Program-made: the position numbers and the translations under genes
Origin: Minisyncoccota bacterium
GTDB taxonomy: Bacteria; Patescibacteriota; Minisyncoccia; Phycocordibacterales; UBA12079
Direction: 5' to 3'
Assembly: GCA_028689435.1 (NCBI GenBank)
Contig: JAQTWD010000002.1
Coordinates: 1 to 48,970, forward strand
Length of the DNA: 48,970 bases
Shown: positions 1-48,970 of the stretch, piece by piece
How positions within the stretch are numbered: position 1 is the stretch's first letter
Layout of the letters: the number at the start of each line of letters is the position of its first letter
Notes under the pieces: model-generated
Databases searched by the model: none
What the model was told of the DNA's origin: nothing
The model's input: only the letters and a program-made list of their open reading frames with translations

Positions 1-147
1 TAGCGGTTTTTTGTTGTTTTTATTATATAAATTGACAATGTTGCTTAATTATGTTAATATTGTAGATAGGAAATAAGGGTGTTTTTAAAAAAACGCCTAA
101 AAATTTTTGAAAAACTTAAATGTCCGCAAAACAAACGAGGAGACAAC

Positions 148-408
148 ATGAAGATAAAAGAATACATAAAGGACGTGTGCTTTGAAGACACATCAGCCTC
201 AGTAAGGGCTGGAGATTCAATGCCCGTGGTAATGTTGGCGATATGTGCCGACATGTTCACTCTCGGAAAACTAGCAGGTTTTCTACTTTTAATGGTAGGT
301 TTAACCCCTCTCTGGATTTTTTGTTTGGTGATGTATCCTGTTTGTAAGTTCACCGAAAAATGGTTTGTCGGTGGCAGAGAGAGTTACCGAGGAGGCGGAA
401 GAAGGTGA
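148..408 (+). CDS. small hydrophobic protein, hypothetical (G+C-richer island)
   Basis: ATG at 148 is preceded by GAGGAG (caaacgaggagacaacATG). A TTGACA/TAATAT-type promoter lies at about 32-60. A hairpin terminator follows at 429-457. The central region is hydrophobic. No family recognised. Confidence 0.45.
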   Translation: MKIKEYIKDVCFEDTSASVRAGDSMPVVMLAICADMFTLGKLAGFLLLMVGLTPLWIFCLVMYPVCKFTEKWFVGGRESYRGGGRR

Positions 409-428
409 CGAGCGAGTAATCGCCCGAG

Positions 429-457
429 ACAGCCCGTATTAAAACGGGCTGTTTTTT
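429..457 (+). terminator. rho-independent terminator
   Basis: ACAGCCCGT/ACGGGCTGT stem followed by a T-tract. Confidence 0.7.
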
Positions 458-546
458 ATTTCCATTTTTTGCCAATATGTACAACTTTGATGGTCGTCAA
501 TTTCATACACGTCATTAAAAACTTGCACTGACAAACAACACCAGCC

Positions 547-616
547 GTCATTGCGAGCGAAGCGAAGCAATCTATGTCGTTTTCGTTCTGGATTGCTTCG
601 CTTCGCTCGCAATGAC
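547..616. repeat. perfect 26-bp-stem inverted repeat (GTCATTGCGAGCGAAGCGAAGCAATC family)
   Basis: Arm 547-572 is the exact reverse complement of arm 591-616, with an 18-nt loop. Related GATTGCTTCG...CGAAGCAATC hairpins lie at about 21250-21320, 25141-25170, 40069-40195 and 40795-40900. Confidence 0.9.
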
Positions 617-785
617 AACAGAAGTGAAAAATTTCCCATAAATCTCACACCCTAAATCATTTTTTCCAAATTCTCTTACTCCTTACACCTTTCACCTTAT
701 CCCTTACTCCTACTCCTTGATACTTCGTTCCGTTATCCACTTTATTCATTTCAAAAAATGCACAATTTCAAGTAAAATATATCTA

Positions 786-1322
786 ATGGCTTTTATAGAC
801 CCACAAAAAAATATTGAACAATTTGGATTGGAAAAAGGAATGATGGTCGCTGATTTAGGTGTTGGTTCTGGTTTTTATACTATTTCTGCTTCAAAAAAAG
901 TGGGGGAAGATGGCAGGGTTTATGCTATAGATGTACAAAAAAATCTTTTAGAAAAACTTCAAAAACAAGCCGAGACCGAGAGGATATTCAACATAGAATA
1001 TATCTGGGGAGATGTAGAAAAATTGGGGGGAACAAGGCTTGCAGACTCTTCTGTTGATGCGATTATACTATCCAACATCTTATTTCAAATAGAAAACAAG
1101 GAATTGCTTGCATCCGAAATAAAAAGAATCCTGCGACCAAATGGCAGAGTTTTGGTAGTTGATTGGTCTGATTCTTTTAACAACATGGGTCCAACAAAAG
1201 AAATGGTTTTTAATGAACAACAGGCAGAAGATTTTTTTATCAACAAAGGATTTGTTGTTGTTAAAAAAATAGAAGCAGGAGAAAATCATTACGGGATAAT
1301 TTTTAGAATGAAAGAGAAATAA
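786..1322 (+). CDS. class I SAM-dependent methyltransferase
   Basis: Motif I VADLGVGSGFYT and the downstream ILSNILFQ / LRPNGRVLVVDW pattern typical of Methyltransf_11/25 folds. The start is set at MAFIDPQ because the upstream ORF extension runs through a repeat. Confidence 0.75.
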   Translation: MAFIDPQKNIEQFGLEKGMMVADLGVGSGFYTISASKKVGEDGRVYAIDVQKNLLEKLQKQAETERIFNIEYIWGDVEKLGGTRLADSSVDAIILSNILFQIENKELLASEIKRILRPNGRVLVVDWSDSFNNMGPTKEMVFNEQQAEDFFINKGFVVVKKIEAGENHYGIIFRMKEK

Positions 1323-1478
1323 TTAATTAGTAAATATTAAAGCGTGTAGTGACGAGTTTGAAAATACCTATATTAAATATCGTTTGAATTTTTATAAAAA
1401 TTCAAACGACTCAAATTTTTTCAAAATTTGATTTAACAGGGTCATATTTTTCTAACTCGCTTCGCTCATAAGAAAAAT

Positions 1479-2768
1479 ATGACAAATTTTCAAATTGTAC
1501 TTACAGGAATATTCGTTTTCTTTATTATGGTAGGGGTTGTTTTATTTGCCACATTTGGAAAAGGTGGTAGTTCTGATTCGGTTGGGTCTGTTACTATTTG
1601 GGGAACAATGAACAAAGATTTGATGAATCAGATTTTGGATAAATTAAAAAATGAAAGCGACAATATTTACGACGGAGTGACGTATCAACAAATTGACGAG
1701 AAAAATTTTAATCAAGAACTGGCCGAGGCAATCTCTTCAGGAAAAGGTCCGGATATTTTTATGTTGCCTCAAGACAGCATCGTAAAGCACGAGAGTAAAA
1801 TATTTGCAGTGCCTTATGATACCTATTCAATGCGTGATTTTAAAGACAGATTTATAGAAGAAGGGGAATTATATTTAACAAACGAAGGCATCTTGGCTTT
1901 TCCTTTTACCATTGACCCGATGGTGATGTATTGGAACAGAGATATTCTTTCAAAAAACGGTATAGCAATAGCACCAAAATCTTGGGACGAGTTTTTTGCT
2001 CTTAGCCAAAAAGTGACCGACAAAGACCAAGACTTTAATATTTTTACTAGTTTGGTTGCACTGGGTGATTATCAAAATATTTCTCACGCAAAAGAAATTA
2101 TTTCTACCTTGCTTATGCAAACTGGCAACACAATTGTAAAAAGAACCGATGATTCTTTTGATGTAACATTGTCACAAACCGCCGGAAATGAAATTTCTCC
2201 AACAGAAGAAGCATTAAGTTTTTATACTCAATTTTCAAATCCTGTAAAGCCAGTTTATACATGGAACAGAGCATTACCAGATTCAACAAAATCATTTTTA
2301 GCAGGTGATTTGGCTCTTTACTTTGGTTTTGCAAGTGAGCTATCACAGCTTCGAACAAAAAATCCAAACCTAAATTTTGATGTCGCGATGATGCCACAAG
2401 CGGGAAGTGGGAATGTGATTACTTTTGGAAAAATGTATGGATTGGCAGTTGTGAAGGCTTCAAAAAATATAGGGGGTTCATATAGTACTATTCAAGCCCT
2501 TACAAATGACACGGTTTTGATACATTTAGCAGAGCTGACAAATCTTCCTCCTGTATCACGGTCCCTTTCTTCAACCGAAGTAGAAGACCCATATTTGGAT
2601 GTGTTTTATAAATCCGCTCTTATTTCAAAAGCGTGGTTGGATCTGAACAAAGATGAGACGGATGCAATTTTTAATGCTATGATAAATTCAATTATATCTG
2701 GAAGAAAAAAGATTTCCGAGGCAATACAACAAGCAGAAGATGAAATGATTTCTTTAATTACAAGATAA
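1479..2768 (+). CDS. membrane-anchored extracellular solute-binding protein (ABC SBP family 1-like)
   Basis: N-terminal TM helix followed by GKGPDIFMLPQD and MVMYWNRD motifs typical of SBP_bac_1-type binding proteins. No permease or ATPase gene is adjacent. Confidence 0.6.
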   Translation: MTNFQIVLTGIFVFFIMVGVVLFATFGKGGSSDSVGSVTIWGTMNKDLMNQILDKLKNESDNIYDGVTYQQIDEKNFNQELAEAISSGKGPDIFMLPQDSIVKHESKIFAVPYDTYSMRDFKDRFIEEGELYLTNEGILAFPFTIDPMVMYWNRDILSKNGIAIAPKSWDEFFALSQKVTDKDQDFNIFTSLVALGDYQNISHAKEIISTLLMQTGNTIVKRTDDSFDVTLSQTAGNEISPTEEALSFYTQFSNPVKPVYTWNRALPDSTKSFLAGDLALYFGFASELSQLRTKNPNLNFDVAMMPQAGSGNVITFGKMYGLAVVKASKNIGGSYSTIQALTNDTVLIHLAELTNLPPVSRSLSSTEVEDPYLDVFYKSALISKAWLDLNKDETDAIFNAMINSIISGRKKISEAIQQAEDEMISLITR

Positions 2769-2912
2769 AAAAAATATAATACGAATACTACAAATTATAT
2801 CCGAATACCCCGAATTACGAATTATCCGAATTTTATTCCTACTAATATAATTCGATTTGTAGTTGTTTGTAGTATTCGGATAAATTCGTAGATTCGGATT
2901 ATACATAAAAAT

Positions 2913-3320
2913 ATGAAAAAACATTTTTCAAAAATTTATTCTTTGGGTTTGTGGGGGATATTATCTATTCCTGTTTTAGCGAAAGCGTGGAGTCCTCTCA
3001 ACCCATCAATTTTGCCAAATTGTGCCAGAACACAGAGTGCTTCTCCGGATGGATGCCATTGGTCTGATTTAATAACATTAATGGATAACATTTTAGATGT
3101 CTTCATCTGGCTATCTATCCCAATCGCTACAATTTTGTTTGCATGGATCGGCTGGACACTGATAGTAGAAGGAAACAAATCAAGTGCTGTTTCAGCAGCA
3201 AAGGGAAGAATAATATCTTTGATAAAAGGAATGTTTTTTATTCTTGCATCGTGGCTTATCGTAAAAGTGATTGTGAGTATCTTGGCAAAACCAGAATATT
3301 ATCAAGACTTTTTAAATTAG
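2913..3320 (+). CDS. TrbC/VirB2-like (T4SS-pilin-like) small membrane protein
   Basis: Signal peptide, then two hydrophobic helices separated by a short charged loop (EGNKSSAVSAAKGR). Tandem paralogue of the next ORF. Family assignment is from memory of the CPR 'T4SS pilin' architecture. Confidence 0.45.
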   Translation: MKKHFSKIYSLGLWGILSIPVLAKAWSPLNPSILPNCARTQSASPDGCHWSDLITLMDNILDVFIWLSIPIATILFAWIGWTLIVEGNKSSAVSAAKGRIISLIKGMFFILASWLIVKVIVSILAKPEYYQDFLN

Positions 3321-3346
3321 TTTTAAAAAAATAATTTGTTTTAATT

Positions 3347-3694
3347 ATGAAAAAATATATTTTATTAATAAGCGCACTTCTAATAATTCCTTTAAATTTT
3401 GCTGACGCCCTTAGTACAACAGGAATAGATAATCCCTTAAATGCCAGCTCCATTCAAGGACTGATTGATTTAATAATCAAAGCAATGATTGAAATAGGAA
3501 CACCGATTGCAATTTTGTTCCTTATTTATTCCGGATTTTTGTATGTAAAAGCAATGGGGAAGCCAGCTGAAATTACAAAAGCAACACAAGCATTTACATG
3601 GACACTCGTAGGTATCGCTGTTTTGTTAGGGGCGTCTATTTTAGCAAAAGTTATTGCGGGAACGATTAATCAGTTGGGGGTAGGGGTGCTATAA
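3347..3694 (+). CDS. TrbC/VirB2-like (T4SS-pilin-like) small membrane protein
   Basis: Signal peptide (…NFADA), two TM helices flanking KAMGKPAEITKATQ, 115 aa. Same architecture as 2913-3320. Confidence 0.5.
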   Translation: MKKYILLISALLIIPLNFADALSTTGIDNPLNASSIQGLIDLIIKAMIEIGTPIAILFLIYSGFLYVKAMGKPAEITKATQAFTWTLVGIAVLLGASILAKVIAGTINQLGVGVL

Positions 3695-3785
3695 AAAATT
3701 TAAAAGTTAAAAATCAAAAGTCAAAATTACAATTAAAAAAAAGCGGTTGTAAGGACGAACCCTTGCAACCGCTTTTTCCTGTGTG

Positions 3786-4247
3786 TCACCGCATCTTGCT
3801 GATACGGAATGACACAACAGGATTACCAACTCTTGTGTCCGGCGGTAACTTCATGTCGAAGTACCGACAGCCTGTGTTACTAAAGATCTCTTTGGGACTG
3901 TTTATGTTCCAAAGTATCACTTCAGCACCGTCCAGCCCCTCCAGAGCATTTGCGCACCGGACATAAACACGGTCGTCACTAATGTTCTGATCAACAAAAT
4001 TGAACCATCCCCAGTGACCTTTAGGTACATGCACCGGCTCCGCTAGCCATTCGTCTTTCGCCGGATACACGAACTCCTCGCGATCCGGGTTGATTGTTTC
4101 CAGATACGCCCTTGGCCATTCAACCTTGGGGGTTGCTGACTCGGGAGAATCTTTTGTACAACTCGGCATCGGAAGTGATGCCGTCAAAATTACGATAACC
4201 AATAAAACGACTATTGTCGTCGGCCATCCCCATGTAATTGTTTTCAC
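3786..4247 (-). CDS. membrane-anchored/secreted hypothetical protein, coupled to the SPFH gene (G+C-rich island)
   Basis: GTG start overlaps the upstream TGA stop (GTGA). The SD GAGGAGG lies inside the upstream gene's last codons. N-terminal TM helix followed by a Cys (…LPMPSC). No family recognised. Confidence 0.6.
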   Translation of the reverse strand: MKTITWGWPTTIVVLLVIVILTASLPMPSCTKDSPESATPKVEWPRAYLETINPDREEFVYPAKDEWLAEPVHVPKGHWGWFNFVDQNISDDRVYVRCANALEGLDGAEVILWNINSPKEIFSNTGCRYFDMKLPPDTRVGNPVVSFRISKMR

Positions 4248-5377
4248 GGTTTACCTCCTCTTATTTGAGCACCTGCGACAGAACCCTTGGTGAAATCTCC
4301 AGCATTACCGTCAACAGTGATGACGGTCCTTTTATTTCTTTCGGCCTGGATTATTTTAGCCCTTTCAGACCCGTCCATTTCTTTCCAAACCTTTTTCCCT
4401 TCTTCAAGATCTCCGCCCCCGAGAAGTATCCAAAACAATTCCTGCTGAATAGTTTCCGATTTGGTTTGGGCAATCTCAACGTCCCTTTCAGCATTAGCGT
4501 CAGTAATCTCCTTCGGGATGGCAACTTCTGTAACCATTGCCTTCTTGATTGTCAAGCCCCATTCTTGGGCCGTTTCTTTGATACCGCCGACATCAATTTT
4601 TGAAAAATCTTCTGTCGGGTCTTTGATTAAACCCAAGACCATTGCTTCTGCAACGACCCTGTCTGTATCGGTTGAAGTGTGATTAACAATTTTATCAAGG
4701 GTTGTCCCCTCCAGAAGTTCTGAAAAAAGTCCTTTCACTCCGGGAAGTTTAACAACCTCAACCATGTTGGCAAGCCAGCGGATGTTTCTGCCAATCAAGC
4801 CTTCGAGCGCCTTAACAGCATTATCCATTCTTAAATAAGCGTATGGATTGCTTATAAAAAATTGAATCAACGTATCAACGCTCGCCGTCTTGTTGTCAGA
4901 CGACAAAACCCCTTTAATTTCGGGATCCATCGTCTGCTCCTTCAAAGAAACCTCCACAAAATCCATAAAAGGCTTGGGAAGGATCCAGCTATAGCCACCC
5001 GGGAGTAAAAACAAATTCGATAAATCACCCAGTATCATCGGCACGCCGACATGCACAGGGGGAATCTCGCGAATCCCATTCCACCCGAAAACCATCAAGA
5101 TCGCCAGTGCTGCGAGCACCGAGGCAATGATGCCACGAATGGTGAAACCACCGGTGAAATTGGTGACGATAATAGTCGCCACGAAAATCAACCCCGCGTT
5201 GAAAGCAATACCCACCAAAAACGTGGTAAGCCTACTAATAGGCTTTTTTACCTTTGCCGGCTCCTGTGTAGGTGCCGGTATTGGTGTTGGCACAGTTGGT
5301 GCAGGTGTTGGTGGCGTAGGTGATGTAGACGAAGGTCGACTTATCAGACTCCATGCATTCTTCAAAAAATTTTTCAT
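4244..5377 (-). CDS. SPFH/band-7 (prohibitin/flotillin-like) membrane protein with a Pro/Thr-rich N-terminal linker
   Basis: AGGAGGAG SD lies before ATG 5377 (MKNFLKNAW). PTPPTPAPTVPTPIPAPT linker, TM segment, then an SPFH-like core and a C-terminal charged E/K/A-rich region (ERDVEIAQTKSETIQQE). G+C-rich relative to its flanks. Confidence 0.6.
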   Translation of the reverse strand: MKNFLKNAWSLISRPSSTSPTPPTPAPTVPTPIPAPTQEPAKVKKPISRLTTFLVGIAFNAGLIFVATIIVTNFTGGFTIRGIIASVLAALAILMVFGWNGIREIPPVHVGVPMILGDLSNLFLLPGGYSWILPKPFMDFVEVSLKEQTMDPEIKGVLSSDNKTASVDTLIQFFISNPYAYLRMDNAVKALEGLIGRNIRWLANMVEVVKLPGVKGLFSELLEGTTLDKIVNHTSTDTDRVVAEAMVLGLIKDPTEDFSKIDVGGIKETAQEWGLTIKKAMVTEVAIPKEITDANAERDVEIAQTKSETIQQELFWILLGGGDLEEGKKVWKEMDGSERAKIIQAERNKRTVITVDGNAGDFTKGSVAGAQIRGGKP

Positions 5378-5500
5378 AACCACTCCTCCTTGGTCCTTTA
5401 CGGACACAAAAGTATATTGTTTTGTCAAAAATGACACTATTTCTACCTACAACTATACTATACAAAACCCTATTTAGTCAAGAGCAAACAACAAAAATAC

Positions 5501-5529
5501 TTGATTTGTCAATAGTGGTGTTATATAAT
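5501..5529 (+). promoter_or_regulatory. sigma70-type promoter for rnpB
   Basis: TTGATT, 17-nt spacer, TATAAT. The P1 helix of the RNase P RNA begins about 8 nt downstream. Confidence 0.55.
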
Positions 5530-5562
5530 GTCTTTGTTCTTTGATATTGGATAATTGTGCAA

Positions 5563-5702
5563 TCGTTCCTCGTTGCGCTGGCGCGCAAGTATAAAGTAGT
5601 AAGGTGTAAGTAGTAAGAAACGAAAAAATTTGCGAAGCAAATTTTTTACTTACTCCTTAATCCTTACACCTTGTTACTTGCTTCGAGCTTGGCGAGGAGC
5701 GA
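5563..5702 (+). repeat. hairpin insertion 1 in rnpB (P3 position)
   Basis: TCGTTCCTCG...CGAGGAGCGA closing stem. The interior is a long 'GTAAGTAGTAAG / CTTACTCCTTA' hairpin. Near-identical to insertion 2. Confidence 0.8.
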
Positions 5703-5726
5703 TTGTAAGGAAAGTCCGAACACTCG

Positions 5727-5868
5727 GTCGTTCCTCGTCGCGCTGGCGCGCAAGTATAAAGTAGTAAGGTGTAAGTAGTAAGAAACGAAAAAATTTGCTT
5801 CGCAAATTTTTTACTTACTCCTTAATCCTTTCTCCTTATTACTTGCTCCGAGCGTAGCGAGGAGCGAC
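5727..5868 (+). repeat. hairpin insertion 2 in rnpB (just 3' of the CR-I/P4 strand)
   Basis: GTCGTTCCTCG...CGAGGAGCGAC closing stem. Direct near-duplicate of 5563-5702. Confidence 0.8.
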
Positions 5869-6022
5869 AAGGGTAGCGGGTAACACCCGTCAAAAGTGAT
5901 TTTAGAGGTGCGAGCAGAGACGCTTAAAATTGAAAAATTTTAAGAACCCCTCGGGGTTAGTTTTTATGGAAACATAAAAAGTGAAACGGCTAAATCCTTA
6001 CCTGAGTGCAAGACCGTATCTA

Positions 6023-6235
6023 GTCGTTCCTCATTACATTCGGAACGAAATTTTTAATTTTTAATTTTTAATTTCTAAACAATGATTAAATTTAAAAATG
6101 TTTTAATTTTTAAACACAAAATTTGCTTTGGCAAATTTTGTCGTCCTGGTGTTTAAAAATTATTTCATTAAAAATTGTTTGAAAATTAAAAATTAAAAAT
6201 TAAAAATTTGAGGTCCGAGCGTAGCGAGGAGCGAC
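6023..6235 (+). repeat. hairpin insertion 3 in rnpB
   Basis: Same GTCGTTCCTC...CGAGGAGCGAC closing stem. The interior is built from AAATTAAAAATT-type words forming a long AT-rich hairpin. Confidence 0.75.
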
Positions 6236-6344
6236 TGGGGGAGTCGCTAGAGTTTGTTGGCAACAACAATCCCAGATAAATAATTATCGTCCGTCAATTG
6301 ACGGATACAGAATTCGGCTTATAGATATCAAAGAATAATTAAAT

Positions 6345-6380
6345 CAAAAATCCGCGCTAAACCGCGGATTTTTGATTTTT
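6345..6380 (+). terminator. rho-independent terminator after rnpB
   Basis: AAAAATCCGCG / CGCGGATTTTT stem followed by a T-tract. Confidence 0.7.
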
Positions 6381-6562
6381 TATTTTCTAAAAAACACCAG
6401 TGATATAAAAATTTTGACTACAAATCATACGGTCGTATAATTTGTAGTCAAAATTTTTTTGTTTCTTATGAATTAACCCTTACACCTTAATACTTGCGCG
6501 ACAGCGCTAGGTATTCACACTTTTTTTTAGTTTTTAAAATTTTGCGTTGTATAATAAGCTCA

Positions 6563-7660
6563 ATGCATAGAAAAAATGTGGATAAAATATTTTTGATTAT
6601 TGTAGGATTATTAATTTTGTCCGGTTTTTTTATATTTTCATCTGCATCTCTCGGGCTCTTAACACGAGAGGGGGCGAGAATGTCTTCTATTATGTTTAAC
6701 CAAATAGCCTTGGGCCTTGTTTTGGGATTAACTGCGATGTTTGTTACATCCAGAGTTCATTATATGCATTACAGAAAATATGCTTTTTATATTTTTATTT
6801 TTGCACTTATCCTAACCGCGATGGTCTTTGTCCCTTTTTTAGGAATGGAACATGGGGGAGCAAAAAGATGGATTGAAATAGGTGGACAAACATTCCAACC
6901 ATCAGAACTTTTGAAACTAGCCTTCGTCATTTATTTATCAGCATGGCTAGCTAGTGTAAAAGGTATGATAAAAAAATTAAGATATGGTGTTTTCCCATTA
7001 CTTGGGATGATAATCATAAGCGGTGCGGTGATATTGAAACAACCAGATACGGGAACATTTCTAGTTTTGGTTATTGCTGGATTTTGTATGTTTTTTGTAG
7101 CCGAAGCAAAATGGAGTCATTTGTTTGGTTTAGTAGGATTATCATTAGCAGGAGCAGGTGGATGGATAATGACGAAACAGTATGTATTACAGAGAATCAT
7201 CACTTTTTTTAATCCATCCGCAGACAGCTTGGGAGCAGGATACCAAATAAAACAGTCTCTTATTGCTGTTGGATCAGGAGAATGGTTTGGCAGGGGATTT
7301 GGAAAAAGTATCCAAAAATTTAATTATCTTCCAGAACCAATTGGAGACTCTATTTTTGCAGTCACAGCAGAAGAATGGGGATTTGTTGGCTCGGTTTTTC
7401 TGATATCACTATTTCTAGCTTTTGCTTTCAGAGGATTTCAAATTGCATCAAAATCGGACAGTAATTTTGGTAGACTATTGGCGGTTGGAATTGTTATACT
7501 GATAGTATCCCAATCGTTTATCAATATGGCTTCAATGTTGGGAATTTTTCCTTTAACAGGAATACCTCTGTTGTTTGTCAGCCACGGGGGAACAGCATTG
7601 TTTATTACATTATTAGAAGTTGGAATTATTTTAAATATTTCCAGATACCAAAAAAGATAA
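6563..7660 (+). CDS. ftsW: SEDS-family peptidoglycan polymerase FtsW/RodA
   Basis: Multi-TM protein with QPSELLKL, GYQIKQSLIAVGSGEWFGRGFG and PLLFVSHGGT motifs. Directly upstream of murG. Confidence 0.85.
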   Translation: MHRKNVDKIFLIIVGLLILSGFFIFSSASLGLLTREGARMSSIMFNQIALGLVLGLTAMFVTSRVHYMHYRKYAFYIFIFALILTAMVFVPFLGMEHGGAKRWIEIGGQTFQPSELLKLAFVIYLSAWLASVKGMIKKLRYGVFPLLGMIIISGAVILKQPDTGTFLVLVIAGFCMFFVAEAKWSHLFGLVGLSLAGAGGWIMTKQYVLQRIITFFNPSADSLGAGYQIKQSLIAVGSGEWFGRGFGKSIQKFNYLPEPIGDSIFAVTAEEWGFVGSVFLISLFLAFAFRGFQIASKSDSNFGRLLAVGIVILIVSQSFINMASMLGIFPLTGIPLLFVSHGGTALFITLLEVGIILNISRYQKR

Positions 7661-7663
7661 TTT

Positions 7664-8791
7664 ATGAAAATTTTATTAACAGGCGGAGGAACAGGGGGGC
7701 ATTTTTATCCTATGATCGCTGTTGCTCAACATATCAGAAAAATTTCCGAAGAAAATAAACTATTACAACCAGAGATATTTTTTGTTTCCGATCAGCCATA
7801 CGACGAAGATCTTTTGTTTAGAAATGAAATCACTTTTAAAAAATTATCCACTGGAAAATTAAGGTTGTATTTTTCTATTCAAAATTTTTTTGATATTTTT
7901 AAAACTACCAACGCTGTAATAAAGGCTCTTTTTATGATGTGGTCAATTTATCCAGATGTAGTATTCACCAACGGGGGATATGGTGCTTTCCCAATGCTTT
8001 TTGCTGCAAAATTTTTCCGAATTCCTGTTGTCGTGCACGTAACCGATACTGTCCCTGGAAAAGTGGCTCTTTGGGCATCAAAATTTGCAAAGAAAATCTC
8101 TATCGGCTTTCCAGAAACCGCCGATTACTTGGATAAAAGCAAAACCGCTTACACGGGTAATCCAATCAGAAGAGGGCTAGCGACACCTCTTGAGCAAGGA
8201 GCACACGAATTTTTAAAACTAGAAAAAGAAACACCAACAATTTTGATTTTGGGAGGATCACAAGGTTCACAAATAATTAACGATATTATTGTTGATATTT
8301 TGCCAAATCTGTTAGAAAAATATCAAATAATCCACCAAACAGGAAAAAACAATTTTGACGAAGTAATATCGCGAGCAAATATGTTAATTCAAGATAGCTC
8401 TTACAAAAAAAGATATAAACCTTTCAAATATCTTGATTTTCTTGCTTTGAAAATGGCGGTTGGAGCAAGTGATTTGATCATATCACGAGCAGGTGGCTCA
8501 ATTTCTGAAATCGCTGCTTGGGGAATTCCAAGTATTGTGATTCCGATCAATAGTTCGGCAGGGGATCATCAAAGAAAAAATGCTTATTCTTATGCTAGAA
8601 CAGGATCAACAATAGTCGTTGAGGAAAACAATTTAACACCACATCTTTTGGAAGCAGAGATAGTAAATCTAATGAATAATGAAGAAAAAAGAAAACAAAT
8701 GGCAGAAGCAACAAAAAAATTTGCAAAACTGGATGCAGGAGAAAAAATCGCCCAAGGAATTCTGAATATTGCTTTAGGTCACGAGAAATAA
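7664..8791 (+). CDS. murG: UDP-N-acetylglucosamine--N-acetylmuramyl-(pentapeptide) pyrophosphoryl-undecaprenol GlcNAc transferase
   Basis: N-terminal GGGTGGHFYP. C-terminal GGSQGS and RAGGSISEIAAWGIPSIVIP...DHQRKNA motifs. Confidence 0.9.
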   Translation: MKILLTGGGTGGHFYPMIAVAQHIRKISEENKLLQPEIFFVSDQPYDEDLLFRNEITFKKLSTGKLRLYFSIQNFFDIFKTTNAVIKALFMMWSIYPDVVFTNGGYGAFPMLFAAKFFRIPVVVHVTDTVPGKVALWASKFAKKISIGFPETADYLDKSKTAYTGNPIRRGLATPLEQGAHEFLKLEKETPTILILGGSQGSQIINDIIVDILPNLLEKYQIIHQTGKNNFDEVISRANMLIQDSSYKKRYKPFKYLDFLALKMAVGASDLIISRAGGSISEIAAWGIPSIVIPINSSAGDHQRKNAYSYARTGSTIVVEENNLTPHLLEAEIVNLMNNEEKRKQMAEATKKFAKLDAGEKIAQGILNIALGHEK

Positions 8792-8852
8792 TTAACAAAG
8801 CCAATAGCTGATAGCCTATAGCCAATAGCAAAAAATTGCAAAGCAAATCTAT

Positions 8853-9146
8853 ATGAAAAAATTTACAAGAACAATAGAAGACTTTGTTTGTGAAAATTGC
8901 GGAACAGAAGTAACCGGAGATGGATACACAAACCACTGCCCAAAATGTCTTTGGTCTAAACACGTTGATATAAATCCAGGAGATAGATCGGCCGATTGTG
9001 GAGGAATGATGAAGCCAACAGGGTTAGATAAAAAATCCGATGTGTTTTATGTCATCCAAAAATGTGAAAAGTGTGGGCATGAGAGAAGAAATAAATTGGT
9101 AACGGGAGATTCTTTTGATGAAGCAATTAAATTACTCCAAATTTAA
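8853..9146 (+). CDS. RNHCP domain-containing zinc-ribbon protein
   Basis: CENCG...TNHCPKCLWSKHVD...CGG...CEKCGHE pattern matches the RNHCP domain as I recall it. Confidence 0.6.
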   Translation: MKKFTRTIEDFVCENCGTEVTGDGYTNHCPKCLWSKHVDINPGDRSADCGGMMKPTGLDKKSDVFYVIQKCEKCGHERRNKLVTGDSFDEAIKLLQI

Positions 9147-9329
9147 CGAAATTCTTCGTCAGTTTCATAAAAATTTTTCTCGTCGTATGTCAAAATACGA
9201 CTTAAAAAATTTTTAATCACTTCCTCGAATTTCATTTAAATTTGAAGTAATTTCTATTTTCGTTAAACTCCTCCTAAAAAGAGATTTGTGGTAATATATA
9301 TTATAGTTTTAGAAGTAAGAAATATAGAA

Positions 9330-10691
9330 ATGAGTCAAGAAAATCAAGCACAAGCAAAAAAAATAATAACCAGATTTCCGCCATCACCGACGGGTTTTTT
9401 GCATGTTGGAAGTGCCAGAACCGCTCTTTTTAATTATATTTATGCAAAACAAAATGGAGGTGAGATGCTTTTTAGATCTGAAGACACCGACAGGGAAAGA
9501 TCTAAAAAAGAATTTGAAGATGAGATATTGGAAAGTTTGGAATGGTTGGGAATAGAAATAGATAAAGAAAAAATTGTAAGGCAGTCCGAGAGAGGAGAAA
9601 CTTATAAAAAATATTTGGAAAAAATGATTACCGACGGCACTGCTTATGTGTCAAAAGAAATTGCCGAAAAAGAAGGCGACAGAACAGAGATAATCAGATT
9701 TAAAAATCCAAATAAAAAAGTTGTTTTCAATGACACAGTCAGAGGTGACATAGAATTTGATACAACCGAACTGGGAGATTTTGTAATTGCAAAAAGTTTA
9801 ACCGAACCGCTCTATCATCTAGCGGTTGTTGTTGATGACTACGAAATGGGCGTAACACATATAATAAGAGGCGACGACGGTATCTCAAATACACCAAGAC
9901 AAATTTTAATCCAAGAAGCCATTGGAGCACCAAGACCATTTTATACTCATATGCCACTTAGTTTAGCTCCAGATCGTTCAAAACTTTCAAAAAGACACGG
10001 CGCAGTTTCTATTCGTGAATACAGAAAAATGGGCTACTTGCCCGAAGCAATGATAAATTATTTAATGCTTCAAGGATGGAATCCAGGAACAGACCAAGAA
10101 ATTTTTTCTCTTGATGAATTGATCAAAGAATTTGATTTAACAAAAATTCAAAAAGGAGGCGCTATTTTTGATCTCGTGAAACTGGATTGGTTTAACAAAG
10201 AATATATCAAAAAAATGTCAGCGCAATTTTTTAAAGAAAAAGTTTTAGAATTTTTACCTGAAAAACTGAAAAAGATGAGAGAATATTCTGATCAAATTTT
10301 GGAAAAAATATTACCTGTTTTGAAAGAAAGAATAAATAAATTTTCTGATTTGGAAGAAATGTTTGAGGGCGGGGAATTGGAATATTATTTTAAAAATCCC
10401 GAATACAGCGAAGAGAGTTTGGTTTGGAAAAGTGCCGAAAAACAAGAAACTATTGAGCACTTAAATAAAATTATATCTATTATTGACAATATTGATAATT
10501 TTCAGTCTGATGAGATAAAAACAGCTCTTTGGGATTATGCAACAGAAAAGGGCAGGGGCAATGTCCTTTGGCCAATGAGATTTGCCTTATCCGGAAAAGA
10601 CAAATCACCAGATCCATTTACATTGGCAGAGATTTTAGGAAAAGAAAAAACAAACGAGAGATTAAAAATAGCTTTAGAAAAATTAAAATAA
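9330..10691 (+). CDS. gltX: glutamyl-tRNA synthetase
   Basis: PSPTGFLHVGSARTALFNY (HIGH region) and KLSKRHG (KMSKS). Class I GluRS length. Start set at MSQENQ. Confidence 0.9.
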   Translation: MSQENQAQAKKIITRFPPSPTGFLHVGSARTALFNYIYAKQNGGEMLFRSEDTDRERSKKEFEDEILESLEWLGIEIDKEKIVRQSERGETYKKYLEKMITDGTAYVSKEIAEKEGDRTEIIRFKNPNKKVVFNDTVRGDIEFDTTELGDFVIAKSLTEPLYHLAVVVDDYEMGVTHIIRGDDGISNTPRQILIQEAIGAPRPFYTHMPLSLAPDRSKLSKRHGAVSIREYRKMGYLPEAMINYLMLQGWNPGTDQEIFSLDELIKEFDLTKIQKGGAIFDLVKLDWFNKEYIKKMSAQFFKEKVLEFLPEKLKKMREYSDQILEKILPVLKERINKFSDLEEMFEGGELEYYFKNPEYSEESLVWKSAEKQETIEHLNKIISIIDNIDNFQSDEIKTALWDYATEKGRGNVLWPMRFALSGKDKSPDPFTLAEILGKEKTNERLKIALEKLK

Positions 10692-10692
10692 A

Positions 10693-11988
10693 ATGCTTCA
10701 AGATCATTTTAAATTGTTAATATTATTTTTTATTATCTTTTCGTTGGGCTTGTTAAACCCGTCTTTTATAAATGCCTCTATAATTGATGACATAAAAAAC
10801 CAAATCCAATCTAAGTCATCTAGTATAGGAGACTTAGAAAAAGAAATAAAAAAATATCAAGAGGAATTAAACAAAGTCAGTGAAGAAAAAAAATCTCTGA
10901 ACAACGAAATATATCGCCTAAACTTGGACAGAAAAAAAATATCTACTGATATAAATCTCACAGATAACAAAATTCAATCAACAAGTTTAACTGTTCAAAA
11001 ATTAGCAGTTGATATACAAGAAAAAGAAAATTCTATTTATCAAAACAACACAGCGCTAGCAGAAATTGTTAGATTAATTAATGAAAACGATTCTAATTCC
11101 ATCGTAGAAATTTTGCTTTCTCAAAAAGACCTTTCAGAATTTTGGGATGATTTTGACAGTCTTCAAAGATTACAAATAGATATAAAGAGAAAGACCAGCG
11201 AACTGGTTATGTTAAAAAACGGTTTAGAAACAGTTAAAATGGAATCTGAAATGAAAGAAAGGGAATTATTAAATTATAAATCTCAGCTGGCCGATCAAAA
11301 ACAAATTATTGATTACAACAAAAAAGAAAAGGATCAGCTTCTTTCAGTTACTGCAAACAAAGAATCTCTTTATAAAAAACAATTGGAAGAAAAAAAGAAA
11401 TTGATGGAAGAGGTACTTCAAGAAATACAAAGACTGGAATCACAATTAAAAATTGAAATTGATCCAAGCAGTCTCCCAGATGCAAATTATGGTATCTTGA
11501 GCTGGCCATTAGAAAATATCTATATAACCCAATTCTTTGGCAATACTCCTTTTTCCACCAGCAACCCTCAGGTTTATAATGGAAATGGACACCCCGGAAT
11601 CGATTTTAGAGCGTCCTCTGGAACAAAAGTACTCTCTGCTATGGGAGGTGTTGTCAAAGGAACAGGTAACACAGACTCTATCCCTCCAAAGTGTTATTCT
11701 TATGGAAAGTGGGTTCTTATAGAACATCCAAACGGCTTATCTACTTTGTACGCCCATTTATCTCTTATAAAAGTAAGCGCCGGGCAAACAGTTAATGCTG
11801 GAGAAATTATCGGATACAGCGGAAACACAGGATACTCAACTGGACCACATCTTCACTTTGGAGTTTATGCTAGCAAAGGGGTCCAGATTACAAAATTTAC
11901 TAACAGTATAAACTGTAAAGACAAATATATTCCTTTGGCTTCTCGTGATGCTTATCTAAACCCGATGTCTTATCTACCAAAATATTAA
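10693..11988 (+). CDS. M23 family metallopeptidase with N-terminal coiled coil (EnvC-like)
   Basis: Signal/TM segment, long coiled-coil region, then HPGIDF...LYAHLS...GPHLHFGV LytM/M23 motifs. Confidence 0.85.
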   Translation: MLQDHFKLLILFFIIFSLGLLNPSFINASIIDDIKNQIQSKSSSIGDLEKEIKKYQEELNKVSEEKKSLNNEIYRLNLDRKKISTDINLTDNKIQSTSLTVQKLAVDIQEKENSIYQNNTALAEIVRLINENDSNSIVEILLSQKDLSEFWDDFDSLQRLQIDIKRKTSELVMLKNGLETVKMESEMKERELLNYKSQLADQKQIIDYNKKEKDQLLSVTANKESLYKKQLEEKKKLMEEVLQEIQRLESQLKIEIDPSSLPDANYGILSWPLENIYITQFFGNTPFSTSNPQVYNGNGHPGIDFRASSGTKVLSAMGGVVKGTGNTDSIPPKCYSYGKWVLIEHPNGLSTLYAHLSLIKVSAGQTVNAGEIIGYSGNTGYSTGPHLHFGVYASKGVQITKFTNSINCKDKYIPLASRDAYLNPMSYLPKY

Positions 11989-12050
11989 AACAAAGATTAC
12001 TGTTAACAATCTTGTTTTAAAGTTTATTTTTTAATAGTATAATTTGATTT

Positions 12051-12359
12051 ATGATAAATAAAAATTCTGGATTTTTGCAACTAGTTTTGATTATTATAAT
12101 TGGCATTATTATATTAAGTTACTTTGGATTTAATTTGAGAGGCATTGTAGAGGCTCCTCAGACACAAGAGAACCTTGGGTATGCTTGGGGTCTGGTCACT
12201 AATTTCTGGGACACTTATCTAGCTGGTCCCGTGTTATATTTTTGGAATGATATTTTTCTAGATTTACTTTGGAGTAGCTTTGTTGAAAATATGGAAAGAA
12301 TAAAAGCAGGGGACCCAACAACAATTCAAGAAATGGCTCCTAGTGTAGATATTCAATAA
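12051..12359 (+). CDS. small membrane protein, hypothetical
   Basis: N-terminal TM helix. No family recognised. Confidence 0.4.
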   Translation: MINKNSGFLQLVLIIIIGIIILSYFGFNLRGIVEAPQTQENLGYAWGLVTNFWDTYLAGPVLYFWNDIFLDLLWSSFVENMERIKAGDPTTIQEMAPSVDIQ

Positions 12360-12539
12360 ATAATATGTGGGATCATCTCTTAGTTATAATATTAGCTATT
12401 TTTGTTATTATTCTCTGGTTTATAACCGTAGGATCTTAATTTTCAAATCTATTTCTTTTTTAAATAAAAGATGCTAATGTAAACTTCAGAAATTTATCTT
12501 GTATCTACTCAAAAATCTATTGCAAGGGGAGAAACAAAA

Positions 12540-12860
12540 ATGAAGAATGTAGCAATCTTTTTAGGTCTAGTATTTGTTGCATTTTTAACCATAAACCATA
12601 AACAAGCCGCCGCAAGCTACTCAAAGAACGGCTGTTATATCCTTGTAGTACAAGTAGACTCAACTGTGGACGTTTTTGAAGCAGAAAATCGTGAAGAATC
12701 TACACGTGCACAAATGTATTTTGAGAGAGATTTTAGATTTGTTGAAGTTTTAAAATATTGCGAAGGAACAAGAAAATACAATAAAATAAACAATGCAATC
12801 AAAAATAAACAAGTTTATTTTTTCCCGAACTCAGAAGAAGACCAGACAGAAACATTTTGA
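12540..12860 (+). CDS. small secreted protein, hypothetical
   Basis: AAGGGGAG SD, signal peptide (…NHKQAAA), followed by several hairpins. Confidence 0.45.
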   Translation: MKNVAIFLGLVFVAFLTINHKQAAASYSKNGCYILVVQVDSTVDVFEAENREESTRAQMYFERDFRFVEVLKYCEGTRKYNKINNAIKNKQVYFFPNSEEDQTETF

Positions 12861-13045
12861 TTTAACTAATTAATCCTTAACAACGCAATAAAAAGCCCCC
12901 TCGACAATAATAAAAAATACATAAGAGGGGGCTTTATTTTAATTATTCAATGTCGCAAAAGGTATATTGTGCGACATTGCAATAATAAATAAACAAGGCC
13001 TTTTAGGCCTTCTCCCTGCAAGTAGAGGTATCAATATACCTCTAC

Positions 13046-13633
13046 TTAGTTAAACAAATCTTTTTCTTCTTCCTTGAGAGTTTTTATTATCTTATAAAAA
13101 AGTTTCTCCACTTCTGGGTCCAATTTAACTTTATCTTTTTTAATATCAATAATCATATCAATTGAAACATTTTTTTCTTTCCACATTTTTCTGCTACTTG
13201 TATAAATATTTAAAATTGGCTCTATCTTGTCTAAAGCGTAAATAAATTTTGCTTCTGCATCACTCTTGGACTCGTATTGTTTTATAAGTTCAAAAATTTC
13301 TGGAAATTCTTTGAACTCACTTTCCAATCTTACTAAAGATTCTTCCTCCCTTTTTATTTTACTTTTTTTAAATTCACTATCAGTTGTGTGGGCATAAGTG
13401 TCCCCTGCATAAATTTCAACTAAATCATGTACAAGTGAATATTTGATGACAAGATCCAAATTCAGATCTAATTTTTGGGTTGAAATAATATACCAAGCCA
13501 ACATAGTTAACTGATAGCTATGCTCTACATCGTTTTCGAGCCTGTCTCCCCCGTTTGAGCGAATTACTCTTTCAATTTTACGAAATTCATTAAGTAATTT
13601 TGTAAATTTTAAAATATTTTGTAAATCTTTCAT
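13046..13633 (-). CDS. HD-domain phosphohydrolase (YfbR-like 5'-nucleotidase family)
   Basis: ENDVEHSYQL...LVHDLVEIYAGDT HD motifs. Start set at MKDLQN. Confidence 0.7.
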   Translation of the reverse strand: MKDLQNILKFTKLLNEFRKIERVIRSNGGDRLENDVEHSYQLTMLAWYIISTQKLDLNLDLVIKYSLVHDLVEIYAGDTYAHTTDSEFKKSKIKREEESLVRLESEFKEFPEIFELIKQYESKSDAEAKFIYALDKIEPILNIYTSSRKMWKEKNVSIDMIIDIKKDKVKLDPEVEKLFYKIIKTLKEEEKDLFN

Positions 13634-13704
13634 ATTAAAAACTATTATATCATTTTCATTTAAAAAATATAAAAACAAAAAAGAAGCGCCTTTTCAGGCA
13701 CTTC

Positions 13705-13980
13705 TCAAACAAAATTTAAGGAACAAATATTAGTCCAGCAGGACCATTTATTAAGAACTTTTTTATAATCGTTTTCTGGAATATTTACCAAGACTACCTG
13801 TCTAACTCCGTGAGTCACAAACCAATCATTTTTGATATTGTCAGTAATGATTGTATCTGCCAGACGATGAGTATCGACAATTTTTATCCCTCCCCAATCA
13901 TTTACCTCTTCCATTACTTTGGGAAGTAAATTTTTATCTTGAATTGAAACAAATAAAAAGAAAATATTTCCCATGCTCAT
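13705..13980 (-). CDS. hypothetical protein
   Basis: ORF only; upstream of the HD gene on the same strand. Confidence 0.3.
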   Translation of the reverse strand: MSMGNIFFLFVSIQDKNLLPKVMEEVNDWGGIKIVDTHRLADTIITDNIKNDWFVTHGVRQVVLVNIPENDYKKVLNKWSCWTNICSLNFV

Positions 13981-14095
13981 AATAAATATCCATTTTCTGA
14001 TTTTTATTTAATAACCTACCAAATTACTCTATTCTATAAACAATTATAAAGATAAAAAAAATAAGAGCAAATTTCTTTACTCTTATTTTTTTAAT

Positions 14096-14293
14096 TTATA
14101 TTTTGCTAGGAATAATAAGCCAAGCCAATATATAGACGATGATGGCAGGAATAATTTCTGTTACCAAAGCGAGAAAGATGAAAATTAATCTTATTATTGT
14201 TGAATCAATTCCAAAAGTCTCTCCTATTCCACCACAAACTCCGCCTATTTTCTTGTCTGTTTTCGACAAATGCATTTTTTTAATCTTGTTCAT
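14096..14293 (-). CDS. PspC domain-containing membrane protein
   Basis: KKIGGVCGGIGETFGIDSTIIRLIFI followed by a TM helix. Confidence 0.75.
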   Translation of the reverse strand: MNKIKKMHLSKTDKKIGGVCGGIGETFGIDSTIIRLIFIFLALVTEIIPAIIVYILAWLIIPSKI

Positions 14294-14390
14294 AGTATTT
14301 AAGGTTATTTTCTAACATTTTTACTCTACCACAAAAATAGCTTTCATAGCAAGAAATACAACAAAATCAAATTTTTATCCTGTTTATTTT

Positions 14391-14425
14391 GAAAATAAAA
14401 AAAGAAGGGCTCGAAAGCCCCTCTT
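14391..14425 (-). terminator. rho-independent terminator of the G+C-rich 221-aa gene
   Basis: On the minus strand, AGAGGGGCT-TTCG-AGCCCTTCT followed by a T-tract, immediately after the TGA stop. Confidence 0.75.
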
Positions 14426-14427
14426 TT

Positions 14428-15093
14428 TCAGAGTCCGCACACGCGACGGTGTGTGGCTCTGGCCTGATCTCCTTTTTTTCCAGCCGACGCTCGTGTCGGC
14501 CGTTTCCTCCCATATTTGCCGTGAGAATCGATGCCGTGATGTTTGAGAGATGCCATGTTTCCATCGCACTTCCAGTGACCCTTCAGCGAAGGATTTTCGC
14601 GGTAGATGTGACATTCCCTGTTTTCCTTTTTCAGCTCGGTCTTCCTCGGGGTAACCGGCTGACAGACGCGCTGACTCGTCGGGGACTTGAATGTCAGGGT
14701 GTCGTTGTCAGTCCAATGATCAGTATAGAACCCAGCACCCTTTTCGGCGACAAACTGTGCCCACGCCTCGGCATAAGCCGGATCGTGCATCGCCGTCTCG
14801 TCCGGGAAAAGATGGTCGTCGTTGCAGAGAAAATCTTCCGCGTCATCGTCGTCACCGAACCCGTCCGGGAAAAGGTCGCACTGGATGTTCTCCGAAGAAA
14901 AATCCTCGATCGCCCGCGAGGCAAAATGGTCGGGGTGGCTGACCACGAACATATCACCACGACCGACCCCCGGAAAGTCCTCCTCAATAAAACCGAGCTT
15001 TTCTTCCTCACACGACATCATCCTTGGGGTGATGTCGAAAAGCGGGTTGAGAATCTGGCCAATCTGATAGATAACAACCAATCCTTGTGCCAT
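14428..15093 (-). CDS. orphan protein, very acidic centre and basic Cys/His-containing C-terminus (G+C-rich island)
   Basis: GGAGGTG SD lies 5 nt before the ATG. Own promoter at 15140-15167 and own terminator. Strongly G+C-rich relative to its flanks. No family recognised. Confidence 0.6.
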   Translation of the reverse strand: MAQGLVVIYQIGQILNPLFDITPRMMSCEEEKLGFIEEDFPGVGRGDMFVVSHPDHFASRAIEDFSSENIQCDLFPDGFGDDDDAEDFLCNDDHLFPDETAMHDPAYAEAWAQFVAEKGAGFYTDHWTDNDTLTFKSPTSQRVCQPVTPRKTELKKENRECHIYRENPSLKGHWKCDGNMASLKHHGIDSHGKYGRKRPTRASAGKKGDQARATHRRVCGL

Positions 15094-15139
15094 CTGTGCA
15101 CCTCCAAAAAAAGATTAATAAAGAAAGTTTCTAGCTAAA

Positions 15140-15167
15140 ATATTACCACACAACAATATATTGTCAA
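15140..15167 (-). promoter_or_regulatory. sigma70-type promoter of the 14428-15093 gene
   Basis: Minus strand: TTGACA, 16-nt spacer, TAATAT. Confidence 0.5.
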
Positions 15168-15262
15168 TAGTCAAGGTGTTTATTTCAAGAAGTTTGTTTT
15201 TTAGAAATTGAATCGAAATTCGAAATTAATAATTAAAAATTCCAGCCAAAGACTACAAAGAA

Positions 15263-15628
15263 CTATAACCCCTTGCAGTTTTTGGCTGGCGTATATCCCC
15301 TACTTTCCGCTTCTTCTCTTGTTTCAAACCAAATTTTATTAGCATCATTTATTGTCTGAGCCCCAGAACACCACGGAAGGTGATATTTTGTGCCATTTTT
15401 TGACGCCACGTAATTCCCTATTATCTCATTATTTTTAGGTATCAAATTGGCAGACGCGATCTGTAAAGGAATATCATTTTCTTCAAACGAAGATATCCTG
15501 CCCAAACCAAAGGAGGCCGATGTAGCAAAAATTATTATTAAAACCACAAAAACATCATCTTTATTAACAAAGTCCATTATTAACTTGATTTTATTAACCA
15601 AATGTCTTATACTTTCTCTCATATTCAT
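15263..15628 (-). CDS. membrane-anchored protein with C-terminal YHxxWC...GYxPxxxC (Ada-like metal-binding) motif
   Basis: TM helix, then KYHLPWCSGAQTI...FETREEAESRGYTPAKNC. Confidence 0.45.
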   Translation of the reverse strand: MNMRESIRHLVNKIKLIMDFVNKDDVFVVLIIIFATSASFGLGRISSFEENDIPLQIASANLIPKNNEIIGNYVASKNGTKYHLPWCSGAQTINDANKIWFETREEAESRGYTPAKNCKGL

Positions 15629-15718
15629 TTAATTATATAATTTAATGTAAGAAGGTAAATGTTGATAAGGAAAAGTTTTTGCTTACTACTTATTACTTAC
15701 TACTTACTACTTACTGAT

Positions 15719-15991
15719 ATGGCACATAAGAAAGCCGGCGGATCGGCAAAAAATCTAAAAGATTCAAATCCTAAATATTTAGGAACAAAACTTTATGACG
15801 GAGAAACTGCAAAAACAGGTTCTATTTTGGTTCGCCAAAGAGGAACAAAAATATTGGCAGGAAAAAATGTAGGGGTAGGAAAAGATCACACATTGTTTGC
15901 TCTTAAAGAAGGACAAGTAAAATTTACACCAAAGAGAAAAGAAAATTTTGACGGATCAAAAAACCAAAGAAAAGTTGTAAATGTTATATAA
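15719..15991 (+). CDS. rpmA: 50S ribosomal protein L27
   Basis: [12 protein letters not shown]...[11 protein letters not shown]...GKDHTLFA. The upstream ORF extension runs through a TACTTACTAC repeat. Confidence 0.9.
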
Positions 15992-15999
15992 CACAAAAT

Positions 16000-16037
16000 A
16001 AAAAAACACTTAGGTCTCCGAGACTTAAGTGTTTTTT
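16000..16037. terminator. bidirectional terminator hairpin between rpmA and rplI
   Basis: AAAAAACACTTAGGTCTC / GAGACTTAAGTGTTTTTT. Confidence 0.65.
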
Positions 16038-16043
16038 ATTTGT

Positions 16044-16490
16044 TTAATTCCTAGGAACAATTTCTAAAATGAATTCAGCTGATTTTTTCCCAACCTTTAT
16101 GGTTATCTTGTGTTCCGATGCTTCTTTAATTGGTTTATCCAAAACAATATTATCTGGGTTTATTTCAATGGCCTTTTGATCCTTTATTGCATCTATAATA
16201 TCTCCTTTATCAATTCCAGCAAACAATTTTCCTTCATCATTTATCTTTGCTGAAATACTTACTCTTGAATCTTTTAATTTTTCGATACTTTCAATCAAAT
16301 CCAGCTCTTTCGTTTTTTGACTTTGTTCATGTTGCAATCTTTCTGACTCCAATTCTCTCAAAGCATTAACGGTTGCTACTTTTGCCAACTTGTTTGGAAT
16401 TAAAAAATTTAAAGCATAACCGTCGGAAACATCTTTTACTTCGTATTTTCTGCCTGTTTTTGCAACATTTTGTAATAATATAACTTTCAT
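16044..16490 (-). CDS. rplI: 50S ribosomal protein L9
   Basis: MKVILLQNV...GYALNFLIPNKLA N-terminal domain. 148 aa. Confidence 0.9.
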   Translation of the reverse strand: MKVILLQNVAKTGRKYEVKDVSDGYALNFLIPNKLAKVATVNALRELESERLQHEQSQKTKELDLIESIEKLKDSRVSISAKINDEGKLFAGIDKGDIIDAIKDQKAIEINPDNIVLDKPIKEASEHKITIKVGKKSAEFILEIVPRN

Positions 16491-16613
16491 AAATTTACTA
16501 AAATAAATACTAATCTACGAATTATACTAATAATACGAATGCGATACAAATATTAAAAATAATATACATTAGTAATTATTCGTATAATTTGCATCATTCG
16601 TATATTAGTATGT

Positions 16614-17831
16614 TTACCTCAATAGTTCTATTGCCTTATCCATTTGAGGATCCAAACCATCTTCAAATTGTTCTTGAGTAATCTCGACATTTACATCTGG
16701 CTCTAAACCATTATTTGAAATTGAATTTCCATTTGGAGTAAGCCATTTTGCCACTGTTATCTTTAAAGATGTATCAGGTGTCAAATTGATCAATTCTTGA
16801 ACAGAACCTTTTCCAAAAGTCTTCGTTCCTACAATTTTAGCAATTCCGTGTTCTTTTAATGCACCTGCTAATATTTCAGATGCAGAAGCTGAACCGCCAT
16901 TGACCAGTATAACAAATTTAAGATTGTTATTAAATATATTATATCCCTTACTTCTGTGTACTTTGTCTTCCTCATCAACACCGTAATCCTCGGTCACGAT
17001 TATTTTACCTGCTGGCAAAAACCAACTTGCCATATCTACGGCAGCCTCTAGGTATCCTCCTGGGTTTCCTCTTAGATCCAAAACCAATTTATTTGTTTTT
17101 GATTCTACAAATTCTCTCAAAGCATCTCTGAACAAATTGGGAGAAGTCGCAGAAAAATTATACAAACTGATTATAAAAACATCCCCCCTTTTTTCGGTGT
17201 CTATTGTTGGTATATTTATATTATCTCTGATAACTGAAATTTCTATCAAATCAGCAACACCCTCTCTGGAAATTGTCAGCTTAACTGCAGTTCCTTTTTC
17301 TCCTCTGATAAGTTTTACTGCTTGATCGGTACTAAAATTTGAGGTTATTTGTTCATCAATTTTTATAATCTTGTCCCCTGGTTTTATACCGGCTTTTTCA
17401 GCAGGAGTATTTTTTAAAGGAGAAACGACAGTAATAATTCCGTCTCTTATTCCTATCTCCATACCAACACCACTAAATGACCCTTGAATATCATCGTTAA
17501 ACATTTCGCTTTCAGCAGGTGGCATAAAAACTGTATAAGGGTCTTTATATGAAGAAGCCAACCCTTGGATAGCACCCCATACTTTGTCTTGATCTGTTAT
17601 ATCGTCAGGAGAAACATATTTCTCGTTCAAAATATTCCACGCTCTCCAAAAATCACTGAAATCGGCTTTTGTTGTGTTCAAAGTATCTTCTTTGTTAATA
17701 ACATTGTTTATGGCTTCTGCACCCTTTTTTTGATTTTTTCCAAAATAAAAACCTATTCCAAAAATCAAACTAATTAAAAAAATAGCTACAATAATCGGAA
17801 CAATTTTTTTCAATGATAAATTTTTACTCAT
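16614..17831 (-). CDS. ctpA: S41 family carboxy-terminal processing protease
   Basis: TM anchor, PDZ-like segment (GIKPGDKIIKID), then LRGNPGGYL and GGSASASEILAGAL catalytic motifs. Confidence 0.85.
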   Translation of the reverse strand: MSKNLSLKKIVPIIVAIFLISLIFGIGFYFGKNQKKGAEAINNVINKEDTLNTTKADFSDFWRAWNILNEKYVSPDDITDQDKVWGAIQGLASSYKDPYTVFMPPAESEMFNDDIQGSFSGVGMEIGIRDGIITVVSPLKNTPAEKAGIKPGDKIIKIDEQITSNFSTDQAVKLIRGEKGTAVKLTISREGVADLIEISVIRDNINIPTIDTEKRGDVFIISLYNFSATSPNLFRDALREFVESKTNKLVLDLRGNPGGYLEAAVDMASWFLPAGKIIVTEDYGVDEEDKVHRSKGYNIFNNNLKFVILVNGGSASASEILAGALKEHGIAKIVGTKTFGKGSVQELINLTPDTSLKITVAKWLTPNGNSISNNGLEPDVNVEITQEQFEDGLDPQMDKAIELLR

Positions 17832-17928
17832 CCCGTTAGAAATTTTAATATTTATAATGTCTTAATTTTTTAAAAGTTTAAATATTGTTTATATATATAA
17901 TTCCGTATGAATAAAAATCTCTAACGGG
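17832..17928 (-). mobile_element. TIR element copy B (97 bp) abutting the ctpA start codon
   Basis: Minus strand: CCCGTTAGAGAT...ATTTCTAACGGG, followed directly by ATG. Flanked by identical hexamers ACTCAT (17826-17831 and 17929-17934), which read ATGAGT on the gene strand. Confidence 0.7.
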
Positions 17929-18159
17929 ACTCATATATGCAAAGAATTATATCATAGAGATAATATTTTTATAAACAATATATTTAAACATATTTAAAAA
18001 AATAATGAATCAACAATCTTAAACTTCTCACGATCGTGAAAAGTTTAAGATTGTTTATATTTTTTATATTTTAATTTTGACTACAAATCATACGGTCGTA
18101 TGATTTGTAGTCAATAATTTTTTTATACTTTAATTGTTAAATAAGAAATTAAATGACGA

Positions 18160-18205
18160 AAAATAAAAAGAGGGCGAAAGGTTTCTGAAAGAAACCTTTC
18201 GCCCT
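18160..18205 (-). terminator. rho-independent terminator of the two-gene G+C-rich operon
   Basis: 16-bp perfect stem AGGGCGAAAGGTTTCT / AGAAACCTTTCGCCCT followed by a T-tract on the minus strand. Confidence 0.8.
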
Positions 18206-18221
18206 TCTTCGCTCTCGCCCC

Positions 18222-18395
18222 CTACGAGAACAGTTCGGCCACGACATATAAAATCCCAACCAAACTGCAGAGTGCACCTATGGCGACCATCATTCTTGCT
18301 GGTCCGCGAACATACCACGGAGCAGTAGTAAGGACGGTCACAACAGAATTGCCATTATTTTTGCGAGCTTCGGCTCGACGCTGATGGCGGTTCAT
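18222..18395 (-). CDS. 57-aa membrane protein (not in the ORF track), coupled to the upstream gene
   Basis: ATG overlaps the upstream TGA (ATGA), and GGAGGTG lies just upstream. Translation: MNRHQRRAEARKNNGNSVVTVLTTAPWYVRGPARMMVAIGALCSLVGILYVVAELFS. One C-terminal TM helix. Confidence 0.55.
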   Translation of the reverse strand: MNRHQRRAEARKNNGNSVVTVLTTAPWYVRGPARMMVAIGALCSLVGILYVVAELFS

Positions 18396-18619
18396 TGAAC
18401 ACCTCCTGTTACGGCCGCCACCAAGGCGGGGCTGGGGTTGTTGTTGTCACACTGCGTAAAGCCGACACCTTTGGGCGACGACTCACGATAGACACAGCCG
18501 GCCAGCTCATCGGCCGTGGTCTCGTTGTTCTTGCGAATCCCCTCGCTGGTCATGACGAATGTCAAGATAACCATCCCGAGACACACCGACGCGACCAAAA
18601 CATTGAACATGTTTTTCAT
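18392..18619 (-). CDS. 75-aa secreted/membrane protein (G+C-rich island)
   Basis: GGAGGTG SD. TTGACA promoter at about 18666-18696. N-terminal signal/TM segment and two Cys residues. No family recognised. Confidence 0.55.
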   Translation of the reverse strand: MKNMFNVLVASVCLGMVILTFVMTSEGIRKNNETTADELAGCVYRESSPKGVGFTQCDNNNPSPALVAAVTGGVQ

Positions 18620-18772
18620 GGAAACACCTCCAAAAAAAATTAATTAATGTGAAAAATCCTGTCTAATAATATCTCACAAAACGATATGTTTGTCAATAGG
18701 TTTAAAAAAATGAAATATAGGTTAAAATTTAAGTATTATTTATAATAAACCTGCCCAAAGCAGAATCTCAAA

Positions 18773-19687
18773 ATGTTAAAAAGATATACTTCCAACAACA
18801 CAACATGGATTGATCTATTCCAACCTACTCCCGAAGAAATTCGCGAGGTAATGGAAGAGTTTGATATTCATCCAAGTGTTGCGAACGACCTTATTACACC
18901 AACATTCAAACCAATGGTAGAATTGCACAAAAACTTTGTCTATCTCATTCTCCACTTCCCTGCTTTTAGACATACTCATTCATACGAAGAAAATCAAGAA
19001 GTAGATTTTGTTATCGGAAAAGATTTTCTGATTACATCAAGATACGACACGATAGACCCAATTCACAAATTTTCAAAAGAATTTGAGGTCAATTCAATAC
19101 TAGATAAAAAAGAAAAAAACGCTGACACAGAACATGTTTTCTTTTTGTTAGTTAAAAAACTTTATGGTTCTATTAATCACGAACTAGAATACATTCAAGA
19201 CGCCCTAGAAGATGTAGAAAAGAGAATTTTTCAAGGTGAAGAGAAAAAAATGGTTAAAGAATTATCTTTCTTGGGAAGAGACTTATTAAACGCCAAACAA
19301 GCTACTAATCCTCACAAAGAAACTTTGGATTCCTTAGAAGAAGTCGGGGCTGGTTTGTTTGGTAAAAATTTTAACAATCAAATACACTCAATAAAAAACG
19401 AATATCGCAGAATCAGACATAAAATTGAAATAAACAAAGAATCATTAAATGAATTACGCGAAACAAACAATTCTTTGCTTTCAACAAAGGAAAATGAAAC
19501 GATAAAAACACTAACCATTATGGCGTTTGTTACATTTCCTCTTTCTTTGATAGCATCAATTTTTGGAATGAATACTGTTAATATGCCAATAATAGGGGCA
19601 GAAAAAGATTTTTGGATAGTAATCGGAATTATGCTTGCATTAGCGACCTTGTTCTTTATTTTCTTTAAATACAAAAAATGGCTGTAA
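18773..19687 (+). CDS. corA: CorA family magnesium/cobalt transporter
   Basis: C-terminal two TM helices with the FGMN motif. About 300 aa. Confidence 0.85.
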   Translation: MLKRYTSNNTTWIDLFQPTPEEIREVMEEFDIHPSVANDLITPTFKPMVELHKNFVYLILHFPAFRHTHSYEENQEVDFVIGKDFLITSRYDTIDPIHKFSKEFEVNSILDKKEKNADTEHVFFLLVKKLYGSINHELEYIQDALEDVEKRIFQGEEKKMVKELSFLGRDLLNAKQATNPHKETLDSLEEVGAGLFGKNFNNQIHSIKNEYRRIRHKIEINKESLNELRETNNSLLSTKENETIKTLTIMAFVTFPLSLIASIFGMNTVNMPIIGAEKDFWIVIGIMLALATLFFIFFKYKKWL

Positions 19688-19757
19688 AATTAAATTCTCA
19701 ATTTAATTTTACCGCAGAAAGTCGCAGAACGAACGCAGAATAACGCAGAAATTTTAT

Positions 19758-21188
19758 ATGCTGAAAATATACAACACATTAACAAAACAAAAACAAGAAT
19801 TTAAACCTTTAAAAGAAAAAAAGGTTGGTTTTTATCAATGCGGACCGACTGTTTATTGGACTCAACACATTGGTAATATTCGCGCTATGGTAATGTCAGA
19901 TATTATTGTCAGAACATTTAAATATCTGGGTTACGAAGTAAACTTTGTCCGCAATTATACCGACGTTGGACATCTTACAAGTGATGCGGATTTTGGCGAA
20001 GACAAACTGGAAAAAGGTGCAAAAAGAGAAAATCTAACCCCACAACAAATTTCTGAAAAATATATAAAAATATTTGAAGAGGATTTAAAAAAACTAAACA
20101 CCCTTTCCCCTACCCACCGTCCAAAAGCAACAGAAACAATTCCAGAAATTGTAAGCATGATCCAGACATTGATTGATAAAGGATTTGCTTACCAAACAGA
20201 TTTGGCAATTTATTTTGATATATCAAAAGCAAAAGATTATACAAAACTTTCTGGACAGTCTCTTGAAAAAAATATTCAAGGCGCAGGTTCTGGAGATGTG
20301 ACTGACATACAAAAGAAAAATCATTCCGACTTTGCTCTTTGGTTTTTCAAAAAAGGAGTTCACCAAAACGCTTTGCAAACTTGGAAATCTCCTTGGGGCC
20401 AAGGTTTCCCTGGTTGGCACATAGAATGTTCTGCAATGAGTAAAAAATTTATTGGAGACACAATAGATATTCACATGGGAGGAGTAGAGCATATTCCTGT
20501 GCACCATACCAACGAAATTGCTCAAAGCGAATCGGCAAACGATACAAAATTTGTAAACTATTGGATACACAACGAGCATCTTTTGGTTGACGGTGGAAAA
20601 ATGTCAAAATCACAAGGCACCTCTTTTAGCGTTTCTGATATAGAAAAAAGGGGATACAGACCTCTGTCACTGCGATATTTTTTCTTGCAAGCTCATTATC
20701 GCTCTCAACAAAATTTTACATGGGACGCGCTAAGAGCTTCTCAAACTGGTCTGATTAATTTATACGGGCAAGTCGCAAAACTTGATAATACAAATTTTTT
20801 TCAAAAAGTTTTTTCTCCTAGAGGGAAAATAAATATTGATTACAAGAAAAAATTTACAGAAAAATTAGAAGATGATTTTAACACAGCACAAGCATTGGCT
20901 GTTGTATCTGATTTATTAAAATCCAATTTAAATGACAAAGACAAATTAGCAACAATCTTAGATTTTGATAAAGTATTGGGATTAGATTTAAACAAAGCAA
21001 AATCTATGGCACCAAAAATATTTTCTGACAAAATAATTCCTTCTAATATTGTTATGTTAGTAGAAAAAAGAAAAGAAGCGAAAAAAAATAAAGATTATGC
21101 AGAATCAGACCGCTTGAGAGACGAAATAAAAAAACTAGGTTACGAAATAAAAGACACCCCCGAAGGACAAAAAATTTATAAAAATTAA
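19758..21188 (+). CDS. cysS: cysteinyl-tRNA synthetase
   Basis: CGPTVYWTQHIGN (HIGH), WHIECS, KMSKSQG. Confidence 0.9.
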   Translation: MLKIYNTLTKQKQEFKPLKEKKVGFYQCGPTVYWTQHIGNIRAMVMSDIIVRTFKYLGYEVNFVRNYTDVGHLTSDADFGEDKLEKGAKRENLTPQQISEKYIKIFEEDLKKLNTLSPTHRPKATETIPEIVSMIQTLIDKGFAYQTDLAIYFDISKAKDYTKLSGQSLEKNIQGAGSGDVTDIQKKNHSDFALWFFKKGVHQNALQTWKSPWGQGFPGWHIECSAMSKKFIGDTIDIHMGGVEHIPVHHTNEIAQSESANDTKFVNYWIHNEHLLVDGGKMSKSQGTSFSVSDIEKRGYRPLSLRYFFLQAHYRSQQNFTWDALRASQTGLINLYGQVAKLDNTNFFQKVFSPRGKINIDYKKKFTEKLEDDFNTAQALAVVSDLLKSNLNDKDKLATILDFDKVLGLDLNKAKSMAPKIFSDKIIPSNIVMLVEKRKEAKKNKDYAESDRLRDEIKKLGYEIKDTPEGQKIYKN

Positions 21189-21404
21189 AATTAAAAATTC
21201 TTCTGGATTTACTGCTCCGAATTTTTTGCCTAAAAAATCCGAAGTTCACTTCGTTCGCAATGACGAGTTGTACCATCGTCTTCGCGAGAAGTGGAACACA
21301 GTGGAACGACGAAGCGATCCAAAAACCACCATTTTGTAATATAAACTACTACAAACTAAACAAAAAATCGGTGAAGTGGCCAAAAGACCACCTCACCGAT
21401 TAAG

Positions 21405-22109
21405 TTATACCAGATCTACATCAATGCAGATTTTCTTGTTTCTTGCTTTCAAAAATTCGCCTGTTGCGGTGAATGTTTTTTTGATAATAAAATAAATCAA
21501 ATAAATTACGAGGCAAATCGCTCCTAGATATAATACAGGAATAAACAATCCTGTTATTGCCATTGAAAATAACTCGGCTATCACCTCTGGCGTTTTAGCA
21601 ATAACACCAAATGTCCTGTCGGGTTGCTGGGCAAATTGATACCAAATAACAAAGCCCAGTATAAATTTCCACGGAGCGATAAACTTTTTTTCACCCACAA
21701 ACTGTCCAAGCTCATCTCTTTTCTCGTATGTTTGATACGGGTGAGTAAAGCGATCTGCGTCCTCACGAAAATCAAGAATAAAACCAAAGATTCCTGTAAA
21801 TACAGATACAACAATGACGAATACAAAACCACAGCAAAACCTCGGAATCCCCCAAAATATTCCCCAGAAAAGTTTGCAAATATTTGACGGATACTCTTTT
21901 TTACTATTTTTTTCTAAGAAATTGCATTTGTATACACTATCTATTACGAAACTTTTTTTATTTACCCGAAGAATTCCATTTTTTATCTTTGGTCTGCCTA
22001 ACGACATCTCTGCCAAAATGCAAACCAACAAAATATACCCGAAAGGTACTAACGAAGACCAACAAATAAATTTGATCAAAAGTTCCTGCATTTTTTCCTC
22101 CCTGTTCAA
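21405..22109 (-). CDS. multi-pass membrane protein, hypothetical
   Basis: Several TM helices. TTGACA promoter upstream and a hairpin terminator (CGGTGAGGTGG.../...CCACTTCACCG) downstream. Confidence 0.45.
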   Translation of the reverse strand: MNREEKMQELLIKFICWSSLVPFGYILLVCILAEMSLGRPKIKNGILRVNKKSFVIDSVYKCNFLEKNSKKEYPSNICKLFWGIFWGIPRFCCGFVFVIVVSVFTGIFGFILDFREDADRFTHPYQTYEKRDELGQFVGEKKFIAPWKFILGFVIWYQFAQQPDRTFGVIAKTPEVIAELFSMAITGLFIPVLYLGAICLVIYLIYFIIKKTFTATGEFLKARNKKICIDVDLV

Positions 22110-22209
22110 AGATTATAGATTTTTGAAAGTCACTTTTTCTAATGTTACTTTAAAAGAAATAATCCTATTTGTCAATATAAAAAAGTTGGCGGTTCGACCG
22201 CCAACTTTT

Positions 22210-22323
22210 TTACTTGGGTGGAAAAGGAAGAAAAAACTCAAAAATAAAAAGTGAAATAACGACAGCCATTACAAAAATTAAAAACCGTCTTGAAATCTCT
22301 TTAAAGGACAGCTTCTCTCTCAT
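22210..22323 (-). CDS. 37-aa hydrophobic peptide (not in the ORF track)
   Basis: AAAGGAGGAATT SD before the ATG. Translation: MREKLSFKEISRRFLIFVMAVVISLFIFEFFLPFPPK. Followed by the hairpin GTTGGCGGTTCGACCGCCAAC. Confidence 0.35.
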   Translation of the reverse strand: MREKLSFKEISRRFLIFVMAVVISLFIFEFFLPFPPK

Positions 22324-22541
22324 AATTCCTCCTTTGTCACAACAATATCATAATTAACTTATCTCCTTTCAAAATAACACAGTAAAATCGCTCTGTAAAT
22401 CATATAGAAATTGAAAATTGAAAATTGAAAATTAACCAAATTCTGCTTTGCAGAATTTGGTTGTGTTATCCCCACCACTTCCCCATCTTCTCAACCAAAC
22501 AAGGTTTCCTTTGGAAGTAACTCCTGTGTTAAAATTCCCCT

Positions 22542-23930
22542 ATGGCAGAAAAAAATAACCCTCAAAAATTAAGAATTCCTCCTCAAGACATTGATTCAGA
22601 AAAAGCTCTTTTGGGTTCTGTAATGTTAAAAGCAGATGCACTTTTTGAAGTTATGGATTTTATTTCGGTTGAATGTTTTTACGCCGAAAAACACAGACTC
22701 GTTTTCAAAGCGATGCTTGAATTGTTTTCAAAAAAAGAACCAATTGATGTTCTTACCCTTTCAAACAAATTAAAAAACAAACAAGTCTTTGATCAAATTG
22801 GCGGAAGTGATTATCTAACAGAGCTGGTTAATACAGTTCCCTCCTCTGCAAATATTGAATATTATGCCAAAATCGTCCATAAAAAATATATGCTGAGAAG
22901 ATTGATTGAATCTTCTGAGAAGATTTCTGAATTGGGATACAACGAAGGAAATGATTTGGACGAATCACTGGATAAAGCGGAAAAAAGTATTTACGAGGTA
23001 ACAACCGCATTACTTTCAAATAAATTTATTGAGATCAAAGACGCATTAGGTGAAGCATTTGAAAGACTTAGTCGTCTTCACGAATCCACAGACAAAATGA
23101 GAGGTGTTCCATCTGGATTTAAAAGTTTGGACAACAAACTTTCTGGATTTCAAAAATCAGATCTTATTATTTTGGCGGCTCGTCCTTCTATGGGTAAAAC
23201 CGCTTTTGCGCTGGACATTGCCAGAAGAGTAGCAATAGAACACAAAAAACCTGTGGCTATTTTTTCTTTGGAAATGAGTTCTCAACAATTGGTTGATAGA
23301 ATGCTCGCTGCCGATTCAAAAGTAGACGCATGGAAACTTCGCACAGGAAAATTGAACAAAGAAGAAGAATTTGATTTGATCAGAGAATCTTTGAACAATC
23401 TTTCAAAGGCTCCTATCTTTATAGATGACCAGCCAGCAAATAATATTCTCAAAATGCGTTCTATGGCGAGAAAATTGAAAACACAGCACGTACTTGATTT
23501 GATTATTGTAGACTATCTTCAATTGATCGCCCCTACACAAACAAAATCGTCCGACAATGTGGTTCAACAAGTAACAGAAATATCCAGATCGCTAAAACAT
23601 TTAGCGAGAGAATTGGATGTGCCTGTTATTGCTCTTTCACAGCTAAGTCGTGCCATTGAATCACGAGGAGGTAGACCAAAACTTTCCGACCTCCGAGATT
23701 CTGGATCTATTGAACAGGATGCCGATGTGGTTATGTTTATTCACAGAGAAAAAAATGACGACGGCGAAAAATCTAATGTCACAGAAATTCTAATTGAAAA
23801 GCACAGAAACGGGCCGACGGGCAGAGTGACACTGAACTTTGACGATAAAAAGGCAACCTTCCAAGAAATTGATACCAATGCCTTTGACGATTTTGCTCTT
23901 ACAGAGGTAGGTGACGATGATGCCTTCTGA
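22542..23930 (+). CDS. dnaB: replicative DNA helicase
   Basis: PPQDIDSEKALLGS N-terminal domain, Walker A ARPSMGKTAFAL, LSQLSR, RDSGSIEQDAD. Confidence 0.9.
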   Translation: MAEKNNPQKLRIPPQDIDSEKALLGSVMLKADALFEVMDFISVECFYAEKHRLVFKAMLELFSKKEPIDVLTLSNKLKNKQVFDQIGGSDYLTELVNTVPSSANIEYYAKIVHKKYMLRRLIESSEKISELGYNEGNDLDESLDKAEKSIYEVTTALLSNKFIEIKDALGEAFERLSRLHESTDKMRGVPSGFKSLDNKLSGFQKSDLIILAARPSMGKTAFALDIARRVAIEHKKPVAIFSLEMSSQQLVDRMLAADSKVDAWKLRTGKLNKEEEFDLIRESLNNLSKAPIFIDDQPANNILKMRSMARKLKTQHVLDLIIVDYLQLIAPTQTKSSDNVVQQVTEISRSLKHLARELDVPVIALSQLSRAIESRGGRPKLSDLRDSGSIEQDADVVMFIHREKNDDGEKSNVTEILIEKHRNGPTGRVTLNFDDKKATFQEIDTNAFDDFALTEVGDDDAF

Positions 23931-24004
23931 CAAAATTCTAAGCACCAAACTCTAAATCCTAAACAATTTTCAAAATATAAATTTTAAAAAATTAAAATTT
24001 TATT

Positions 24005-24628
24005 ATGTCGAATAATATAGACAAATTAGCTGAATATTTTTCCAAATTCCCCGGAATAGGACCAAGACAATCAAAAAGATTTGTGTATTTTTTGCTTACC
24101 CGAGATGATCAATATTTAAAAGAATTATCTGAAAATATTTTAAATCTAAAAAAATCAGTCAATATCTGTGAAATTTGTTTTTGTTACTTTCAATCAAAAA
24201 ATCCACAAGCAAAAACCCAATGTGATATTTGCAGAGACACCACCAGAGACGACTCTGTTTTTATGATTGTTGGAAAAGATGCTGATATGGAAAATATAGA
24301 AAAAAATAATATTTATAATGGAAGATATTTTATTCTGGGAGGATACTTGCCTATTCTAAAAAATAACGCCAGTTGGGTAAGATCAAAAGAGCTTTTTAAA
24401 CTGGTTGAGAGAGAAATAGAAAAAGGAAAATTGAAAGAAATTATCTTGGCACTAAGTCTTAGCCCCGAAGGAGAAAATACTATATATCATATTCAGCAAA
24501 TATTGAAACCTTTGCAAGAAAAATATTCTTTCAAAATATCCACACTGGGTAAAGGATTGTCTACAGGAAGTGAGTTGGAATATTCAGACGACGACACTCT
24601 CAAAAATGCATTAAAAAATCGTAGCTAA
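24005..24628 (+). CDS. recR: recombination protein RecR
   Basis: FPGIGPRQSKR helix-hairpin-helix motif, C4 zinc finger (CEIC...CDIC), Toprim region. Confidence 0.85.
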   Translation: MSNNIDKLAEYFSKFPGIGPRQSKRFVYFLLTRDDQYLKELSENILNLKKSVNICEICFCYFQSKNPQAKTQCDICRDTTRDDSVFMIVGKDADMENIEKNNIYNGRYFILGGYLPILKNNASWVRSKELFKLVEREIEKGKLKEIILALSLSPEGENTIYHIQQILKPLQEKYSFKISTLGKGLSTGSELEYSDDDTLKNALKNRS

Positions 24629-24708
24629 AATAATAGCTAGATTTTACCGTTATTTTTGTGTATATTGATAAAAGATTATGAACCTTCAATTAAACACAGA
24701 GGTGAAGT

Positions 24709-25107
24709 ATGACAATGGCGGAACTTATCGGACCTCAATGGATTAATGCGCTTTTTTCTGTATCACTAACAGCAGTTATTCTTTCGTTATTATTTATTGC
24801 TCTCAGAATGTTTTTAAATAATGACGAGAAAAAACTTGTTGAAAAAATCAAAAAAATTGGACATGCGGTAATTACCGAAAAAATTTATATTGACCAGACA
24901 ACATGTATCATAGGAAATGGAAAAATGCCAGGATCATTTGAAAGAATTTTAGGTGATGGGAGGGAAACGTATGATTCTTTAGACAATCTTCCAAAAGGAG
25001 AATTTCCTCATATAGAAATAAAATATTTTCCAATAAAAAATGGTGTTAGTGTGAGAAGAATCGCCCGAGTAAATCTGACGATATTCAACAAACAGATGTT
25101 TGATTAA
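24709..25107 (+). CDS. membrane-anchored hypothetical protein
   Basis: AGAGGTGA SD, one TM helix, terminator hairpin at about 25108-25140. Confidence 0.4.
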   Translation: MTMAELIGPQWINALFSVSLTAVILSLLFIALRMFLNNDEKKLVEKIKKIGHAVITEKIYIDQTTCIIGNGKMPGSFERILGDGRETYDSLDNLPKGEFPHIEIKYFPIKNGVSVRRIARVNLTIFNKQMFD

Positions 25108-25264
25108 AAAAACAAAGTCCGCCACTCGGCGGACTTTTTTATTATAAATTTAAAATGGATTGCTTCGTGCCTCGCAAAGACAGAGAGGTCAGCTTCGTCA
25201 ACACTGTTAGCTGTTGGTTGTCCGCTGTGAGCTTCGTCCTCGTCCGCGCTATCAGCTATAAGCT

Positions 25265-25309
25265 CTGCCTCTTTTCTAAAAGAAAAGCAACGACACGGCA
25301 GGCAGGTAT
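25265..25309. repeat. left arm of the 45-bp perfect inverted repeat bracketing rmuC
   Basis: CTGCCTCTTTTCTAAAAGAAAAGCAACGACACGGCAGGCAGGTAT is the exact reverse complement of 26683-26727. Similarity continues imperfectly for about 15 bp on each side. Confidence 0.9.
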
Positions 25310-25320
25310 CGGCTATTAGC

Positions 25321-25563
25321 TTATTTTTTATCATTCTTTCTCAAACATTTTTTGAAAAGCTTTCTCCCGTAACACTCTTCGTAAATCTTTTTTCTTTCCA
25401 ATTCTTTTATCCAAGAAAGTATCAATGCACACAACAAAAGTAACTGCCAACCGATGAATTCGTATTTGGTAAATATAAGGTAACTACCTGCAACAAAAAT
25501 CCCCCAGAAAAATCCTGGACAATAAAATAATTTTGAAAAAAATACTCTTATATGATTAGACAT
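25321..25563 (-). CDS. small two-TM membrane protein, hypothetical
   Basis: ORF directly downstream of rmuC on the same strand; hydrophobic. Confidence 0.35.
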   Translation of the reverse strand: MSNHIRVFFSKLFYCPGFFWGIFVAGSYLIFTKYEFIGWQLLLLCALILSWIKELERKKIYEECYGRKLFKKCLRKNDKK

Positions 25564-25566
25564 AAA

Positions 25567-26625
25567 TTATTCAATAGCGGGCTTGTCGATAATTATTGAT
25601 TCAACACCAGATGATTCGCCAGTAATCCTTAAAACATCTTTGTCTATCTGTTGAAATTCTTTATGTGAACGATTGAAATGATTTACAGTCGTTGATAAAG
25701 AGCTTCCCAACTTTTCCATAAACTGACCAAAATTGTTCATATGTTTATCCAATTGTCCCACCCTCTTGATTATATCCTGAGCCTTTTCTTCAATCTGAAG
25801 AGATCTTAATCCCTGTAAAACAGTCTGTAAATAAGCCAAAAATGACGTAGGAGAGACGATAATCACCTTCTTTTGTTGGAATGCATACTCTATCAAGTCA
25901 ATCGTAGAAGTCTTTACCGCCCCCACCTGATTAATAAGCAAATCATAATAAATACCTTCTGACGGAATAAACATAAAAGCAAAATCCATTGTTCCCTCTT
26001 TTGGACGGATATATTTTGCTGTTTCGTCAATTCTGTTTTTCAAGTCTTGTTTGAATACTTTTTCCAATCTTTCTTTTTCTTGGGGGTCGTTGGTGCTGAC
26101 TATTTTATTGTAATTTTCCAAAGAAAATTTTGAATCCACAGGAAGAAATTTATTCTTATCCAAAAAAACGACAGCATCTACTATTTCTCCATTTTCAAAT
26201 TTGTATTGCATTTGAAATCTCTCGGGTGGTAAAACATTTTTTAAAACTGTCTCCAAATAATATTCTCCTAACACCCCTCTTTGTTTTGGATTTTTTAAAA
26301 TGTCTTGCAGGTTTTTAAGCTGATCAGCAAAACCCACCACCTGACGACTGGTTTCTTTTACGCTGGACAATTCTTGTGTGATTTCTTTGATCAATTTTTG
26401 TGATTCACTAAATTGTGTTTTAACTGAATCGTTCATCATTTTTGACGACTCCCCTATTTTCAAATCCAAAGTTCTGGTTAATTCATTTAGTTGGTTTTGA
26501 ATCAGCAAAAAACTGTTGTCATCTTTTTTTTCATCGTCTTTACGAGAAATTTTGTACAAAAAATACGCCATCACCGCAACGGCCAAAACCAACAAAATAA
26601 TGAGTGCTGTAAGAATAATTTCCAT
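25567..26625 (-). CDS. rmuC: DNA recombination protein RmuC
   Basis: N-terminal TM helix, coiled coil, then an RmuC-type nuclease-like C-terminal domain (DFAFMFIPSEGIY...VIIVSPTSFLAYL). Confidence 0.8.
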   Translation of the reverse strand: MEIILTALIILLVLAVAVMAYFLYKISRKDDEKKDDNSFLLIQNQLNELTRTLDLKIGESSKMMNDSVKTQFSESQKLIKEITQELSSVKETSRQVVGFADQLKNLQDILKNPKQRGVLGEYYLETVLKNVLPPERFQMQYKFENGEIVDAVVFLDKNKFLPVDSKFSLENYNKIVSTNDPQEKERLEKVFKQDLKNRIDETAKYIRPKEGTMDFAFMFIPSEGIYYDLLINQVGAVKTSTIDLIEYAFQQKKVIIVSPTSFLAYLQTVLQGLRSLQIEEKAQDIIKRVGQLDKHMNNFGQFMEKLGSSLSTTVNHFNRSHKEFQQIDKDVLRITGESSGVESIIIDKPAIE

Positions 26626-26682
26626 TGTTTCAATAATAACATTTTTAATTAAAAAGTGTATTTAAGAAATAGCTGATAGCCT

Positions 26683-26727
26683 ATACCTGCCTGCCGTGTC
26701 GTTGCTTTTCTTTTAGAAAAGAGGCAG
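26683..26727. repeat. right arm of the 45-bp perfect inverted repeat bracketing rmuC
   Basis: Exact reverse complement of 25265-25309. Confidence 0.9.
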
Positions 26728-26919
26728 GGCTGATAGCTGATAGTATTGACCAAGTTTACAGTTTACAACATGAACGACGTGAATTATTTCGCTCCTTGCA
26801 ATGACGAGCGATCGTCGTCTTGGCTATCAGCTATAAGCTATCGGCTATCAGCTTCGTTTCAGCTATTAGCTTCGTTTTTATTATCAGCTTCGTTTTTTAC
26901 TCTCATCTCTGTTTGTAGT

Positions 26920-29592
26920 TCAAAGAATATTAGACAACCTTGCTCTTCTAAACACAAAATATTTAGACAATTCAATTATGGCGAAATTGAAAATACCTAT
27001 AATTCCGAGCAGAATTATTTCTCCTCCCGTCAATTTTACCAACGAAAGCATATCTCTCACAGGAGGAACAAACAATGCGATAAACAAGAAAAACATACTT
27101 ATTAACAAAGAAAAAATGAGGTACTTATTGGAAAAGATATTTATTTTCCAAAAACTTAAATGAAAAGATTTGAAAGAAATACTGAAAAAGACAGTACCCA
27201 AAGAAACAGAAGCGAACATTATTGTTCTTATTTTTTCCATTGTCATATTTGTTTGCATAATAAACAAATAAACCAAAAGCAAAAATATTCCCGCAGATAA
27301 TCCAACTGTAAAAATCATCATCTTTAATTCTTTTGTTAATATATTATTTTTTTTCATTGAACTAGGATTTCTTTTCATCAAATCTTTTTCTCCTGGCTCA
27401 AAAACAAAAGTAAAATTCATCAACCCTTCTTGAATTATATTTGACCAAAGAATCTGAGTTGGAAGAATTGGTAAAGGAAGTCCTACTAGTAAAGCTCCCC
27501 CGATTATCAAGAATTCAGCAAAGCTTGTAGACAGCAAATATCCGAGTATTTTCTTTAAATTATCAATCAATCTTCTTCCTTCTTCTATTGCAAAAGTTAT
27601 TGTTGAAAAATCTCCACCTAACAAAATCAGGTCGGAGGCTTCTTTTGATACTTCTGTTCCACTTTCCATTACTATACCAATATCCGCTCCCTGCAAAGCG
27701 GGGGCATCGTTTACACCATCTCCTGTCATTGCCACCACCTCTCCATTTTTTTGTAAAATTTTTGAAAGCCTCAATTTTTGTGAAGGATTCATCCTCGCAA
27801 AAACTCTTACGGTTTTTAATTCTTCAAATAATTCAGAATCTCTCATCTCTTCAATTTCTGCGCCAGTTAAAATTTTATCTCCCTTTTTTATAATACCAAC
27901 TTCTTCTGCAATTTTTGAAGCAGTGTTTGGATTGTCTCCTGTCACCATCACAACATGAGTTCCTGCCATTTGAGCCTTTTTTATCGATTCTTTTACATCT
28001 GCCCTTATTGGATCAGAAAACGCCAAAAGACCAACAAAAACCAAATCATTCAGATTATCTTGGTTTTCTTCCCTGTCCAAATTAGGAATCTTTTCCCAAT
28101 CAACTTTTTTATAAGCAAGAGCAATAAAACGCACACCATCTAAACTTTTTTGCTTTTGTGTTTTTAAAAAATGTTCCAATGCTTTTCTTGTCATTTTTTT
28201 CTCTTTGCCGTTGTGATAAATAAATTTTGATTTTTCCAAAATCATTTCCGGAATACCGCTGACATACAATTTATTTCTTTTTTTATCTTTGTTCAATGAA
28301 GCACTAAAACCATTTTTTGATTCAAAAGAATGAAAATCCAACCTTTCCCTATCATTAAATAGATCATCTTGAGTAAACCCATGTTCTATTCCCGCCAATA
28401 TAATTGCTTTTTCAATAGGACGACCTCTCACAATCAGATTATCTGGAGCCTGATTACCTTCATCAATAAAAGCATCTGATGACAACACCGCCATTTTTAT
28501 CAAATCTTCATCATCTTGATTTCCTCCATCATTAATAAAATTCCAAGTGTAAACCTTATCTAAATGCATTTTTGCTTCTGTAAGCGTCCCTGTTTTGTCT
28601 GTCAAAATATAAGTGGTACTACCCAAAGTTTCTGCTGCTAACAAATTTCTGACCAACCCCCCCTTTTTTAAAATATTACTCATTCCAACCGCCAAGACAG
28701 ATGTCACAGCAATAGGCAAACCTTCTGGCATTACCGCAACAGCCATTGCAATAGCGATTATCAACATCTCTGTCACAGATTCTCCGCGAACAAGTCCCAA
28801 GAAAAAAATGACGGCCAAAACAACCAATACCAAAATTGATAAAAATTTTGCCAATTTTTCCAAACTTTCTTTGATGGGTGTCTTTTCCTCCTTTACCAAA
28901 TTTAAACTTTGTGCAATTTTTCCAATTTCAGTTTTATCTCCAATCTCTACAACAACCCCTAATGCATTACCAGAAGAAACTGTTGTACCCATCCAAACCA
29001 TGTTAATTTGTTTGTTCAAAGACTTGTCCGCTAAAGAACTCGCTGTTACCTTGGTTTCTTTTACAACATCAGCCCACTCTCCCGTTAAAACAGATTCATT
29101 TATCAAAAGATTTTTTTCTTCTATCAATCTTAAATCAGCAGGAATAAACATTCCAGAATTCAACACAACCAAATCACCAGGAACCAAATCTTCTGCCAAA
29201 ATCACGCTTTTCTTTCCGTCTCTAATAACCGTCGCTTGTTTTTGTTGTAATTTGCTTAATTTATCAAACGCATTAGATGCTTTATTTTCTTGAAATGTTC
29301 CAATAAATGTATTTATAAATAAAGCCAAAAAAATAACAATTGAATCTGAATATTCTTTGAGAAAAAAAGTAATAATTCCCGCGATCAATAAGATAAAAAT
29401 TAAAGGACTTTTAAATTGAGAAAATATTTTTCCTAATAACCCAAAATCTCTTTTCTTATCAAATAAATTTCTTCCAAATTTTTTTTGAATTTTTTGAATA
29501 TCCGAAGATTTTAAACCAGCATTCAAATCAGTATTTAAATATTTTTCAATCTCTTTTATTGAAAGTGAGTACCATTTTTGTTTTTTTGTCAT
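26920..29592 (-). CDS. cation-transporting P-type ATPase (P2, Ca2+/Mg2+-type)
   Basis: DKTGTLT phosphorylation site, TGDGVNDAPAL hinge, MVTGDN. About 10 TM helices, 890 aa. Confidence 0.9.
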   Translation of the reverse strand: MTKKQKWYSLSIKEIEKYLNTDLNAGLKSSDIQKIQKKFGRNLFDKKRDFGLLGKIFSQFKSPLIFILLIAGIITFFLKEYSDSIVIFLALFINTFIGTFQENKASNAFDKLSKLQQKQATVIRDGKKSVILAEDLVPGDLVVLNSGMFIPADLRLIEEKNLLINESVLTGEWADVVKETKVTASSLADKSLNKQINMVWMGTTVSSGNALGVVVEIGDKTEIGKIAQSLNLVKEEKTPIKESLEKLAKFLSILVLVVLAVIFFLGLVRGESVTEMLIIAIAMAVAVMPEGLPIAVTSVLAVGMSNILKKGGLVRNLLAAETLGSTTYILTDKTGTLTEAKMHLDKVYTWNFINDGGNQDDEDLIKMAVLSSDAFIDEGNQAPDNLIVRGRPIEKAIILAGIEHGFTQDDLFNDRERLDFHSFESKNGFSASLNKDKKRNKLYVSGIPEMILEKSKFIYHNGKEKKMTRKALEHFLKTQKQKSLDGVRFIALAYKKVDWEKIPNLDREENQDNLNDLVFVGLLAFSDPIRADVKESIKKAQMAGTHVVMVTGDNPNTASKIAEEVGIIKKGDKILTGAEIEEMRDSELFEELKTVRVFARMNPSQKLRLSKILQKNGEVVAMTGDGVNDAPALQGADIGIVMESGTEVSKEASDLILLGGDFSTITFAIEEGRRLIDNLKKILGYLLSTSFAEFLIIGGALLVGLPLPILPTQILWSNIIQEGLMNFTFVFEPGEKDLMKRNPSSMKKNNILTKELKMMIFTVGLSAGIFLLLVYLFIMQTNMTMEKIRTIMFASVSLGTVFFSISFKSFHLSFWKINIFSNKYLIFSLLISMFFLFIALFVPPVRDMLSLVKLTGGEIILLGIIGIFNFAIIELSKYFVFRRARLSNIL

Positions 29593-29685
29593 AAAACAAT
29601 TATAGCAAAACTTTTATTTACTTATTAACATTTTACTTTCTGAAAAGATGGTGTAAAATTTCTTCTTGTGTGTATTTATAATTAT

Positions 29686-29844
29686 ATGAGCAAAAATACT
29701 TTTAAAAAAGAATATCATTATGATTTCCTGATCGGATTTCTTTTTGTTTGTACCGTTGCGATTGGATATTATTTTTTGAAAACTTCTATTCAAGTAGCTT
29801 TTGTTACGTATGATTATATGATTGCAAATGTAACAAACATGTAA
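29686..29844 (+). CDS. 52-aa membrane peptide (not in the ORF track)
   Basis: Translation: MSKNTFKKEYHYDFLIGFLFVCTVAIGYYFLKTSIQVAFVTYDYMIANVTNM. ORF only. Confidence 0.25.
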   Translation: MSKNTFKKEYHYDFLIGFLFVCTVAIGYYFLKTSIQVAFVTYDYMIANVTNM

Positions 29845-30173
29845 ATTATAAATTTAAAATGATAAATTATAAATTATGAAAATCTATTTTTACTCAATCC
29901 ATACGGTCGTATGAATTGAGTAAAAATGTTTTTTGCTTAAATTTTGCCCTGGGTTTAGGTTTTAAAGTTTTTAAAATTACAAAATTTATGCGACCGCATA
30001 AATTTTGTAATTTTAATTTTATTTATAAAAACTTAGGTGTATGGTTATTCTTTGCATTGTTAAAGAATTTATAATCTGTTATATTTTTAATATTAATTAA
30101 CAACATCAAATATCTTATTTTTAATTTTACATTGTAATTTTGAATTTTGAGATTTTATTTTTCAATTTAAAAT

Positions 30174-30629
30174 ATGTCTATACAAAATCAAATCAAAGAA
30201 CAATTAAAAGAATCTATGAAAGCAAGAGACGAGGTGAGAACTCTTGTTTTAAAAGGTCTCCTTGCTGGATTTACAAATGAATTGGTTGCACAAAGAAAAA
30301 AGCCGAGTGAAGAACTGCCTGATGCAGACGCTCTTAATGTAATCAAAAAAATGGTTAAGCAAAGAAAAGATTCTATTGAACAATTTAGAAAAGGAAATCG
30401 CGAGGATTTGGCAACAAGTGAAGAAAAAGAGCTTGCGATTTTGAATACATATCTGCCAGAAACAATGAGCAAAGAAGAAATATTAAAAATTGCCATCGTA
30501 AAAAAAGATGAACTAGGAATAACAGATAAATCCAAGATGGGAATGTTAGTGGGAGCAATAATAAAAGAATTGAAAGATAAGGCGGATAGTGAAGATGTGA
30601 AGGAGGTGGTGGAAAAACTTTTTCAATAA
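30174..30629 (+). CDS. yqeY: GatB/YqeY domain-containing protein
   Basis: IKEQLKESMKARD...LKGLLA...YLPE pattern. 151 aa. Confidence 0.8.
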   Translation: MSIQNQIKEQLKESMKARDEVRTLVLKGLLAGFTNELVAQRKKPSEELPDADALNVIKKMVKQRKDSIEQFRKGNREDLATSEEKELAILNTYLPETMSKEEILKIAIVKKDELGITDKSKMGMLVGAIIKELKDKADSEDVKEVVEKLFQ

Positions 30630-30694
30630 AACAAAAAAATACAGAGGACTTGCCTCTATGTTTTTTGAGCCTTATTCAGGCTGATTTTTTATAT

Positions 30695-30935
30695 GTGTCG
30701 AGGGGCGGGTCGTCCTACAGTTACTAAATATTTTGTTCGTGCTTCGCACTCCAAAATATTAAGTACTGTTCGGACCTCGGCTCGCTGTTTTCATAGATTG
30801 TTTTCTTTTTGTGAAAGAAAACAATCTATGAAAACATGCTCCGCCGTTCTCGCCCGCACATGAGCAAAGCAGTTTGCTCATTCCCTCAACAAAAATAAAA
30901 TATCCCAGACAAAAAGTCTGGAATATTTTATTTTG
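30695..30935 (-). pseudogene. tRNA-Phe 3'-end duplicate plus a ~225-bp block of four hairpin modules
   Basis: GTGTCGAGGGGCGGG occurs at 30695-30709 and again at 30935-30949 (the real tRNA 3' end). Hairpins lie between them, for example the perfect GTTTTCATAGATTGTTTTCTTT / AAAGAAAACAATCTATGAAAAC stem. Confidence 0.6.
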
Positions 30936-31008
30936 TGTCGAGGGGCGGGCTCGAACCGCCGACCCTTCGCTCTTCAGGCGAATGCTCTACCAACTGAGCT
31001 ACCTCGAC
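30936..31008 (-). tRNA. tRNA-Phe (GAA)
   Basis: GTCGAGGTAGCTCAGTTGGTAGAGCATTCGCCTGAAGAGCGAAGGGTCGGCGGTTCGAGCCCGCCCCTCGACA. Canonical cloverleaf with anticodon loop CTGAAGA. CCA is not encoded. Confidence 0.95.
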
Positions 31009-31058
31009 ATATCTATATATTTAATTGTGAACTACTTTACCATTTTGTGAAAATTTTT

Positions 31059-31164
31059 GCATTCGCCTGAAGAAACCTCAGAGGCCTCGCTTCGCTCGGA
31101 TTCGAAGCTCCAATGCTTCTCATCCAACTGAGCCCTGCCTGCCGGCAAGCAGGTACCTCGACAT
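31059..31164 (-). pseudogene. scrambled tRNA-Phe-derived fragment carrying a 20-nt palindrome insertion
   Basis: The 21 nt CCAACTGAGC+TACCTCGACAT are contiguous in the real gene (30990-31010). Here they are split (31124-31133 and 31154-31164) by CCTGCCTGCCGGCAAGCAGG. An inverted copy of GCATTCGCCTGAAGA lies at 31059-31073. Confidence 0.6.
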
Positions 31165-31218
31165 GTTTCAAATTTAAAATTAAAATCTCAAAATTTAAAT
31201 CTTTAAATTTTAAAATCT

Positions 31219-31506
31219 TTAAATCTTTGGAATCAAATCATTTATTTTTTGAAAATTTTGAATACTTGCGTCAAGACCTCCTCGCAAACTTCCATAACTT
31301 CCAGAAATTGTTTCAAGTATTGGTTGTATATAATAATACGCACCCAAAGTAACCGCAATTATTATCCCCCAATAGACAAATTTAATAAACCTCTTATATT
31401 GAACATCCCTCCATATTTTGTGAAGTAGTTCATTATTCTCTTTAGAGACTTTAAGGTTTTCCCTCATCAAATTTTGTAATTCTGGATCAAAATATTCCAT
31501 AAACAA
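31219..31506 (-). CDS. small membrane protein, hypothetical
   Basis: ORF with one central TM helix. Confidence 0.35.
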   Translation of the reverse strand: MFMEYFDPELQNLMRENLKVSKENNELLHKIWRDVQYKRFIKFVYWGIIIAVTLGAYYYIQPILETISGSYGSLRGGLDASIQNFQKINDLIPKI

Positions 31507-31552
31507 AAGTATATCAAAAAAACCTTTAAAGTAAACTTGTTTTTTTAATGTG

Positions 31553-31624
31553 TGCTCTCACCAGGAATCGAACCTAGAATTACTCCTTAGGACGGAGTCG
31601 TTATATCCATTTAACTATGAGAGC
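31553..31624 (-). tRNA. tRNA-Arg (CCU)
   Basis: GCTCTCATAGTTAAATGGATATAACGACTCCGTCCTAAGGAGTAATTCTAGGTTCGATTCCTGGTGAGAGCA. Anticodon loop GTCCTAA. Confidence 0.9.
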
Positions 31625-31736
31625 ATTTCTTCTCTAAGATATCATTATAATATTTTTTATTCAATTTAATGTTTAATAAATAAAAAAACCCGTATAAATT
31701 TTATTTACGGGTTTTTTATTTAAAATTTTATTGTTT

Positions 31737-31973
31737 TTATATTCCCAAAAGCTCTTCTATTCTGCTTTTGTCAAAACCAAATACTACTTCCCCATCAATT
31801 ACGATGACAGGCACTCCCATTTGACCATCGGTCAACTCCAACAACTCTTGTATTTTTTCTTGATTGCCGGCAACATCAACTTCTTCATAGTCAACATCGT
31901 TGCTTTGAAAAAAATCTTTTGCCATCAAACAATAAGTACAAGTTGATGTTGTATAAATTGTTACTTTGTTCAT
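31737..31973 (-). CDS. glutaredoxin-like protein (NrdH/Grx family)
   Basis: IYTTSTCTYCLMAKDFF with CxxC, and GVPVIVIDGEVV. 78 aa. Confidence 0.8.
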   Translation of the reverse strand: MNKVTIYTTSTCTYCLMAKDFFQSNDVDYEEVDVAGNQEKIQELLELTDGQMGVPVIVIDGEVVFGFDKSRIEELLGI

Positions 31974-32244
31974 ATATTTCTAGGGTATAGCATTTAGAGT
32001 ATAGGGTATAGAAAATAATTTCTAATTATTAATTTCGAATTTCGATTCAATATCGAATTTTAAAATATTTAACATTGAAACACAAAAAATTTCTGGAGGA
32101 AATTTTTATTCACTATACGCTACACGCTAAACGCTAATACAAATTAATTTATAATTCCGATAAATTATAGCACACATTTTTTTTAAAACACCACAAAAAA
32201 TCCTATTGACGAGAGAAATAAAAAATTTTCCGATAAATTTTTCT

Positions 32245-32274
32245 TTGCATTTGAATTTTTGTTTATGCTAAGAT
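32245..32274 (+). promoter_or_regulatory. promoter positioned to start transcription at the upstream ATGAAT copy
   Basis: TTGCAT, 18-nt spacer, TGcTAAGAT (extended -10). The -10 ends 7 nt before ATG 32282. Confidence 0.5.
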
Positions 32275-32287
32275 ATCTGCAATGAAT

Positions 32288-32406
32288 CCCGTTAGAGATA
32301 ACGGATGAAAAAAAGAGACACTAGCCGAAAGTGATTTATCAATTAAATTATATAAAGATCAGAGGCACGACTTATATATAAAAGTCCGTGTTCTATCTCT
32401 AACGGG
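32288..32406 (+). mobile_element. TIR element copy A (119 bp) abutting the lepB start codon
   Basis: CCCGTTAGAGATA (32288-32300) is the exact inverted repeat of TATCTCTAACGGG (32394-32406). Flanked by ATGAAT at 32282-32287 and ATGAAT at 32407-32412 (the lepB start). Confidence 0.75.
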
Positions 32407-32955
32407 ATGAATAATTCTAATGAAAACTTTTTTGTAGAAGTCTTAAAGTTCTCACTACTTACTTTAATTGTTGTGCTTCCTTTCAGGATGTACATCGCAA
32501 AACCATTTATTGTTGATGGTGCATCGATGAGTCCGACATTTGAAACAGGTCACTACCTCATTGTTGATGAAATCTCGTACAGAATAGAAAATCCTCAAAG
32601 GGGCGAAGTGATAATTTTCAAATATCCGAAAGATCCAAGTCGTTTCTTTATAAAAAGAATTATCGGATTACCAAACGAAACCGTTGAAATAATAAATGGA
32701 AAAGTAACAATCTACAACGAAGAAACGCCTAATGGAGTACATTTAGAAGAAAATTATGTTGAAAAAACATCTCGGGAAAATATAAAGGTTAAATTGGGAG
32801 AAAATGAGTATTTTGTTATGGGAGATAACCGAGGAAATAGCTCTGATTCAAGGTTTTGGGGAGCATTACCAAAAGACATGATTATTGGAAAAGCATTTTT
32901 ACGACTTTTGCCCATTACCAAAATAGATGTATTGCCCGGAAATTTTGATTATTAA
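32407..32955 (+). CDS. lepB: signal peptidase I
   Basis: DGASMSPT (catalytic Ser), KRIIGLPNE (catalytic Lys), GDNRGNSSDSR. Confidence 0.9.
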   Translation: MNNSNENFFVEVLKFSLLTLIVVLPFRMYIAKPFIVDGASMSPTFETGHYLIVDEISYRIENPQRGEVIIFKYPKDPSRFFIKRIIGLPNETVEIINGKVTIYNEETPNGVHLEENYVEKTSRENIKVKLGENEYFVMGDNRGNSSDSRFWGALPKDMIIGKAFLRLLPITKIDVLPGNFDY

Positions 32956-33000
32956 TTATTAAATTAGATATCATTATTAAAATTGTTTTTTAACAAAAAT

Positions 33001-34140
33001 ATGGCCATCAAAACCCCTAAAAAAAGATTAGACAAAGCCGACGAGATTGCACTTCACCACGGTTTTAGATTTGAAGAAATCCCAACCACCTATACAAACA
33101 AAAATGCCTTACTTCATCCAGAAGAAAAACATCATGTGTTAAAAACTTATGGAAAGATGAGTGGCAAAAGTGCAAATCCACAACCACTAATGCTTTATTT
33201 TGATCGTCCTATTTTGATAAACAAAAAACAAACTCCGAATCTAAAAACCCACAAAATATTAAGTCTTGATATTATAGGTATCCATGGCAGTATTGCCGAA
33301 GCAATGCTTATAAACACAGCGTCAAAAATTTTAAACGAAGAAGGTTATAAAAACTTTTTTATAGACATAAACTGCACAGGTGATAAAGATTCTTTAAACA
33401 AATTTATTGAAGAAGTAGGCAACTATTACAAAAAACACTCTGGTTCTTTTAATTGTAGTTGTAAATACAAGATTGATAAGAAAAATTTCCTAGCGACTTC
33501 TTGCGAAAATGAAAACTGCAGAGAATTGATAGAGAATGCTCCGCGACCAATAAACTACTTAACAGAAAAAAGCCGTCAACACTTTAAAGAAGTCTTGGAA
33601 TATTTGGAAGATATGAGTATTCCATACAGAATCAACAGCGATCTTGTTGTGGAAGACAATCACTATTCAAAAACTGTTTTTGAGATCAAAACATTGGGAG
33701 ATGATTCTACAGAATTAATTCTGGCGAGAGGAGGAAGATACGATGATGTGGTAAACAAAATCATCGGAAAAAGAAATCTACCCGCAGTTGGTCTCTCTAT
33801 GATCTACAAAAAAAATGGATTCACTCCTGCTTATTCAAACAAAATAAACACTCCTCAGATATTTTTGATTCAATTTGGATTCAAGGCAAGACTAAAAAGT
33901 TTTGAGGTAATTGATATTTTAAGGAAACAAAAAATTACAGTTCATCAAAAACTATACAAAAACAAACTAAGCGATCAATTTATCAGCGCAAAAAAGACAC
34001 GGGTACCTTATATGATAATAATCGGTCAAAAAGAAGCGCTGGAAGACGAAGTTATTTTCAAAAACACAATTAATGTTTCTTATGAAATTGTAAAAATAAA
34101 TAAACTTCCTCAATATTTGAAAAAAATAAAATTTGTTTAG
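33001..34140 (+). CDS. histidyl-tRNA synthetase-like protein with degenerate catalytic motifs
   Basis: HisRS-like core (ARGGRYDDVV motif 3, PAVGLSM) and an anticodon-binding-like C-terminus. The N-terminus is short and motif 2 is not recognisable. Confidence 0.55.
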   Translation: MAIKTPKKRLDKADEIALHHGFRFEEIPTTYTNKNALLHPEEKHHVLKTYGKMSGKSANPQPLMLYFDRPILINKKQTPNLKTHKILSLDIIGIHGSIAEAMLINTASKILNEEGYKNFFIDINCTGDKDSLNKFIEEVGNYYKKHSGSFNCSCKYKIDKKNFLATSCENENCRELIENAPRPINYLTEKSRQHFKEVLEYLEDMSIPYRINSDLVVEDNHYSKTVFEIKTLGDDSTELILARGGRYDDVVNKIIGKRNLPAVGLSMIYKKNGFTPAYSNKINTPQIFLIQFGFKARLKSFEVIDILRKQKITVHQKLYKNKLSDQFISAKKTRVPYMIIIGQKEALEDEVIFKNTINVSYEIVKINKLPQYLKKIKFV

Positions 34141-34156
34141 ACATTACCAATACATC

Positions 34157-34184
34157 TTGACAGTAATAAATTTAAATGTATACT
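34157..34184 (+). promoter_or_regulatory. promoter of a short G+C-richer transcript upstream of rpsU
   Basis: TTGACA, 16-nt spacer, TATACT. Confidence 0.5.
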
Positions 34185-34190
34185 ATTAGT

Positions 34191-34288
34191 GTAATCGCTT
34201 GGGCATGGGCTTCCCTCCCAATCAAGCAAGAAAACTCCCAACCGATTACCCCTTCTTTCGACGCCTTCCCTCTGGGAAGGCGTTTTTT
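34191..34288 (+). ncRNA. candidate ~100-nt small RNA or terminated leader
   Basis: Bounded by the promoter above and by the hairpin GACGCCTTCCC-TCT-GGGAAGGCGT plus T-tract. C-rich CCUCCC / CUCCCA / CUUCCCUC tracts. No ORF. Confidence 0.4.
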
Positions 34289-34290
34289 CT

Positions 34291-34319
34291 TTGCATAAAA
34301 AAATAAATTATGTTATTCT
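34291..34319 (+). promoter_or_regulatory. promoter consistent with a leaderless rpsU mRNA
   Basis: TTGCAT, 17-nt spacer, TATTCT. The -10 ends 7 nt before ATG 34327. Confidence 0.4.
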
Positions 34320-34326
34320 AACAGCC

Positions 34327-34557
34327 ATGATAAACATCGAGTTAACAAAGAATAATAACGAAAATAACCTTGGTTTGATTAGAAGATTCAGCAAGAAAGT
34401 AAAGAGTTCTGGAATCATCGCTAGAGTGCGTTCTATCCGATACCACCAAAGAGATGAATCAAAATACACAAGAAAAAAGAGGGCTCTCAAATCAATCGCA
34501 AGAAAGGCTGAGATTGAACAAATGATTAAAATGGGGAAAGTTCCCACAAAGAAGTAA
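34327..34557 (+). CDS. rpsU: 30S ribosomal protein S21
   Basis: LGLIRRFSKKVKSSGIIARVRSIRYHQRDESKYTRKKRA resembles S21. Start set at MINIEL. Confidence 0.8.
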   Translation: MINIELTKNNNENNLGLIRRFSKKVKSSGIIARVRSIRYHQRDESKYTRKKRALKSIARKAEIEQMIKMGKVPTKK

Positions 34558-34561
34558 AACT

Positions 34562-34954
34562 TTGAAAAAATCAGAAGAAACAATCAGTATAAAAAACCAA
34601 ACAAAAGGCAAGCTCCCCAGCTTGCCTTTTGAAAATATCAAAAATAAGGCACTGGGTAAAAAATATGAATTAAGTTTGGTCTTTATTGGAGACAAATTGT
34701 CAAAAAGATTAAATACACAATATCGAGGGAAAAATAAACCAACAAATATTTTAAGCTTTCCTCTTTCAAAAGACTCTGGAGAAATTTTTATAAATTATAA
34801 ACTGGCCGAAAAACAAGCTAAAAAATACGAGAGAAAATTTTCCGATTTTATAGGATTTTTGTTTATACACGGACTTATGCATTTGAAAGGTTTTGAACAT
34901 AGTAGTAGAATGGAGAAACAAGAAGATAAAATTAGAAAATTCTTCAATCTTTAA
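34562..34954 (+). CDS. ybeY: rRNA maturation endoribonuclease YbeY
   Basis: FIHGLMHLKGFEH zinc-binding motif. TNILSFP. Non-ATG start taken from the ORF track. Confidence 0.8.
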   Translation: MKKSEETISIKNQTKGKLPSLPFENIKNKALGKKYELSLVFIGDKLSKRLNTQYRGKNKPTNILSFPLSKDSGEIFINYKLAEKQAKKYERKFSDFIGFLFIHGLMHLKGFEHSSRMEKQEDKIRKFFNL

Positions 34955-35008
34955 TTTTTGAAAAAAATAATTTTCTAATTTGATATTATTAATTATTGTT
35001 TTTTAAAA

Positions 35009-36175
35009 GTGGCTAAAAAAATTTCAGTAGGAATAGACATCGGAACACACCAAATAAAGGTGGTTGTTGCTGAATTGATAAAAGAAAAATCAAAAGATAT
35101 CCCAAGAATTATTGGAAGAGGTTCTTCTGAATCAAAAGGTCTTCGTCATGGTTATATAATAAACCAAGGTGATGTATCAAAAAGCCTAGAAAGAGCTGTT
35201 AAACAAGCAGAAAGATCGGCAGGTGTAAAAATCAAAAAAGCATACCTATCTATTGGAGGAGTTTCTCTAGAAGGAATCACTACTGTTGGTTCTACTATCT
35301 CAACAAAAGGAGACTATGAAATAACAGATTTAGATATACAAAAAGCAATTCGTTCAGCAGAAAATAATGTCCCGCTTTTAAACAAGAGAATCATTCATCG
35401 TGTTCCCCTTTCATATAAAATAGACGGGCAAAAAGTTTTTGGCAGACCACAAGGAATAAAGGGGAAAAAAATGGAGGCAGAGGTTTTATTTATTACTTAT
35501 CTAAAACAACATTTAGAAGATTTGATAAATGCAGTTGAAGAAATCGGCATTGAAGTAGAAGACATCGTCGCTGCTCCAATCGCTGCGGGAATTGTGACCC
35601 TAACTAAATCTCAAAAAATGCCTGGCTGTGTTTTAGCAAATTTGGGATCAGAAACAGTTTCAATAATAGTTTACGAAAACAACACTCCTATTTCTTTAGA
35701 AATATTCCCTATTGGTTCAACCAACATAACAAACGATATTGCTTTGGGTTTAAAAATCTCTCTGGAAGAAGCAGAAAAAATCAAAACTGGGGCAATCAGC
35801 AACGCGTCCTATCCAAAAAAGAAACTGGACGATATCATTTTTTCAAGACTAGCAGGTATTTTTCAACTAATTGAGGCTCATCTTAAAAAAATCGGTAGAA
35901 ATGGGTTATTACCAGGAGGTATTATTTTGACAGGAGGAGGGTCTGGTATCACCACCATAGAAGACATAGCAAGAGCATATTTGAAATTGCCCTCAAAAGT
36001 TGCTTCTATCAACCTAATTACCAATACAAATGCAAAAATAAAAGATTCTACTTGGACTGTCGCCTATGGATTGTGTGTCTTGGGATTAAATTCAAAAGAT
36101 GAGGGAGGAATTTATCGCGGTTTCAAGAACATAAAAGAAAAATTGTTTGGGTGGCTTCGAATGTTTTCAATATAA
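35009..36175 (+). CDS. ftsA: cell division protein FtsA
   Basis: Actin-like ATPase: VGIDIGTHQIKVVV, GGVSLEG, LTGGGSGI. Upstream of ftsZ. GTG start. Confidence 0.85.
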   Translation: MAKKISVGIDIGTHQIKVVVAELIKEKSKDIPRIIGRGSSESKGLRHGYIINQGDVSKSLERAVKQAERSAGVKIKKAYLSIGGVSLEGITTVGSTISTKGDYEITDLDIQKAIRSAENNVPLLNKRIIHRVPLSYKIDGQKVFGRPQGIKGKKMEAEVLFITYLKQHLEDLINAVEEIGIEVEDIVAAPIAAGIVTLTKSQKMPGCVLANLGSETVSIIVYENNTPISLEIFPIGSTNITNDIALGLKISLEEAEKIKTGAISNASYPKKKLDDIIFSRLAGIFQLIEAHLKKIGRNGLLPGGIILTGGGSGITTIEDIARAYLKLPSKVASINLITNTNAKIKDSTWTVAYGLCVLGLNSKDEGGIYRGFKNIKEKLFGWLRMFSI

Positions 36176-36193
36176 TTGCAATTATATTATTTA

Positions 36194-36243
36194 AAATACA
36201 ATCTTAAAATTCTGACGACCGTCAGAATTTTAAGATTGTATTT
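36194..36243. terminator. 24-bp perfect hairpin after ftsA (member of the CGRYCG-centred hairpin family)
   Basis: AAATACAATCTTAAAATTCTGACG-AC-CGTCAGAATTTTAAGATTGTATTT. Confidence 0.75.
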
Positions 36244-36340
36244 CTAATAAACCTCATTTCATATATTGACATAAATAATATATGATTTTATTATTCCACT
36301 CTCCTCTATTTTAGCTTGTTTTTACAGGGTTTTTACTCTA

Positions 36341-36369
36341 TTGACACTTGCATCATATAGTTATATAAT
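36341..36369 (+). promoter_or_regulatory. promoter of the 61-aa G+C-rich gene
   Basis: TTGACA, 17-nt spacer, TATAAT. Confidence 0.55.
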
Positions 36370-36431
36370 AATATAAGAATAAGGTTGTCTATGGGAGGAC
36401 AACCTAAAAAAATTGAAAGAAGGAGAAAACC

Positions 36432-36617
36432 ATGACTTTCCAGACAGAAAACGGTCGTAAATACGACCTGAAAGAAGTAGCCGTTGTCCGCAGGGACGAC
36501 AAACGTGGCTGGAACATCACCCATCCCAACAACGCTCTGATCGTTGTGGGACGGACTTCCGATCTTCTCCAGACTCGTCGCGAGCTGGAAGGAAAAGGAA
36601 TTGATGTCATCATCTAA
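36432..36617 (+). CDS. 61-aa orphan soluble protein (G+C-rich island)
   Basis: AAGGAGAAAACC SD, consensus promoter, and a CCCCCG/CGGGGG terminator plus T-tract at about 36636-36667. No family recognised. Confidence 0.55.
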   Translation: MTFQTENGRKYDLKEVAVVRRDDKRGWNITHPNNALIVVGRTSDLLQTRRELEGKGIDVII

Positions 36618-36913
36618 TAATCCTCAACCCTTTCACCCCCCGAGCTTCAGCCCGGGGGATTTTTTTTATTTACCCGAGGCCTGCCTACCGGCAGGCAGGT
36701 CGGACCTCGGGTAAAACCTGAAAAAAGACCTTTTTTAATCAATTTTGATTTTGCTTTTCTTTTTGGTATTATAATAAGGACTTTTACAAACGGTTAAAAC
36801 AGCTCGCTTTCCATGAAAGTATTGTTGTTTTTGATATTTTATAAGATCTGATTTCATCTTGAAATTTTGAATTGCAATTTTTCATTTTGAGATTTTAATT
36901 TTTAATTTTTAAC

Positions 36914-38053
36914 ATGCCAAAAATAAATCCTGAGGTTGAAGCATTCGCCAGAATAAAAGTAATCGGAGTAGGAGGCTCTGGAAAAAACGCAACCAACTAT
37001 ATGATCAAGTCTAAAGTAGACAGGGTTGAGTTTATTGTTATGAACACAGATGCACAAGATTTGCATCACTCTCTTGCCGTCAAAAAAATTCACATTGGAA
37101 AAAATCTAACTCGTGGACTTGGTACAGGAATGAACGCAGACTTGGGACAAAGAGCGGCAGAAGAAACTCGCGAAGAAATTCAAGAGACTTTGAAGGGATC
37201 CGACATGGTGTTTATCACCGGAGGACTTGGCGGAGGAACAGGAACAGGTGCCAGCCCCATAATTGCAAAAATGGCAAAAGAACTTGGTATCCTAACAGTT
37301 GCTGTCGTAACAAAACCATTTTCTTTTGAAGGAAACCAAAGGATGAAATTGGCAGAGGCTGGACTAAACGATTTACAGAGAGCAGTAGATGCTGTGATTA
37401 TTATTCCCAATGATCGTATTTTGAGCATTGCTCCAAAAGGAATGACCGTAGACAGTGCCTTTGCTATGAGCGATGAGGTGTTAAGAGAGGCCGTAGAGGG
37501 CATTTCAGACCTTATTACATCCCCTGGAAGAATCAACGTAGACTTTGCAGACATCAGTGCCATTATGGAAAACTCTGGCTCTGCTCTTATGGGAGTAGGA
37601 AAAGCAACCGGAGAAAAAAGAGCTGAAGAAGCTGCTAAAAAAGCAATCAGCTCTCCCCTATTAGATGTTTCAATTCATGGAGCAAAAGGAGTTTTGTTTA
37701 CGATTGCAGGAGGTGATGATTTGAGAATGGACGAAATTCAAACAGCAGCAAACATTATTACAGAATCAATTGATCCAGATGCAAAAGTAAAATTTGGAAC
37801 AATCAAAGACGACAAATTGAAAAAGAACGAAATAAAAATTACTGTTATTGCAACAGGATTTGGATTGTCCCCTGTCGGAAAAGTAATTGTGGACGATAAA
37901 AAAAATAAAATTTACAATACAATAGGAGCAAAGAAAGAAGAGATTAAAACTCCACAAAAACCAACCAACACAACTTCAACACAACAAGCCCCTGCACAAG
38001 AAGAGGAAGAAGATACTTGGGATGCTATTCCTTCGTTTTTAAGGAGAAAATAA
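36914..38053 (+). CDS. ftsZ: cell division GTPase FtsZ
   Basis: IKVIGVGGSGKNA, GGLGGGTGTGASP (tubulin signature), NVDFADI. Confidence 0.95.
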   Translation: MPKINPEVEAFARIKVIGVGGSGKNATNYMIKSKVDRVEFIVMNTDAQDLHHSLAVKKIHIGKNLTRGLGTGMNADLGQRAAEETREEIQETLKGSDMVFITGGLGGGTGTGASPIIAKMAKELGILTVAVVTKPFSFEGNQRMKLAEAGLNDLQRAVDAVIIIPNDRILSIAPKGMTVDSAFAMSDEVLREAVEGISDLITSPGRINVDFADISAIMENSGSALMGVGKATGEKRAEEAAKKAISSPLLDVSIHGAKGVLFTIAGGDDLRMDEIQTAANIITESIDPDAKVKFGTIKDDKLKKNEIKITVIATGFGLSPVGKVIVDDKKNKIYNTIGAKKEEIKTPQKPTNTTSTQQAPAQEEEEDTWDAIPSFLRRK

Positions 38054-38254
38054 ATAGTAATTCCTCAAAATTTTTATATTTCTTCGTCAATTTAAAGAAA
38101 AAAGTCCTTCGTCGTAACATAAAGTACGCCTTAGGACTTTTTTCTTTATTTCCTCGAACTATATAAAATTTTGAGAAATTACTTTACACGAGATAAATTT
38201 TTACTTATTAAACAAAAACTGTTAAAATTTGAAATTATCTATAAACTAAAAACT

Positions 38255-39181
38255 ATGACATACGAATTGGCAATCATTGGCGGGGGTCCCGCAGGAATCA
38301 GCGCAGGAATATACGCTGCGAGAAAAAAATTAAAAACTGTTCTAATTGCAGACTCTTTTGGTGGACAAAGTATTGTGTCCGATGATATTCAAAACTGGAT
38401 TGGAACAAAATCTATTTCGGGACAAGAGTTATCAAAAAATCTAGAAAATCATTTAAAAGAATACGCTGGAGATATTGTTGATATTAAAGAAGGTGAAAAA
38501 GTAGAATTGGTAAGCGGAAATAAAAATGACGGTTTTGAAATAAAGACAAAAAATAATTCTTACAAAGCAAAGACAGTTTTAATAGCAACAGGAAGTCATC
38601 GAAGAAAGTTGCAGGCTAAAAACGCGGATGTTTTGGAACACCGAGGAATCACCTACTGTGCTACCTGCGACGGCCCTCTGTATGCAGGAAGAGATGTAAT
38701 AGTCATCGGTGGTGGTAACGCTGGATTTGAGACAGCTTCGCAACTTTTAGCGTATGCAAAAAGCGTCACTCTGCTACACAAGAACGGAAAATTTAAGGCG
38801 GATGAAATAACTGTCAAAAAAGTGTCGGAGCACCCAAATTTCAAATTGATATCAAATGCCGAGACAAAAGAAATATTGGGAGAAAAATTTGTTACTGGTT
38901 TGAAATATACAGATATCCACACGGGCGAAGAAAAAGAAATTTCTACTAATGGAATTTTCGTAGAAATCGGAGCAGAACCAACAACAGGATTTGTTTCTGA
39001 ATTAGTCAAATTAAACGACTACAAATCAATCGTCGTTGATCACCAAACACAGAGAACTTCTGCCGAGGGTGTTTGGGCAGCCGGAGACTGCACCGATGGC
39101 CTATACCATCAAAACAATATTGCCTCGGGTGATGCCATAAAAGCACTGGAAGACATCTATATATATCTTAAAACAAAATAA
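38255..39181 (+). CDS. trxB: thioredoxin-disulfide reductase
   Basis: IIGGGPAG, redox-active CATCDG, GGGNAGFE, AAGDC. Start set at MTYELAI. Confidence 0.85.
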   Translation: MTYELAIIGGGPAGISAGIYAARKKLKTVLIADSFGGQSIVSDDIQNWIGTKSISGQELSKNLENHLKEYAGDIVDIKEGEKVELVSGNKNDGFEIKTKNNSYKAKTVLIATGSHRRKLQAKNADVLEHRGITYCATCDGPLYAGRDVIVIGGGNAGFETASQLLAYAKSVTLLHKNGKFKADEITVKKVSEHPNFKLISNAETKEILGEKFVTGLKYTDIHTGEEKEISTNGIFVEIGAEPTTGFVSELVKLNDYKSIVVDHQTQRTSAEGVWAAGDCTDGLYHQNNIASGDAIKALEDIYIYLKTK

Positions 39182-39278
39182 TTTCAATATTATATTGGAT
39201 AAAAACACACAATTTTTCAAACAAAATATTTGTGTGTTTTTTGTTTCTATTTTTTCTTATTTTTCATATAATTTGTAT

Positions 39279-39887
39279 ATGAAAAAATTAGTTGAAAAAC
39301 TCATAAATGAAGGGGTTTTAAAAAATAAATCTATTATTGATTCGTTTATTAAAACCGATAGAAAAGATTTTATTACGTCAGAATATAAAAAAGATGCTTA
39401 TCAAGATATCGCATTATCAATAGGATTTGGACAAACAATATCCCAACCGTTTACAGTCGCTTTTATGTTAGAACTTTTGCAACCAAAATTGGGTGACGAT
39501 ATTCTTGACGTAGGCTCAGGGTCTGGATGGACAACCGCTTTACTTTCTCAAATTGTAGGTGAGAATGGTAAAGTATTTGGTACAGAAATAATTCCTGAGC
39601 TGGTAAAATTTGGGTCAAGTAATTTAAAAAAATTTAATTTTAAAAATACAAAAATAATTCAGTCCAAACCAAATATTATTGGGTTACCCTCCGAAGCCCC
39701 TTTTGACAAAATACTTGTTTCAGCATCTTCTGATACTTTGCCGAAAGAATTTATACACCAATTAAAAATAGGTGGCACAATTGTAATTCCGATAAAAGAA
39801 TCTATTTGGAAAATATCAAAGAAATCAGAAATTGAAATAGAAATAGAAAAATTTGATGGTTTCAAATTTGTTCCCTTAATAAAATAA
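39279..39887 (+). CDS. pcm: protein-L-isoaspartate O-methyltransferase
   Basis: GQTISQPFTVAFMLE and DVGSGSGWTTALL motifs. Start set at MKKLVEK. Confidence 0.8.
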   Translation: MKKLVEKLINEGVLKNKSIIDSFIKTDRKDFITSEYKKDAYQDIALSIGFGQTISQPFTVAFMLELLQPKLGDDILDVGSGSGWTTALLSQIVGENGKVFGTEIIPELVKFGSSNLKKFNFKNTKIIQSKPNIIGLPSEAPFDKILVSASSDTLPKEFIHQLKIGGTIVIPIKESIWKISKKSEIEIEIEKFDGFKFVPLIK

Positions 39888-40068
39888 AAACCCGCCGAAT
39901 GGCGGGTTTTGTGTAAAAAGGCAAACAAAAGAGATGCATGCTGGAGAGTTTCGGCCATGATGGTAACAGCACACTTTCGCCCAATACACTGAAATTAGTA
40001 TAAAGGAGTAAGGTTTAAGGAGCAAGCGTGAAATAGAATTTAGAAACTAGAATTTAGAATTTAAAAAT

Positions 40069-40233
40069 GACGTGGATTGCTTCACTTCGTTCGCAAAGAC
40101 GGCGACGAGACGAACAGCCAAAGGCTGTTCGTGACAGATTTTGCTCCGCAAAATCCGTCTTCGCGAGCGACAGCGAAGCAATCCACGTCGTCTAGTGCTA
40201 TCAGCTATTAGCTATAGGCTATTAGCTTCGTCT
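40069..40233. repeat. left copy of the direct repeat flanking tspO
   Basis: GACGTGGATTGCTTC...CGAAGCAATCCACGTCGTC hairpin followed by CTATCAGCTATTAGCTATAGGCTATTAGCTTCGTCT. Matches 40795-40936 except for a 26-nt hairpin insertion at 40132-40157 and scattered substitutions. Confidence 0.8.
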
Positions 40234-40260
40234 TTGTTATCAGCTATCAGCTTTGTGTTA

Positions 40261-40719
40261 TTAATTAAGTATCAAAATATTGTAGTTCAAAAATCCAGCG
40301 AAACAAATCCACAGCAAATATGGAACAAGTAAATAAACAGACATTTTGTTTATTTTCCAAAATTCCAACATTGTTTTTATGACAGAAAGAATCATTGCCA
40401 AAATAATTATAAAAGACAAAAATAATTCATGAGCCCCAAAGAAAATAATGGACCAGCTAGCATTTAATAAAAGTTGCAAATAAAACCAATTTACTGCTTT
40501 TTTGTTTCCATTATTTTGCCAAATTAAAAATAAAGAAATTCCCATCAAAGTATAGAGGGTCAGCCATACGGGTCCAAAAATCCAACTAGGTGGGTTAAAA
40601 GATGGTTTTGTCAGAGTGCTGTACCAACCATCTATTTGTGGTGTTGTAAAAAATGCTCCTAAAATACCTGCCATGTGACAAATCAAAACAGCAGAGATTA
40701 ATTTAAATATTTTATTCAT
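40261..40719 (-). CDS. tspO: TspO/MBR family tryptophan-rich sensory protein
   Basis: Five TM helices. WYSTLTKPSFNPPSWIFGPVWLTLYTLMG and NASWSIIFFG motifs. Confidence 0.9.
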   Translation of the reverse strand: MNKIFKLISAVLICHMAGILGAFFTTPQIDGWYSTLTKPSFNPPSWIFGPVWLTLYTLMGISLFLIWQNNGNKKAVNWFYLQLLLNASWSIIFFGAHELFLSFIIILAMILSVIKTMLEFWKINKMSVYLLVPYLLWICFAGFLNYNILILN

Positions 40720-40794
40720 AAATAAATTATAACAGATAATTATTGTTTTATATTTCCAAACTCACCCTAATTTAATTATTTTAAATTACGAAAC

Positions 40795-40936
40795 GACGTG
40801 GATTGCTTCGCTAAAGCTCGCAAAGACGGTGATAAGAGACGAACAACCTTCGGTTGTTCGTCTTCGCGAGCGACAGCGAAGCGATCCACATCGTCCGTTA
40901 CTATCAGCTATCGGCTATAAGCTATTAGCTTCGTCT
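40795..40936. repeat. right copy of the direct repeat flanking tspO
   Basis: See 40069-40233. Same order and orientation of the hairpin plus the GCTATCAGCTAT-type tail. Confidence 0.8.
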
Positions 40937-41214
40937 ATGATATTAACTTCGCCTTTGCCACTACCTTTAATAAATTGACCACGAACAAAATAACCTTGAT
41001 ATTATTGGTTTTTTTGATGATTTTACATGAAAATAATGCCAAAAATCATTGACTTTTTATACCGTTCATAGTAGTATATATGCAATATCTTGGCGGTCCT
41101 ATATAGGACTTTTTCTTTTATTATGAAGCTTAGATATTTTGTCATGGAGTTTGCGGACTTCAAATTTTCCAAAAAGACAGATTTAGATTTGGAAAATACA
41201 AAAACCGCGACATT

Positions 41215-41769
41215 ATGGAAAATAAAATAATTAGGTATGTACAGGGGTTAACATTTATTCCTATCTTTTCAATCGTTTCCCCCTTTATGGCTCTTTATCA
41301 GCAAACAATGAGCGCACCACAAGATAAAGCCATCGATCCTTCTGTATCGGCCAATATAGAACGTGCAGAAAAAATAGATGCTTACTTTGCTCAACGAGAT
41401 ATGCCTTTGGAAGGTTACGGGGCAAAAATGGTTGAGGAAGCAGAAAAAAATGATATCGACTGGAGATTGATTCCAGCCATCGCTATCAAAGAATCAACCG
41501 GTGGAAAATTTGCTTGTGGTTATAACCCATTTGGATGGGGATCATGTAGAATAAAATTTGAATCTTGGGAGACAGCGATTGAAACAATCGCTCACAACCT
41601 AGGAGGAAACAACGAAAATACAGCTCATTATTATGAAGGAACAACAACAGAAGAAAAATTGTATCATTACAATGGTTCTGTCATTCCTTCTTACACTGGT
41701 GAAATTCTAAAATTTATGGAACTGATTGAAAAACAAGACGTTTCTAAATTTAAAAACAAAACGAGTTAA
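41215..41769 (+). CDS. putative peptidoglycan hydrolase (glucosaminidase/lysozyme-like domain)
   Basis: N-terminal hydrophobic segment, then IPAIAIKESTGGKFACGYNPFGWGS, which resembles the ESxxG...N.FG glucosaminidase motif. Confidence 0.45.
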   Translation: MENKIIRYVQGLTFIPIFSIVSPFMALYQQTMSAPQDKAIDPSVSANIERAEKIDAYFAQRDMPLEGYGAKMVEEAEKNDIDWRLIPAIAIKESTGGKFACGYNPFGWGSCRIKFESWETAIETIAHNLGGNNENTAHYYEGTTTEEKLYHYNGSVIPSYTGEILKFMELIEKQDVSKFKNKTS

Positions 41770-41810
41770 AAAAACAAAAACCACCGAAAGGTGGTTTTTG
41801 TTTTGATTGT

Positions 41811-42045
41811 GCGGAAGTGGGAGGATTTGGTCACAAGTCACTAAGTTTTTTATTCGTTCTCCGCTACGCTTTGAACTCTAAAAAACTAAGTGCTCGCGAT
41901 CCCGACTCGCCAGTTTGAAAAGTTTTCTTAAAACTTTTCTCTGGCTTCGTCTTTCAAATCTCTCCTCTACAACAATAGCAACTAAAACAAAAACGATGCT
42001 TAGGCATCGTTTTTGTTTTAGTTGTGCGGAAGAGGAGGGATTCGA
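41811..42045 (-). pseudogene. two degenerate tRNA-Ser 3'-end remnants, each preceded by a hairpin
   Basis: GCGGAAGTGGGAGGATT at 41811-41827 is identical to 42241-42257. GCGGAAGAGGAGGGATTCGA at 42026-42045 is a diverged copy. No matching 5' acceptor strands were found. Confidence 0.55.
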
Positions 42046-42241
42046 CCTCCCAGTTCTAAGTAAAAATTTCGTTTCCGCTTTGTTCCAACTCATTTTTACT
42101 AAGAACTCGTAGGCTCGGCGCTCAAATTTTTTCTTCGCTACGCTACGAAAAAATATATTCGCTTTTGTTCGAACCTCCCCCTGTCTTTAGTCAAGACGAC
42201 AATATCCAAATACCAGAAATGGTATTTGGATATTGTCGTTG

Positions 42242-42328
42242 CGGAAGTGGGAGGATTCGAACCCCCGATGCGGTTTCCCGCATGTCGCTTTTCGAAAGCG
42301 ATGCCTTCAGCCACTCAGCCACACTTCC
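42242..42328 (-). tRNA. tRNA-Ser (CGA)
   Basis: GGAAGTGTGGCTGAGTGGCTGAAGGCATCGCTTTCGAAAAGCGACATGCGGGAAACCGCATCGGGGGTTCGAATCCTCCCACTTCCG. Long variable arm and anticodon loop TTCGAAA. Confidence 0.9.
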
Positions 42329-42456
42329 AACGCCAACCAGTGTAACATTTTTTTGCATTTTTTAAAAAAATTGGTATAATTTTAACCGTTAATTTACAAG
42401 TCTTAATATTATAAAATTGTTTAAAAATTAAAAATTGTAAGTTAAAAATTAAATCT

Positions 42457-42600
42457 GGCCCCATCGTCTAGTGGGTACAGGAATGAAAAACAAACTGCTT
42501 TGTTTTTCATCCGGTTCTGAGCGAAGCGAAGAAATTTCCGTTATGAGCTTTAGCGAATAGGAAATAGGCAGGTTTTCAAAACCTGCTGTCTCAGAAAGCT
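42457..42600 (+). pseudogene. tRNA-Glu-derived partial copy interleaved with hairpin modules
   Basis: GGCCCCATCGTCTAGTGG (42457-42474) matches the real 5' end (42633-42650). GCAGGTTTTCAA (42568-42579) matches the anticodon arm (42659-42670). No T-arm or 3' acceptor strand is present. Confidence 0.55.
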
Positions 42601-42632
42601 CGAAAGCAGAATATGTTTGAAAATAATATAAT

Positions 42633-42704
42633 GGCCCCATCGTCTAGTGGTTAGGACAGCAGGTTTTCAATCTGTTAACCAGAGTTCAATTCTCTGTGGG
42701 GTCA
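42633..42704 (+). tRNA. tRNA-Glu (UUC)
   Basis: GGCCCCATCGTCTAGTGGTTAGGACAGCAGGTTTTCAATCTGTTAACCAGAGTTCAATTCTCTGTGGGGTCA. Anticodon loop TTTTCAA. Confidence 0.9.
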
Positions 42705-43023
42705 CAAATCGCAAAAACTGAAACACCAATCTGAATAAGATTGGTGTTTCAGTTTTTAGAAAAGCAAACAGTTTTGCTTTTCGGTGATTTGTGAAGGCGC
42801 AGGCATATTTTTATTTTGCACAACAAAATAAAAAAGCCGAGCCGAGGTCGACAAGTACTTAGATATTTTTAAGTACGAAGTACGAAAAAAATATTTAGTA
42901 ACTTGTGACCACACAAAATTTGTATGCAAAGCATCCCTAACAAACAAAAGACTTAATGATTTTTGCTTTTCTAAAAACAAAAACCGCACAAACAGAAGTA
43001 GTTCTGTTTGTGCGGGTGGTGTT

Positions 43024-43518
43024 TTAGACCAAACTCATTCCCCAATAATCGTGGTATCCGACCCCTAATCCGTTCTCACAAATTATCTCTTGACCAGAAA
43101 AATTTGAAAATTTTCTTTTGTGGTCTGAGAGATTGTTTATGTAACTCAGGTTCGGATAATCTTTGTGAGTAAAATGAAAAGGTCCTCGACACCCGACAAA
43201 ATCTCGGCGGACTATTGCAGATTGCAATGCTAATTTTAAAAAAGGAATTACACGCTTGGGATACCGTCCTCCGTAGCTCATTGTCCAAACTGGAATGTCC
43301 TCAAACCAAATGGTCATAAATCCAGCTGACTTGTCGTTGAGGGGTGTAGTGCAATAATTATCCAGCACAGAAAATCTTCCAGATCCAAATGGGATAGTTT
43401 TATATCTTGGCAAAGCAGGAATTTGCTGTTTCTCAACATCCCCACTGCCCCAGCCCTGACATACTGCTTGCCAAAATATGTCTTCAATATTCTGGTGAGT
43501 TAAATCTATAATTTCCAT
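43024..43518 (-). CDS. DUF5680-like protein (G+C-richer island)
   Basis: GGAGGAGAG SD. The pattern D.Y....F.G...IW.....PVW.M.YGG....I.FLK.AL......RGP....DY....F.G.E.I matches my recollection of DUF5680. Confidence 0.5.
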   Translation of the reverse strand: MEIIDLTHQNIEDIFWQAVCQGWGSGDVEKQQIPALPRYKTIPFGSGRFSVLDNYCTTPLNDKSAGFMTIWFEDIPVWTMSYGGRYPKRVIPFLKLALQSAIVRRDFVGCRGPFHFTHKDYPNLSYINNLSDHKRKFSNFSGQEIICENGLGVGYHDYWGMSLV

Positions 43519-43997
43519 AAAATCTCTCCTCCTTCTTGTCGATGTTTTGTATTTAAAAAGACATTTTTTCTACAATATAAAATACCATACAAAAAACACT
43601 TCCGTCAATATAAGACTTCAAAATTTACCAAAATCTTGCTTCTGTAGATTTTGAAATAATACATACACAAAAACAAAAATCCTCTCAATTGAGAGGATTT
43701 TTGTTTTTGTGTAGGCTTGTGTCTAACAAGCCAATAAATTTTAATGTCTATTTTTTTCTGCCTGAAAAAATATAAACATATCGTACTGTTTCCATATAAA
43801 AGAATATAACATTTTTTAAAAAAAGAAATGTGTATAACCGAGGTAAACATACTAATATACGAATGACACTAATAATACGAATACTATACAAATGTTGTAA
43901 TTTCGTATTCGTATTGCATTAGTATAATTCGTATCATTTGTATATTGGTATGTCTATCTTAAAATTTAAAAAAATGTATGATATTAACATCATGATT

Positions 43998-44112
43998 CCC
44001 GTTAGAGATCGCGGACACTTGCGGGGAATATTTAACAAAAGAAATTTATTAGAATTAATTTAAATAGATAGTATGCGAGATTTAACAAAGTCCGCGTCCT
44101 ATCTCTAACGGG
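43998..44112 (+). mobile_element. TIR element copy C (115 bp) abutting the tsaD start codon
   Basis: CCCGTTAGAGAT (43998-44009) pairs with ATCTCTAACGGG (44101-44112). Inner helix CGCGGAC/GTCCGCG. Flanks are ATGATT (43992-43997) and ATGAAA (44113-44118). Confidence 0.7.
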
Positions 44113-45348
44113 ATGAAAATATTGGCAATTGAGACATCTTGCGACGAGACAGCAATCAGCATAATTGAAGCAAAAGGAGGACTTAAAAAACCTCAATTCA
44201 AAATCTTGGCTGACACAGTTATCTCTCAAATAAATATCCACAAAGAATATGGAGGTGTCTTCCCCGCTCTTGCAAAAAGAGAACACGTAAAGAACTTACT
44301 TCCGATATTAGGGGAAACTTTGAAGAAAGCGAAGATGCTATCATTTGAAAAAAATCACAAAACACAAATTACAAATTACAAACAAAACACAAAATACAAA
44401 ACACAAATTACAAAAATCAAAAAAATTTTAGAAAGAGAGGTTGAAATGGTTGAGCCTTTGTTAGATTTTTTAAAAAATAACAAAATACCAAAAATAGATG
44501 CAATCGCTGTGACACAGGGGCCAGGACTAGAGCCTGCTCTTTGGACAGGAATAAATTTTGCAAAGGCTTTGGCGTTGGCGTGGGACAAACCTTTTATTCC
44601 TGTTAATCATATGGAAGGACACCTCGTCGCTTCGCTCCTCAAGTTAAAAGTAACAAGTAGCAAGTATAAAGGAGTTGAGTTTCCTGCTCTTGGTTTATTG
44701 ATAAGCGGAGGTCATACAGAGTTAATAATGGTTAAAGATTGGATGGATTATAAATTGATCGGTCAAACCAGAGACGATGCTGTCGGAGAAGCTTATGACA
44801 AGGTAGCAAGAATGCTTGGCCTTCCCTACCCAGGTGGTCCTGAAATATCAAAACTCTCCGAAGAATTTTCTAAAAACTACTCACTACCCACTACTCACTA
44901 CCCACTACCCCGTCCAATGCTTCATACAAACGATTTTGATTTTTCTTTTTCCGGATTAAAAACGGCTGTTTTGTATACCGTTAAAAATATTAAAAACCAT
45001 GCCTACCGGCAGGCAGGAATGACACCCGAAATCAAAAAAGAAATTTGTGCAGAATTTGAAAATGCGGTTGTTGATGTTTTGCTTTTTAAAACGAAAAAGG
45101 CTGTTGCAAAAAATAATATAAAGACATTGATTTTGGGAGGTGGTGTAACCGCAAATAAAAAAATACGAAAAGAATTTAAAAAATTGGAAAAAGAATTAGG
45201 TATTGATGTTTTAGTACCAGATGCAAAACATTCTACCGACAATGCTGTGATGATAGGAATTGCAGGTTATTTTAGATATTTAGATAACAAGGTTCTACTA
45301 CCAAACAAAACAGCAAAGATCAGAGCAGAAGGAAATTTGGCATTATAA
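44113..45348 (+). CDS. tsaD: tRNA N6-adenosine threonylcarbamoyltransferase TsaD, with four in-frame low-complexity insertions
   Basis: IETSCDET, HMEGH, SGGHT, GLPYPGGP and FSFSGLKT motifs. 411 aa versus about 340 aa typical. Confidence 0.9.
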   Translation: MKILAIETSCDETAISIIEAKGGLKKPQFKILADTVISQINIHKEYGGVFPALAKREHVKNLLPILGETLKKAKMLSFEKNHKTQITNYKQNTKYKTQITKIKKILEREVEMVEPLLDFLKNNKIPKIDAIAVTQGPGLEPALWTGINFAKALALAWDKPFIPVNHMEGHLVASLLKLKVTSSKYKGVEFPALGLLISGGHTELIMVKDWMDYKLIGQTRDDAVGEAYDKVARMLGLPYPGGPEISKLSEEFSKNYSLPTTHYPLPRPMLHTNDFDFSFSGLKTAVLYTVKNIKNHAYRQAGMTPEIKKEICAEFENAVVDVLLFKTKKAVAKNNIKTLILGGGVTANKKIRKEFKKLEKELGIDVLVPDAKHSTDNAVMIGIAGYFRYLDNKVLLPNKTAKIRAEGNLAL

Positions 45349-45373
45349 AAACCCTCCAAAAAGGAGGGTTTTT
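45347..45373. terminator. bidirectional terminator between tsaD and the 72-aa gene
   Basis: AAAAACCCTCC-AAAA-AGGAGGGTTTTT. Confidence 0.7.
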
Positions 45374-45387
45374 CTGTGCAAAAAACA

Positions 45388-45606
45388 TTATTGTACTTTG
45401 GCCAATTCGGCGACACCTACATCTGTTAAAGAAACCACCCCACCAGAGATTTTAACTGTCTTTTTGAGATCTTGCATATCTCGAATCACGGCACTTGCAA
45501 AACCAGCACTCCATCCTAGCGAATGGGCAATATTTTCAATATAAGCTTCCCCATTATTATTTTTTAAATATTTTGCTACTTCATGCCCAGAACTGCCTTT
45601 ATTCAT
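45388..45606 (-). CDS. 72-aa hypothetical protein, possibly a winged-helix DNA-binding protein
   Basis: ORF with a weak AAGGAAA SD. Helix-turn-helix-like segment YIENIAHSLGWSAGFASAVIRDM. Not a firm assignment. Confidence 0.3.
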   Translation of the reverse strand: MNKGSSGHEVAKYLKNNNGEAYIENIAHSLGWSAGFASAVIRDMQDLKKTVKISGGVVSLTDVGVAELAKVQ

Positions 45607-45772
45607 GTTTTGTTTCCTTTTCTAGAATTATTAAAATAAACAAATACCTTCAACAAGATTACGCAAAATTTTCTTTTATGTCAATTAAATCTGAGACAAA
45701 TCTAAGTTTTTTAATATTTGTATCGCATTCGTATAATTCGCAAAATTCGTATATTTGTATGTCTATTTTTGC

Positions 45773-45800
45773 TTGACAAAAAATGACTGCTTGCTACAAT
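45773..45800 (+). promoter_or_regulatory. near-consensus promoter of a candidate small RNA
   Basis: TTGACA, 16-nt spacer, TACAAT. Confidence 0.55.
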
Positions 45801-45805
45801 ATGGG

Positions 45806-45931
45806 TGAGAGAGGAAGAAATAAAAACTAAACTTTCGCTCTCACCAGTCCTTTTCAGCTCATTTCGGATCCCAGTTGCTTAGCAACACAGGATCCACACA
45901 CATATAGCACCACTCACGTGGTGCTTTTTTT
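45806..45931 (+). ncRNA. candidate ~125-nt small RNA
   Basis: Bounded by the promoter above and the terminator AGCACCAC-TCAC-GTGGTGCT plus T7. Internal hairpins GTGAGAG(A)G...CGCTCTCAC and GGATCC...GTTGC-TTA-GCAAC...GGATCC. No ORF. Not recognisable as SRP, 6S or tmRNA. Confidence 0.45.
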
Positions 45932-46187
45932 ATTGCATTATTATATATTTTAAAAATCTCATACCATCATTTTGCAAAATGACGGTATGAGATTTTTGTA
46001 CAAAAAGTTATTTAACAACTTCTACCTCAATAGCCACTACACCAAAACTTTTTTCATCTTTTGGTTTTGTAATTTGTTTTTTGTGATTTGTTTGGAATTT
46101 GTGTTTTGTGATTTTTGTTTGTATTTTTATCAGCCGTTAATATTTCTGCTTTTCTGAGAACAATTATTAATACAGGAAGCAAATTTT

Positions 46188-47354
46188 TTATATACTTTCC
46201 TTTATCATATCAACAACATAATCAATATCTTTTTCTGTTGTACTTTTTCCCAAATTAAATCTCAAAGAATTGCCCATACCATTACCCAATGCTTCTACTA
46301 CATAAGAGGCGCTTTTTATTTTCCCCATACACGCACTCTTTGAAGAACAAGCAATTCCTTTTGCATCTAACTTTATTATCATATATTCGCTATCAATATT
46401 TGGAATAGAAATATTTACATTACTTGGAATTCTTTCAACACTACTTCCGTTTAAAACAGACCCAGGAATTTCTGCCAAAATTCTATCGATAAATTTATCT
46501 CTCAATTTTGTTAGCCTCTCTGATTCTGTTACCCTTTCTTCATCGGCAAGCTCCAAAGCTTTTGCCAAACCAACAACCAAAGGAATATTTTCTGTCCCAG
46601 CACGAAGTCCCATTTCCTGACTACCTCCTGCCAACAAGGGATTGATTTCAACACCCCTCTTTTTAAACAAAGCCCCTACCCCTTTTGGTCCATAGATTTT
46701 TTGTCCGTCTATTGTCAGCATATCCACACCCAAACTATGCACATCCAATTTCAAATACAAAGGTGCCTGACTAGCGTCACTATGTAAAATTATTTTTGTT
46801 TTATTGTCGCGATTAAAGTCCTTTATAATATGTGCTATTTTTGAAATCGGCTGAATTGTTCCTATCTCGTTGTTTACACACATTACAGAAACAAAAACTG
46901 TCTCGGGAGTAAGCAATTTTCTAAATTGTTTTAAATCAACAATCCCCTCTTTATCAATATCAATATAAGAAACTTTTATACCTTTTCTTTCAAAACGTGC
47001 AAACCAAGCAAGAATAGACGGATGCTCCATCTTTGTTGTAATAATGTGCATTTTTTTAAAGTCGGCTCCGTTTTCCTCCAATTTGTCCAGAAAACCAAAA
47101 ATCGCCAGCGAGTTTGATTCTGTTCCACTCGCAGTAAAGATTACTTCGTCACTGTGACATTTTAAAATCTGAGAAATCTTTTTTCTTGATTCATCTAGCG
47201 CTTTTTTGGCTTCTACTCCAAATTTGTGAATTGTCCCTGGATTTCCAAATTTTTCATTCCAATAAGGTTGCATTACCTTTAAAACTTCTTTTCTAACAGG
47301 CGTAGTTGTAGCGTGATCCAAAAAAACTCTTCTTTCTTTCTTTTTAAAAAACAT
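46188..47354 (-). CDS. cysteine desulfurase (NifS/IscS family, PLP-dependent)
   Basis: TASGTESN, HSDASQA, IDGQKIYGPKG (PLP lysine), SSKSAC (active-site Cys). Confidence 0.85.
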   Translation of the reverse strand: MFFKKKERRVFLDHATTTPVRKEVLKVMQPYWNEKFGNPGTIHKFGVEAKKALDESRKKISQILKCHSDEVIFTASGTESNSLAIFGFLDKLEENGADFKKMHIITTKMEHPSILAWFARFERKGIKVSYIDIDKEGIVDLKQFRKLLTPETVFVSVMCVNNEIGTIQPISKIAHIIKDFNRDNKTKIILHSDASQAPLYLKLDVHSLGVDMLTIDGQKIYGPKGVGALFKKRGVEINPLLAGGSQEMGLRAGTENIPLVVGLAKALELADEERVTESERLTKLRDKFIDRILAEIPGSVLNGSSVERIPSNVNISIPNIDSEYMIIKLDAKGIACSSKSACMGKIKSASYVVEALGNGMGNSLRFNLGKSTTEKDIDYVVDMIKESI

Positions 47355-47409
47355 AATTTATCTTTTCAATCTGAATAATATATAATTACAGCAATTATTA
47401 CATAAAATT

Positions 47410-48970
47410 ATGACTGAATCAAAAAAATACAAAGAATTTATATTTCATGGATTTAACATAGATAAAAATAATAATAAAATAGTATTTTATTATTCTTTTG
47501 ACGACAAAATCTATTTTAATCCAGAAATAAGAGTAAATTTAAGCAAAGTTAAAAATACATCAAAAATTGCATCAACTGTATTTAATTTAGGTATGGCAGA
47601 ATTACCCAGTTTCTATAAAGCATATTGCCCCCCCAAAATTACGATAAAAGCTGGACACCTAAATAAAGATCAAATAAAGTTCTGGAAAAATCTTTATGAA
47701 AAAGGTTTGGGTGAATTTTTCTACAAAAATAAAATTGATTTCAGAAACCTAATAAAAATAAAAGTTGATTCAAAAGCACCAAAATTTAGAAATAACGATA
47801 AAATCACAGGAGAAAAAATCTTACTCCCAATTGGAGGAGGAAAAGATAGCATTGTAAGTGCAGAAATGTTAAGAGAAAAAGGTTTTGATTTTACGTGGTT
47901 TGCTATTGAACCAAATCAAGCAACAAAAAATGTGATAAAAAAATCAAAGAACAATAAAAAAATATTTCTTCGCAGGGATATTCAAAAAAATTTTAAAAAA
48001 ATTATAGAAATAAATAAACAAGGCGCTTATAACGGACATGTTCCAATCTCTTCCGTTTATGCATTCAGTGCTATTTTGGTTGCCCAAATTCATAATTTTA
48101 AATATATAATTCTTTCAAACGAAAGGAGTGCTAACACGGGAAATTTGAGATATTTAGGAAAAGAAATAAACCACCAATATTCAAAAAGCTTGGAATTTGA
48201 AAAATCAGTAAACAAATATATAGAGAAATATATTTCTAAAGACATCTACTATTTTTCATTTTTAAGAAATATTTATGATATTCAGGTTATGGAAAAATTT
48301 TCTCATTACCATCAATATTTTTCGGAATTTTTAAGTTGTAACCCTGGGCTAAAAACAAATAAATGGTGTGGAAAATGTGCAAAATGTGCCTTTGTCTTTG
48401 CGGGACTAAGTGCTTTTGAAGATCCAAAAACGGTTGAAAAAAATTTTAAAAAAAATCTTTTCAATGACAAAAATCTTCTTCCTTTATTTAAAGAACTGGT
48501 AGGTCAAAAAAACAATAAACCTTTTGATTGTGTTGGAACCGTAGAGGAAAGTCTTTTGGCTTTGAACATGGCAAAGCAAAAATACAAAAAACTTCCAATT
48601 ATATTAAAAAAAATAAATACAAAAGAAGCAGAAAAATACAAAAATATTCTTTCCTCCACCACAAAAGAACATCTAATCCCTGAAAAATTTTTGAAAGAGA
48701 AAATCGCAATAGCAGGATTTGGATTAGAAGGAAAAGCCCTGTATGAATATTTTAAAAAACAACCTAATGTGGAAATTCACATTTTTGACGAAACTAATTT
48801 AAAAAATCAGTCACCAGCTAAAGTAGTTTTTCATGACAAATTAGATATTCCCGCTGAATTCAAAGTTGTATACAAATCTCCAGGAATTCCTACAAACAAA
48901 TTAAAGCTCAAATCAAAAAATACCGAAATATCCAGCCTCACAAATCTCTTTTTAGAAAAAACAAAAGGAA
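47410..48970 (+). CDS. fusion of a PP-loop ATPase-like domain (MurL-like?) with the MurD ligase N-terminus; 3'-truncated by the window edge
   Basis: Open frame from ATG 47410 to the window end; it is absent from the ORF track, presumably because no stop lies in the window. LPIGGGKDS PP-loop, WCGKCAKCAF Cys cluster, then IAIAGFGLEGKALYEYF...VYKSPGIP, typical of the MurD N-terminal domain. Confidence 0.65.
   Translation, partial: MTESKKYKEFIFHGFNIDKNNNKIVFYYSFDDKIYFNPEIRVNLSKVKNTSKIASTVFNLGMAELPSFYKAYCPPKITIKAGHLNKDQIKFWKNLYEKGLGEFFYKNKIDFRNLIKIKVDSKAPKFRNNDKITGEKILLPIGGGKDSIVSAEMLREKGFDFTWFAIEPNQATKNVIKKSKNNKKIFLRRDIQKNFKKIIEINKQGAYNGHVPISSVYAFSAILVAQIHNFKYIILSNERSANTGNLRYLGKEINHQYSKSLEFEKSVNKYIEKYISKDIYYFSFLRNIYDIQVMEKFSHYHQYFSEFLSCNPGLKTNKWCGKCAKCAFVFAGLSAFEDPKTVEKNFKKNLFNDKNLLPLFKELVGQKNNKPFDCVGTVEESLLALNMAKQKYKKLPIILKKINTKEAEKYKNILSSTTKEHLIPEKFLKEKIAIAGFGLEGKALYEYFKKQPNVEIHIFDETNLKNQSPAKVVFHDKLDIPAEFKVVYKSPGIPTNKLKLKSKNTEISSLTNLFLEKTKG

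Follow-up and report, generated by a model that had tools for sequence, protein, structure and literature searches.

Results

The rnpB locus and its three hairpin blocks

The stretch of DNA analysed here (the window, 48,970 nt) comes from a Candidatus Campbellbacteria bacterium and carries a class-A RNase P RNA gene, rnpB, of 801 nt, compared with 323 nt for an insertion-free orthologue. The difference is accounted for by three hairpin blocks with a common closing stem, which sit on the tips of three helices of the RNA and together add 491 nt, or 61% of the gene. The features of the locus are collected in Table 1. Loci gathered from related bacteria and from database scans are designated here by L numbers; L007 is the insertion-free rnpB orthologue.

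Table 1. Features of the rnpB locus, in window coordinates
Position	Strand	Feature	Observations
5501..5529	+	Promoter-like site TTGATT-17-TATAAT, placing the transcript start at about 5536-5538	10 of 12 consensus positions; sequence conserved in relatives
5536..6336	+	rnpB, class-A RNase P RNA gene including three inserted hairpin elements	P1 is 5537-5547 paired with 6325-6335 (11 perfect pairs), plus a G5536-U6336 wobble pair
5563..5702	+	Element copy 1 (block 1), capping P3	P3 base is 5557-5562 paired with 5703-5708; local hairpin -62.6 kcal/mol; relatives carry either a short P3 or a different long P3 hairpin here
5709..5721	+	CR-I / P4 5' strand, GGAAAGTCCGAAC	Lies between copies 1 and 2
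5728..5867	+	Element copy 2 (block 2), in the hairpin between P5 and P7 (P5.1-like by position)	G5727 and C5868 extend the stem; -66.8 kcal/mol; same site and flanks filled in L001-L005 and L011, short in L007, L009 and L020
5869..6022	+	Uninterrupted specificity-domain core, from P7-P14 through to the P15 5' strand	Identical or nearly identical in close relatives; alignable to RF00010
6024..6234	+	Element copy 3 (block 3), capping P16/P17, with an AT-rich heptamer-repeat palindrome as its interior	-79.8 kcal/mol; site filled by the same module in L001, L006, L009 and L020, short hairpin in L007, L011 and L037
6290..6305	+	Short hairpin between the P2 and P4 3' strands (P19-like by position)	Empty here; carries the element in L009 and L020
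6307..6324	+	CR-V / P4 3' strand, ACAGAATTCGGCTTATAG	
6341..6378	+	Intrinsic terminator-like hairpin followed by a T run	Directly after the gene
6451..6507	+	Solo arm outside the transcript	Truncated arm of a block-1/2-type element; lacks the terminal motif

A preliminary description, made from the sequence alone, had recognized an rnpB gene of roughly double size with three insertions sharing one closing stem, the first two being near-identical duplicates flanking the CR-I/P4 strand and the third having a different, AT-rich interior, together with a solo arm just outside the gene. We confirmed each of these observations. The universal regions CR-I (GGAAAGUCCG) and CR-V (ACAGAAnnCGGCUUA) are present, with GGAAAGTCCGAAC at 5709 and ACAGAATTCGGCTTA at 6307, and the RNA is closed by P1/P2. 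The closing-stem sequence TCGTTCCTC begins each of the three blocks, at 5563, 5728 and 6024, and its partner GAGGAGCGA ends them at 5702, 5867 and 6234. Allowing one mismatch, there are 17 matches in the window against 5.9 expected, and 0 of 100 shuffles reached 17. The longer 3' end, GAGCGNAGCGAGGAGCGA, has 4 matches in the window, all inside the gene, against 0.03 expected. Blocks 1 and 2 are 93% identical over 140 nt. Block 3 shares its last 22 nt exactly with block 2 and has a related tip (AAATTTGC..GCAAATTT), but its interior is an AT-rich palindrome with 42-nt arms that are 90% complementary.

The core of the RNase P RNA is intact

Alignment to the bacterial RNase P covariance model (Rfam RF00010), which had been put forward in advance as the way to check whether the blocks fall in insert states, does not work directly, because the model cannot span the inserts of 140-211 nt. 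The window gives no hit at the gathering score of 100 bits, and a search in E-value mode returned only a partial hit of 51.5 bits at 6137-6336. In relatives with inserts the model mis-assigns 5' helices, for example aligning model P3 to the tip of copy 2 in L001 and swallowing P7/P8 into a 155-nt gap in L011. Covariance-model alignments were therefore used only for the insertion-free orthologue; a custom model of the core, of about 310 positions, was not built, as an 800-nt hit would exceed the window of such a model. L007 scores 107.3 bits over model positions 1-367. With the blocks removed, the 310 nt that remain of the window's gene align end to end with L007 (80% identity) and with L011 after its single insert is removed (84% identity). 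Cleavage of pre-tRNA 5' leaders was not assayed.

The hairpin module occupies different helix tips in related rnpB genes

An exact-protein lookup of the window's MurG found no record, and relatives were reached instead through MurG homologues; synteny is lost in L013 and L014. Comparison of eight related rnpB genes showed that the same module sits at five different helix tips (P3, the P5.1-like hairpin, P9, P16/17 and the P19-like hairpin), or is absent. The window and L001 carry it at P3, the P5.1-like hairpin and P16/17, and L003-L005 at the same three sites but with variant ends at P3 and P16/17. L006 carries it at P9 and P16/17, L009 at P16/17 and the P19-like hairpin, L020 at these same two sites as two near-identical copies, L037 at P3 (with variant ends) and P9, and L011 at the P5.1-like hairpin only, while L007 has none. 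The three blocks of the window sit exactly where relatives have short hairpins. Strains whose MurG proteins are 95-96% identical have essentially invariant rnpB cores, yet they differ completely in the P3 hairpin and in the P16/17 interior or stem.

The same family in 16S and 23S rRNA genes

The element was also found in rRNA genes of other candidate phyla radiation (CPR) bacteria. Mapped to E. coli numbering, the 23S sites are H25 (539/554; L060, L169, L171 and L253), H45 (1158/1185; L066), H63 (1703/1770) and H68 (1854/1883), and the 16S sites are h6 (from position 68) and h17 (432/506). H25 and H45 are the two canonical sites of 23S rRNA intervening sequences. The window itself holds no rRNA gene. 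The complete Campbellbacteria genome CP011215.1 carries the element in both its 23S gene (L082) and its rnpB (L099), and the L082 copy is 85.6% identical to window block 2 and 82.0% identical to block 1, over about 138 nt including the interior. This identity over the interiors argues against the rRNA and rnpB copies being unrelated once the search-imposed motif is set aside. In contig LBUF02000011 the 16S and 23S copies are 98.9% identical.

All 10 paired CPR-type hits in the genome-collection scan lie in rnpB or rRNA genes. Of the 9 CPR-type metagenome hits, 7 lie in rRNA genes, one lies about 280 nt upstream of a 16S gene and one has an unknown host; motif-based flags of rnpB on L199 and L247 proved false. 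In the window the end motif occurs only inside rnpB. No paired elements were found in 2.9 million viral contigs, which gives no indication of phage carriage.

All 11 sites carry the element in the sense orientation, and pairing favours the transcribed strand. Over the terminal 21 pairs of 23 copies, the sense strand gives 343 Watson-Crick pairs, 77 G-U pairs and 63 mismatches, so that 87% of positions pair when G-U is counted, whereas the antisense strand would give 31 G-U pairs and 109 mismatches. The shared G-U asymmetry is largely inherited from one ancestral element, however, and the 23 copies are not independent evidence for RNA-level selection. The outermost pair covaries, with U-A, C-G, G-C and A-U all represented.

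Relationship to mobile elements and introns

The complementary 21-nt ends are terminal inverted repeats, as in MITEs, but no target-site duplication is visible at any of the sites inspected, where the flanks instead continue the host helix. As to whether the element is dispersed through one genome alongside an autonomous, transposase-encoding relative, the copies in the window occur only in rnpB, apart from the one truncated arm, no intact intergenic copy and no linked transposase were found, and whole genomes were not scanned; these observations do not settle the matter either way. The terminal motif, of 19-22 nt, is shared with a very abundant but apparently undescribed intergenic inverted-repeat family, dispersed in Chloroflexota, Bacteroidota and many other phyla. 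In that family the motif has the form AGATTCC...GGAATCT. A search of 20 loci totalling 112 kb for a known RNA family corresponding to this widespread single hairpin gave nothing at the Rfam gathering score. For hairpins with an 11-nt loop, a fold of tandem G-A pairs plus a GNA triloop is proposed; it was not probed.

A link to REP/RAYT or IS200/IS605-derived palindromic elements was also considered. A Y1_Tnp gene of the IS200 type lies 200 nt downstream of rnpB in L006, but the hairpins next to it are unrelated in sequence and no such gene adjoins the other loci, so that the link is not supported, although association with a Y1 (HUH) transposase is neither demonstrated nor excluded by these data. 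An association with 23S_rRNA_IVP (PF05635) genes was rejected: tblastn of two such proteins against all loci found them only between ftsW and murG in L006, L011 and L012, never next to the motif, and their flanks lack it. The blocks do not match intron models, since no group I or group II family appears among the covariance-model hits in 5400-6500 even at E values up to 10, while the same method detects a genuine group I intron in the 23S gene of L082.

Discussion

The preliminary description inferred that a hairpin insertion element has colonised an essential ribozyme at positions that tolerate helix extensions, and the comparative data support this interpretation. It had also named an outcome that would count against it, namely that relatives show the same helices as lineage-typical expansions with no repeat relationship to other loci; the occurrence of the module at other helix tips in other Campbellbacteria rnpB genes and in rRNA genes excludes this. 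Its alternative, that the blocks are intervening sequences excised from the mature RNA, is in our view not a rival but the probable fate of the element at the RNA level.

What the analysis demonstrates is that the three blocks are copies of an ORF-less palindromic repeat element, 115-211 nt long in the 23 copies tabulated, with conserved ends, 5' (T/C)CGTTCCTCAYTGCRTTYGGAAC and 3' CGAGCGNAGCGAGGAGCG(A/G), that pair with each other in the transcript, and with a fast-evolving interior palindrome rich in short repeats. The family lives almost only on helix tips of stable-RNA genes in Parcubacteria-type CPR bacteria, and is copied between sites and between genes. We infer beyond this that the peripheral positions of the three copies allow the catalytic core still to fold, that all three are transcribed as part of the precursor, and that they most likely share the fate of classic 23S rRNA intervening sequences, in which RNase III would cut the long double-stranded stems without religation and leave a mature ribozyme of about four base-paired fragments. 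No transcript data were examined, so that excision and fragmentation rest on inference, and we hold this account as a whole with only moderate confidence, as somewhat more likely than not. How the DNA copy reaches a new helix tip was not identified, and some of the spread may be gene conversion between existing hairpins rather than transposition.

Several considerations make RNase III processing plausible. The family occupies the 23S sites where intervening sequences are known to be excised, and each block is a long, mostly continuous duplex, a generic RNase III substrate. An RNase III gene lies on the same contig as an element-bearing rRNA operon (L163) and close homologues are widespread in Parcubacteria; the enzyme is not encoded in the window and was not sought in the rest of this organism's genome. 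Tsurumaki et al. 2024 (PMC11270868) independently suggest that the short ORF-less rRNA insertions of CPR bacteria are RNase III-type intervening sequences. Furthermore, if left in place, blocks 1 and 2 favour a misfold that buries the P4 strand, at -152.4 kcal/mol against -130.0 kcal/mol for the two local hairpins.

The chief competing view is that the same mobile family is retained, so that the mature RNase P RNA is an intact chain of about 800 nt and the hairpins are neutral, selfish helix extensions, like expansion segments, tolerated because they project from peripheral loops. Every copy does sit on a peripheral helix tip, with the core intact and each block folding as a closed local hairpin; the stems of copies 1 and 2 contain many G-U pairs and small internal loops, which could reduce RNase III cutting; and Lui et al. 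2021 (PMC8172020) draw CPR RNase P RNAs with "large extensions of helices" as continuous RNAs. The persistence of copy 2 at one site across lineages with 64-100% MurG identity would also fit a retained, tolerated or even useful helix. Against this stand the RNase III and misfolding arguments given above, and we regard retention as a possible but less favoured reading. A related idea, that the stem is a functional module such as a binding platform for a CPR-specific protein shared by ribosomes and RNase P, as L7Ae-bound K-turns are shared by archaeal rRNA and RNase P RNA, draws on the sequence conservation of the roughly 21-nt ends across Campbellbacteria, Peribacteria, Spechtbacteria, Komeilibacteria and other Parcubacteria and across three host RNAs, as well as on the persistence of copy 2. 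It is unlikely, since presence and position differ between close relatives, one orthologue has no copy at all and still looks fully functional, the stem is a plain duplex with no K-turn-like or other internal-loop motif, and interiors turn over freely.

That the long gene is an assembly artefact of repeat-induced misjoins, or a decayed pseudogene, is very unlikely. One relative's assembly (L005) does have a run of N inside copy 2, showing that the repeats trouble assemblers, but the same three-insert architecture appears in independent NCBI, ENA and JGI assemblies and in a closed genome, the promoter-like site and terminator are intact, and a core that is essentially invariant between strains while the inserts vary is the pattern of a gene under purifying selection.

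The closest parallel is with the 23S rRNA intervening sequences of Salmonella, Campylobacter, Leptospira, Coxiella and others, processed by RNase III (PMC11270868, PMC4990558). These are likewise extra stem-loops that replace the tip of a helix in a stable-RNA gene, are sporadic among close relatives, as the present element is, and are thought to spread horizontally. Here, however, the hosts also include 16S rRNA and RNase P RNA, the latter at up to three copies per gene and five sites, and one sequence family is shared across all three RNAs. We know of no report of an intervening sequence in rnpB, and literature searches found none; a search by sequence strings returned only unrelated primer matches. 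The short ORF-less "insertion sequences" of CPR rRNA genes (PMC11270868), described as uncharacterised, mostly under 200 bp, without intron model or ORF, and concentrated at sites matching the known intervening-sequence positions, are probably partly the same objects, but that study reported neither a shared repeat family nor conserved termini and did not examine RNase P RNA, a term that does not occur in it. Lui, Nielsen and Arkin 2021 (PMC8172020) report that CPR rnpB genes fall below Rfam thresholds, as is the case here, and show extended helices, for example P15; in the sections consulted these are presented as diverged structure and not described as copies of a repeat element shared with rRNA genes.

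A precedent for genomic repeats inside a helix of rnpB is provided by the STRR repeats in the RNase P RNA gene of heterocyst-forming cyanobacteria (Vioque 1997, Nucleic Acids Res 25:3471). The helix concerned is P12. Those are tandem heptamer repeats in a single helix, not a palindromic element with conserved termini at several helices, and they are not shared with rRNA. MITEs and other palindromic repeats that enter genes, such as Rickettsia palindromic elements, are also small and ORF-less with inverted ends, and tolerate or exploit positions that do not break the host product; the present element differs in lacking a visible target-site duplication and an identified partner transposase, in its strictly sense orientation and in its almost exclusive use of stable-RNA genes as hosts.

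RNase P RNA is treated as a single-chain, size-constrained universal ribozyme, whereas here an essential copy tolerates large additions at three helix tips, two of them bracketing the catalytic P4 strand. A further-reaching possibility, which we consider somewhat less likely than not, is that these bacteria mature their RNase P RNA by cutting out three intervening sequences, so that the active ribozyme would be a naturally split assembly of about four RNA pieces, one of roughly 25-30 nt carrying the catalytic CR-I/P4 strand, and the element would be a mobile intervening sequence specialised for stable RNAs in general and inserting in one orientation only. If the hairpins are excised, this would be, to our knowledge, the first natural multi-fragment bacterial RNase P RNA. 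The findings also join two puzzles, in that the "diverged" CPR RNase P RNAs that escape covariance models and the uncharacterised short insertions in CPR rRNA genes are probably, at least in part, the same repeat family. Masking elements by their conserved ends should recover rnpB and clean up rRNA gene models in CPR genomes, and the link to the intergenic family of other phyla raises the question of what recognises the shared motif.

Other similarities in the window

Two further matches to the element were examined. The TCGCTCCTC match at 44632 lies inside a coding region and is a chance match. The solo arm downstream of the terminator is real as a similarity, being 82% complementary to the 5' arm of blocks 1 and 2 over 57 nt, and it is conserved in relatives, with a variable number of 14-nt repeat units.

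Genomic context and identity of the gene

The gene lies between a Band_7/SPFH gene on the minus strand and ftsW-murG on the plus strand, and MurG homologues place the organism in Candidatus Campbellbacteria, a group of CPR/Patescibacteria. The positions of the features identified in the window and in the comparison loci are collected in the table below. Between a promoter-like site and a terminator-like hairpin with a T run lie the two universal RNase P RNA motifs and an 11-bp P1 helix. The three hairpin blocks that the preliminary description had reported within this gene were confirmed exactly. Blocks 1 and 2 are 93% identical over 140 nt, and block 3 shares its last 22 nt with block 2. The long 3' end motif of the blocks occurs four times in the window, against 0.03 expected, and all four occurrences are inside this gene.

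Positions of features in the window and in the comparison loci
Location	Strand	Feature
Window 4244-5437	minus	Band_7/SPFH gene
Window 5501-5529		Promoter-like TTGATT-17-TATAAT, putting the transcript start at about 5536-5538
Window 5537-5547 and 6325-6335		Paired strands of the P1 helix
Window 5563-5868		Region in which the minimum-free-energy fold pairs block 1 with block 2
Window 5709		Universal RNase P RNA motif GGAAAGTCCGAAC
Window 6137-6336		Only part aligned to the Rfam model in permissive mode
Window 6307		Universal RNase P RNA motif ACAGAATTCGGCTTA
Window 6341-6378		Terminator-like hairpin of 16 bp followed by a T run
Window 6407-6458 and 18073-18124	both	Two copies of a 52-nt near-perfect palindrome with sigma-70-like hexamers
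Window 6451-6507; L001 3733-3833; L003 3767-3833		Truncated arm of a block-1/2-type element
Window 42457-42632		18-nt duplicate of the 5' end of tRNA-Glu(UUC) and the small hairpins that follow it
Window 42633-42705		tRNA-Glu(UUC) gene
L005 about 3250-3300		Run of N inside element copy 2 of rnpB
L009 about 2838-2938 (P3) and L006 about 1738-1798 (P5.1-like site)		Second, unrelated hairpin family
L006 2579-3253 and 4601-4945; L011/L012 4621-4968		IS200-type Y1 transposase gene 200 nt downstream of rnpB in L006; 23S_rRNA_IVP (PF05635) genes between ftsW and murG in L006, L011 and L012, whose flanks in L006, the only ones read, are AT-rich inverted repeats without the TTCCTC motif
L082 6767-7001		Group I intron (RF00028, 62.9 bits) in 23S rRNA

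Alignment to the Rfam RNase P model, RF00010, had been put forward beforehand as one way to test whether this is rnpB. Rfam does not call the gene at its gathering score, and in permissive mode the alignment is partial and scores 51.5 bits. Orthologous loci were therefore retrieved through the conserved rnpB-ftsW-murG neighborhood. One orthologue, L007, whose MurG is 69% identical, has a 323-nt gene with no long hairpins, and it scores 107.3 bits on RF00010, against a gathering score of 100, over the whole model. With the three blocks removed, the window gene is 310 nt and aligns end to end with L007 at 80% identity, and with a second orthologue, L011, after removal of its single insert, at 84%. 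Block 1 caps P3, block 2 caps the small hairpin between P5 and P7, which is P5.1-like by position and lies in insert states of the model in L007, and block 3 caps P16/P17. The gene is therefore a genuine class-A RNase P RNA carrying 491 nt of inserted hairpins.

Variation among orthologous rnpB genes

The comparison with rnpB in related genomes, also named in advance as a test, showed that the blocks are copies of a mobile module, so that the proposal that a hairpin insertion element has colonized this ribozyme gene is supported.

Sites carrying the module in the rnpB genes compared (L numbers denote individual loci)
rnpB gene	Sites
Window, L001/L099	P3, P5.1-like, P16/17
L003-L005	Same three sites, with variant ends at P3 and P16/17
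L006	P9, P16/17
L009/L067	P16/17, P19-like hairpin between the P2 and P4 3' strands
L020	P16/17, P19-like (two near-identical copies)
L037	P3 (variant ends), P9
L011/L012	P5.1-like only
L007/L008	None

Strains whose MurG is 95-96% identical to that of the window have an essentially invariant rnpB core. They nevertheless carry a different long P3 hairpin, with base pairs changed on both sides of the stem base, and their P16/17 insert has a different interior or even a different stem. The window's block 1 is thus a recent copy of block 2. A second hairpin family, unrelated to the main one and with the closing stem CCAGACACCAC...GTGGTGTCTGG, also written CCAGACACCAC...GTGGTGT(C/T)TGG, occupies different rnpB helices in two genomes, so more than one hairpin module moves among these sites.

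A truncated arm of a block-1/2-type element lies just upstream of the ftsW promoter-like site. It is 82-86% complementary over 57 nt to the 5' arms of the hairpins inside rnpB, and relatives carry 2-4 tandem 14-nt units (CTTACACCTTTCTA) in it; we have no data on whether it ever pairs with the RNase P precursor.

Copies of the element in rRNA genes

A scan of one genome per species for the 5' end motif returned more than 119 loci. Ten of these have the matching 3' end within 95-165 nt, and all ten are CPR bacteria in which the copy lies inside a stable-RNA gene: rnpB in L020, L037, L067 and L099, 23S rRNA in L060, L066, L082, L128 and L132, and 16S rRNA in L068. Mapping of the flanks onto E. 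coli rRNA placed the rRNA copies in 23S helix 25 (539/554), helix 45 (1158/1185), helix 63 (1703/1770) and helix 68 (1854/1883), and in 16S helix 6 (from position 68) and helix 17 (432/506). Helices 25 and 45 are the classic sites of RNase III-processed intervening sequences.

The closed genome CP011215.1 has the element in both its 23S gene (L082) and its rnpB (L099). Its 23S copy is 85.6% identical to the window's block 2 and 82.0% identical to block 1 over about 138 nt, interiors included. The same 23S gene, which carries the hairpin element in helix 68, also carries a group I intron about 300 nt downstream. In contig LBUF02000011 the 16S and 23S copies are 98.9% identical. In a metagenome scan, nine hits were of the CPR type, of which seven lie in rRNA genes, one lies about 280 nt upstream of a 16S gene and one has an unidentified host.

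Structure of the element

The two ends form a stem of about 21 bp. Across 23 curated copies at 11 sites, the transcribed strand gives 343 Watson-Crick pairs, 77 G-U pairs and 63 mismatches, whereas the opposite strand would give 31 G-U pairs and 109 mismatches. The outermost pair covaries through all four Watson-Crick types. Every copy is in the sense orientation relative to its host RNA; with 11 distinct sites, this has a probability of about 2^-11 if orientation were random. Each end can alternatively fold on its own as a small hairpin with an 11-nt loop. On the purine-rich strand, the loop GAGCGNAGCGA could stack as tandem G-A pairs plus a GNA triloop, in the manner of d(GCGAAGC) mini-hairpins, although this fold was not tested. 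The interiors are palindromes built from short repeat words, and they differ between close relatives. No target-site duplication is visible, and the flanks simply continue the host helix.

Possibly related repeats in other phyla

Most of the metagenome hits belong to a different subfamily, AGATTCCTCACTNCGTTCGGAATGAC, then a GC-rich palindrome, then GTCATTCCGARCGNAGYGAGGAATCT. These hits are not in rRNA or rnpB genes and lie between genes: only 2.6% have an open frame of 150 codons or more through their midpoint, against 77.5% of random positions. Related single hairpins of the form GTCATTCC-TCACTNCGTTC-GGAATGAC occur in Chloroflexia, Bacteroidota, Treponema, Dehalococcoidia and others. Together the paired family and the single hairpins (loci L015-L133 and L135-L254) occur in Chloroflexota, Bacteroidota, Spirochaetota, Acidobacteriota and some archaea. 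No Rfam family covers the single hairpins, no viral contig searched carries the paired form, and a literature search by sequence string found no paper. This abundant inverted-repeat family is apparently undescribed. The similarity to the CPR element is confined to the 19-22-nt terminal motif used in the search, and the relationship is a lead rather than a demonstration of common descent.

Proposed processing of the hairpins

The comparisons establish a repeat family specialized for helix tips of stable-RNA genes, copied within and between genes in the sense orientation only and with conserved self-pairing ends. What happens to the RNA, in contrast, is inferred. In the most likely scheme, the hairpins are transcribed with the precursor and, like intervening sequences at the same 23S sites, are cut out by RNase III without religation, which would leave RNase P RNA as about four fragments held together by P1-P5, P15 and the stem stubs. 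This scheme is supported by the occupancy of the canonical sites, by the long duplexes, by an RNase III gene encoded on the same contig as an element-bearing rRNA operon and widespread in Parcubacteria, and by the same suggestion made for short CPR rRNA insertions by Tsurumaki et al. 2024. It rests on no transcript data, and RNase III was not verified in this genome. A naturally split RNase P ribozyme, produced by excision of a mobile intervening sequence specific to stable RNAs, is a possibility that we hold only tentatively.

The main rival is that the hairpins are simply retained, as Lui et al. 2021 implicitly draw for other CPR RNase P RNAs. If blocks 1 and 2 are kept, however, a strong misfold is predicted: the minimum-free-energy fold pairs block 1 with block 2 (-152.4 kcal/mol) instead of forming two local hairpins (-130.0 kcal/mol), which buries the catalytic CR-I/P4 strand by enclosing it in a loop. 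The 3-nt tips of the two copies, GAA and TTC, are reverse complements of each other. An assembly artifact is ruled out, as independent assemblies and a closed genome show the same architecture, although the run of N inside element copy 2 of rnpB in the public assembly GCA_001774425.1 (L005) shows that these palindromic duplicates break short-read assemblies.

Relation to previously described systems

Helix extensions and Rfam failures have already been described in CPR rnpB (PMC8172020), as have uncharacterized short ORF-less insertions in CPR rRNA genes (PMC11270868), and repeats inside rnpB have a precedent in cyanobacterial STRR sequences (Vioque 1997). In the literature searched we found no recognition that the rnpB extensions and the rRNA insertions are one repeat family with defined termini, nor that RNase P RNA hosts elements of the intervening-sequence type, here three per gene and at five sites across the eight genes compared, nor that the termini are shared with a large intergenic repeat family in other phyla.

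Other repeats in the window

An 18-nt duplicate of the 5' end of tRNA-Glu(UUC) (GGCCCCATCGTCTAGTGG) lies 176 nt upstream of the real gene. About 160 nt of small hairpins lie between, including the string CTGAGCGAAGCGAAG, and ARAGORN and Rfam call only the downstream tRNA. In addition, the 52-nt near-perfect palindrome carries TTGACT-16-TATAAT on the plus strand and TTGACT-16-TATGAT on the minus strand. It occurs twice in the window at 96% identity, both times between genes, and may be a small repeat that acts as a bidirectional promoter.

Follow-up and report, generated by a model that had tools for sequence, protein, structure and literature searches.

The start of ctpA is probably the site of a recent insertion by a non-autonomous, MITE-like transposable element. 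Four features of a MITE were found, namely terminal inverted repeats, a duplication of fixed length, a small size without a transposase gene, and polymorphism between filled and empty sites. The features below were located in the window, i.e. the whole stretch of 48,970 nucleotides that was analysed, with the basis or further details in brackets.

16614..17831, minus strand: ctpA, an S41 C-terminal processing peptidase with a PDZ domain, 405 aa, its start split by the element (Pfam, orthologues)
17831..17929, minus strand: inserted element, 99 bp including the 13-bp terminal inverted repeats TCCCGTTAGAGAT ... ATTTCTAACGGGA (sequence reading)
17917..17929, minus strand: promoter-side terminal inverted repeat TCCCGTTAGAGAT (sequence reading and covariation of the 13th pair)
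17831..17843, minus strand: gene-side terminal inverted repeat ATTTCTAACGGGA, ending in the A at 17831 with which the ctpA ATG begins
17930..17933, minus strand: target-site duplication TGAG, promoter-side copy, which with the A at 17934 gives the original, now distal, ATG
17827..17830, minus strand: target-site duplication TGAG, gene-side copy (single-copy in the empty site)
17878..17934, minus strand: by-product uORF MSPVRDFYSYGIIYINNI, followed by a stop, from the original start codon (translation; PVRD is the repeat read in frame)
17847..17886, minus strand: AT-only subterminal hairpin AATATTTA ... TAAATATT, 8 bp, beside the gene-side repeat (RNA fold)
17946..17975, minus strand: ctpA promoter TTTATA-18-TGaTATAAT (consensus scan 10/12, with TG; identical in empty alleles)
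32287..32407, plus strand: sister element of 121 bp at lepB, with 13-bp repeats and TGAA duplicated at 32283-32286 and 32408-32411
43997..44113, plus strand: sister element of 117 bp at tsaD, flanked by TGAT at 43993-43996 and TGAA at 44114-44117, a duplication with one substitution

On the minus strand the region reads ...TGaTATAAT-tctttgcatat-ATGAGT-CCCGTTAGAGAT...ATTTCTAACGGG-ATGAGT-AAAAAT..., with the -10 box of ctpA ending 11 nt before the distal ATG. A preliminary description of this DNA had placed a further copy of the lepB-type inverted-repeat element directly at the ctpA start; both the element and its coordinates proved exact, as did the TATAAT box at 17946-17951, which is preceded by TGn. 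The arms given there (17917-17928 and 17832-17843) agree in 11 of their 12 positions; at the remaining one a G stands opposite a T, i.e. a G.U pair in sense RNA. Counted over 13 positions, the repeats of the ctpA copy form 12 Watson-Crick pairs, and those of the lepB and tsaD copies all 13. The hexamer ATGAGT does occur at both 17929-17934 and 17826-17831, and the flank is gene-derived, as expected of a target-site duplication, but of the hexamer that had been read as duplicated only the central TGAG is duplicated host sequence. The outer bases, T on the left and A on the right, are the terminal pair of the element itself. The promoter-side hexamer is thus made up of a host A, the TGAG duplication and the terminal T of the element, and the gene-side hexamer of the terminal A of the element, TGAG and a host T.

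A chance origin of this repeat was tested, and the pattern ATGAGT-N90-110-ATGAGT was found once, against 0.12 expected. With up to two mismatches, the terminal 12-mer occurs eight times in the window (2.05 expected), a number reached in none of 100 shuffles. Six of the eight occurrences form three pairs, 97-119 bp apart, and each pair ends exactly at the ATG of a gene.

Before the insertion, the ctpA allele consisted of the TGaTATAAT promoter, 11 nt and ATGAGTAAA..., a near-leaderless arrangement without a Shine-Dalgarno motif. The element entered at A/TGAG/T and 4 bp were duplicated. The old ATG stays on the promoter-side copy, where it now opens an 18-codon junk uORF, the only reading frame of the ctpA element. 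Since the gene-side copy and the terminal A of the element rebuild ATG-AGT, the reading frame of ctpA is intact. The uORF start M-x-P-V-R-D, to which attention had been drawn, is present, but it is simply the terminal repeat read in frame, and the uORF lengths differ among copies (8, 18 and 23 codons). There was no sign of selection on the distal ATG: 10 of the decayed duplications retain it and 9 have lost it. For annotation the arrangement is a hazard, as gene callers may choose the distal ATG or overlook leaderless starts.

Close relatives carry the exact empty site, which marks the insertion at ctpA as recent. In L125 and L126, whose ctpA is 96% identical, every base aligns on either side of a clean gap of 103 bp, equal to the 99-bp element plus the 4-bp duplication, with the same promoter, identical flanks and one ATGAGT. 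The element is also absent at ctpA of L120 (94%), L127 (72%) and L124 (71%), while L121-L123 (78%) have a different copy of 119 bp at the same site. The comparison with orthologues proposed in the preliminary description thus came out as foreseen, the promoter abutting a single ATGAGT in the close ctpA orthologues. At lepB, orthologues at 90%, 88% and 75% identity are empty; at tsaD, those at 87% and 84% are empty and one at 77% is filled. Among 89 orthologue loci, the covariance model finds the element in only 2 species. Precise excision in the relatives would fit this filled/empty pattern equally well. Together with the promoter spacing and the absent Shine-Dalgarno motifs, such natural filled/empty allele pairs are useful for studying how a structured insert is accommodated when initiation is leaderless or independent of Shine-Dalgarno motifs.

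The ctpA copy is the shortest of the three in the window and had been taken for a product of decay or a deletion derivative. Decay in place is rejected by the perfect duplication and by flanks of at least 50 bp on each side that are identical to the empty allele; the copy therefore arrived already short. Short copies of 94-105 bp are also present in other genomes. The interiors of the three window copies are very different, though all three are lineage-specific, which would not normally be expected if a single master copy had recently given rise to them in a burst. No close match that could be the source of the ctpA insert was found among the fetched loci, the best full-length match being 69% identical. 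The distance between the two ATGs is 103 nt at ctpA, 125 nt at lepB and 121 nt at tsaD, and they are never in frame.

The same termini were found in at least 118 genome loci, from Patescibacteria, Omnitrophota, Planctomycetota, Elusimicrobia and others. Across 124 copies, the two bases immediately beyond the 12-mers are complementary (T..A in 68, C..G in 53), and a 4-bp direct repeat flanks 65 of the 124, where 9.8 were expected (p about 1e-38). The duplicated sequences are TGAA (31), TAAA (9), TGGA (7), TGAG (6) and TCAA (5), among others, with TTAA in 0/65. It is this covarying outer pair with the 4-bp repeat beyond it, seen across the 124 members, that gives the ctpA element its 99 bp and its 13-bp repeats. 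The element ends in an A or G that serves as the initial base of the start codon that follows (ATG or GTG), and the C..G copies read ATGAAC[E]GTGAAA, where [E] is the element, so that ATG starts are turned into GTG. From the covarying 13th pair and these C..G copies it follows that the element supplies the A of the functional ctpA ATG. About 15 copies have no duplication and share the upstream flank CTTG.

Copies are 94-124 bp long and have no transposase gene. Helix 1 is 98.5% paired across 73 copies, and the inner three repeat positions covary between subfamilies (GAT/ATC, GAC/GTC, AGT/ACT, GGC/GCC). One end carries a 7-bp subterminal hairpin with heavy Watson-Crick covariation, whose sequence is not kept and in which about 1% of the pairs are G.T. 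The flanks of this hairpin are conserved as NAC...T, and the sequence upstream of it holds no information beyond NACG. The hairpin end faces the gene in 46 of 56 cases. The AT-only hairpin of the ctpA copy is the counterpart of this conserved hairpin; the ctpA copy scores 52 bits with the covariance model, in whose training set it was itself included. A covarying hairpin is unexpected in a purely selfish DDE-type MITE and hints at a single-strand or RNA-level function. With termini that are invariant and interiors that are free to vary, the family is a cross-phylum marker of possible use for following horizontal transfer among groundwater lineages, e.g. Patescibacteria and Omnitrophota.

The downstream genes are diverse housekeeping genes with no common theme. 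The start of TypA was struck twice, in opposite orientations (L003 and L041), the same gene starts were struck independently outside the source lineage, and in L004 three tandem copies follow each other with ATGAAT between each. A regulon or gene-specific regulator is ruled out by the unrelated downstream genes, the occurrence in only those 2 species of the orthologue survey and the TypA double insertion.

Within 0-20 nt of a translation start lie 50/59 of the T..A copies and 23/45 of the C..G copies, as against fractions of 0.17 and 0.20, respectively, for random intergenic positions. Of 18 copies found without the exact-terminus criterion, eight abut a start codon and three more lie no further than 15 nt from it on the other side. 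The source organism is without Shine-Dalgarno motifs and has TATAAT-N6-ATG promoters. Patescibacteria copies lie at such leaderless-type starts, and extended -10 boxes are concentrated 6-9 nt upstream of the distal ATG; in the C..G copies, no clustering of a -10 box at a fixed distance was seen. Around ten C..G copies lie between a Shine-Dalgarno-like motif and the start codon, e.g. cGGAGGtttgC[E]GtgaatcATG. In RNA folds the repeats form one helix that ends at the AUG, with a dG of -26 to -44 kcal/mol and z-scores of -3.2 to -4.3 (-3.2 for the ctpA 5' region).

Mobilisation would require a transposase acting in trans, which would make 4-bp staggered cuts and prefer TNRR, especially TGAA; the candidate enzyme would most simply be of the DDE type. 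In the mRNA, the repeats are predicted to form a helix of at least 13 bp from which the insert is looped out. The 5' flank, i.e. the 5' end or, in other phyla, the Shine-Dalgarno motif, would then be set beside the true AUG. Loop-out would explain how insertions inside the initiation regions of essential genes survive, and the best reading is that the element is tolerated, or targeted, at translation starts through loop-out by its terminal helix. The element illustrates how mobile DNA can persist in small, densely packed genomes within those 10 nt of essential genes that are most sensitive, by a route in which the start signal is duplicated, a start-codon base is donated and the insert is, as modelled, folded out of the message. 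In phage T4 genes 38 and 25, a stable hairpin between the Shine-Dalgarno motif and the AUG rejoins the separated halves, and by analogy a loop-out of this type would explain the copies lying between the two. The T4 hairpins are small, fixed parts of genes and not mobile DNA. Extension of the helix into the flanks is favoured in sense over antisense by 31 to 3, yet is no better than in shuffled flank pairings; it is inseparable from target-site composition, with no pairwise covariation beyond it.

A bolder and tentative possibility is that the transposon targets translation-initiation regions, instead of being left there by selection, rebuilds the start codon and rejoins the split region through its terminal helix. 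Integration would be directed to spacers between a Shine-Dalgarno motif and the AUG, to ATGA overlaps of stop and start codons, and to the first codons of leaderless genes, where the cuts would fall roughly at +2 and +5 relative to the transcription start, at which the open complex of the promoter has its downstream edge. The ends would have been shaped by evolution to restore the start codon with their terminal base, an A in Patescibacteria and a G elsewhere. If so, the element might act as a reversible, horizontally spreading brake or switch on essential-gene translation in reduced genomes, and the transposase, if the targeting is real, would be a start-site-specific integration tool.

Instead of being tolerated, the element could be a mobile leader that benefits the host, with positive selection as the cause of the start bias. 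It might be a hairpin that is processed by RNase III or stabilises the mRNA, or a uORF-plus-hairpin device for genes without a Shine-Dalgarno motif or leader. Such a role agrees with the strong enrichment at the starts of essential genes, though ordinary intergenic sites should be safer, with the gene-proximal hairpin end and with the covarying hairpin and its conserved flanks. It is nevertheless rather unlikely, as the element is sporadic, close relatives do well without copies at all three window genes, and the downstream genes, uORF lengths and distal ATG show neither a theme nor conservation; a consensus scan found no promoter, conserved or otherwise, inside the elements. Correia elements occur in a single genus and possess 26-bp repeats, a TA duplication, an IHF site and promoters. 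These Neisseria MITEs (Correia/NEMIS) are likewise about 100-150 bp long, bounded by inverted repeats and mostly located just upstream of genes, and they are co-transcribed and fold into a hairpin made by their repeats, as is also predicted for the ctpA-type element. They also provide a precedent for a beneficial leader, since RNase III cuts at their repeats and downstream expression is affected (PMC10969869; PMC2649163). Unlike Correia elements, the ctpA-type element enters the start codon or ribosome-binding region and donates the first start-codon base. Membership in Correia/NEMIS is ruled out by its 13-bp repeats, its TNRR 4-bp duplication and its hosts in Patescibacteria and other phyla.

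As the whole element is a hairpin, its mobilisation might also have involved a single-stranded DNA form and an HUH/Y1 enzyme that recognises hairpins, as in REPIN/RAYT or IS200/IS605 PATE systems, instead of a DDE transposase. The stem-loop that is kept while its sequence is not, with its few G.T pairs, the covarying inner repeat positions and the failure to find a repeat-flanked transposase in the fetched loci or the window all point in this direction. RAYT-mobilised REPINs and BIMEs are similar as hairpin-forming inverted doublets of about 100 nt that are non-coding, multi-copy and without a linked transposase. REPINs lie mostly downstream of genes, and neither they nor IS200/IS605 elements are known to make a regular target duplication, such as a 4-bp direct repeat. 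A regular 4-bp direct repeat of variable sequence, however, marks staggered double-strand cutting, the ends are a 13-bp perfect inverted repeat as opposed to the asymmetric left and right ends of IS200/IS605, and arm covariation is unspecific, because the ends of any repeat-bounded element co-evolve with their transposase. The HUH/Y1 route is therefore improbable, and the regular duplications, symmetric 13-bp ends and start-codon location set the element apart from REPIN/RAYT and IS200/IS605 PATE. Removal at the RNA level, by excision of the insert together with one repeat copy, or ribosome bypass by a shunt or hop between the identical AUG-AGU sites, would restore the original leaderless message. 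Identical take-off and landing sequences do surround a stable helix, the targets are leaderless-type genes that need a 5'-terminal AUG, and the predicted helix puts the 5' end beside the true AUG. This is very improbable, given that no ribozyme or intron signature and no Rfam match was found, a target-site duplication in DNA accounts fully for the direct repeat, which decays neutrally in older copies (e.g. ATGATT versus ATGAAA at tsaD), and C..G copies have different codons on the two sides. Least credible of all, with hardly any probability left to it, is a reading as a chance palindrome or as a cis-regulatory leader of ctpA that was inherited vertically and resembles a riboswitch or attenuator. 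The 5' region directly before the AUG is indeed structured, as its fold z-score illustrates, but the inherited leader is refuted by the empty ctpA orthologues and by the same element before unrelated genes, and the 12-mer pairs greatly exceed what chance would give. In Rfam searches, run with gathering thresholds and also with permissive E-values, only tRNAs reached a gathering score, the best sub-threshold match being a generic long-hairpin miRNA model. The element therefore does not belong to a curated cis-regulatory RNA, having no Rfam match and being absent from orthologous leaders.

For the MITE-like element, an autonomous partner was sought in several ways. No transposase was found in the window or in about 1.2 Mb of fetched loci, and no repeat pairs more than 400 bp apart were present in either. 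Pfam searches of 26 window proteins gave no transposase partner, and clustering of 509 ORFs from the 118 loci gave no recurrent transposase ORF. The element termini had no matches in viral contigs, and plasmid BLAST returned only noise.

The 4-bp duplication, the termini beginning CCC and the clean empty sites are reminiscent of piggyBac/IS1380. The repeat CCCGTTAGAGAT resembles the piggyBac repeat, CCCTAGAAAGATA, a likeness that serves as a lead only. Targets of piggyBac variants include TAAA and TCAA, and IS1380 has been used as a prokaryotic outgroup for piggyBac (PMC10813416). The arrangement nevertheless departs from the one typical of piggyBac/IS1380, in that a covarying Y..R pair stands between the duplication and CCC and TTAA is never duplicated. 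No transposase of either family was found in the window or the fetched loci.

Integron attC sites, which lie at the 3' ends of cassettes, have a 5' RYYYAAC and a 3' GTTRRRY. An attC identity is excluded by the reversed polarity of the element (GTTAGAG 5', CTCTAAC 3') and its location at the 5' ends of housekeeping genes. An element family with these termini is previously undescribed, and a 2024 review of prokaryotic MITEs mentions no MITE that is start-codon-associated, from candidate phyla or linked to IS1380 (PMC10969869). The same review covers the Rickettsia palindromic elements (RPEs), palindromic mini-elements that insert into genes (PMC10969869). RPEs likewise enter essential genes without destroying them; they are, however, read through in frame and add peptide segments, whereas the ctpA-type element duplicates and rebuilds the start codon.

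On the minus strand, the ctpA start region reads TGaTATAAT, 11 nt, ATGAGT, CCCGTTAGAGAT, 73 nt, ATTTCTAACGGG, ATGAGT and AAAAAT, in agreement with all coordinates in the preliminary description. The single difference between the arms claimed there was also found, a G opposite a T, giving G.U in the sense RNA. The ORF starting at 17831 encodes 405 aa with an S41 peptidase and a PDZ domain, i.e. ctpA, and its promoter, TTTATA-18-TGaTATAAT, has 10/12 matches in a promoter scan. The uORF from the distal ATG (the original start, on the promoter side) was confirmed and reads MSPVRDFYSYGIIYINNI followed by a stop; it does begin M-x-P-V-R-D, of which PVRD is simply the terminal repeat translated in frame. 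The repeat without its outermost base, a 12-mer, occurs eight times in the window (at most two mismatches) against 2.05 expected. Six of these form three pairs, spaced 97-119 bp and each ending exactly at a gene ATG, namely of ctpA, lepB and tsaD.

The family was collected with an unbiased pattern requiring both 12-mers and leaving the flanks unconstrained. It matches at least 118 genome loci in many Patescibacteria classes, Omnitrophota, Planctomycetota, Elusimicrobia, Ignavibacteria and others, while a search of viral contigs with this pattern gave no matches. Among the matches listed, the bases flanking the two 12-mers on the outside are complementary to each other (T..A in 68/124 and C..G in 53/124 copies), and the 4 bp beyond them are directly repeated in 65/124 copies, compared to 9.8 expected from shuffled flank pairings. 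The duplicated 4-mers among these matches are TGAA (31), TAAA (9), TGGA (7), TGAG (6) and TCAA (5), never TTAA. The element thus has 13-bp repeats (YCCCGTTAGAGAT) and a flanking 4-bp duplication, which places the ctpA copy as follows.

Position of the ctpA element and its duplication
17831-17929, minus strand: ctpA element
17930-17933 and 17827-17830, minus strand: TGAG duplication

Of the gene-derived ATGAGT duplication proposed earlier, TGAG is indeed duplicated host sequence, whereas the A of the working ATG is the last base of the element. C..G copies read ATGAAC[E]GTGAAA, with [E] the element body; a former ATG gene now starts with GTG, which shows that the last base of the element enters the start codon. 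In 18 further copies, for which exact termini were not required, the inner three repeat positions covary (GAT/ATC, GAC/GTC, AGT/ACT, GGC/GCC and GAA/TTC) around a fixed core YCCCGTTAGA. About 15 copies without the 4-bp duplication carry CTTG or TTTG followed by Y upstream and TGAA or TAAA towards the gene; a purine run resembling a Shine-Dalgarno motif often lies immediately 5' to CTTG (loci L008, L016, L025, L028, L046, L055, L070, L074, L078, L084, L089 and L091). At locus L105, CAAG is a true duplication. At L104 (5285-5381), the flanks are inverted rather than direct (ATTCAC[E]GTGAAT) with a nested partial terminus (TTTCTAACGGGG), which may result from palindrome growth or nested insertion.

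With the ctpA protein as query, a metagenome scan retrieved two loci (L125 and L126) whose ctpA is 96% identical to that of the window. Apart from a clean gap of 103 bp, they match the window base for base across the ~50 bp upstream and the 55 bp downstream that were compared, and read ...tatgatataattctttgcatat-ATGAGT-aaaaattta... with one ATGAGT only. The promoter directly abutting ATGAGT in relatives, which the preliminary description had named as a test, was thus observed, and by this comparison the ctpA insertion is evidently recent. The element is also absent from ctpA orthologues at 94%, 72% and 71% identity; a relative with 78% ctpA identity (L121-L123) carries a different, hairpin-bearing copy of 119 bp at the very same position. 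At lepB, orthologues with 90%, 88% and 75% identity lack the element and have the identical promoter (TGcTAAGAT-N7-ATGAAT); at tsaD, the orthologues at 87% and 84% are empty, and one at 77% identity is filled. A covariance model of the family matches only the ctpA, lepB and tsaD copies in the window and only L121-123 and L208 in 89 orthologue loci (281 kb). Given these empty orthologues and rare matches, the element is sporadic and mobile, not an inherited leader.

The interiors of the three window copies are very different, though the copies are equally young. Among the matches listed, exactly one end is adjoined by a perfect stem of 5 bp or more in 71/124 copies, in the form NAC, a 7-bp stem with a 3-4-nt loop, T and the repeat; because the hairpin was the criterion for selecting these copies, only register, flanks and position are independent evidence. 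All seven stem pairs vary on both sides, G.T pairs are almost absent, and the hairpin end faces the downstream gene in 46/56 informative cases (p ~1e-6). The lepB and tsaD copies have a long-range inner helix instead (ACGGAT/GTCCGT and CGCGGAC/GTCCGCG), as do L067, L085, L086 and L118, with compensatory changes. At the equivalent of the subterminal hairpin, the ctpA copy carries an 8-bp stem made up of A and T only; the earlier reading of decay or a deletion derivative does not hold in the sense of decay in place, and this copy is a short member of a subfamily.

Immediately downstream of 69 copies (66/121 in the genome loci listed and 3 in the window) lies an ORF of 50 or more codons that begins with ATG or GTG. 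From a rough count of tolerated TGRR sites, the expected share at gene starts is only ~5%.

Copies lying 0-20 nt upstream of an ORF start (ORFs of 100 or more codons)
T..A copies: 50/59; random intergenic positions in the same loci, 0.17
C..G copies: 23/45; random intergenic positions in the same loci, 0.20

Almost all T..A copies among the matches listed are from Patescibacteria. Their extended -10 boxes are concentrated 12-15 nt upstream of CCCG, which is 6-9 nt upstream of the distal ATG, with a strong box in that interval at 25/59 T..A loci versus 2-7 in control intervals, so their target genes are leaderless or nearly so. In the window organism, Shine-Dalgarno motifs were found at only 2-3/26 genes, and TATAAT-N6-ATG spacing is seen at several window promoters, e.g. 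of the P-type ATPase and TspO genes; 29593-29610 and 40720-40737 are example start regions. Both features imply that leaderless or Shine-Dalgarno-independent initiation is widespread. In other phyla, copies lie in ATGA stop/start overlaps, where the duplication preserves the upstream TGA and creates a downstream GTG, immediately 5' to a Shine-Dalgarno motif ([E]GTAAAGGAG..ATG), or (~10 copies) between a Shine-Dalgarno-like motif and AUG, e.g. cGGAGGtttgC[E]GtgaatcATG.

The start-site bias may reflect selection or may reflect targeting. The typA/bipA orthologues of two Patescibacteria species carry copies at the same start (ATGGAT[E]ATGGAA) in opposite orientations (L003 2394-2516 and L041 4711-4828), which are independent insertions at one site; the ctpA and tsaD sites are also filled in distant relatives. 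Three tandem elements precede one gene in Wolfebacteria MAG NORP133 (L004 5893-6284), with ATGAAT between each and variant termini CCCGTAGTAG...CACTACGGG in the middle one, which indicates sister families and repeated insertion into a regenerated target. Downstream of the copies lie housekeeping genes that are unrelated to one another. Hit starts have AA at positions 4-5 in 59% of cases versus 24% in the background, with no pyrimidine at position 5 in any of them; these second-codon statistics show that a sequence preference adds to the start-site bias. Together, the independent re-hits, the tandem array, the diverse downstream genes and the second-codon preference argue that the site itself attracts insertions. 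One idea for such targeting is recognition of the downstream edge of the promoter open complex.

Mechanistically, a 4-bp staggered integration occurred at A/TGAG/T of a near-leaderless ctpA. The promoter-side TGAG copy keeps the old start, now opening the 18-codon uORF, and the gene-side copy, with the terminal A of the element, restores ATG-AGT. Mobilisation would be by a trans-acting transposase, most simply of the DDE type; longer-spaced repeat pairs, Pfam and ORF clustering revealed no transposase partner in the window or the family loci. In the predicted mRNA fold, the repeats pair in a helix ending at the AUG (ctpA dG -26 kcal/mol, z -3.2; sister copies -40 and -44 kcal/mol). This helix might loop the insert out and bring the 5' end, or in other phyla the Shine-Dalgarno motif, beside the true start, which would be the most economical account of how an essential gene tolerates a 100-nt insertion within its initiation region. 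Extension of this helix into the flanks favours the sense over the antisense strand (31 to 3); shuffled flank pairings give no less, so target composition alone may account for it.

In function, Correia/NEMIS comes closest, a MITE that forms hairpins, lies upstream of genes and is cleaved at its repeats by RNase III (PMC10969869, PMC2649163); its repeats, duplication and host are all different. The 4-bp duplication and CCC termini resemble piggyBac and IS1380 (PMC10813416), but membership is not claimed given the extra covarying base pair, the unused TTAA and the lack of a detected transposase. The element does not fit the defining features of REPIN/RAYT, IS200/IS605 PATEs, attC sites or Rfam leaders. 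Nothing tied to start codons or to the candidate phyla radiation appears in a 2024 review of prokaryotic MITEs; with partial literature coverage, an earlier description may exist. The best reading is a MITE whose unusual habit of occupying and rebuilding translation start sites across phyla is well supported.

The window contains other repeats. Many long, near-perfect intergenic palindromes centred on ACG..CGT or CG (17992-18075, ~18085-18122, 6407-6458, 29879-29934, 29971-30016, 36187-36250, 43664-43713 and 45952-45997) probably represent terminators or a further family of repeats; L125, the relative with the empty site, has conserved the two that lie upstream of the ctpA promoter. A second, unrelated family of small repeats consists of inverted arrays with many TACGAAT/ATTCGTA motifs, at 16507-16611 (between rplI and the ctpA stop codon), at 43860-43950 (upstream of the tsaD promoter) and upstream of tsaD in L205 and L207. 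TsaD itself (44113-45348, 411 aa) matches its Pfam family in two stretches (best 122-382), which suggests an insertion within the protein. GC-rich hairpins on GCGAAGC/GCTTCGC occur at 547-616, 5616-5819 and 40793-40894 in the otherwise AT-rich genome.

Follow-up and report, generated by a model that had tools for sequence, protein, structure and literature searches.

A mobile element that rebuilds the lepB start codon on insertion belongs to a previously undescribed, cross-phylum family

In a Minisyncoccota bacterium, the gene for signal peptidase I (lepB) is preceded by a 119-bp repeat bracketed by two copies of the hexamer ATGAAT, the second of which opens the gene. This raises the question of what kind of sequence can settle exactly at a start codon and leave the gene readable. 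The initial annotation had read the repeat as a MITE-like element with a target-site duplication, inserted into an ancestrally leaderless gene. Analysis of the window (the whole stretch of 48,970 nt), of the relatives of this bacterium and of further copies in other genomes bears this out: the repeat is a mobile element that rebuilds the start codon on insertion. The features of the locus are the following:

32245-32250, plus strand: -35-like hexamer TTGCAT of the lepB promoter, read directly; same hexamer and spacing in the element-free orthologous locus L122
32269-32274, plus strand: -10 hexamer TAAGAT of the lepB promoter, 18 nt after TTGCAT and 7 nt 5' of the original ATG
32282-32308, plus strand: lepB start codon as it was before insertion, at present the first codon of the uORF MNPVRDNG*; in the L122 empty site this ATG is the start of the gene
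32283-32286, plus strand: left copy of the 4-bp target-site duplication TGAA, from a register test on 124 copies
32287-32407, plus strand: lepB copy of the element, non-autonomous (MITE), sense, 121 bp with its terminal T:A pair; not found at the orthologous site in L122
32287-32300, plus strand: left terminal inverted repeat T-CCCGTTAGAGATA
32301-32306, plus strand: 5' strand of the inner helix, ACGGAT, with compensatory changes in 24 copies
32384-32389, plus strand: 3' strand of the inner helix, GTCCGT, with a 4-nt bulge after it at 32390-32393
32394-32407, plus strand: right terminal inverted repeat TATCTCTAACGGG-A
32408-32411, plus strand: right copy of the duplication TGAA, from the register test
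32407-32955, plus strand: lepB, signal peptidase I, family S26 (ORF start at 32407; Pfam Peptidase_S26, E=1e-43)

The perfect 13-bp arms CCCGTTAGAGATA and TATCTCTAACGGG are found at 32288-32300 and 32394-32406, as annotated. Both flanking hexamers ATGAAT are also present (32282-32287 and 32407-32412); the register test reduces the true duplication to the four bases TGAA. The sixth base of the hexamer belongs to the inverted repeat, its pairing partner being base 1 of the rebuilt start codon, and in most elements it differs between the two hexamer copies. The closing helix had been thought to end 1 nt before the AUG, and this has to be revised: it includes the A of the AUG, paired with T 32287. 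This A is the final base of the lepB right repeat, and throughout the family the rebuilt ATG or GTG consists of the last base of the element and the duplicated TG. A TAA lies inside the right repeat, 4 nt before the rebuilt ATG. The uORF MNPVRDNG* is correct on translation, and inspection of the right end of the element finds no Shine-Dalgarno sequence before the real AUG, as had been noted.

That the gene was once leaderless is seen at the lepB locus of the close relative L122, which lacks the element and reads TTGCAT-N18-TAAGAT-7 nt-ATGAATAATTCT, with a single ATGAAT. The promoter proposed for the window locus recurs there unchanged; it scores slightly under the threshold of a generic promoter scan, yet is kept in this empty site. 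Since the L122 ATG stands 7 nt after the same TAAGAT, lepB is ancestrally leaderless; and because a near-consensus -10 box also stands 6-7 nt 5' of the upstream ATG in 16 of 48 copies of the family, the same conclusion extends to the other ancestral genes. L122 thus provides both the empty-site orthologue that the annotation had called for and the precise presence/absence polymorphism expected of a MITE.

The same architecture recurs at ctpA and tsaD, with flanks ATGAGT/ATGAGT and ATGATT/ATGAAA, respectively, as the annotation had it:

17946-17951, minus strand: -10 hexamer TATAAT of the ctpA promoter, 11 nt 5' of the original ATG; conserved in relatives
17934-17932, minus strand: original ctpA ATG
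17934-17878, minus strand: ctpA uORF MSPVRDFYSYGIIYINNI*
17827-17830 and 17930-17933, minus strand: ctpA duplication TGAG (plus-strand CTCA)
17831-17929, minus strand: ctpA element, 99 bp with its terminal pair (17832-17928 without it)
16614-17831, minus strand: ctpA, S41 C-terminal processing protease with PDZ domain
43977-43982, plus strand: -10-like TATGAT of the tsaD copy, 9 nt 5' of the upstream ATG; read directly
43992-44063, plus strand: tsaD uORF of 23 codons, opened by the upstream ATG at 43992
43993-43996 and 44114-44117, plus strand: 4-bp flanks TGAT and TGAA of the tsaD copy
43997-44113, plus strand: tsaD copy of the element, sense, 117 bp including the terminal pair (43998-44112 without it)
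44113-45348, plus strand: tsaD

All three copies have perfect inverted ends of 12-13 bp and adjoin a start codon. Allowing up to 2 mismatches, the window contains 7 matches to the arm motif (0.58 expected; none of 100 shuffles reaches 7), six of which are the paired arms of the three elements; a relaxed scan of the window, with up to 3 mismatches per arm, reveals no further copy. Each copy folds into a long closing helix (z = -6.6, -4.6 and -5.4), and the uORFs of the lepB, ctpA and tsaD copies end after 8, 18 and 23 codons. A consensus scan of the three copies detects no internal outward promoter, and the 49-kb window contains no GIY-YIG gene, a point that becomes relevant below. Small size, three copies in 49 kb and a coding content of short uORFs only are all as in MITEs.

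Comparison with relatives establishes mobility. The tsaD loci of L120 and L122 lack the element, and L120 instead carries a near-identical copy of the same subfamily at rplU. At the ctpA site the element is present in L125 and L126 and absent in L124 and L155-L158; a precise empty site is not demonstrable here, the upstream region of the closest relative being unalignable. The pair of copies at the ctpA site is identical in 23 of 24 arm bases as against 51 of 94 aligned interior columns. In L006, three different elements stand in tandem with ATGAAT after each, as left by serial insertion.

Copies with exact arms occur in at least 119 species or loci of Patescibacteria, Omnitrophota, Planctomycetota, Deltaproteobacteria and other groups. 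They share 13-14 bp terminal inverted repeats of the form Y-CCCGTTAGARAT ... ATYTCTAACGGG-R and, as MITE copies, measure 89-123 bp. Among the matches listed, the terminal pair is formed in 119 of 124 copies (T:A in 63, C:G in 55), and the direct repeat TNNA is perfect in 75 and imperfect in 49; its outer bases are near-constant T and A, and its two central bases match in 90 of 124 copies, compared with 46-48 when partners are shuffled. The family therefore combines terminal inverted repeats with a target-site duplication of fixed length, as MITEs do, and this flank matching in other genomes, together with the empty site, is what confirms the MITE-like reading of the lepB element.

The copies in other genomes lie overwhelmingly at start codons with matching flanks. 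Among the matches listed, a long ORF begins exactly where the element ends in 62-66 of 125 copies (62 at distance 0 from an ORF of at least 80 aa), and 23 of 125 have no start codon within 100 nt. The proposed targeting of start codons thus holds as a preference, but is not exclusive: some lineages use TAAA sites away from starts, and Deltaproteobacterial copies occur at GTAAA sites, some of these just 5' of a Shine-Dalgarno sequence. The genes downstream are unrelated housekeeping genes, whose products (63 proteins) match 114 different Pfam families. Of the start-codon copies that can be oriented by an asymmetric end, about 30 are in sense and 5-6 in reverse orientation. Covariation of the inner helix with its 4-nt 3' bulge, claimed from few copies, is upheld over 24 family members by compensatory changes at 4 of 7 pairs, a degree of covariation that no shuffle reaches; G:U pairs occur in this helix on the sense strand only. 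Rfam yields no match over the whole window at the gathering threshold, nor around the element at E<=10, and no description of the family was found in the searchable literature; the annotation, too, knew of no such element.

Several other identities were considered and set aside. A regulon-specific leader or a described structured RNA does not fit the missing Rfam match and the diversity of downstream genes. In integron attC sites, the order is RYYYAAC ... GTTRRRY and the position is the 3' end of gene cassettes; here the order is GTTAGAG ... CTCTAAC on both strands, and scattered housekeeping genes carry the element at their 5' end. Intron-like insertion inside genes was sought as ORFs running across reconstructed empty sites, and the few candidates inspected proved to have a start codon just past the element. 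As for carriage by viruses, 27 viral contigs match the right-end 15-mer; none has a partner arm at element distance, and one carries an arm only 54 nt away, so that the matches are read as chance.

The ends of the element are shared by a longer partner. Two copies, from two phyla, are built on a 276-bp unit that encodes an 84-aa GIY-YIG nuclease of the Slx1/UPF0213 type. In L058 (3889-4164, 276 bp) the left repeat is followed by 5 nt and the 84-aa ORF, whose TAA lies within the right repeat; in L002 (3774-4159) the 276-bp unit has a 106-bp MITE nested inside it, and here the stop codon lies just beyond the right repeat. The GIY-YIG domain (PF01541) is recognised with E=3.6e-16 (L058) and E=1.7e-15, and the catalytic positions Y..Y, Y.G, R, H-N and E are conserved. 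The nearest solved structures are the UPF0213 proteins 1ZG2 and 1YWL, which PMC1564403 assigns to the minimal GIY-YIG domains of the bacterial Slx1 family. Two full-length copies were thus found as DNA, both without a perfect duplication of 4 bp. Because this full-length form encodes the nuclease, the window copies are understood as its MITE derivatives.

The GIY-YIG-encoding parent had escaped the initial annotation; the lepB element is a deletion derivative of it.

At the protein level, the connection between gene and ends reaches much further. Residues encoded by the repeats (...[YF]LTG, ...SYL, M-x-PVR[DN]...) are found in 26 of the best 150 GIY-YIG clusters and in 0 of 240 controls, and in P0255 (MNPVRDHSL-MFYTYV...RFLSLTG) the nuclease is fused in frame to a host start codon. 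Such fusions came from the exhaustive nuclease search; a word-indexed search for the N-terminus MNPVRN returns only peptides of 35-56 aa. Since the 276-bp unit is taken up exactly by the nuclease ORF, the last codons of which are formed by the right repeat across many distant homologues, gene and ends appear to have co-evolved for long. One published study lists GIY-YIG genes among those passed from Patescibacteria to other groundwater bacteria.

A uORF peptide of Saccharibacterial copies (..NRIGFGR..ASASYF) was also considered as a homologue of the nuclease. Profile comparison of MITE peptides with the nuclease by hhalign finds no similarity, and blastn of the element interiors finds no significant DNA similarity; only the last few, repeat-encoded codons are clearly common. 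Variability is higher at the third codon position (1.20 as against 0.74 and 0.89 bits), a suggestive difference only.

These considerations point to an explanation that we regard as probable: the copies in the window are non-autonomous MITEs of tiny, horizontally spread GIY-YIG elements, which rebuild the start codon on insertion and so keep the host gene. The nuclease would be the mobilising enzyme. Insertion duplicates a 4-bp target T-N-N-A, which at a start codon is bases 2-5 of the ORF (A|TGAA), such that the last A or G of the element and the TGAA following it rebuild ATGAA or GTGAA; the host ORF remains intact, with its start at the right end of the element. The original ATG stays where ribosomes are delivered, either at a leaderless 5' end or at the ATGA stop/start overlap of an operon, and opens a short ORF into the element (M-x-P-V-R-D/N...). 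In full-length copies and many MITEs this uORF runs to the stops of the right end, either the UAA 4 nt before the rebuilt AUG or the UGA within AUGA, and in a few copies it is fused in frame to the host gene. Translation of the host gene would then follow from termination-reinitiation coupling after the uORF.

Such a translational relay is suggested because many copies keep the ORF open from the old ATG to the right-end stops. Interior stops are missing from the uORF frame in 14 of 48 copies, whereas the two remaining frames are free of them in 5 and 2; these counts are not independent, since the copies share ancestry. The stop-free uORFs fuse with the host gene, overlap its rebuilt AUG or terminate 4 nt short of it. 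At two loci, L161 and L162, the start of the uORF overlaps the stop of an upstream gene of adenylate-kinase type (Pfam ADK in L162), and 4 nt separate the end of the uORF from the rebuilt start codon of the gene that follows. No clear depletion of stops is seen in the uORF frame of AT-rich copies, to which all three window copies belong; because the window uORFs, moreover, stop early, the relay does not explain the expression of lepB, ctpA and tsaD. In these copies, translation of the uORF would most likely open the closing helix, with ribosomes reinitiating 46-98 nt downstream; alternatively, ribosomes might bind the freed AU-rich leader at this distance.

As the early stops require another route to the AUG, the closing helix could also be cut by RNase III, a route that the annotation had raised, or by another double-strand nuclease, yielding a leaderless or near-leaderless mRNA at the rebuilt AUG. 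Correia elements of Neisseria are cleaved by RNase III, the helices in the window comprise 17-20 bp or more and end at the AUG, and G:U pairs confined to the sense strand fit a structure formed at the RNA level. Nevertheless, this route seems unlikely: RNase III cleaves inside helices with a 2-nt stagger rather than at their base, so that a leader of several nt could still pair; it does not require the strict conservation of the arm sequence; and UAA at -7 and the AUGA overlap in other copies point to ribosomal coupling. A ribosome might instead start at the upstream AUG and hop over the folded element onto the second AUG-AA, in the manner of T4 gene 60 or mitochondrial byp elements, the compact hairpin between identical pentamers bringing the two AUGs together. 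Such bypassing is hardly credible, as target duplication already explains the identity of the flanks, neither a stop nor a hungry codon comes after the take-off site or upstream second codon, the duplication is found in many copies at GTAAA sites outside coding sequence, and the sixth hexamer base mostly differs between the two copies.

The nature of the element itself admits two further readings. It could be a host cis-regulatory RNA of a regulon, such as a structured leader, a thermosensor or a protein-binding hairpin, in line with the orientation bias, the helix covariation and the far better conservation of arms than of interior in the ctpA-site pair. Empty site and duplication largely refute this; with functionally unrelated downstream genes, presence at the same gene varying between close relatives, tandem stacking, nesting inside another copy and no Rfam family, it is very improbable, although individual copies may secondarily have been exapted. 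The other reading starts from the combination of inverted repeats with a fixed 4-bp duplication, the classical signature of DDE transposition. We know of no GIY-YIG nuclease that transposes by itself, for which reason a separate, unseen transposase is conceivable: the copies would be ordinary MITEs of a DDE-type insertion sequence with the same repeats, and the GIY-YIG minigene, with only two DNA-level copies and a lone domain without precedent in transposition, a passenger or frequent insertion partner. We consider this rather improbable, as about 1 Mb of flanking DNA (970 ORFs clustered, 119 loci listed) holds no recurrent transposase-like family, arm pairs 0.5-3 kb apart were not found, and the nuclease ORF fills its unit down to the repeat-encoded last codons. 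A classical DDE insertion sequence does not fit either: no transposase gene was found between the repeats, and no recurrent one in the flanks.

If the preferred reading, GIY-YIG elements with MITE offspring, is correct, the family would show how selfish DNA survives in gene-dense, reduced genomes by inserting into essential start codons while rebuilding them. The stand-alone Slx1/UPF0213 GIY-YIG proteins, a large and so far enigmatic family whose members are routinely mis-annotated as "excinuclease ABC subunit C", would also gain a role in mobile elements. For annotation, it would mean that hundreds of genes in CPR, Omnitrophota and Planctomycetota carry a hairpin of about 100 nt and a spurious short ORF before their true start, and that some element-bearing genes have N-terminal extensions or fusions; the copies would mark leaderless transcription starts and natural junctions of translational coupling in uncultivated phyla without transcript mapping. 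Were the nuclease alone to mobilise the element, this would be a very compact system of DNA insertion. More tentatively, the family might constitute a new class of prokaryotic mobile element and, at 276 bp, the smallest autonomous one known: a bare Slx1-type GIY-YIG domain, encoded partly in its own repeats, that colonises the entry points of ribosomes (leaderless starts and ATGA junctions) and, by way of the rebuilt start codon, hands the ribosome back. It would then be "translationally transparent", borrowing the transcription and translation start of the host for its own ORF, and element and MITE offspring would have been able in this way to enter essential genes in the tiny genomes of CPR bacteria and to cross phyla.

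Among known systems, the Correia/NEMIS elements of Neisseria resemble the present copies in their size of about 100-150 bp, lack of a transposase, inverted repeats, target duplication and many copies per genome, and their hairpins are co-transcribed with neighbouring genes, whose expression they may affect. They have 26-bp repeats, duplicate TA and show no preference for start codons, whereas the present family duplicates 4 bp (TNNA), rebuilds a start codon with its terminal base, adjoins an ORF start in half of its copies, shares its repeats across phyla, and has a full-length partner that encodes a GIY-YIG nuclease and no DDE transposase.

GIY-YIG homing endonuclease genes (T4 Seg proteins, I-TevI) are likewise selfish DNA with a GIY-YIG nuclease as their only gene. 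The homing enzymes, however, bind DNA through a C-terminal domain and rely on repair to be copied into allelic sites, and their genes are without inverted repeats, target duplications or gene-less derivatives. Here, the enzyme is a bare 84-aa catalytic domain of the Slx1/UPF0213 branch, which scores far under the cut-off of the model for group I intron endonucleases; it shares the catalytic domain but has no appended DNA-binding domain, and the elements sit at many unrelated genes in place of allelic sites. Prokaryotic Slx1-like/UPF0213 proteins (1ZG2, 1YWL; YhbQ type) belong by sequence to the same protein family, which has been treated as vertically inherited repair or structure-specific nucleases (PMC1564403). 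A role as cargo of a repeat-bounded mobile unit is so far undescribed for them.

In REPIN-RAYT and IS200/IS605-PATE systems, too, short hairpin repeats are dispersed by one small single-domain nuclease, and non-autonomous hairpin derivatives outnumber the gene. These systems employ HUH/Y1 enzymes on single-stranded hairpins without target duplication, and RAYT genes sit outside the repeats and are inherited vertically; the present family differs in its GIY-YIG enzyme, true inverted ends, 4-bp duplication and cross-phylum spread. Finally, Rickettsia palindromic elements, inteins and introns, and byp are selfish insertions that persist because the product of the host gene stays intact. They keep the gene by in-frame translation, splicing or ribosome hopping, whereas here it is kept by duplication of the start codon, probably together with a translational relay.

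The window holds three copies of a very small inverted-repeat element, at the start codons of lepB, ctpA and tsaD, whose identities are confirmed by Pfam (arms and gene-orientation flanks listed):

32288-32406: lepB copy, flanks ATGAAT / ATGAAT
17832-17928: ctpA copy, gene on the minus strand, flanks ATGAGT / ATGAGT
43998-44112: tsaD copy, flanks ATGATT / ATGAAA

The arms at lepB are CCCGTTAGAGATA (32288-32300) and its exact complement (32394-32406), and the second ATGAAT forms codons 1-2 of the S26 signal peptidase ORF (32407-32955); coordinates, flanks and the recurrence at ctpA and tsaD, all read directly in the sequence, are as the initial annotation described them. The arm motif, with up to two mismatches, occurs seven times in the window (G+C 34%) against 0.58 expected, a count reached in no shuffle; six of the seven matches are the paired arms of the three elements, and a relaxed arm scan of the window finds no further copies. 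In folding, each copy forms a long closing helix, with a stability far above that of shuffled controls. Judged by the similarity of its TsaD, the window derives from a relative of Candidatus Campbellbacteria, within the Parcubacteria.

When the flanks of 124 listed copies are compared in all registers, 119 of them show pairing between the base that precedes CCCG and the one that follows CGGG (T:A in 63, C:G in 55); the inverted repeat is thus one pair longer than first described. The four bases outside this terminal pair form a direct repeat, with T and A nearly always in the outer positions and with central positions that match in 90 and 89 of the 124 listed copies, compared to 46-48 with shuffled partners; the repeat is perfect in 75 of the 124, most commonly as TGAA/TTCA, then as TAAA/TTTA. 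A target duplication therefore exists as originally proposed, but it spans 4 bp and not the ATGAAT hexamer, whose sixth position matches no more often than by chance. Together with the terminal pair, this register gives the architecture A-TGAA-[T...A]-TGAA-N, in which the rebuilt start codon is the last base of the element followed by the duplicated TG. Elements ending in C...G yield ATGAA-C...G-TGAA, i.e. a GTG start, as at the N-termini of L1 and of an AtpD-like protein in L004 and L005 (L-numbers denote loci in other genomes). At five unrelated loci (L014, L026, L076, L077 at 5102-5204, and L084), ACTTGT (GCTTGT in L026) stands in the left flank in place of a copy of the gene's ATGNN, and there is no matching duplication.

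Synteny is conserved with two close relatives, whose TsaD proteins are 87% and 84% identical. In one of these, L122, the lepB region reads ...TTGCAT-ttgaatttttgtttgtga-TAAGAT-atctgca-ATGAATAATTCTAAAGAA, with the same promoter, the same spacing and a single ATGAAT, the sole difference being 125 inserted bases in the window; this empty site shows that lepB was leaderless, as the initial annotation had supposed. More broadly, 16 of 48 copies have a near-consensus -10 box placed 6 or 7 nt ahead of the old ATG, the gene's original start, against a background of mostly 0-1 and never more than 3. At tsaD, the element is absent from both close relatives, where the upstream region has diverged; the relative with 87% TsaD identity instead carries a member of the tsaD element's subfamily at the start of rplU, between ATGAAT and ATGAAA. 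At ctpA, a 78%-identical relative has the same promoter, followed at the equivalent site by an element, again between ATGAAT and ATGAAA, and the 94% relative and four others carry none; between the two same-site copies, the arms are identical at 23 of 24 positions, compared to 51 of 94 aligned columns in the interior. In L006 (5899-6277), three different elements stand in tandem upstream of one membrane-protein gene, each followed by ATGAAT, the middle one with variant repeats (CCCGTAGTAGAAAA / TTTTTCACTACGGG); repeated insertion into a regenerated target would give such a stack.

Several further features accompany the window copies. About 52 nt upstream of the tsaD copy (43935-43997), including its own -10-like TATGAT, are missing from L120 and L122, the close relatives, and the flanks are mismatched (TGAT/TGAA); recombination between two copies could have swapped flank and promoter. 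The motif AGTATAATTCGTA, with up to two mismatches, occurs eight times in the window against 1.6 expected (16516-16528, 43921-43933 and six weaker sites) and is found upstream of tsaD in relatives too; it is probably a promoter module shared within this genome. A terminator-like structure, in which a T-rich tail follows a perfect 20-bp hairpin, lies at 18012-18055 (read on the minus strand), between corA and the promoter of ctpA.

The repeat is a widespread family, not local to the window: with one genome per species, at least 119 loci match CCCGTTAGARAT-N65-95-ATYTCTAACGGG, and the matches listed include Saccharibacteria, many Parcubacteria lineages, Kazan, Omnitrophota, Planctomycetota, Deltaproteobacteria, Elusimicrobia, Nitrospirae and others. 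Among 125 listed exact-arm copies, 66 directly abut the ATG, GTG or TTG of an ORF that is 50 codons or longer, in a single orientation; with a cut-off of 80 codons, the distance to the start is 0 in 62 copies, 1-30 nt in 20 and 31-99 nt in 20, and the other 23 lack any start within 100 nt. The association with start codons is strong but not universal, since a well-conserved 93-nt subfamily in Deltaproteobacteria occupies G-TAAA sites, some directly 5' of a Shine-Dalgarno sequence; two of its copies, in different genomes (L022:6935-7004 and L101:2200-2259), lie between tandem gagttaagag-like repeats. The 63 proteins downstream of listed copies match 114 different Pfam families, among them tRNA synthetases, PGK, FtsW, ClpP, UvrD, SecG and ribosomal proteins, a diversity that rules out a regulon. 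Ctp proteases have an element at the start codon both in L115 (7332-7440) and in the window (17832-17928); those of L115 and of the window's Campbellbacteria relative are only 53% identical, and their elements are probably independent hits on one gene. We infer that residence at start codons reflects target choice, with TGAA regenerated and reused, together with the survival of harmless insertions only.

Among the loci listed, two longer units are bounded by the same arms:

L058 (Parcubacteria RAAC4_OD1_1), 3889-4164: 276 bp, repeat-TATTT-ATG...84 codons...GGC GCT TCC TAT CTC TAA-CGGG
L002 (Omnitrophota), 3774-4159: 386 bp, a 276-bp unit as in L058 plus a nested 106-bp MITE

The L058 protein is a GIY-YIG domain (PF01541, E=3.6e-16), and its stop codon lies within the right repeat. 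In L002, the MITE, of the same family, sits inside the nuclease gene, and the unit lies directly 5' of the Shine-Dalgarno sequence of a host ATPase gene; a third nuclease gene, in L029, adjoins a MITE and has a decayed right repeat as its 3' end. The closest solved structures are the UPF0213 proteins 1ZG2 and 1YWL, a type assigned to the bacterial Slx1 family, as minimal GIY-YIG domains that stand alone; in eukaryotes, Slx1 acts as a structure-specific endonuclease (PMC1564403). An exhaustive search of 1.84 billion representatives yields 6,320 nuclease homologues, and residues that only the repeat could encode (C-terminal ...[YF]LTG or ...L[SF]LTG, C-terminal ...SY[LF], N-terminal M-x-PVR[DN]) occur in 26 of the 150 closest, compared to none of 240 control proteins. 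One cluster representative, P0255 (MNPVRDHSL-MFYTYVIK...RRFLSLTG), represents an in-frame fusion of a nuclease to a host ATGAAT, its end coinciding with the stop that a rebuilt AUGA would supply. In many MITEs, orientation is marked by a "..CC-T" ahead of the right arm, and this mark is the nuclease gene's end; start-codon copies with this mark are about 30 in gene sense versus 5-6 in reverse. The repeats are thus linked, physically and in their coding, to a GIY-YIG minigene; since the unit contains no other gene and this one has co-evolved with its ends, the nuclease presumably drives mobility. To our knowledge, no lone GIY-YIG domain transposes DNA. The window contains no GIY-YIG gene, and its three copies are non-autonomous. 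Elsewhere, a different GIY-YIG minigene (L006:2217-2543, minus strand) has on both sides a direct repeat of ~45 bp that holds a palindrome (TATTCCGCAGTAGCTCTCCGCCAGCTGGCGGAGG.AGAGCA), and may be another kind of hairpin-associated cassette; in L001 (4385-4705, minus strand), a GIY-YIG ORF directly follows an apparent 5' half of a tRNA gene (GGGCCCATAGCTCATCCGGTAGA...).

The old ATG opens a short upstream ORF (uORF), in which the left repeat is translated as P-V-R-D/N. The right repeat is so arranged that all three frames would be productive: one ends at a UAA 4 nt before the rebuilt AUG, another at the UGA of AUGA, and the last continues in frame into the host gene. The uORF frame has no interior stop in 14 of 48 copies, compared to 5 and 2 for the other two frames; nine of these 14 uORFs end at -7, three overlap the AUG and two fuse to the gene. 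In the fused cases (L035:5240-5332 and L113:7300-7410), the ORF traverses the entire element in frame, for a predicted N-terminal extension of 33 or 39 residues. AT-rich copies show no clear depletion of stops in this frame; the uORFs at lepB, ctpA and tsaD have 8, 18 and 23 codons and end 98, 46 and 49 nt before the real AUG, respectively. In L161 and L162, the stop codon of an upstream gene (adenylate-kinase-type; Pfam ADK in L162) overlaps with the start of the uORF, whose end lies 4 nt 5' of the next gene's rebuilt start, the element having been slotted into an ATGA coupling junction with the chain unbroken. A Saccharibacterial subfamily encodes the peptide MNPVRNRG...NRIGFGR...ASASYF, present as thirteen small ORFs in the protein collection; the variability of these ORFs is highest at third codon positions, but profile comparison with the nuclease is negative, and together these data do not separate ancestry from selection.

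The inner helix, whose covariation had been noticed between the window copies, is supported by compensatory changes at 4 of its 7 pairs; its one-sided changes give G:U on the sense strand, a pattern that fits a structure in mRNA or in one DNA strand. In the window's three copies, no internal promoter is found and, as noted initially, no Shine-Dalgarno sequence precedes the rebuilt AUG. Translation would seem to be relayed through the element, and our best guess for the window genes, judging from sequence, is that translation of the uORF would open the helix and that ribosomes would reinitiate or bind the freed AU-rich leader; the main alternative, put forward in the initial annotation, is that cleavage of the helix would regenerate a near-leaderless mRNA.

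No description of the family is found in Rfam or in the searchable literature, which excludes most subscription journals. The element behaves like a MITE, with terminal inverted repeats, a target duplication of fixed length, small size and a precise empty site; it lacks defining features of Correia elements, REPINs, PATEs, attC sites, riboswitches and bypass elements. Its full-length form is, like a free-standing homing endonuclease gene, selfish DNA with a GIY-YIG gene, but it has no DNA-binding domain and differs from such genes by its inverted repeats, its duplication and its MITE offspring; the chance that it represents a new class of mobile element is substantial.

Follow-up and report, generated by a model that had tools for sequence, protein, structure and literature searches.

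In the 48,970-nucleotide stretch of DNA analyzed here (hereafter the window), the gene encoding TsaD (44113..45348, plus strand; 411 aa; Pfam PF00814, E=1.8e-82) starts right after a pair of perfect 12-nt inverted repeats, CCCGTTAGAGAT (43998-44009) and ATCTCTAACGGG (44101-44112), and the question raised by this locus is what such a structure is and how it came to end exactly where a housekeeping gene begins. A preliminary description had placed the repeats at these positions, with the tsaD ATG at 44113 and the flanks ATGATT (43992-43997) and ATGAAA (44113-44118), and had favored a mobile element with terminal inverted repeats, inserted at start codons, over a pathway-specific riboswitch. Coordinates and flanks were both exact, and this principal reading is supported by our analysis, based on an empty site at lepB, on 4-bp duplications that vary from copy to copy, and on the hundreds of further copies found beyond the window at unrelated genes across many phyla; the leader module that had been offered as an alternative is not needed. 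More specifically, we consider it probable that the tsaD feature is a gene-less and decayed MITE-like copy of a group of small mobile elements that carry a GIY-YIG nuclease gene and insert at gene starts, rebuilding the start codon.

Based on sequence inspection, the tsaD element measures 117 bp when its terminal pair is included (43997-44113, plus strand, as are all the features of this locus). Upstream of it, a TG-extended -10-like box with a putative promoter role, TGTATGATATT, is found at 43975..43985, where TATGAT and GATATT precede, by 9 and 6 nt respectively, a stranded ATG (43992-43994) that corresponds to the original start codon. This ATG opens a 23-codon frame that runs through the 5' arm (MIPVRDRGHLRGIFNKRNLLELI; 43992..44063, stop 44061-44063), and overlaps the left target duplication, TGAT (43993..43996), here assigned according to the 4-bp register seen family-wide. 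The 5' terminal inverted repeat (43997..44009) is composed of a terminal T (43997) and CCCGTTAGAGAT, and is followed by the 5' half of an inner helix, CGCGGAC (44010..44016), recognized by sequence, folding, and covariation. The 3' half of the helix, GTCCGCG (44090-44096), and the TCCT that follows it (44097-44100) together occupy positions 44090..44100. Inside the element, a frame of 11 codons reading M R D L T K S A S Y L * (44073..44108) terminates at a conserved TAA (44106-44108) of the 3' arm, and its final codons, ..A S Y L *, match those at the C-terminal end of the nuclease, ..G A S Y L *; at the nucleotide level, GCGTCCTATCTCTAACGGG of the tsaD copy corresponds to GCTTCCTATCTCTAACGGG of intact elements. 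The TCCT previously described as a bulge is thus present, but is better read as part of the remnant Ser-Tyr codons of the nuclease ORF (..GCG TCC TAT CTC TAA). The 3' terminal inverted repeat (44101..44113) consists of ATCTCTAACGGG and a terminal A (44113), which is also the first base of the tsaD ATG, and is followed by the right target duplication, TGAA (44114..44117), with one mismatch compared to the left TGAT. The earlier guess of a 4-bp duplication therefore holds, once the arms are extended by the terminal pair T 43997/A 44113. The canonical TsaD N-terminus, MKILAIETSCDE, begins at the proximal ATG, and no database record was found for the exact TsaD protein of the window.

That the tsaD feature is the third copy of its kind in the window was also correct, as the two others could be located at lepB and ctp. 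At lepB (plus strand), the stranded ATG is found at 32282-32284, the TGAA duplications at 32283-32286 and 32408-32411, and the element at 32287-32407, with arms at 32288-32299/32395-32406 and an arm-to-arm span of 32288-32406. At ctp (minus strand), the stranded ATG is at 17934-17932, the TGAG duplications at 17933-17930 and 17830-17827, and the element at 17929-17831, with an arm-to-arm span of 17832-17928. No mismatch interrupts the 12-nt arms of the tsaD and lepB copies, while the 3' arm of the ctp copy carries one C-to-T change that results in a G-U pair on the gene-sense strand. Pfam identifies the hosts as TsaD, an S26 signal peptidase, and an S41 Ctp, in agreement with the proposal that they are unrelated housekeeping genes, and the duplications differ among them (TGAT/TGAA, TGAA/TGAA, and TGAG/TGAG, respectively). 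The copies measure 97-119 bp between arm ends, and their coding content is limited to frames of 8-23 codons. Such a two-arm pattern is matched three times in the window, versus 0.00 times expected based on 100 shuffles; copies are found at 3 of about 40 genes, and no extra copies or solo arms were seen in the window at one mismatch or less. Predicted folding energies for the three copies were -40.9, -37.2, and -26.4 kcal/mol (z = -5.5, -5.7, and -5.5 versus shuffled sequences). The inner helix of the tsaD copy, CGCGGAC/GTCCGCG, is a compensatory variant of that of lepB, as previously suggested, with a G-C to A-U replacement between the two copies, and across the subfamily both sides are altered in 5/9 pairs; the sequences for this comparison, however, were chosen by a rule that favors pairing, and covariation would fit an RNA or a DNA fold alike. 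An excess of wobble pairs was seen as well but is confounded by the same selection rule, and the asymmetry between G-U and A-C pairs in mixed arms (2 vs 1 cases with host) involves too few cases to separate RNA from DNA folding.

Comparison with orthologous loci supports insertion. LepB orthologues 88-90% identical to that of the window (loci L245 and L246) lack the element, and their identical promoter leads straight into ATGAATAATTCT: the empty loci read ...tgctaagatatctgcaATGAATAATTCT, where the window reads ...ctgcaATGAAT, followed by the element and then by ATGAATAATTCT. In the case of tsaD, the three closest orthologues (84-87% identical) are without the element, while more distant ones (74-77% identical) bear a homologous copy of 184 bp at the same codon, the interior of which aligns with that of the window copy.

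To define the family beyond the window, we analyzed approximately 125 short copies from many phyla, using 124 of them to count end pairs and duplications, with taxon labels being those of the metagenome bins. The arm sequence is identical across several phyla, and the carriers include Patescibacteria, Omnitrophota, and Planctomycetota; in the viral contig collection, neither the short nor the full-length class had any match. The terminal pair covaries, being T..A in 67 copies, C..G in 52, and other in 5, and just outside of it a perfect 4-bp repeat is present in 74/124 copies, compared to 11 expected, which leaves about 40% of copies without a perfect duplication. The duplicated sequences vary (TGAA/TTCA in 34 copies, TAAA/TTTA in 9, and TGGA/TCCA in 9), and a recurrent upstream flank, (A/G)CTTG(T/C), occurs without any matching repeat. 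In 70/125 short copies (56%), a host ORF of at least 60 aa starts exactly at the base after ..AACGGG, as the last base of the element, A or G, and the duplicated TG together rebuild an ATG or GTG start codon. The first base of the host start tracks the terminal base of the element, in fact, and C..G elements yield ATGAAC[..]GTGAAx. Among start-abutting copies, short and full-length combined (n=122), the stranded A, T, and G are found at -6, -5, and -4 in 71-84% of cases, and the upstream ATG is missing from about 16-29% of copies at gene starts. Short copies at host starts are co-oriented with the gene in 24 cases and oppositely oriented in 6. Some insertions fall within -35-like TTGACA boxes, and others follow stop codons or lie at the 5' ends of tRNAs, and at one locus (L013) the downstream codon is GCG, which is not a start codon. 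Insertion could, as a hypothesis, target the start of transcription, even though the distance of the -10 box to non-ATG sites (GTAAA class) did not appear constant by eye.

The same 13-bp inverted termini, (T/C)CCCGTTAGA(G/A)AT, bound full-length elements of ~277 bp whose sole gene encodes a stand-alone GIY-YIG nuclease (UPF0213-type) of 83-87 aa. More than 120 metagenome matches with these arms measured 269-289 bp, save one of 260 bp, and 110/121 full-length matches were homologous to the profile of the intact ORF. The 25 ORFs of at least 83 aa begin 14-22 nt into the element, and 24 of them stop at the 3'-arm TAA, at 4 nt from where the element ends and 4 nt before the host ATG, while the remaining one (L182) ends 9 nt earlier. 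The protein matches GIY-YIG PF01541 (E=3.6e-16) as well as PHROG homing-endonuclease families, its nearest solved structure is UPF0213 BH0048, and the 84-aa form has no separate DNA-binding domain. Residues Y6, Y17, G19, R27, H31, E51, and N77 (the catalytic Y, Y-x-G, R, H, E, and N) are invariant, and the arms stay identical while identity to the reference protein falls to about 51-58%. Approached from the opposite direction, both nuclease genes drawn from a list of homologues were flanked by the arms and lay 4 nt before a host ATG. Full-length copies abutting host starts are co-oriented with the gene 46 to 1. Variants of 92 aa begin with M-[D/N]-PVRD, a sequence produced by reading in frame from the stranded ATG through the 5' arm. 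Some nuclease genes carry the misnomer "excinuclease ABC subunit C". Across 1.65 Mb of fetched loci, the spacing of arm pairs defines two size classes, of ~60-140 bp and ~260-300 bp, and no class of 1-2 kb with these arms was found there; a few larger spacings exist, and the one inspected (L002) is due to a second element nested inside the first.

The window copies resemble MITEs in that they are non-coding and shorter than ~500 bp, with terminal inverted repeats, a duplication of fixed length and variable sequence, and an empty site, and the longer coding partner expected for a MITE may be represented by the ~277-bp elements, which share their arms and encode a nuclease that would be the candidate for mobilizing them. 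Because a comparison of short-copy interiors to the full-length profile using nhmmer returned no significant match, the origin of short copies by deletion is argued from the arms, from approximately 7 subterminal nucleotides, and from the 184-bp tsaD intermediate. A tblastn search with the nucleases against this 184-bp copy and the window copies gave weak matches (E about 0.03-0.1, in tiny databases).

Based on these data, we propose that insertion duplicates 4 bp (sometimes 5) of a target with a TNNA-like preference, and that in most surviving copies the duplication spans the TGnn of a gene's ATGnn. The 3'-terminal A (or G) of the element then restores an ATG (or GTG) flush with its 3' end, and the original ATG is left stranded beside the promoter. 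Expression of the nuclease gene seems to depend on this stranded promoter and ATG, to which the gene is fused in frame in some copies, as M-x-PVRD..., and because the TAA in the 3' arm lies 4 nt before the host ATG, terminating ribosomes could restart on the host gene. The tsaD copy has lost the ORF but keeps the arms, the final codons (..ASYL*), and the inner inverted repeat, and it would presumably form a hairpin at the 5' end of a transcript shared with tsaD. Ribosomes translating the 23-codon frame from the stranded AUG would unwind the long stem, and tsaD itself would be read from the rebuilt AUG.

How these genes are expressed can be partly addressed from the sequence. The TG-extended -10 region noted earlier upstream of tsaD is present at 43975-43985, but the promoter scan makes no call on it, as the scan requires a -35 box. 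A -10-like TANNNT is located 4-11 nt upstream of the ATG in 11/25 window genes and a Shine-Dalgarno core is seen in only 3/25, and the promoters at these sites may be leaderless. No TAnnnT box at a distance suitable for an outward promoter could be seen by eye in the 3' arm. The frame opened by the stranded ATG stays open to the TAA of the arm in 12/51 short copies, compared to 2.9 +/- 1.5 expected (0/2000 shuffles reached 12). The RNA hairpin is predicted to form, and translational coupling or unmasking may occur. In none of the three window copies, however, is this frame open to the arm, with stops located 49, 101, and 52 nt before the element end, and coupling cannot directly explain the expression of their hosts.

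Terminal inverted repeats accompanied by a target duplication of fixed length are the hallmark of DDE transposition, and their presence here could indicate classical MITEs that depend for their mobility on an ordinary transposase acting in trans (such as a DDE enzyme of a family generating a 4-5-bp duplication), with the GIY-YIG gene being a passenger or an invading homing-endonuclease gene. Such an explanation would also agree with the fact that strand transfer by GIY-YIG nucleases is not known, that short-copy interiors lack detectable homology to the ORF, and that the 49-kb window holds three short copies but no GIY-YIG gene. We regard it as unlikely, nonetheless, since a transposase-sized class of 1-2 kb is missing from the 1.65 Mb of loci, where the arms define two size classes only, and since the nuclease ORF is packed into the arms, with its start 14-22 nt in and its stop inside the 3' arm. 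Furthermore, the arms have remained unchanged despite divergence of the protein to about 51-58% identity, and were found on 2/2 nuclease genes picked from the homologue list.

Several features could speak for a conserved, cis-acting RNA leader that selection maintains before start codons (for instance a thermosensor, a hairpin that loads ribosomes, or a site for processing by RNase III), in which case the direct repeats would reflect a functional need: the predicted hairpins are very stable (z about -5.5), the arms are identical across phyla and lie at a fixed position with respect to the AUG, orientation is biased, and the inner helix covaries. We consider such a leader very improbable, however, as close relatives have the same promoter and gene but no element, the flanking repeats vary gene by gene, insertions are not restricted to start codons (being found also in TTGACA boxes, behind stop codons, and at the 5' ends of tRNAs), and longer versions code for a protein; in addition, the structure matches no Rfam family (the best score being 26 bits versus a threshold of 85). 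Slightly less credible still is that the upstream ATG is the real start, with the element being eliminated from the RNA through intron-like splicing, or jumped over by ribosomes in a translational bypass between the two AUGs. The matched take-off and landing sites, ATGnn...ATGnn, do resemble those of bypass elements, and the GCG downstream of the L013 copy is not a start codon, but the ATG-ATG distances (103, 125, and 121 nt) include no multiple of 3 and removal is not required, the canonical N-terminus of TsaD begins at the proximal ATG, about 16-29% of gene-start copies have no upstream ATG, the landing codon becomes GTG in C..G elements, and neither a ribozyme core nor an Rfam match was found. 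Insertion of a mobile element accounts better for these loci.

Several known classes were also considered and rejected. An insertion sequence with a DDE, HUH, Ser, or Tyr transposase does not fit, as the only ORF is a GIY-YIG one by Pfam and no 1-2-kb class was found in the 1.65 Mb of loci. A GIY-YIG homing endonuclease gene agrees in its catalytic domain, but in place of a single long homing site we see many unrelated sites, 4-bp duplications, and 13-bp inverted termini. An Rfam scan of the window at the gathering threshold returned only four tRNAs, and at a permissive threshold added only a generic plant miRNA hairpin (26 of 85 bits); a riboswitch or curated RNA leader was rejected because no Rfam model matches and because TsaD, LepB, and Ctp belong to no single pathway. 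Integron attC sites, which form arrays beside intI, carry R'' (RYYYAAC) on the 5' side and R' (GTTRRRY) on the 3' side, while here the GTTAGAG-like box is 5' and CTCTAAC is 3', in reverse order, and copies are dispersed singly at housekeeping genes. A self-splicing intron or bypass element was likewise rejected, due to the lack of an Rfam intron match and to a protein that starts at the proximal ATG.

Tentatively, and with more doubt than conviction, we further propose that the ~277-bp elements could be an unrecognized class of autonomous mobile elements, and the smallest one, where a lone 84-aa GIY-YIG nuclease takes the place of a transposase, acts on its own 13-bp termini, targets transcript starts, captures the promoter and start of the host, and spares the host by means of a rebuilt start and stop-restart translation, with gene-less derivatives residing at several per cent of Patescibacteria gene starts. 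GIY-YIG enzymes cleave DNA by hydrolysis, and none is known to function as a transposase. If the nuclease truly moves the element, this would be a new enzyme class among transposition machineries, and the lower size limit for an autonomous element would become 277 bp, compared to about 700 bp for IS200. Full-text searches with the arm sequence (which retrieved only unrelated primers) and concept searches found no description of this family in a literature whose coverage was incomplete. The identical arms seen across phyla indicate gene exchange of Patescibacteria with other lineages from groundwater, in agreement with a separate study in which genes reported as donated by Patescibacteria include GIY-YIG ones (PMC12455944). 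There would also be consequences for annotation in uncultivated bacteria, where many genes would carry a stranded upstream ATG and a hairpin of ~100 nt, sometimes with a change of ATG to GTG. These copies could also serve as a natural series of constructs to study initiation on leaderless mRNAs and at AUGs that are adjacent to a hairpin and lack a Shine-Dalgarno sequence.

Among known systems, the closest in appearance are bacterial MITEs co-transcribed with neighboring genes, such as Correia/NEMIS of Neisseria, ERIC/IRU of enterobacteria, and RUP of pneumococci. Like these, the elements described here are 100-150 bp long, with inverted ends, a short duplication, many gene-adjacent copies, and a strong hairpin predicted in the 5' mRNA. 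Their arms are unrelated, however, the duplication is of 4 bp rather than TA, and the arms are identical across several phyla rather than confined to one genus. Furthermore, more than half of the copies end on the first base of a start codon, which they themselves contribute, and the coding partner is a 277-bp GIY-YIG element instead of an insertion sequence with a DDE transposase. On the protein side, the nuclease shares its catalytic domain with I-TevI, T4 Seg, and UPF0213/YhbQ-type proteins (PDB 1zg2, 1ywl), and resembles GIY-YIG homing genes in being a selfish gene of small size that spreads inside genomes and from one genome to another. Unlike I-TevI and Seg, however, it totals 83-87 aa, without a DNA-binding extension, and unlike homing genes it has no single long homing site, hits many unrelated genes, and has at its borders inverted repeats and variable 4-bp duplications, which homing does not generate. 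GIY-YIG ORFs have been reported in the rRNA genes of CPR bacteria, within insertions unlike either group I or group II introns (J Bacteriol 2024, PMC11270868); the text of that paper contains no occurrence of inverted repeats or hairpins, and no target duplications, short derivatives, or start codons of protein genes. Those rRNA-gene insertions may belong to the same family as the elements described here.

Tolerance of small repeats in compact genomes, with reading frames or start and stop codons being preserved, is also seen with the palindromic elements of Rickettsia and with mycobacterial MIRUs, which are inserted in frame within genes or overlap the stop and start codons between them. Here, differently from both, the start codon is remade from a terminal base and the duplication, and a coding partner exists. 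In eukaryotes, introner transposons recreate a splice site from the element end and the target duplication, and although they belong to another domain of life and involve another signal and another enzyme, they provide an analogy, and no more than that, for how an end and a duplication can restore a signal that the host needs, in this case the start codon, and render the insertion harmless.

The structure upstream of tsaD is real, and its interpretation as a mobile element is correct, the tsaD copy being an ordinary decayed MITE. Its 5' arm CCCGTTAGAGAT (43998-44009, forward strand) and 3' arm, the exact reverse complement (44101-44112, same strand), are, as the preliminary description had it, perfect 12-bp repeats with the ATG of tsaD (a 411-aa ORF by ORF call and Pfam, forward strand) flush at 44113, and the flanks do read ATGATT upstream and ATGAAA downstream. 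When the terminal pair is added to the arms, as in the family-wide register, the element spans 43997-44113 (forward strand), and the 4-bp duplication guessed at earlier becomes TGAT/TGAA with one mismatch, versus two in the 6-bp reading of the same flanks. The TG-extended -10 motif was likewise found, as TGTATGATATT at 43975-43985 (forward strand), and Pfam identified TsaD, an S26 signal peptidase and an S41 C-terminal peptidase as the three unrelated housekeeping hosts. In the window the two-arm pattern occurs three times versus none in 100 shuffles, with no further copies or solo arms, and the predicted fold of each copy is far stabler than that of shuffled sequence (z about -5.5).

Preferring a mobile element to a riboswitch also proved right, as the lepB site is empty in relatives. 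In loci L245 and L246, whose LepB orthologues are 88-90% identical, the upstream region matches the window base for base to ...tgctaagatatctgca and then runs directly into ATGAATAATTCT with no element, whereas the window reads ATGAAT-element-ATGAATAATTCT; judging from this alignment, the element is an insertion. At tsaD, the three closest orthologues (84-87% identical) are without the element, and in those at 74-77% identity the same codon carries a copy of 184 bp (ATGAAT..ATGAAG), the 3' half of which aligns with the window copy, indicating that the latter descends, in shortened form, from a longer insertion.

The search of related MAGs proposed in the preliminary description yielded many copies across phyla. 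Our scan of species-representative genomes, which demanded both arms exact with a 70-100-nt gap and hence provides no measure of arm divergence, returned at least 119 stretches. The short copies listed come from many Patescibacteria classes, Omnitrophota, Planctomycetota, Elusimicrobia, Nitrospirae and proteobacteria (MAG labels, from metagenome bins), and because element interiors follow the composition of the host contig, as in the GC-rich locus L003, spread across phyla is credible in spite of the bin-derived labels. In about 125 listed copies a terminal covarying pair extends the arms (T..A in 67, C..G in 52, other in 5), and arm position 10 covaries as well (AGAGAT/ATCTCT vs AGAAAT/ATTTCT). 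Directly outside this pair lies a perfect 4-bp direct repeat in 74 of 124 listed copies (shuffled pairing predicts 11), with a variable, TNNA-like consensus (TGAA/TTCA 34, TAAA/TTTA 9, TGGA/TCCA 9). In 70 of 125 listed copies an ORF of 60 aa or more begins exactly at the base that follows ..AACGGG. Copies with the C..G pair read ATGAAC[element]GTGAAx: the host start codon thus opens with the last base of the element and takes its TG from the duplication.

Full-length copies carry a nuclease gene. A 276-bp copy in Parcubacteria RAAC4 (L064 3889-4164) contains an 84-aa ORF assigned to Pfam GIY-YIG (E=3.6e-16), with UPF0213 proteins as nearest solved relatives. Scanning metagenomes for arms 235-265 nt apart retrieved at least 120 stretches, those listed being 269-289 bp long save one of 260 bp; 110 of 121 listed full-length copies are homologous to the intact-ORF profile, and 25 hold ORFs of 83 aa or longer, the remainder being frameshifted. 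Intact ORFs begin 14-22 nt inside the element and, in 24 of 25 cases, end at a TAA within the 3' arm, 4 nt from the element end. An 84-aa hydrolytic nuclease is no obvious transposase, and a transposase acting in trans might move the element, with the nuclease as passenger, a scenario we consider unlikely. Protein identity to the reference is 51-58%, yet the catalytic residues are invariant and the arms unchanged, and both of two nuclease genes picked from the homologue list were arm-flanked and ended 4 nt before the host ATG. Across 1.65 Mb of loci no arm-bounded size class exceeding ~300 bp turned up, and no copies were found among 2.9 million viral contigs. Other small, more distant GIY-YIG ORFs (L001 4454-4645, L008 2229-2462) are flanked by different repeats (GGATGAGCTATGGGCCC.. 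and ..GAGCTACTGCGGAAT.., respectively), and may belong to related families of mini nuclease elements whose termini differ.

The inner helix CGCGGAC/GTCCGCG of the tsaD copy is followed by TCCT as first described, but this is not a plain bulge: the copy ends in GCG TCC TAT CTC TAA (..ASYL*) versus GCT TCC TAT CTC TAA in intact elements, and by this alignment TCCT and the preceding bases are the C-terminal codons of the nuclease gene. The proposed compensatory difference from the lepB copy holds, a G-C to A-U change among pairs altered on both sides. The helix belongs to a subfamily common in Saccharibacteria, in which 5 of 9 pairs differ on both sides among 16 members, with a covariation score that none of 500 shuffles reached; since pairing was required in selecting members and a DNA inverted repeat predicts the same pattern, such covariation does not show RNA function.

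Full-length copies abutting a start codon are oriented like the host gene by 46 to 1 among the matches listed, and orientable short copies by 24 to 6. Some nuclease proteins are 92 aa long with the N-terminus M-[D/N]-PVRD, which is the stranded host ATG, left upstream of the element, read in frame through the 5' arm (CCC GTT AGA GAT). In 12 of the 51 short copies having a stranded ATG, that frame is open as far as the arm TAA (2.9 +/- 1.5 expected; 12 reached in 0 of 2000 shuffles). Orientation bias, captured ATG and open frames fit expression of the element gene from the host's promoter and first codon, with ribosomes then passed to the host gene by stop-restart at the element end. Of 25 ATG-start window genes, only 3 carry an SD core at 3-12 nt upstream and 11 a TANNNT -10-like box at 4-11 nt ahead of the ATG. 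This suggests that initiation in the window is widely leaderless or SD-independent and makes leaderless transcription from the stranded ATG plausible. Similar 36-39-residue peptides (MNPVRNRG...RIGFGR...ASASYF*), ending at the arm TAA, are encoded by this frame in short copies from Saccharibacteria-labelled MAGs (L020, L043, L050, L114, L094); they could be a conserved micro-ORF, or merely reflect recent common ancestry. At tsaD the frame opened by the stranded ATG has 23 codons and ends 52 nt short of the element end, so stop-restart coupling is lost in this copy; translation of this frame would unwind the long stem and make the rebuilt AUG accessible. Alternatively, the stem might be processed by RNase III, as that of Neisseria Correia elements is.

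Copies could sit at start codons through genuine targeting, for instance of melted DNA in open promoter complexes, or through a weak bias toward TNNA on which strong selection then acted in very compact genomes. Other sites show the same "harmless insertion" logic. Five copies (L046 3954-4052, L192, L203, L237, L089) lie within a TTGACA -35-like box, with duplication TTGA and C..G termini, and the box is rebuilt downstream (TTGACA-N16-TATACT in L046); two others overlap the 5' end of tRNA genes, namely L011 1916-2019 with tRNA-Leu (2018-2102) by 2 nt and L090 5090-5189 with tRNA-Pro (5186-5263) by 4 nt, the terminal ..CGGG forming the start of the acceptor stem. An upstream flank (A/G)CTTG(T/C) recurs without matching direct repeat in L083, L084 (5102), L017, L031, L091, L021, L034, L055, L060, L108, L136, L144, L183 and L219, the last two having inverted flanks (ACTTGC..GCAAGG), and could mark an extended-terminus subfamily or a recombination product. 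In two Lloydbacteria-like genomes, L005 2394-2516 and L096 4711-4828 occupy the same start codon of apparently orthologous genes (MEIRNIAIIA...) with oppositely oriented interiors, which points to inversion between the arms or independent insertions.

Other repeats lie near tsaD. A ~67-nt ACAAA-rich repeat (44350-44416), in frame within tsaD and encoding ..KNHKTQITNYKQNTKYKTQITKIKK.., has a 79% complementary inverted counterpart in the intergenic region ~1.6 kb downstream (46050-46116), and possibly represents a second family of small repeats that is tolerated within coding sequence. A 76-nt promoter-region module with ..attcgtat.. repeats and a (T/C)GTATAAT box occurs at 43901-43976 and 45710-45785 (76% identity), with similar motifs upstream of genes 16044-16490 (minus strand) and 2913-3320; a common promoter or operator cassette is one possibility. 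A perfect 25+25-nt palindrome (43664-43713), called terminator-like on the minus strand, separates the DUF5680 gene from the tsaD promoter region.

In an incomplete literature search we found no published description of this family, which appears unusual and is possibly undescribed. Two publications come near it. A survey of rRNA insertions in the CPR reported GIY-YIG ORFs within non-intron insertions, unlike homing elements in behaviour, with no mention of inverted repeats (PMC11270868), and a study of horizontal transfer placed GIY-YIG genes among the exports of Patescibacteria (PMC12455944).

What the first reader, a model, noticed from the sequence alone, without database searches (positions are those of the whole stretch)
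44340..45020. tsaD contains four in-frame insertions made of the genome's intergenic repeat 'words'
Compared from memory with E. coli TsaD, the conserved blocks are intact but four extra segments interrupt them:
1. **44353-44417** (AATCACAAAACACAAATTACAAATTACAAACAAAACACAAAATACAAAACACAAATTACAAAAATC, giving KNHKTQITNYKQNTKYKTQITKIK). Its reverse-complement relative lies in intergenic DNA at 46061-46130, sharing AAAATCACAAAACACAAATT.
2. **44641-44673** (AAGTTAAAAGTAACAAGTAGCAAGTATAAAGGA, giving KLKVTSSKYKG). This matches the CAAGTATAAAGTAGTAAGGTGTAAGTAGTAAG word of the rnpB insertions.
3. **44877-44909** (CTACTCACTACCCACTACTCACTACCCACTACC, giving NYSLPTTHYPLP).
4. **45002-45017** (CCTACCGGCAGGCAGG, giving AYRQAG). 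This is the 20-nt palindrome family seen at 31134-31153 and 36676-36695.

All four preserve the reading frame. **Inference:** repeat elements insert into coding DNA and survive when they land in-frame in surface loops, which would make them a source of protein length variation.
Basis: partly seen in the sequence, partly recalled or inferred. Interest (0 to 1): 0.75.

Follow-up and report, generated by a model that had tools for sequence, protein, structure and literature searches.

The report
Genomic repeats translated inside tsaD
An essential tRNA-modification gene of an ultra-small (Campbellbacteria) bacterium carries, in four flexible loops, translated copies of the genome's own repeats: three runs of 7-base tandem repeats and a 20-base palindrome that turns out to be scattered across many bacterial phyla and phages.

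Summary
tsaD (44113-45348, 411 aa) is an intact gene under purifying selection (dN/dS 0.05-0.11). Its four extra segments are exactly the four hypervariable spots among 32 orthologues, and they fall in low-confidence loops of an AlphaFold model.

Three segments are imperfect heptanucleotide tandem arrays. This is the window's dominant repeat class: 19 arrays at lag 7, against 0-2 at other lags. Site 1 has a real intergenic relative (53/67, with an exact 20-mer). Sites 2 and 3 match intergenic and rnpB arrays only at the level of unit family.

The fourth segment is a 20-nt palindrome, 19/20 identical to an intergenic copy. It is a clean 21-nt presence/absence difference between close relatives. 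The intergenic copy is an exact 20-nt indel.

Orthologues carry further copies, some nested. They also carry different array families at the same loops, and one carries a complete hairpin module.

Unexpectedly, CCTGCCTRCCGGYAGGCAGG occurs in at least 120 genome stretches from many phyla and in 48 viral stretches (composition-matched control: 2). It also lies in frame in ribosomal protein S6 and FtsK of other CPR bacteria.

In-frame repeat insertion is a known kind of event (Rickettsia RPEs; cyanobacterial STRR/SDR). This form is a new variant. The mechanism that moves the palindrome is unknown.

The parts
44113..45348 (+). tsaD coding sequence (411 aa), intact and functional
   Evidence: ORF. 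Pfam TsaD 1.8e-82. AF2 model matches E. coli YgjD at TM 0.89. Core dN/dS is 0.05-0.11 against 6 relatives.
44348..44424 (+). Site 1: heptamer array (AAAACAC/AAATTAC units), aa ~79-104, KNHKTQITNYKQNTKYKTQITKIKK
   Evidence: TRF period 7/14/25/32. Matches 46050-46116(-) at 53/67, 0/100 shuffles. Exact 20-mer shared. pLDDT <50 at residues 82-90. Different unit families occupy this site in orthologues.
44620..44642 (+). 23-nt GC-rich (61%) stretch, CACCTCGTCGCTTCGCTCCTCAA, encoding HLVASLL(K). It is invariant at the nucleotide level in 7 orthologues and sits directly 5' of the site-2 array. It resembles the GC-rich 'heads' of the rnpB repeat modules.
   Evidence: Longest invariant run in the gene; the next longest is 13 nt. 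CCTCGTCGC is exact only here and at 5733. Head plus array matches 5731-5786 at 35/56. No RNA-fold signal. The cause is unexplained.
44640..44673 (+). Site 2: heptamer array AAGTNNN x5, aa 177-187 (KLKVTSSKYKG)
   Evidence: TRF. Family pattern gives 18 hits against 0.56 expected. P0009 lacks exactly 21 nt, which is 3 units. Stop-free only in the frame used. pLDDT <50 at residues 178-185.
44876..44910 (+). Site 3: heptamer array ACTACYC x5, aa 255-266 (YSLPTTHYPLP)
   Evidence: TRF 100% at period 14. Family pattern gives 9 hits against 0 expected. Closest relatives have AAAACTA units of the same length in the same register. P0024 has ACTACCA units plus a hairpin module here.
44997..45017 (+). 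Site 4: 21-nt indel holding the palindrome CATGCCTACCGGCAGGCAGG (44998-45017), aa 295-302 (N)HAYRQAG
   Evidence: 19/20 identical to 36680-36699. Present in the window, P0002 and P0008; absent in P0003/4/5/9/20/24. The 10-residue block 291-300 has mean pLDDT 64.
46050..46127 (-). Intergenic heptamer array, the reverse-complement relative of site 1, lying 3' of the cysteine desulfurase gene
   Evidence: Inverted repeats I2 and I7. TRF..
36680..36699 (.). Intergenic copy of the 20-nt palindrome, CCTGCCTACCGGCAGGCAGG, inserted in the loop of the hairpin ACCCGAGG...CCTCGGGT
   Evidence: Exact 20-nt indel against L001 and L003.
31134..31153 (.). Second intergenic copy of the palindrome, CCTGCCTGCCGGCAAGCAGG
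5563..5867 (+). Two 165-nt hairpin modules inside rnpB. Their arms are AAGTAGT/ACTTACT heptamer arrays, the same unit family as tsaD sites 2 and 3.
   Evidence: Repeat family D1 and inverted repeats I4, I5. TRF. rnpB identified by a partial Rfam hit plus the CR-I and CR-V motifs..
15675..15719 (+). CTTACTA heptamer array, the closest relative of the site-3 family outside rnpB

Best explanation
**What is there**

Two classes of the genome's repetitive DNA sit in four structurally tolerant loops of a working TsaD enzyme and are translated as low-complexity peptide.

**Class 1: three heptanucleotide tandem arrays (sites 1-3)**
- They belong to the unit families that fill this genome's intergenic spacers and extend helices of its RNase P RNA.
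- They have been resident at these loops throughout the Campbellbacteria-like lineage.
- They turn over quickly, through gain and loss of units and through replacement by other array families. Replication slippage, unequal exchange, and conversion or recombination with other arrays are the likely routes.
- Selection passes only net changes that are multiples of 3 (for example 21 nt, which is 3 units) and only unit variants without in-frame stop codons.

**Class 2: a 20-nt GC-rich palindrome (site 4)**
- CCTGCCTRCCGGYAGGCAGG behaves as a discrete insertion unit with no target-site duplication.
- In non-coding DNA it is exactly 20 nt.
- In genes only copies made frame-neutral persist: 20+1, 20-2, or nested to 36 nt.

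**Shown and inferred**
- Shown: repeat identity, 7-nt periodicity, indel boundaries, hypervariability, loop location in the model, and purifying selection on the rest of the gene.
- Inferred: translation of the segments, the slippage and conversion mechanisms, and whatever enzyme moves the palindrome.
For: **Heptamer arrays**
- Heptamer periodicity is specific: 19 arrays at lag 7, against 0-2 at lags 4-12, with a null of ~0.05.
- A 7-nt period cannot arise from selection at the protein level.
- Site 1 matches an intergenic array at 53/67 and shares an exact 20-mer with it.
- Sites 2 and 3 are members of array families.

**Variability and structure**
- The four sites are the only hypervariable blocks in 32 orthologues.
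- They are also the low-confidence, non-core parts of the AF2 model.

**Nucleotide alignments**
- A 21-nt deletion of 3 units in P0009.
- Concerted unit replacement at constant length at site 3.
- The same unit families at different sites in different lineages.
- A full hairpin module at site 3 of P0024.
- L001 and L003 are 95% identical, yet differ in their site-1 array and in the site-4 palindrome.

**Palindrome**
- The intergenic indel is 20 nt; coding copies are 21, 21 and 36 nt, and net +18 nt in a Daviesbacteria S6.

**Selection**
- Core dN/dS is 0.05-0.11.
- Site 2 is stop-free only in the frame used, whereas the rnpB array of the same family is closed in all sense frames.

**Literature**
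- Heptameric repeats are the commonest long simple-sequence repeats in bacteria, and polymerase slippage has been proposed as the cause (PMC4679880, PMC4692102).
Against: - There is no direct evidence of translation.
- In about 110 kb examined, tsaD is the only gene with in-CDS arrays. The arrays could therefore be one old peculiarity of this gene rather than the product of an ongoing process.
- Sites 2 and 3 have no close pairwise relative elsewhere in the window.
- The 23-nt nucleotide-invariant GC-rich stretch next to site 2 is not explained by this model.
- No enzyme or mechanism for palindrome insertion was identified.
- Solvent exposure of the loops was not computed.
Confidence: 0.7

Rival explanations
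1. In-situ origin only. The arrays arose where they sit, by polymerase slippage on chance 7-nt duplications in loop-coding DNA. Their resemblance to intergenic arrays reflects a shared mutational bias towards a few favoured heptamers, not movement or exchange of DNA. This rival concerns sites 1-3 only.
For: - Arrays occupy the same three loops in all relatives, and no other gene has them.
- Change happens unit by unit, and there is one 21-nt deletion.
- The pairwise similarity of sites 2 and 3 to other arrays is no better than shuffles.
- Slippage is the explanation offered in the literature for heptameric repeats (PMC4679880, PMC4692102).
Against: - Site 1 shares an exact 20-mer and 53/67 identity, with the same order of unit variants, with an array 1.6 kb away in the opposite orientation. 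Shuffling the order of units never reaches this (0/100).
- The same families appear at different loops in different lineages, and P0024 carries a composite array-hairpin-array module.
- Genomes that are 95% identical carry unrelated arrays at site 1.
Confidence: 0.2
2. Ordinary lineage-specific low-complexity loops. The segments are simply fast-evolving Lys/Asn/Thr-rich linker sequence in an AT-rich genome, with no real relation to the intergenic repeats.
For: - The loops at these positions vary in length in TsaD/Kae1 generally.
- Composition bias alone gives weak matches (sites 2 and 3).
Against: - The strict 7-nt DNA periodicity is out of phase with codons.
- There is an exact 20-mer shared with an intergenic array and a 19/20 palindrome match.
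- There are clean indels of a defined element.
- A GC-rich palindrome is the opposite of the AT composition bias.
Confidence: 0.03
3. The segments are not translated. They would be removed or bypassed, like introns, inteins or the mitochondrial translational-bypass elements of Magnusiomyces, so the mature protein lacks them.
For: - The same palindrome and arrays also sit inside RNA genes and pseudo-tRNA fragments. That would be harmless if they were excised.
Against: - All four segments are in frame and free of stop codons.
- The element is 20 nt in non-coding DNA but net 18, 21 or 36 nt in genes. Such frame correction would be unnecessary if the segment were removed.
- In site 2, stop triplets occur only out of frame.
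- No ribozyme or intron family was found.
Confidence: 0.03
4. The loops are adaptive. Lys-rich, variable loops are kept because they help tRNA binding or partner contacts, or are under diversifying selection; the repeats merely supply the raw material. This is not exclusive of the best explanation.
For: - Arrays have persisted at the same loops across a lineage with dS >1.
- The peptides are strongly basic, and the enzyme's substrate is tRNA (read from the sequence).
Against: - The peptide sequence is not conserved: KTQITNYK, KLKILNYK and FQFPISK all occur at the same site.
- Site 3 changes from basic to Pro/Tyr/Thr-rich.
- P0074 and P0104 do without most of the extra residues.
Confidence: 0.1

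Closest known systems
Rickettsia palindromic elements (RPE; Ogata et al. 2000, as summarised in PMC10969869)
   Same: Repeat elements are inserted in frame into unrelated housekeeping genes, at positions compatible with the protein fold. They are translated and also occur in non-coding DNA. The host is a reduced genome.
   Different: RPEs are ~100-150 bp and form defined families that each encode a conserved peptide. They are restricted to Rickettsia. Here the inserts are 20-nt palindromes and 7-nt tandem arrays with no conserved peptide.
Cyanobacterial STRR heptanucleotide repeats, including those inside rnpB (Mazel 1990; Vioque 1997, citation seen; content from my own knowledge)
   Same: Tandem 7-nt units come in several families, are mostly intergenic, vary between strains, and extend helices of RNase P RNA. 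This window's rnpB has the same kind of insertions.
   Different: The unit sequences differ (AT-rich here), and so does the phylum (CPR). I know of no report of STRR arrays read in frame inside a universal enzyme.
Heptameric long simple-sequence repeats in bacteria (Mrazek 2007, via PMC4679880; TAACTGA repeats, PMC4679880; GGGAATC repeats, PMC4692102)
   Same: A 7-nt unit is the preferred period, the arrays lie between genes, they vary in length and sequence between close relatives, and slippage has been proposed as the cause.
   Different: Those repeats are reported as under-represented in coding DNA, and each has one dominant unit per genome. Here several unit families coexist and three arrays sit in one essential gene.
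Small dispersed repeats (SDR, 21-27 nt) of Nostoc (Elhai et al. 2008; citation seen, paper not readable here; content from my own knowledge)
   Same: Very small elements (~20 nt) capable of forming hairpins, with precise presence/absence between relatives and nested self-insertion.
   Different: The sequence is unrelated as far as I can tell. SDRs are confined to cyanobacteria, whereas this palindrome occurs in many phyla and in phages.
Mobile GC clusters of yeast mitochondrial DNA and hairpin elements of sponge mitochondria (PMC8811140, PMC2800124; search results only, neither paper was read; details from my own knowledge)
   Same: GC-rich palindromic mini-elements in AT-rich genomes that are optional between strains. 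In yeast, some lie in frame in a protein gene (var1).
   Different: They are organellar, 30-60 nt long and have a target-site duplication at AG. They show no cross-phylum identity.
REP/REPIN elements mobilised by RAYT transposases (PMC3116915)
   Same: Short palindromes that form hairpins, occur in many copies and lack a target-site duplication.
   Different: REPs are extragenic and specific to a species, carry a 5' GTAG and come with a RAYT gene. None of these was found here.

Membership tests
TsaD/Kae1/Qri7 (tRNA t6A37 threonylcarbamoyltransferase) | Pfam PF00814 match above the curated cut-off, with the ASKHA fold | tested here: met
   277.5 bits against a cut-off of 24.8. The AF2 model matches E. 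coli YgjD at TM 0.89 and Aquifex TsaD at TM 0.90.
TsaD/Kae1/Qri7 (tRNA t6A37 threonylcarbamoyltransferase) | Metal-binding HxxxH motif and conserved GGGV..N / DN motifs intact; gene under purifying selection | tested here: met
   HMEGH at aa 166-170, GGGVTAN at 342-348 and STDNA at 374-378 are invariant in 32 orthologues. dN/dS is 0.05-0.11.
Heptanucleotide tandem repeats (STRR-like long SSRs) | Head-to-tail copies of a 7-nt unit, at least 3 units, in excess over other periods | tested here: met
   TRF arrays at sites 1-3. 19 arrays at lag 7, against 0-2 at other lags, with a null of 0.05.
Heptanucleotide tandem repeats (STRR-like long SSRs) | Sequence identity with the named cyanobacterial STRR units (CCCCAGT, TTGGTCA, CAACAGT; from my own knowledge) | tested here: not met
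   The units here are AAAACAC, AAGTANN, ACTACYC, GCTATCA and AAATTAA. The class is the same; the family is not.
Rickettsia palindromic elements | An element of ~100-150 bp that encodes a conserved peptide and belongs to an RPE family | tested here: not met
   The inserts are 21-77 nt and no peptide is conserved between orthologues. They work like RPEs but are not members.
MITE | Terminal inverted repeats flanked by a target-site duplication, 50-500 bp | tested here: not met
   The palindrome is 20 nt. The empty and filled sites show no duplication.
REP/RAYT | Extragenic palindrome with a 5' GTAG/GGAG tetranucleotide and an associated RAYT (Y1 transposase) gene | tested here: inconclusive
   There is no 5' GTAG, and many copies are intragenic. 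The presence of a RAYT gene in these genomes was not tested.
Small dispersed repeats (Elhai 2008) | Dispersed element of 21-27 nt, precise presence/absence between relatives, nesting within copies of itself | tested here: met
   Exact 20-nt indel. Nested copies lie after position 9 or 11 in several genomes and in P0009. The size is 1 nt below the published range. Sequence relatedness to SDR1-8 cannot be tested here because the paper is not held.

The most novel reading that the evidence does not exclude
The 20-nt palindrome CCTGCCTRCCGGYAGGCAGG may be a previously undescribed, pan-bacterial, ultra-small mobile element.
- It is found with identical sequence in CPR phyla, Bacteroidota (including cultured isolates), Planctomycetes, Omnitrophota, Nitrospirae, Proteobacteria and phages.
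- It inserts without a target-site duplication, at purine^pyrimidine steps.
- It shows a preference for hairpin loops and for its own centre.
- It becomes fixed in frame in essential proteins (TsaD, S6, FtsK).

If so, an unknown, widely shared or horizontally travelling machinery writes the same 20 bases into genomes.
Probability: 0.35. Interest if true: 0.85.

Novelty: new variant of a known kind. Interest (0 to 1): 0.62.

Why it matters
- **A new setting for a known process.** In a streamlined CPR genome, the repeats usually thought of as intergenic filler also lengthen and diversify an essential, universally conserved enzyme. They do this within genomes that are 95% identical. This is a concrete route to the oversized, insertion-rich proteins and RNAs typical of CPR bacteria.
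- **A natural experiment on selection.** The contrast between 20 nt outside genes and 18, 21 or 36 nt inside them shows how selection filters mobile DNA in coding sequence.
- **Practical consequences.** Such segments break profile searches: rnpB here falls below Rfam's threshold. They also inflate apparent protein divergence.
- **A possible wider phenomenon.** The same 20-nt palindrome is present across phyla and in phages. If this reflects mobility, it points to an unrecognised and very small class of mobile DNA.

Tried and rejected
- **Rfam.** At gathering thresholds it finds only tRNAs. No family covers the palindrome or the arrays. The putative small RNA at ~45780-45935 has no family.
- **RNA folding.** Folding of the site-2 region, including its invariant head, gives no signal (z -0.05). 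The palindrome in the mRNA is only a modest hairpin (-8.5 kcal/mol, z -1.5). I therefore dropped the idea of a conserved mRNA structure.
- **Pairing of sites 2 and 3.** I considered that the two sites pair as arms of one long mRNA hairpin, as in the rnpB modules. I rejected this by reading the units: only 3-4 of 7 positions are complementary, and the relatives' site-3 units (AAAACTA) are not complementary at all.
- **Heptamer arrays beside the palindrome in other phyla.** The enrichment is weak (lag-7 self-similarity 0.294 against 0.265), so the association is not general.
- **Hairpin loops as the palindrome's target.** They are enriched (flanking stems of at least 6 bp: 8.8% against 1.6%) but account for a minority of sites.
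- **Palindromes in tRNA genes.** The cases I looked at are truncated or unusual tRNA fragments lying next to intact genes. They do not show that the element is tolerated in a working tRNA.
- **Adaptor or assembly artefact.** I rejected this. The flanks are contiguous, the copy lies in frame in three independent assemblies with point differences, and the element is present in isolate genomes.
- **Literature.** No paper in the library contains the palindrome or its peptides. None links heptamer repeats with CPR bacteria. Elhai 2008 and Vioque 1997 could not be read.
Full report
**1. What is at the locus**

- The ORF 44113-45348 (+) encodes a 411-aa TsaD.
- The best database relatives are Candidatus Campbellbacteria (Parcubacteria, CPR). 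The closest is 87% identical.
- Aligned to solved TsaD structures, the protein has extra residues at these places:
  - aa 22-28;
  - aa 76-124;
  - aa ~177-184;
  - aa ~255-261;
  - aa ~296-305.
- An AlphaFold model built on 32 orthologues has mean pLDDT 86. It superposes on E. coli YgjD at TM 0.89.
- Outside the four variable sites, dN/dS against six relatives is 0.05-0.11, with dS of 0.4 to more than 1.6. The gene is functional, not a pseudogene.

**2. The four segments are DNA repeats, in two classes**

Tandem Repeats Finder reports imperfect 7-nt arrays at 44352-44415 (AAAACAC), 44640-44666 (CAAGTAA) and 44876-44910 (ACTACCC).

Period 7 is the signature of this genome:
- With a fixed criterion there are 19 arrays at lag 7, against 0-2 at every other lag from 4 to 12. 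Markov-shuffled sequence gives ~0.05.
- About 14 array loci are intergenic or lie within rnpB.
- The only convincing gene that carries arrays is tsaD, which has three.
- The same holds for three relatives' loci.

The fourth segment is a GC-rich palindrome, CATGCCTACCGGCAGGCAGG (44998-45017). It is 19/20 identical to the intergenic copy at 36680-36699 and related to the one at 31134-31153.

**3. How good are the claimed similarities?**

| Segment | Best relative | Result |
|---|---|---|
| Site 1 | 46050-46116(-) | 53/67; not reached in 100 mononucleotide shuffles or 100 unit-order shuffles. Exact 20-mer at 44351(+) and 46096(-). |
| Site 2 core | rnpB word | 23/33; 17/100 shuffles do as well, so not a close copy. 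|
| Site 2 as a family | AAGTAGN arrays | 18 pattern hits at five loci, against 0.56 expected. |
| Site 3 as a family | ACTACNN arrays (complement orientation of the same family) | 9 hits against 0 expected, including the rnpB arms and 15685-15719. |

Sites 1 and 4 therefore have true sequence relatives. Sites 2 and 3 share a unit family only.

**4. Orthologues**

In a 32-sequence alignment the only hypervariable blocks are aa 77-104, 178-189, 252-264 and 296-302. These are exactly the four segments.

The other two extras relative to E. coli (GGLKKPQ and the ILERE...KIPK helices) are conserved in the lineage and are not repeats.

At the DNA level:

- **Site 4**
  - It is a clean 21-nt indel.
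  - It is present in the window, P0002 and P0008, and absent in P0003, P0004, P0005, P0009, P0020 and P0024.
  - L001 (P0004) and L003 (P0002) are 95% identical over 12.8 kb, yet only L003 has the palindrome.
- **Other palindrome copies**
  - P0003 carries a 21-nt copy (CCTGCCTACCGG-A-CAGGCAGG) inserted inside a window-like site-1 array.
  - P0009 carries a 36-nt nested palindrome in site 3.
- **Site 1** holds a different unit family in each orthologue:
  - AAATTAC (window);
  - AAATTAA (P0002);
  - CAATTTC (P0004);
  - TAATTTC (P0005 and P0009);
  - TTCACAG (P0008).
- **Site 2:** P0009 lacks exactly 21 nt, which is three units.
- **Site 3:** the array has the same length and register in the window and its closest relatives. 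The three variable positions of every unit differ in concert (CTC/CCC against AAA).
- **Families move between loops**
  - AAAACAC is at site 1 here but at site 2 in P0020.
  - AATTTCT is at site 1 in P0005 and P0009 and at site 2 in P0020.
  - AAATTAT is at site 1 in P0002 and at site 2 in P0024.
- **A whole module:** P0024 has, at site 3, a CGCAGAA array, the perfect hairpin CGAATTTTTGCCAAAGGCAAAAATTCG and an ACTACCA array. This is the architecture of the rnpB insertions.

**5. Frame filtering**

- The intergenic palindrome at 36680 is an exact 20-nt indel against both relatives. It sits in the loop of a pre-existing hairpin and has no target duplication.
- Inside genes, the copies have net lengths that are multiples of three:
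  - 21 nt, from an extra A after CC (window);
  - 21 nt, from an extra central A (P0003);
  - 21 nt, as a perfect 20-mer plus one flanking base (P0008);
  - 36 nt, nested (P0009).
- In a Daviesbacteria ribosomal protein S6 the net change is +18 nt. The host protein is 99 aa; the four closest of the twelve aligned orthologues, all of which lack the insert, are 93 aa.
- Frame was thus restored in several different ways. This is what selection acting on a 20-nt insertion would produce.
- The site-2 array is stop-free only in the frame used. Its TAA and TAG triplets fall out of frame.
- The rnpB array of the same family is closed in all sense frames, and most intergenic arrays are closed in most frames.

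**6. Structure**

- pLDDT is below 50 at residues 82-90 and 178-185. It dips to about 72 and 64 in the 10-residue blocks that contain sites 3 and 4.
- Sites 2-4 are coil between regular elements. Site 1 is weakly predicted helix.
- This supports tolerant loops. I did not compute solvent exposure or distance to the TsaB/TsaE interfaces.

**7. rnpB context**

- RNase P RNA spans about 5530-6335. This is roughly twice the usual length, and it scores only 51.5 bits against Rfam's threshold of 100.
- The CR-I motif (AAGGAAAGTCCGA, 5707) and the CR-V motif (ACAGAATTCGGCTTAT, ~6310) are present.
- Three long hairpin modules interrupt it. Each is bounded by TCGTTCCTCG...CGAGGAGCGA and has heptamer arms.
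- This parallels the STRR insertions in cyanobacterial rnpB (Vioque 1997; citation seen, content from my own knowledge).

**8. An unexplained detail**

- The 23 nt directly upstream of the site-2 array is CACCTCGTCGCTTCGCTCCTCAA (44620-44642; 61% GC in a 34% GC genome).
- It is identical in all seven genes, although synonymous divergence is saturated in two of them. It is the longest invariant run in the gene; the next is 13 nt.
- It shares CCTCGTCGC, and the spacing from that motif to the first AAGT unit, with the rnpB module head.
- Folding gives no signal.

**9. The palindrome beyond this lineage**

They come from:
  - many CPR phyla;
  - Bacteroidota, including cultured Winogradskyella, Flagellimonas and Olivibacter;
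  - Omnitrophota, Planctomycetes, Nitrospirae, Chloroflexi, Ignavibacteria, Proteobacteria and Bdellovibrionales.
- By my own estimate, chance would give about 2-4 hits in the genome collection.
- IMG/VR viral contigs give 48 stretches, against 2 for a composition-matched control palindrome.
- The variant counts in the genome loci are G8/C13 80, G8/T13 25, A8/C13 21 and A8/T13 1.
- Copies are nested in one another after position 9 or 11.
- T is almost absent at position -1, and purines are almost absent at +1.
- Flanking hairpin stems of at least 6 bp occur at 8.8% of sites, against 1.6% of control positions.
- 55 of 184 copies lie deep inside long ORFs, where ORF coverage is 86%. Two of these lie in variable loops of an FtsK motor domain and of S6.
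- No paper in the library contains the sequence or its peptides.

**10. Interpretation**

- The best-supported account is translated repeat DNA in tolerant loops, in two classes:
  - resident heptamer arrays that turn over fast, through slippage, unequal exchange or conversion;
  - a discrete 20-nt palindromic element that comes and goes.
- Selection acts as a filter on frame and stop codons.
- The main rival, for the arrays only, is purely in-situ slippage with convergent units. It is weakened by three observations:
  - the exact 20-mer and conserved order of unit variants shared with an inverted array 1.6 kb away;
  - the mosaic distribution of families over sites and lineages;
  - the composite module in P0024.

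**11. Comparison with what is known**

- In-frame repeat insertion into housekeeping genes is known from the Rickettsia RPEs (PMC10969869).
- Heptameric arrays are the commonest long simple repeats in bacteria. They are usually reported as intergenic (PMC4679880, PMC4692102).
- Heptamer insertions in rnpB, and nested elements of about 20 nt, are known from cyanobacteria (Vioque 1997; Elhai 2008).
- The new features here are:
  - the combination in a CPR bacterium;
  - three 7-nt arrays read through in one universal enzyme, with whole-family replacement between near-identical genomes;
  - the cross-phylum identity of the palindrome.
- I rate it a new variant of a known kind. The pan-bacterial palindrome is the part most likely to be truly new.

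Noticed in passing
window 5530-6335 (+): The RNase P RNA gene is about twice the normal length, because three long hairpin modules with heptamer-repeat arms are inserted in it. It scores only 51.5 bits against Rfam's gathering score of 100, so standard annotation would miss it.
   Followed up: partly
window 43997-44113: A 117-nt MITE-like element has perfect 13-nt terminal inverted repeats, TCCCGTTAGAGAT / ATCTCTAACGGGA. It ends on the A of the tsaD start codon. It lies within a 152-nt stretch that is absent from both relatives at this position. An 86%-identical copy lies at L003 19160-19289, next to the ribosomal protein L21 gene.
   Followed up: partly
window 44620-44642: This 23-nt GC-rich stretch is identical in seven tsaD genes despite saturated synonymous divergence. 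It resembles the GC-rich heads that precede heptamer arrays in rnpB. No RNA structure signal was found, and the cause is unknown.
   Followed up: partly
window 41794-42257: Three tandem copies, 215 nt apart, of a unit that ends in the 3' part of tRNA-Ser(CGA) (gene at 42241-42328, minus strand). Two of the units (182-nt and 215-nt indels) are absent from L001 and L003. They may be leftovers of repeated integration at the tRNA gene.
   Followed up: no
window 45772-45934: This intergenic stretch has a TTGACA...TACAAT promoter-like site, two hairpins and a terminator-like end. It is 92% identical to L001, which is more conserved than the neighbouring genes. It is a possible small RNA, but it has no Rfam family.
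   Followed up: partly
window 25249-25339 and 26653-26743: A 91-nt inverted repeat (87% complementary) brackets two genes. Each arm is a GCTATCA heptamer array interrupted by a split palindrome, CTGCCT...GGCAGGCAGG, that holds an inner hairpin. A similar composite sits at L001 7001-7066.
   Followed up: no
window 46009-46187 versus L001 11984-12343: The ASCH-domain gene present in L001 and L007 is missing here. Only its last ~50 nt remain (46009-46060), followed by the heptamer array that is the relative of tsaD site 1.
   Followed up: no
L029 4020-4225 (Patescibacteria MAG): The 5' part of a tRNA carries the 20-nt palindrome in its D-arm. It is followed by a complete tRNA-Met and then by what looks like the 3' part of the first tRNA. 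This may be a split or intron-bearing tRNA. L052 and L060 show palindromes at the same D-arm position (TAGA^), in tRNA fragments or interrupted tRNAs.
   Followed up: partly
window 16500-16620, 43840-43960 and 45708-45767: A family of ~60-120-nt AT-rich intergenic repeats (ATTCGTATAATTCG...TATGTCTA), in both orientations. One copy is just upstream of tsaD and another is upstream of the putative small RNA.
   Followed up: no
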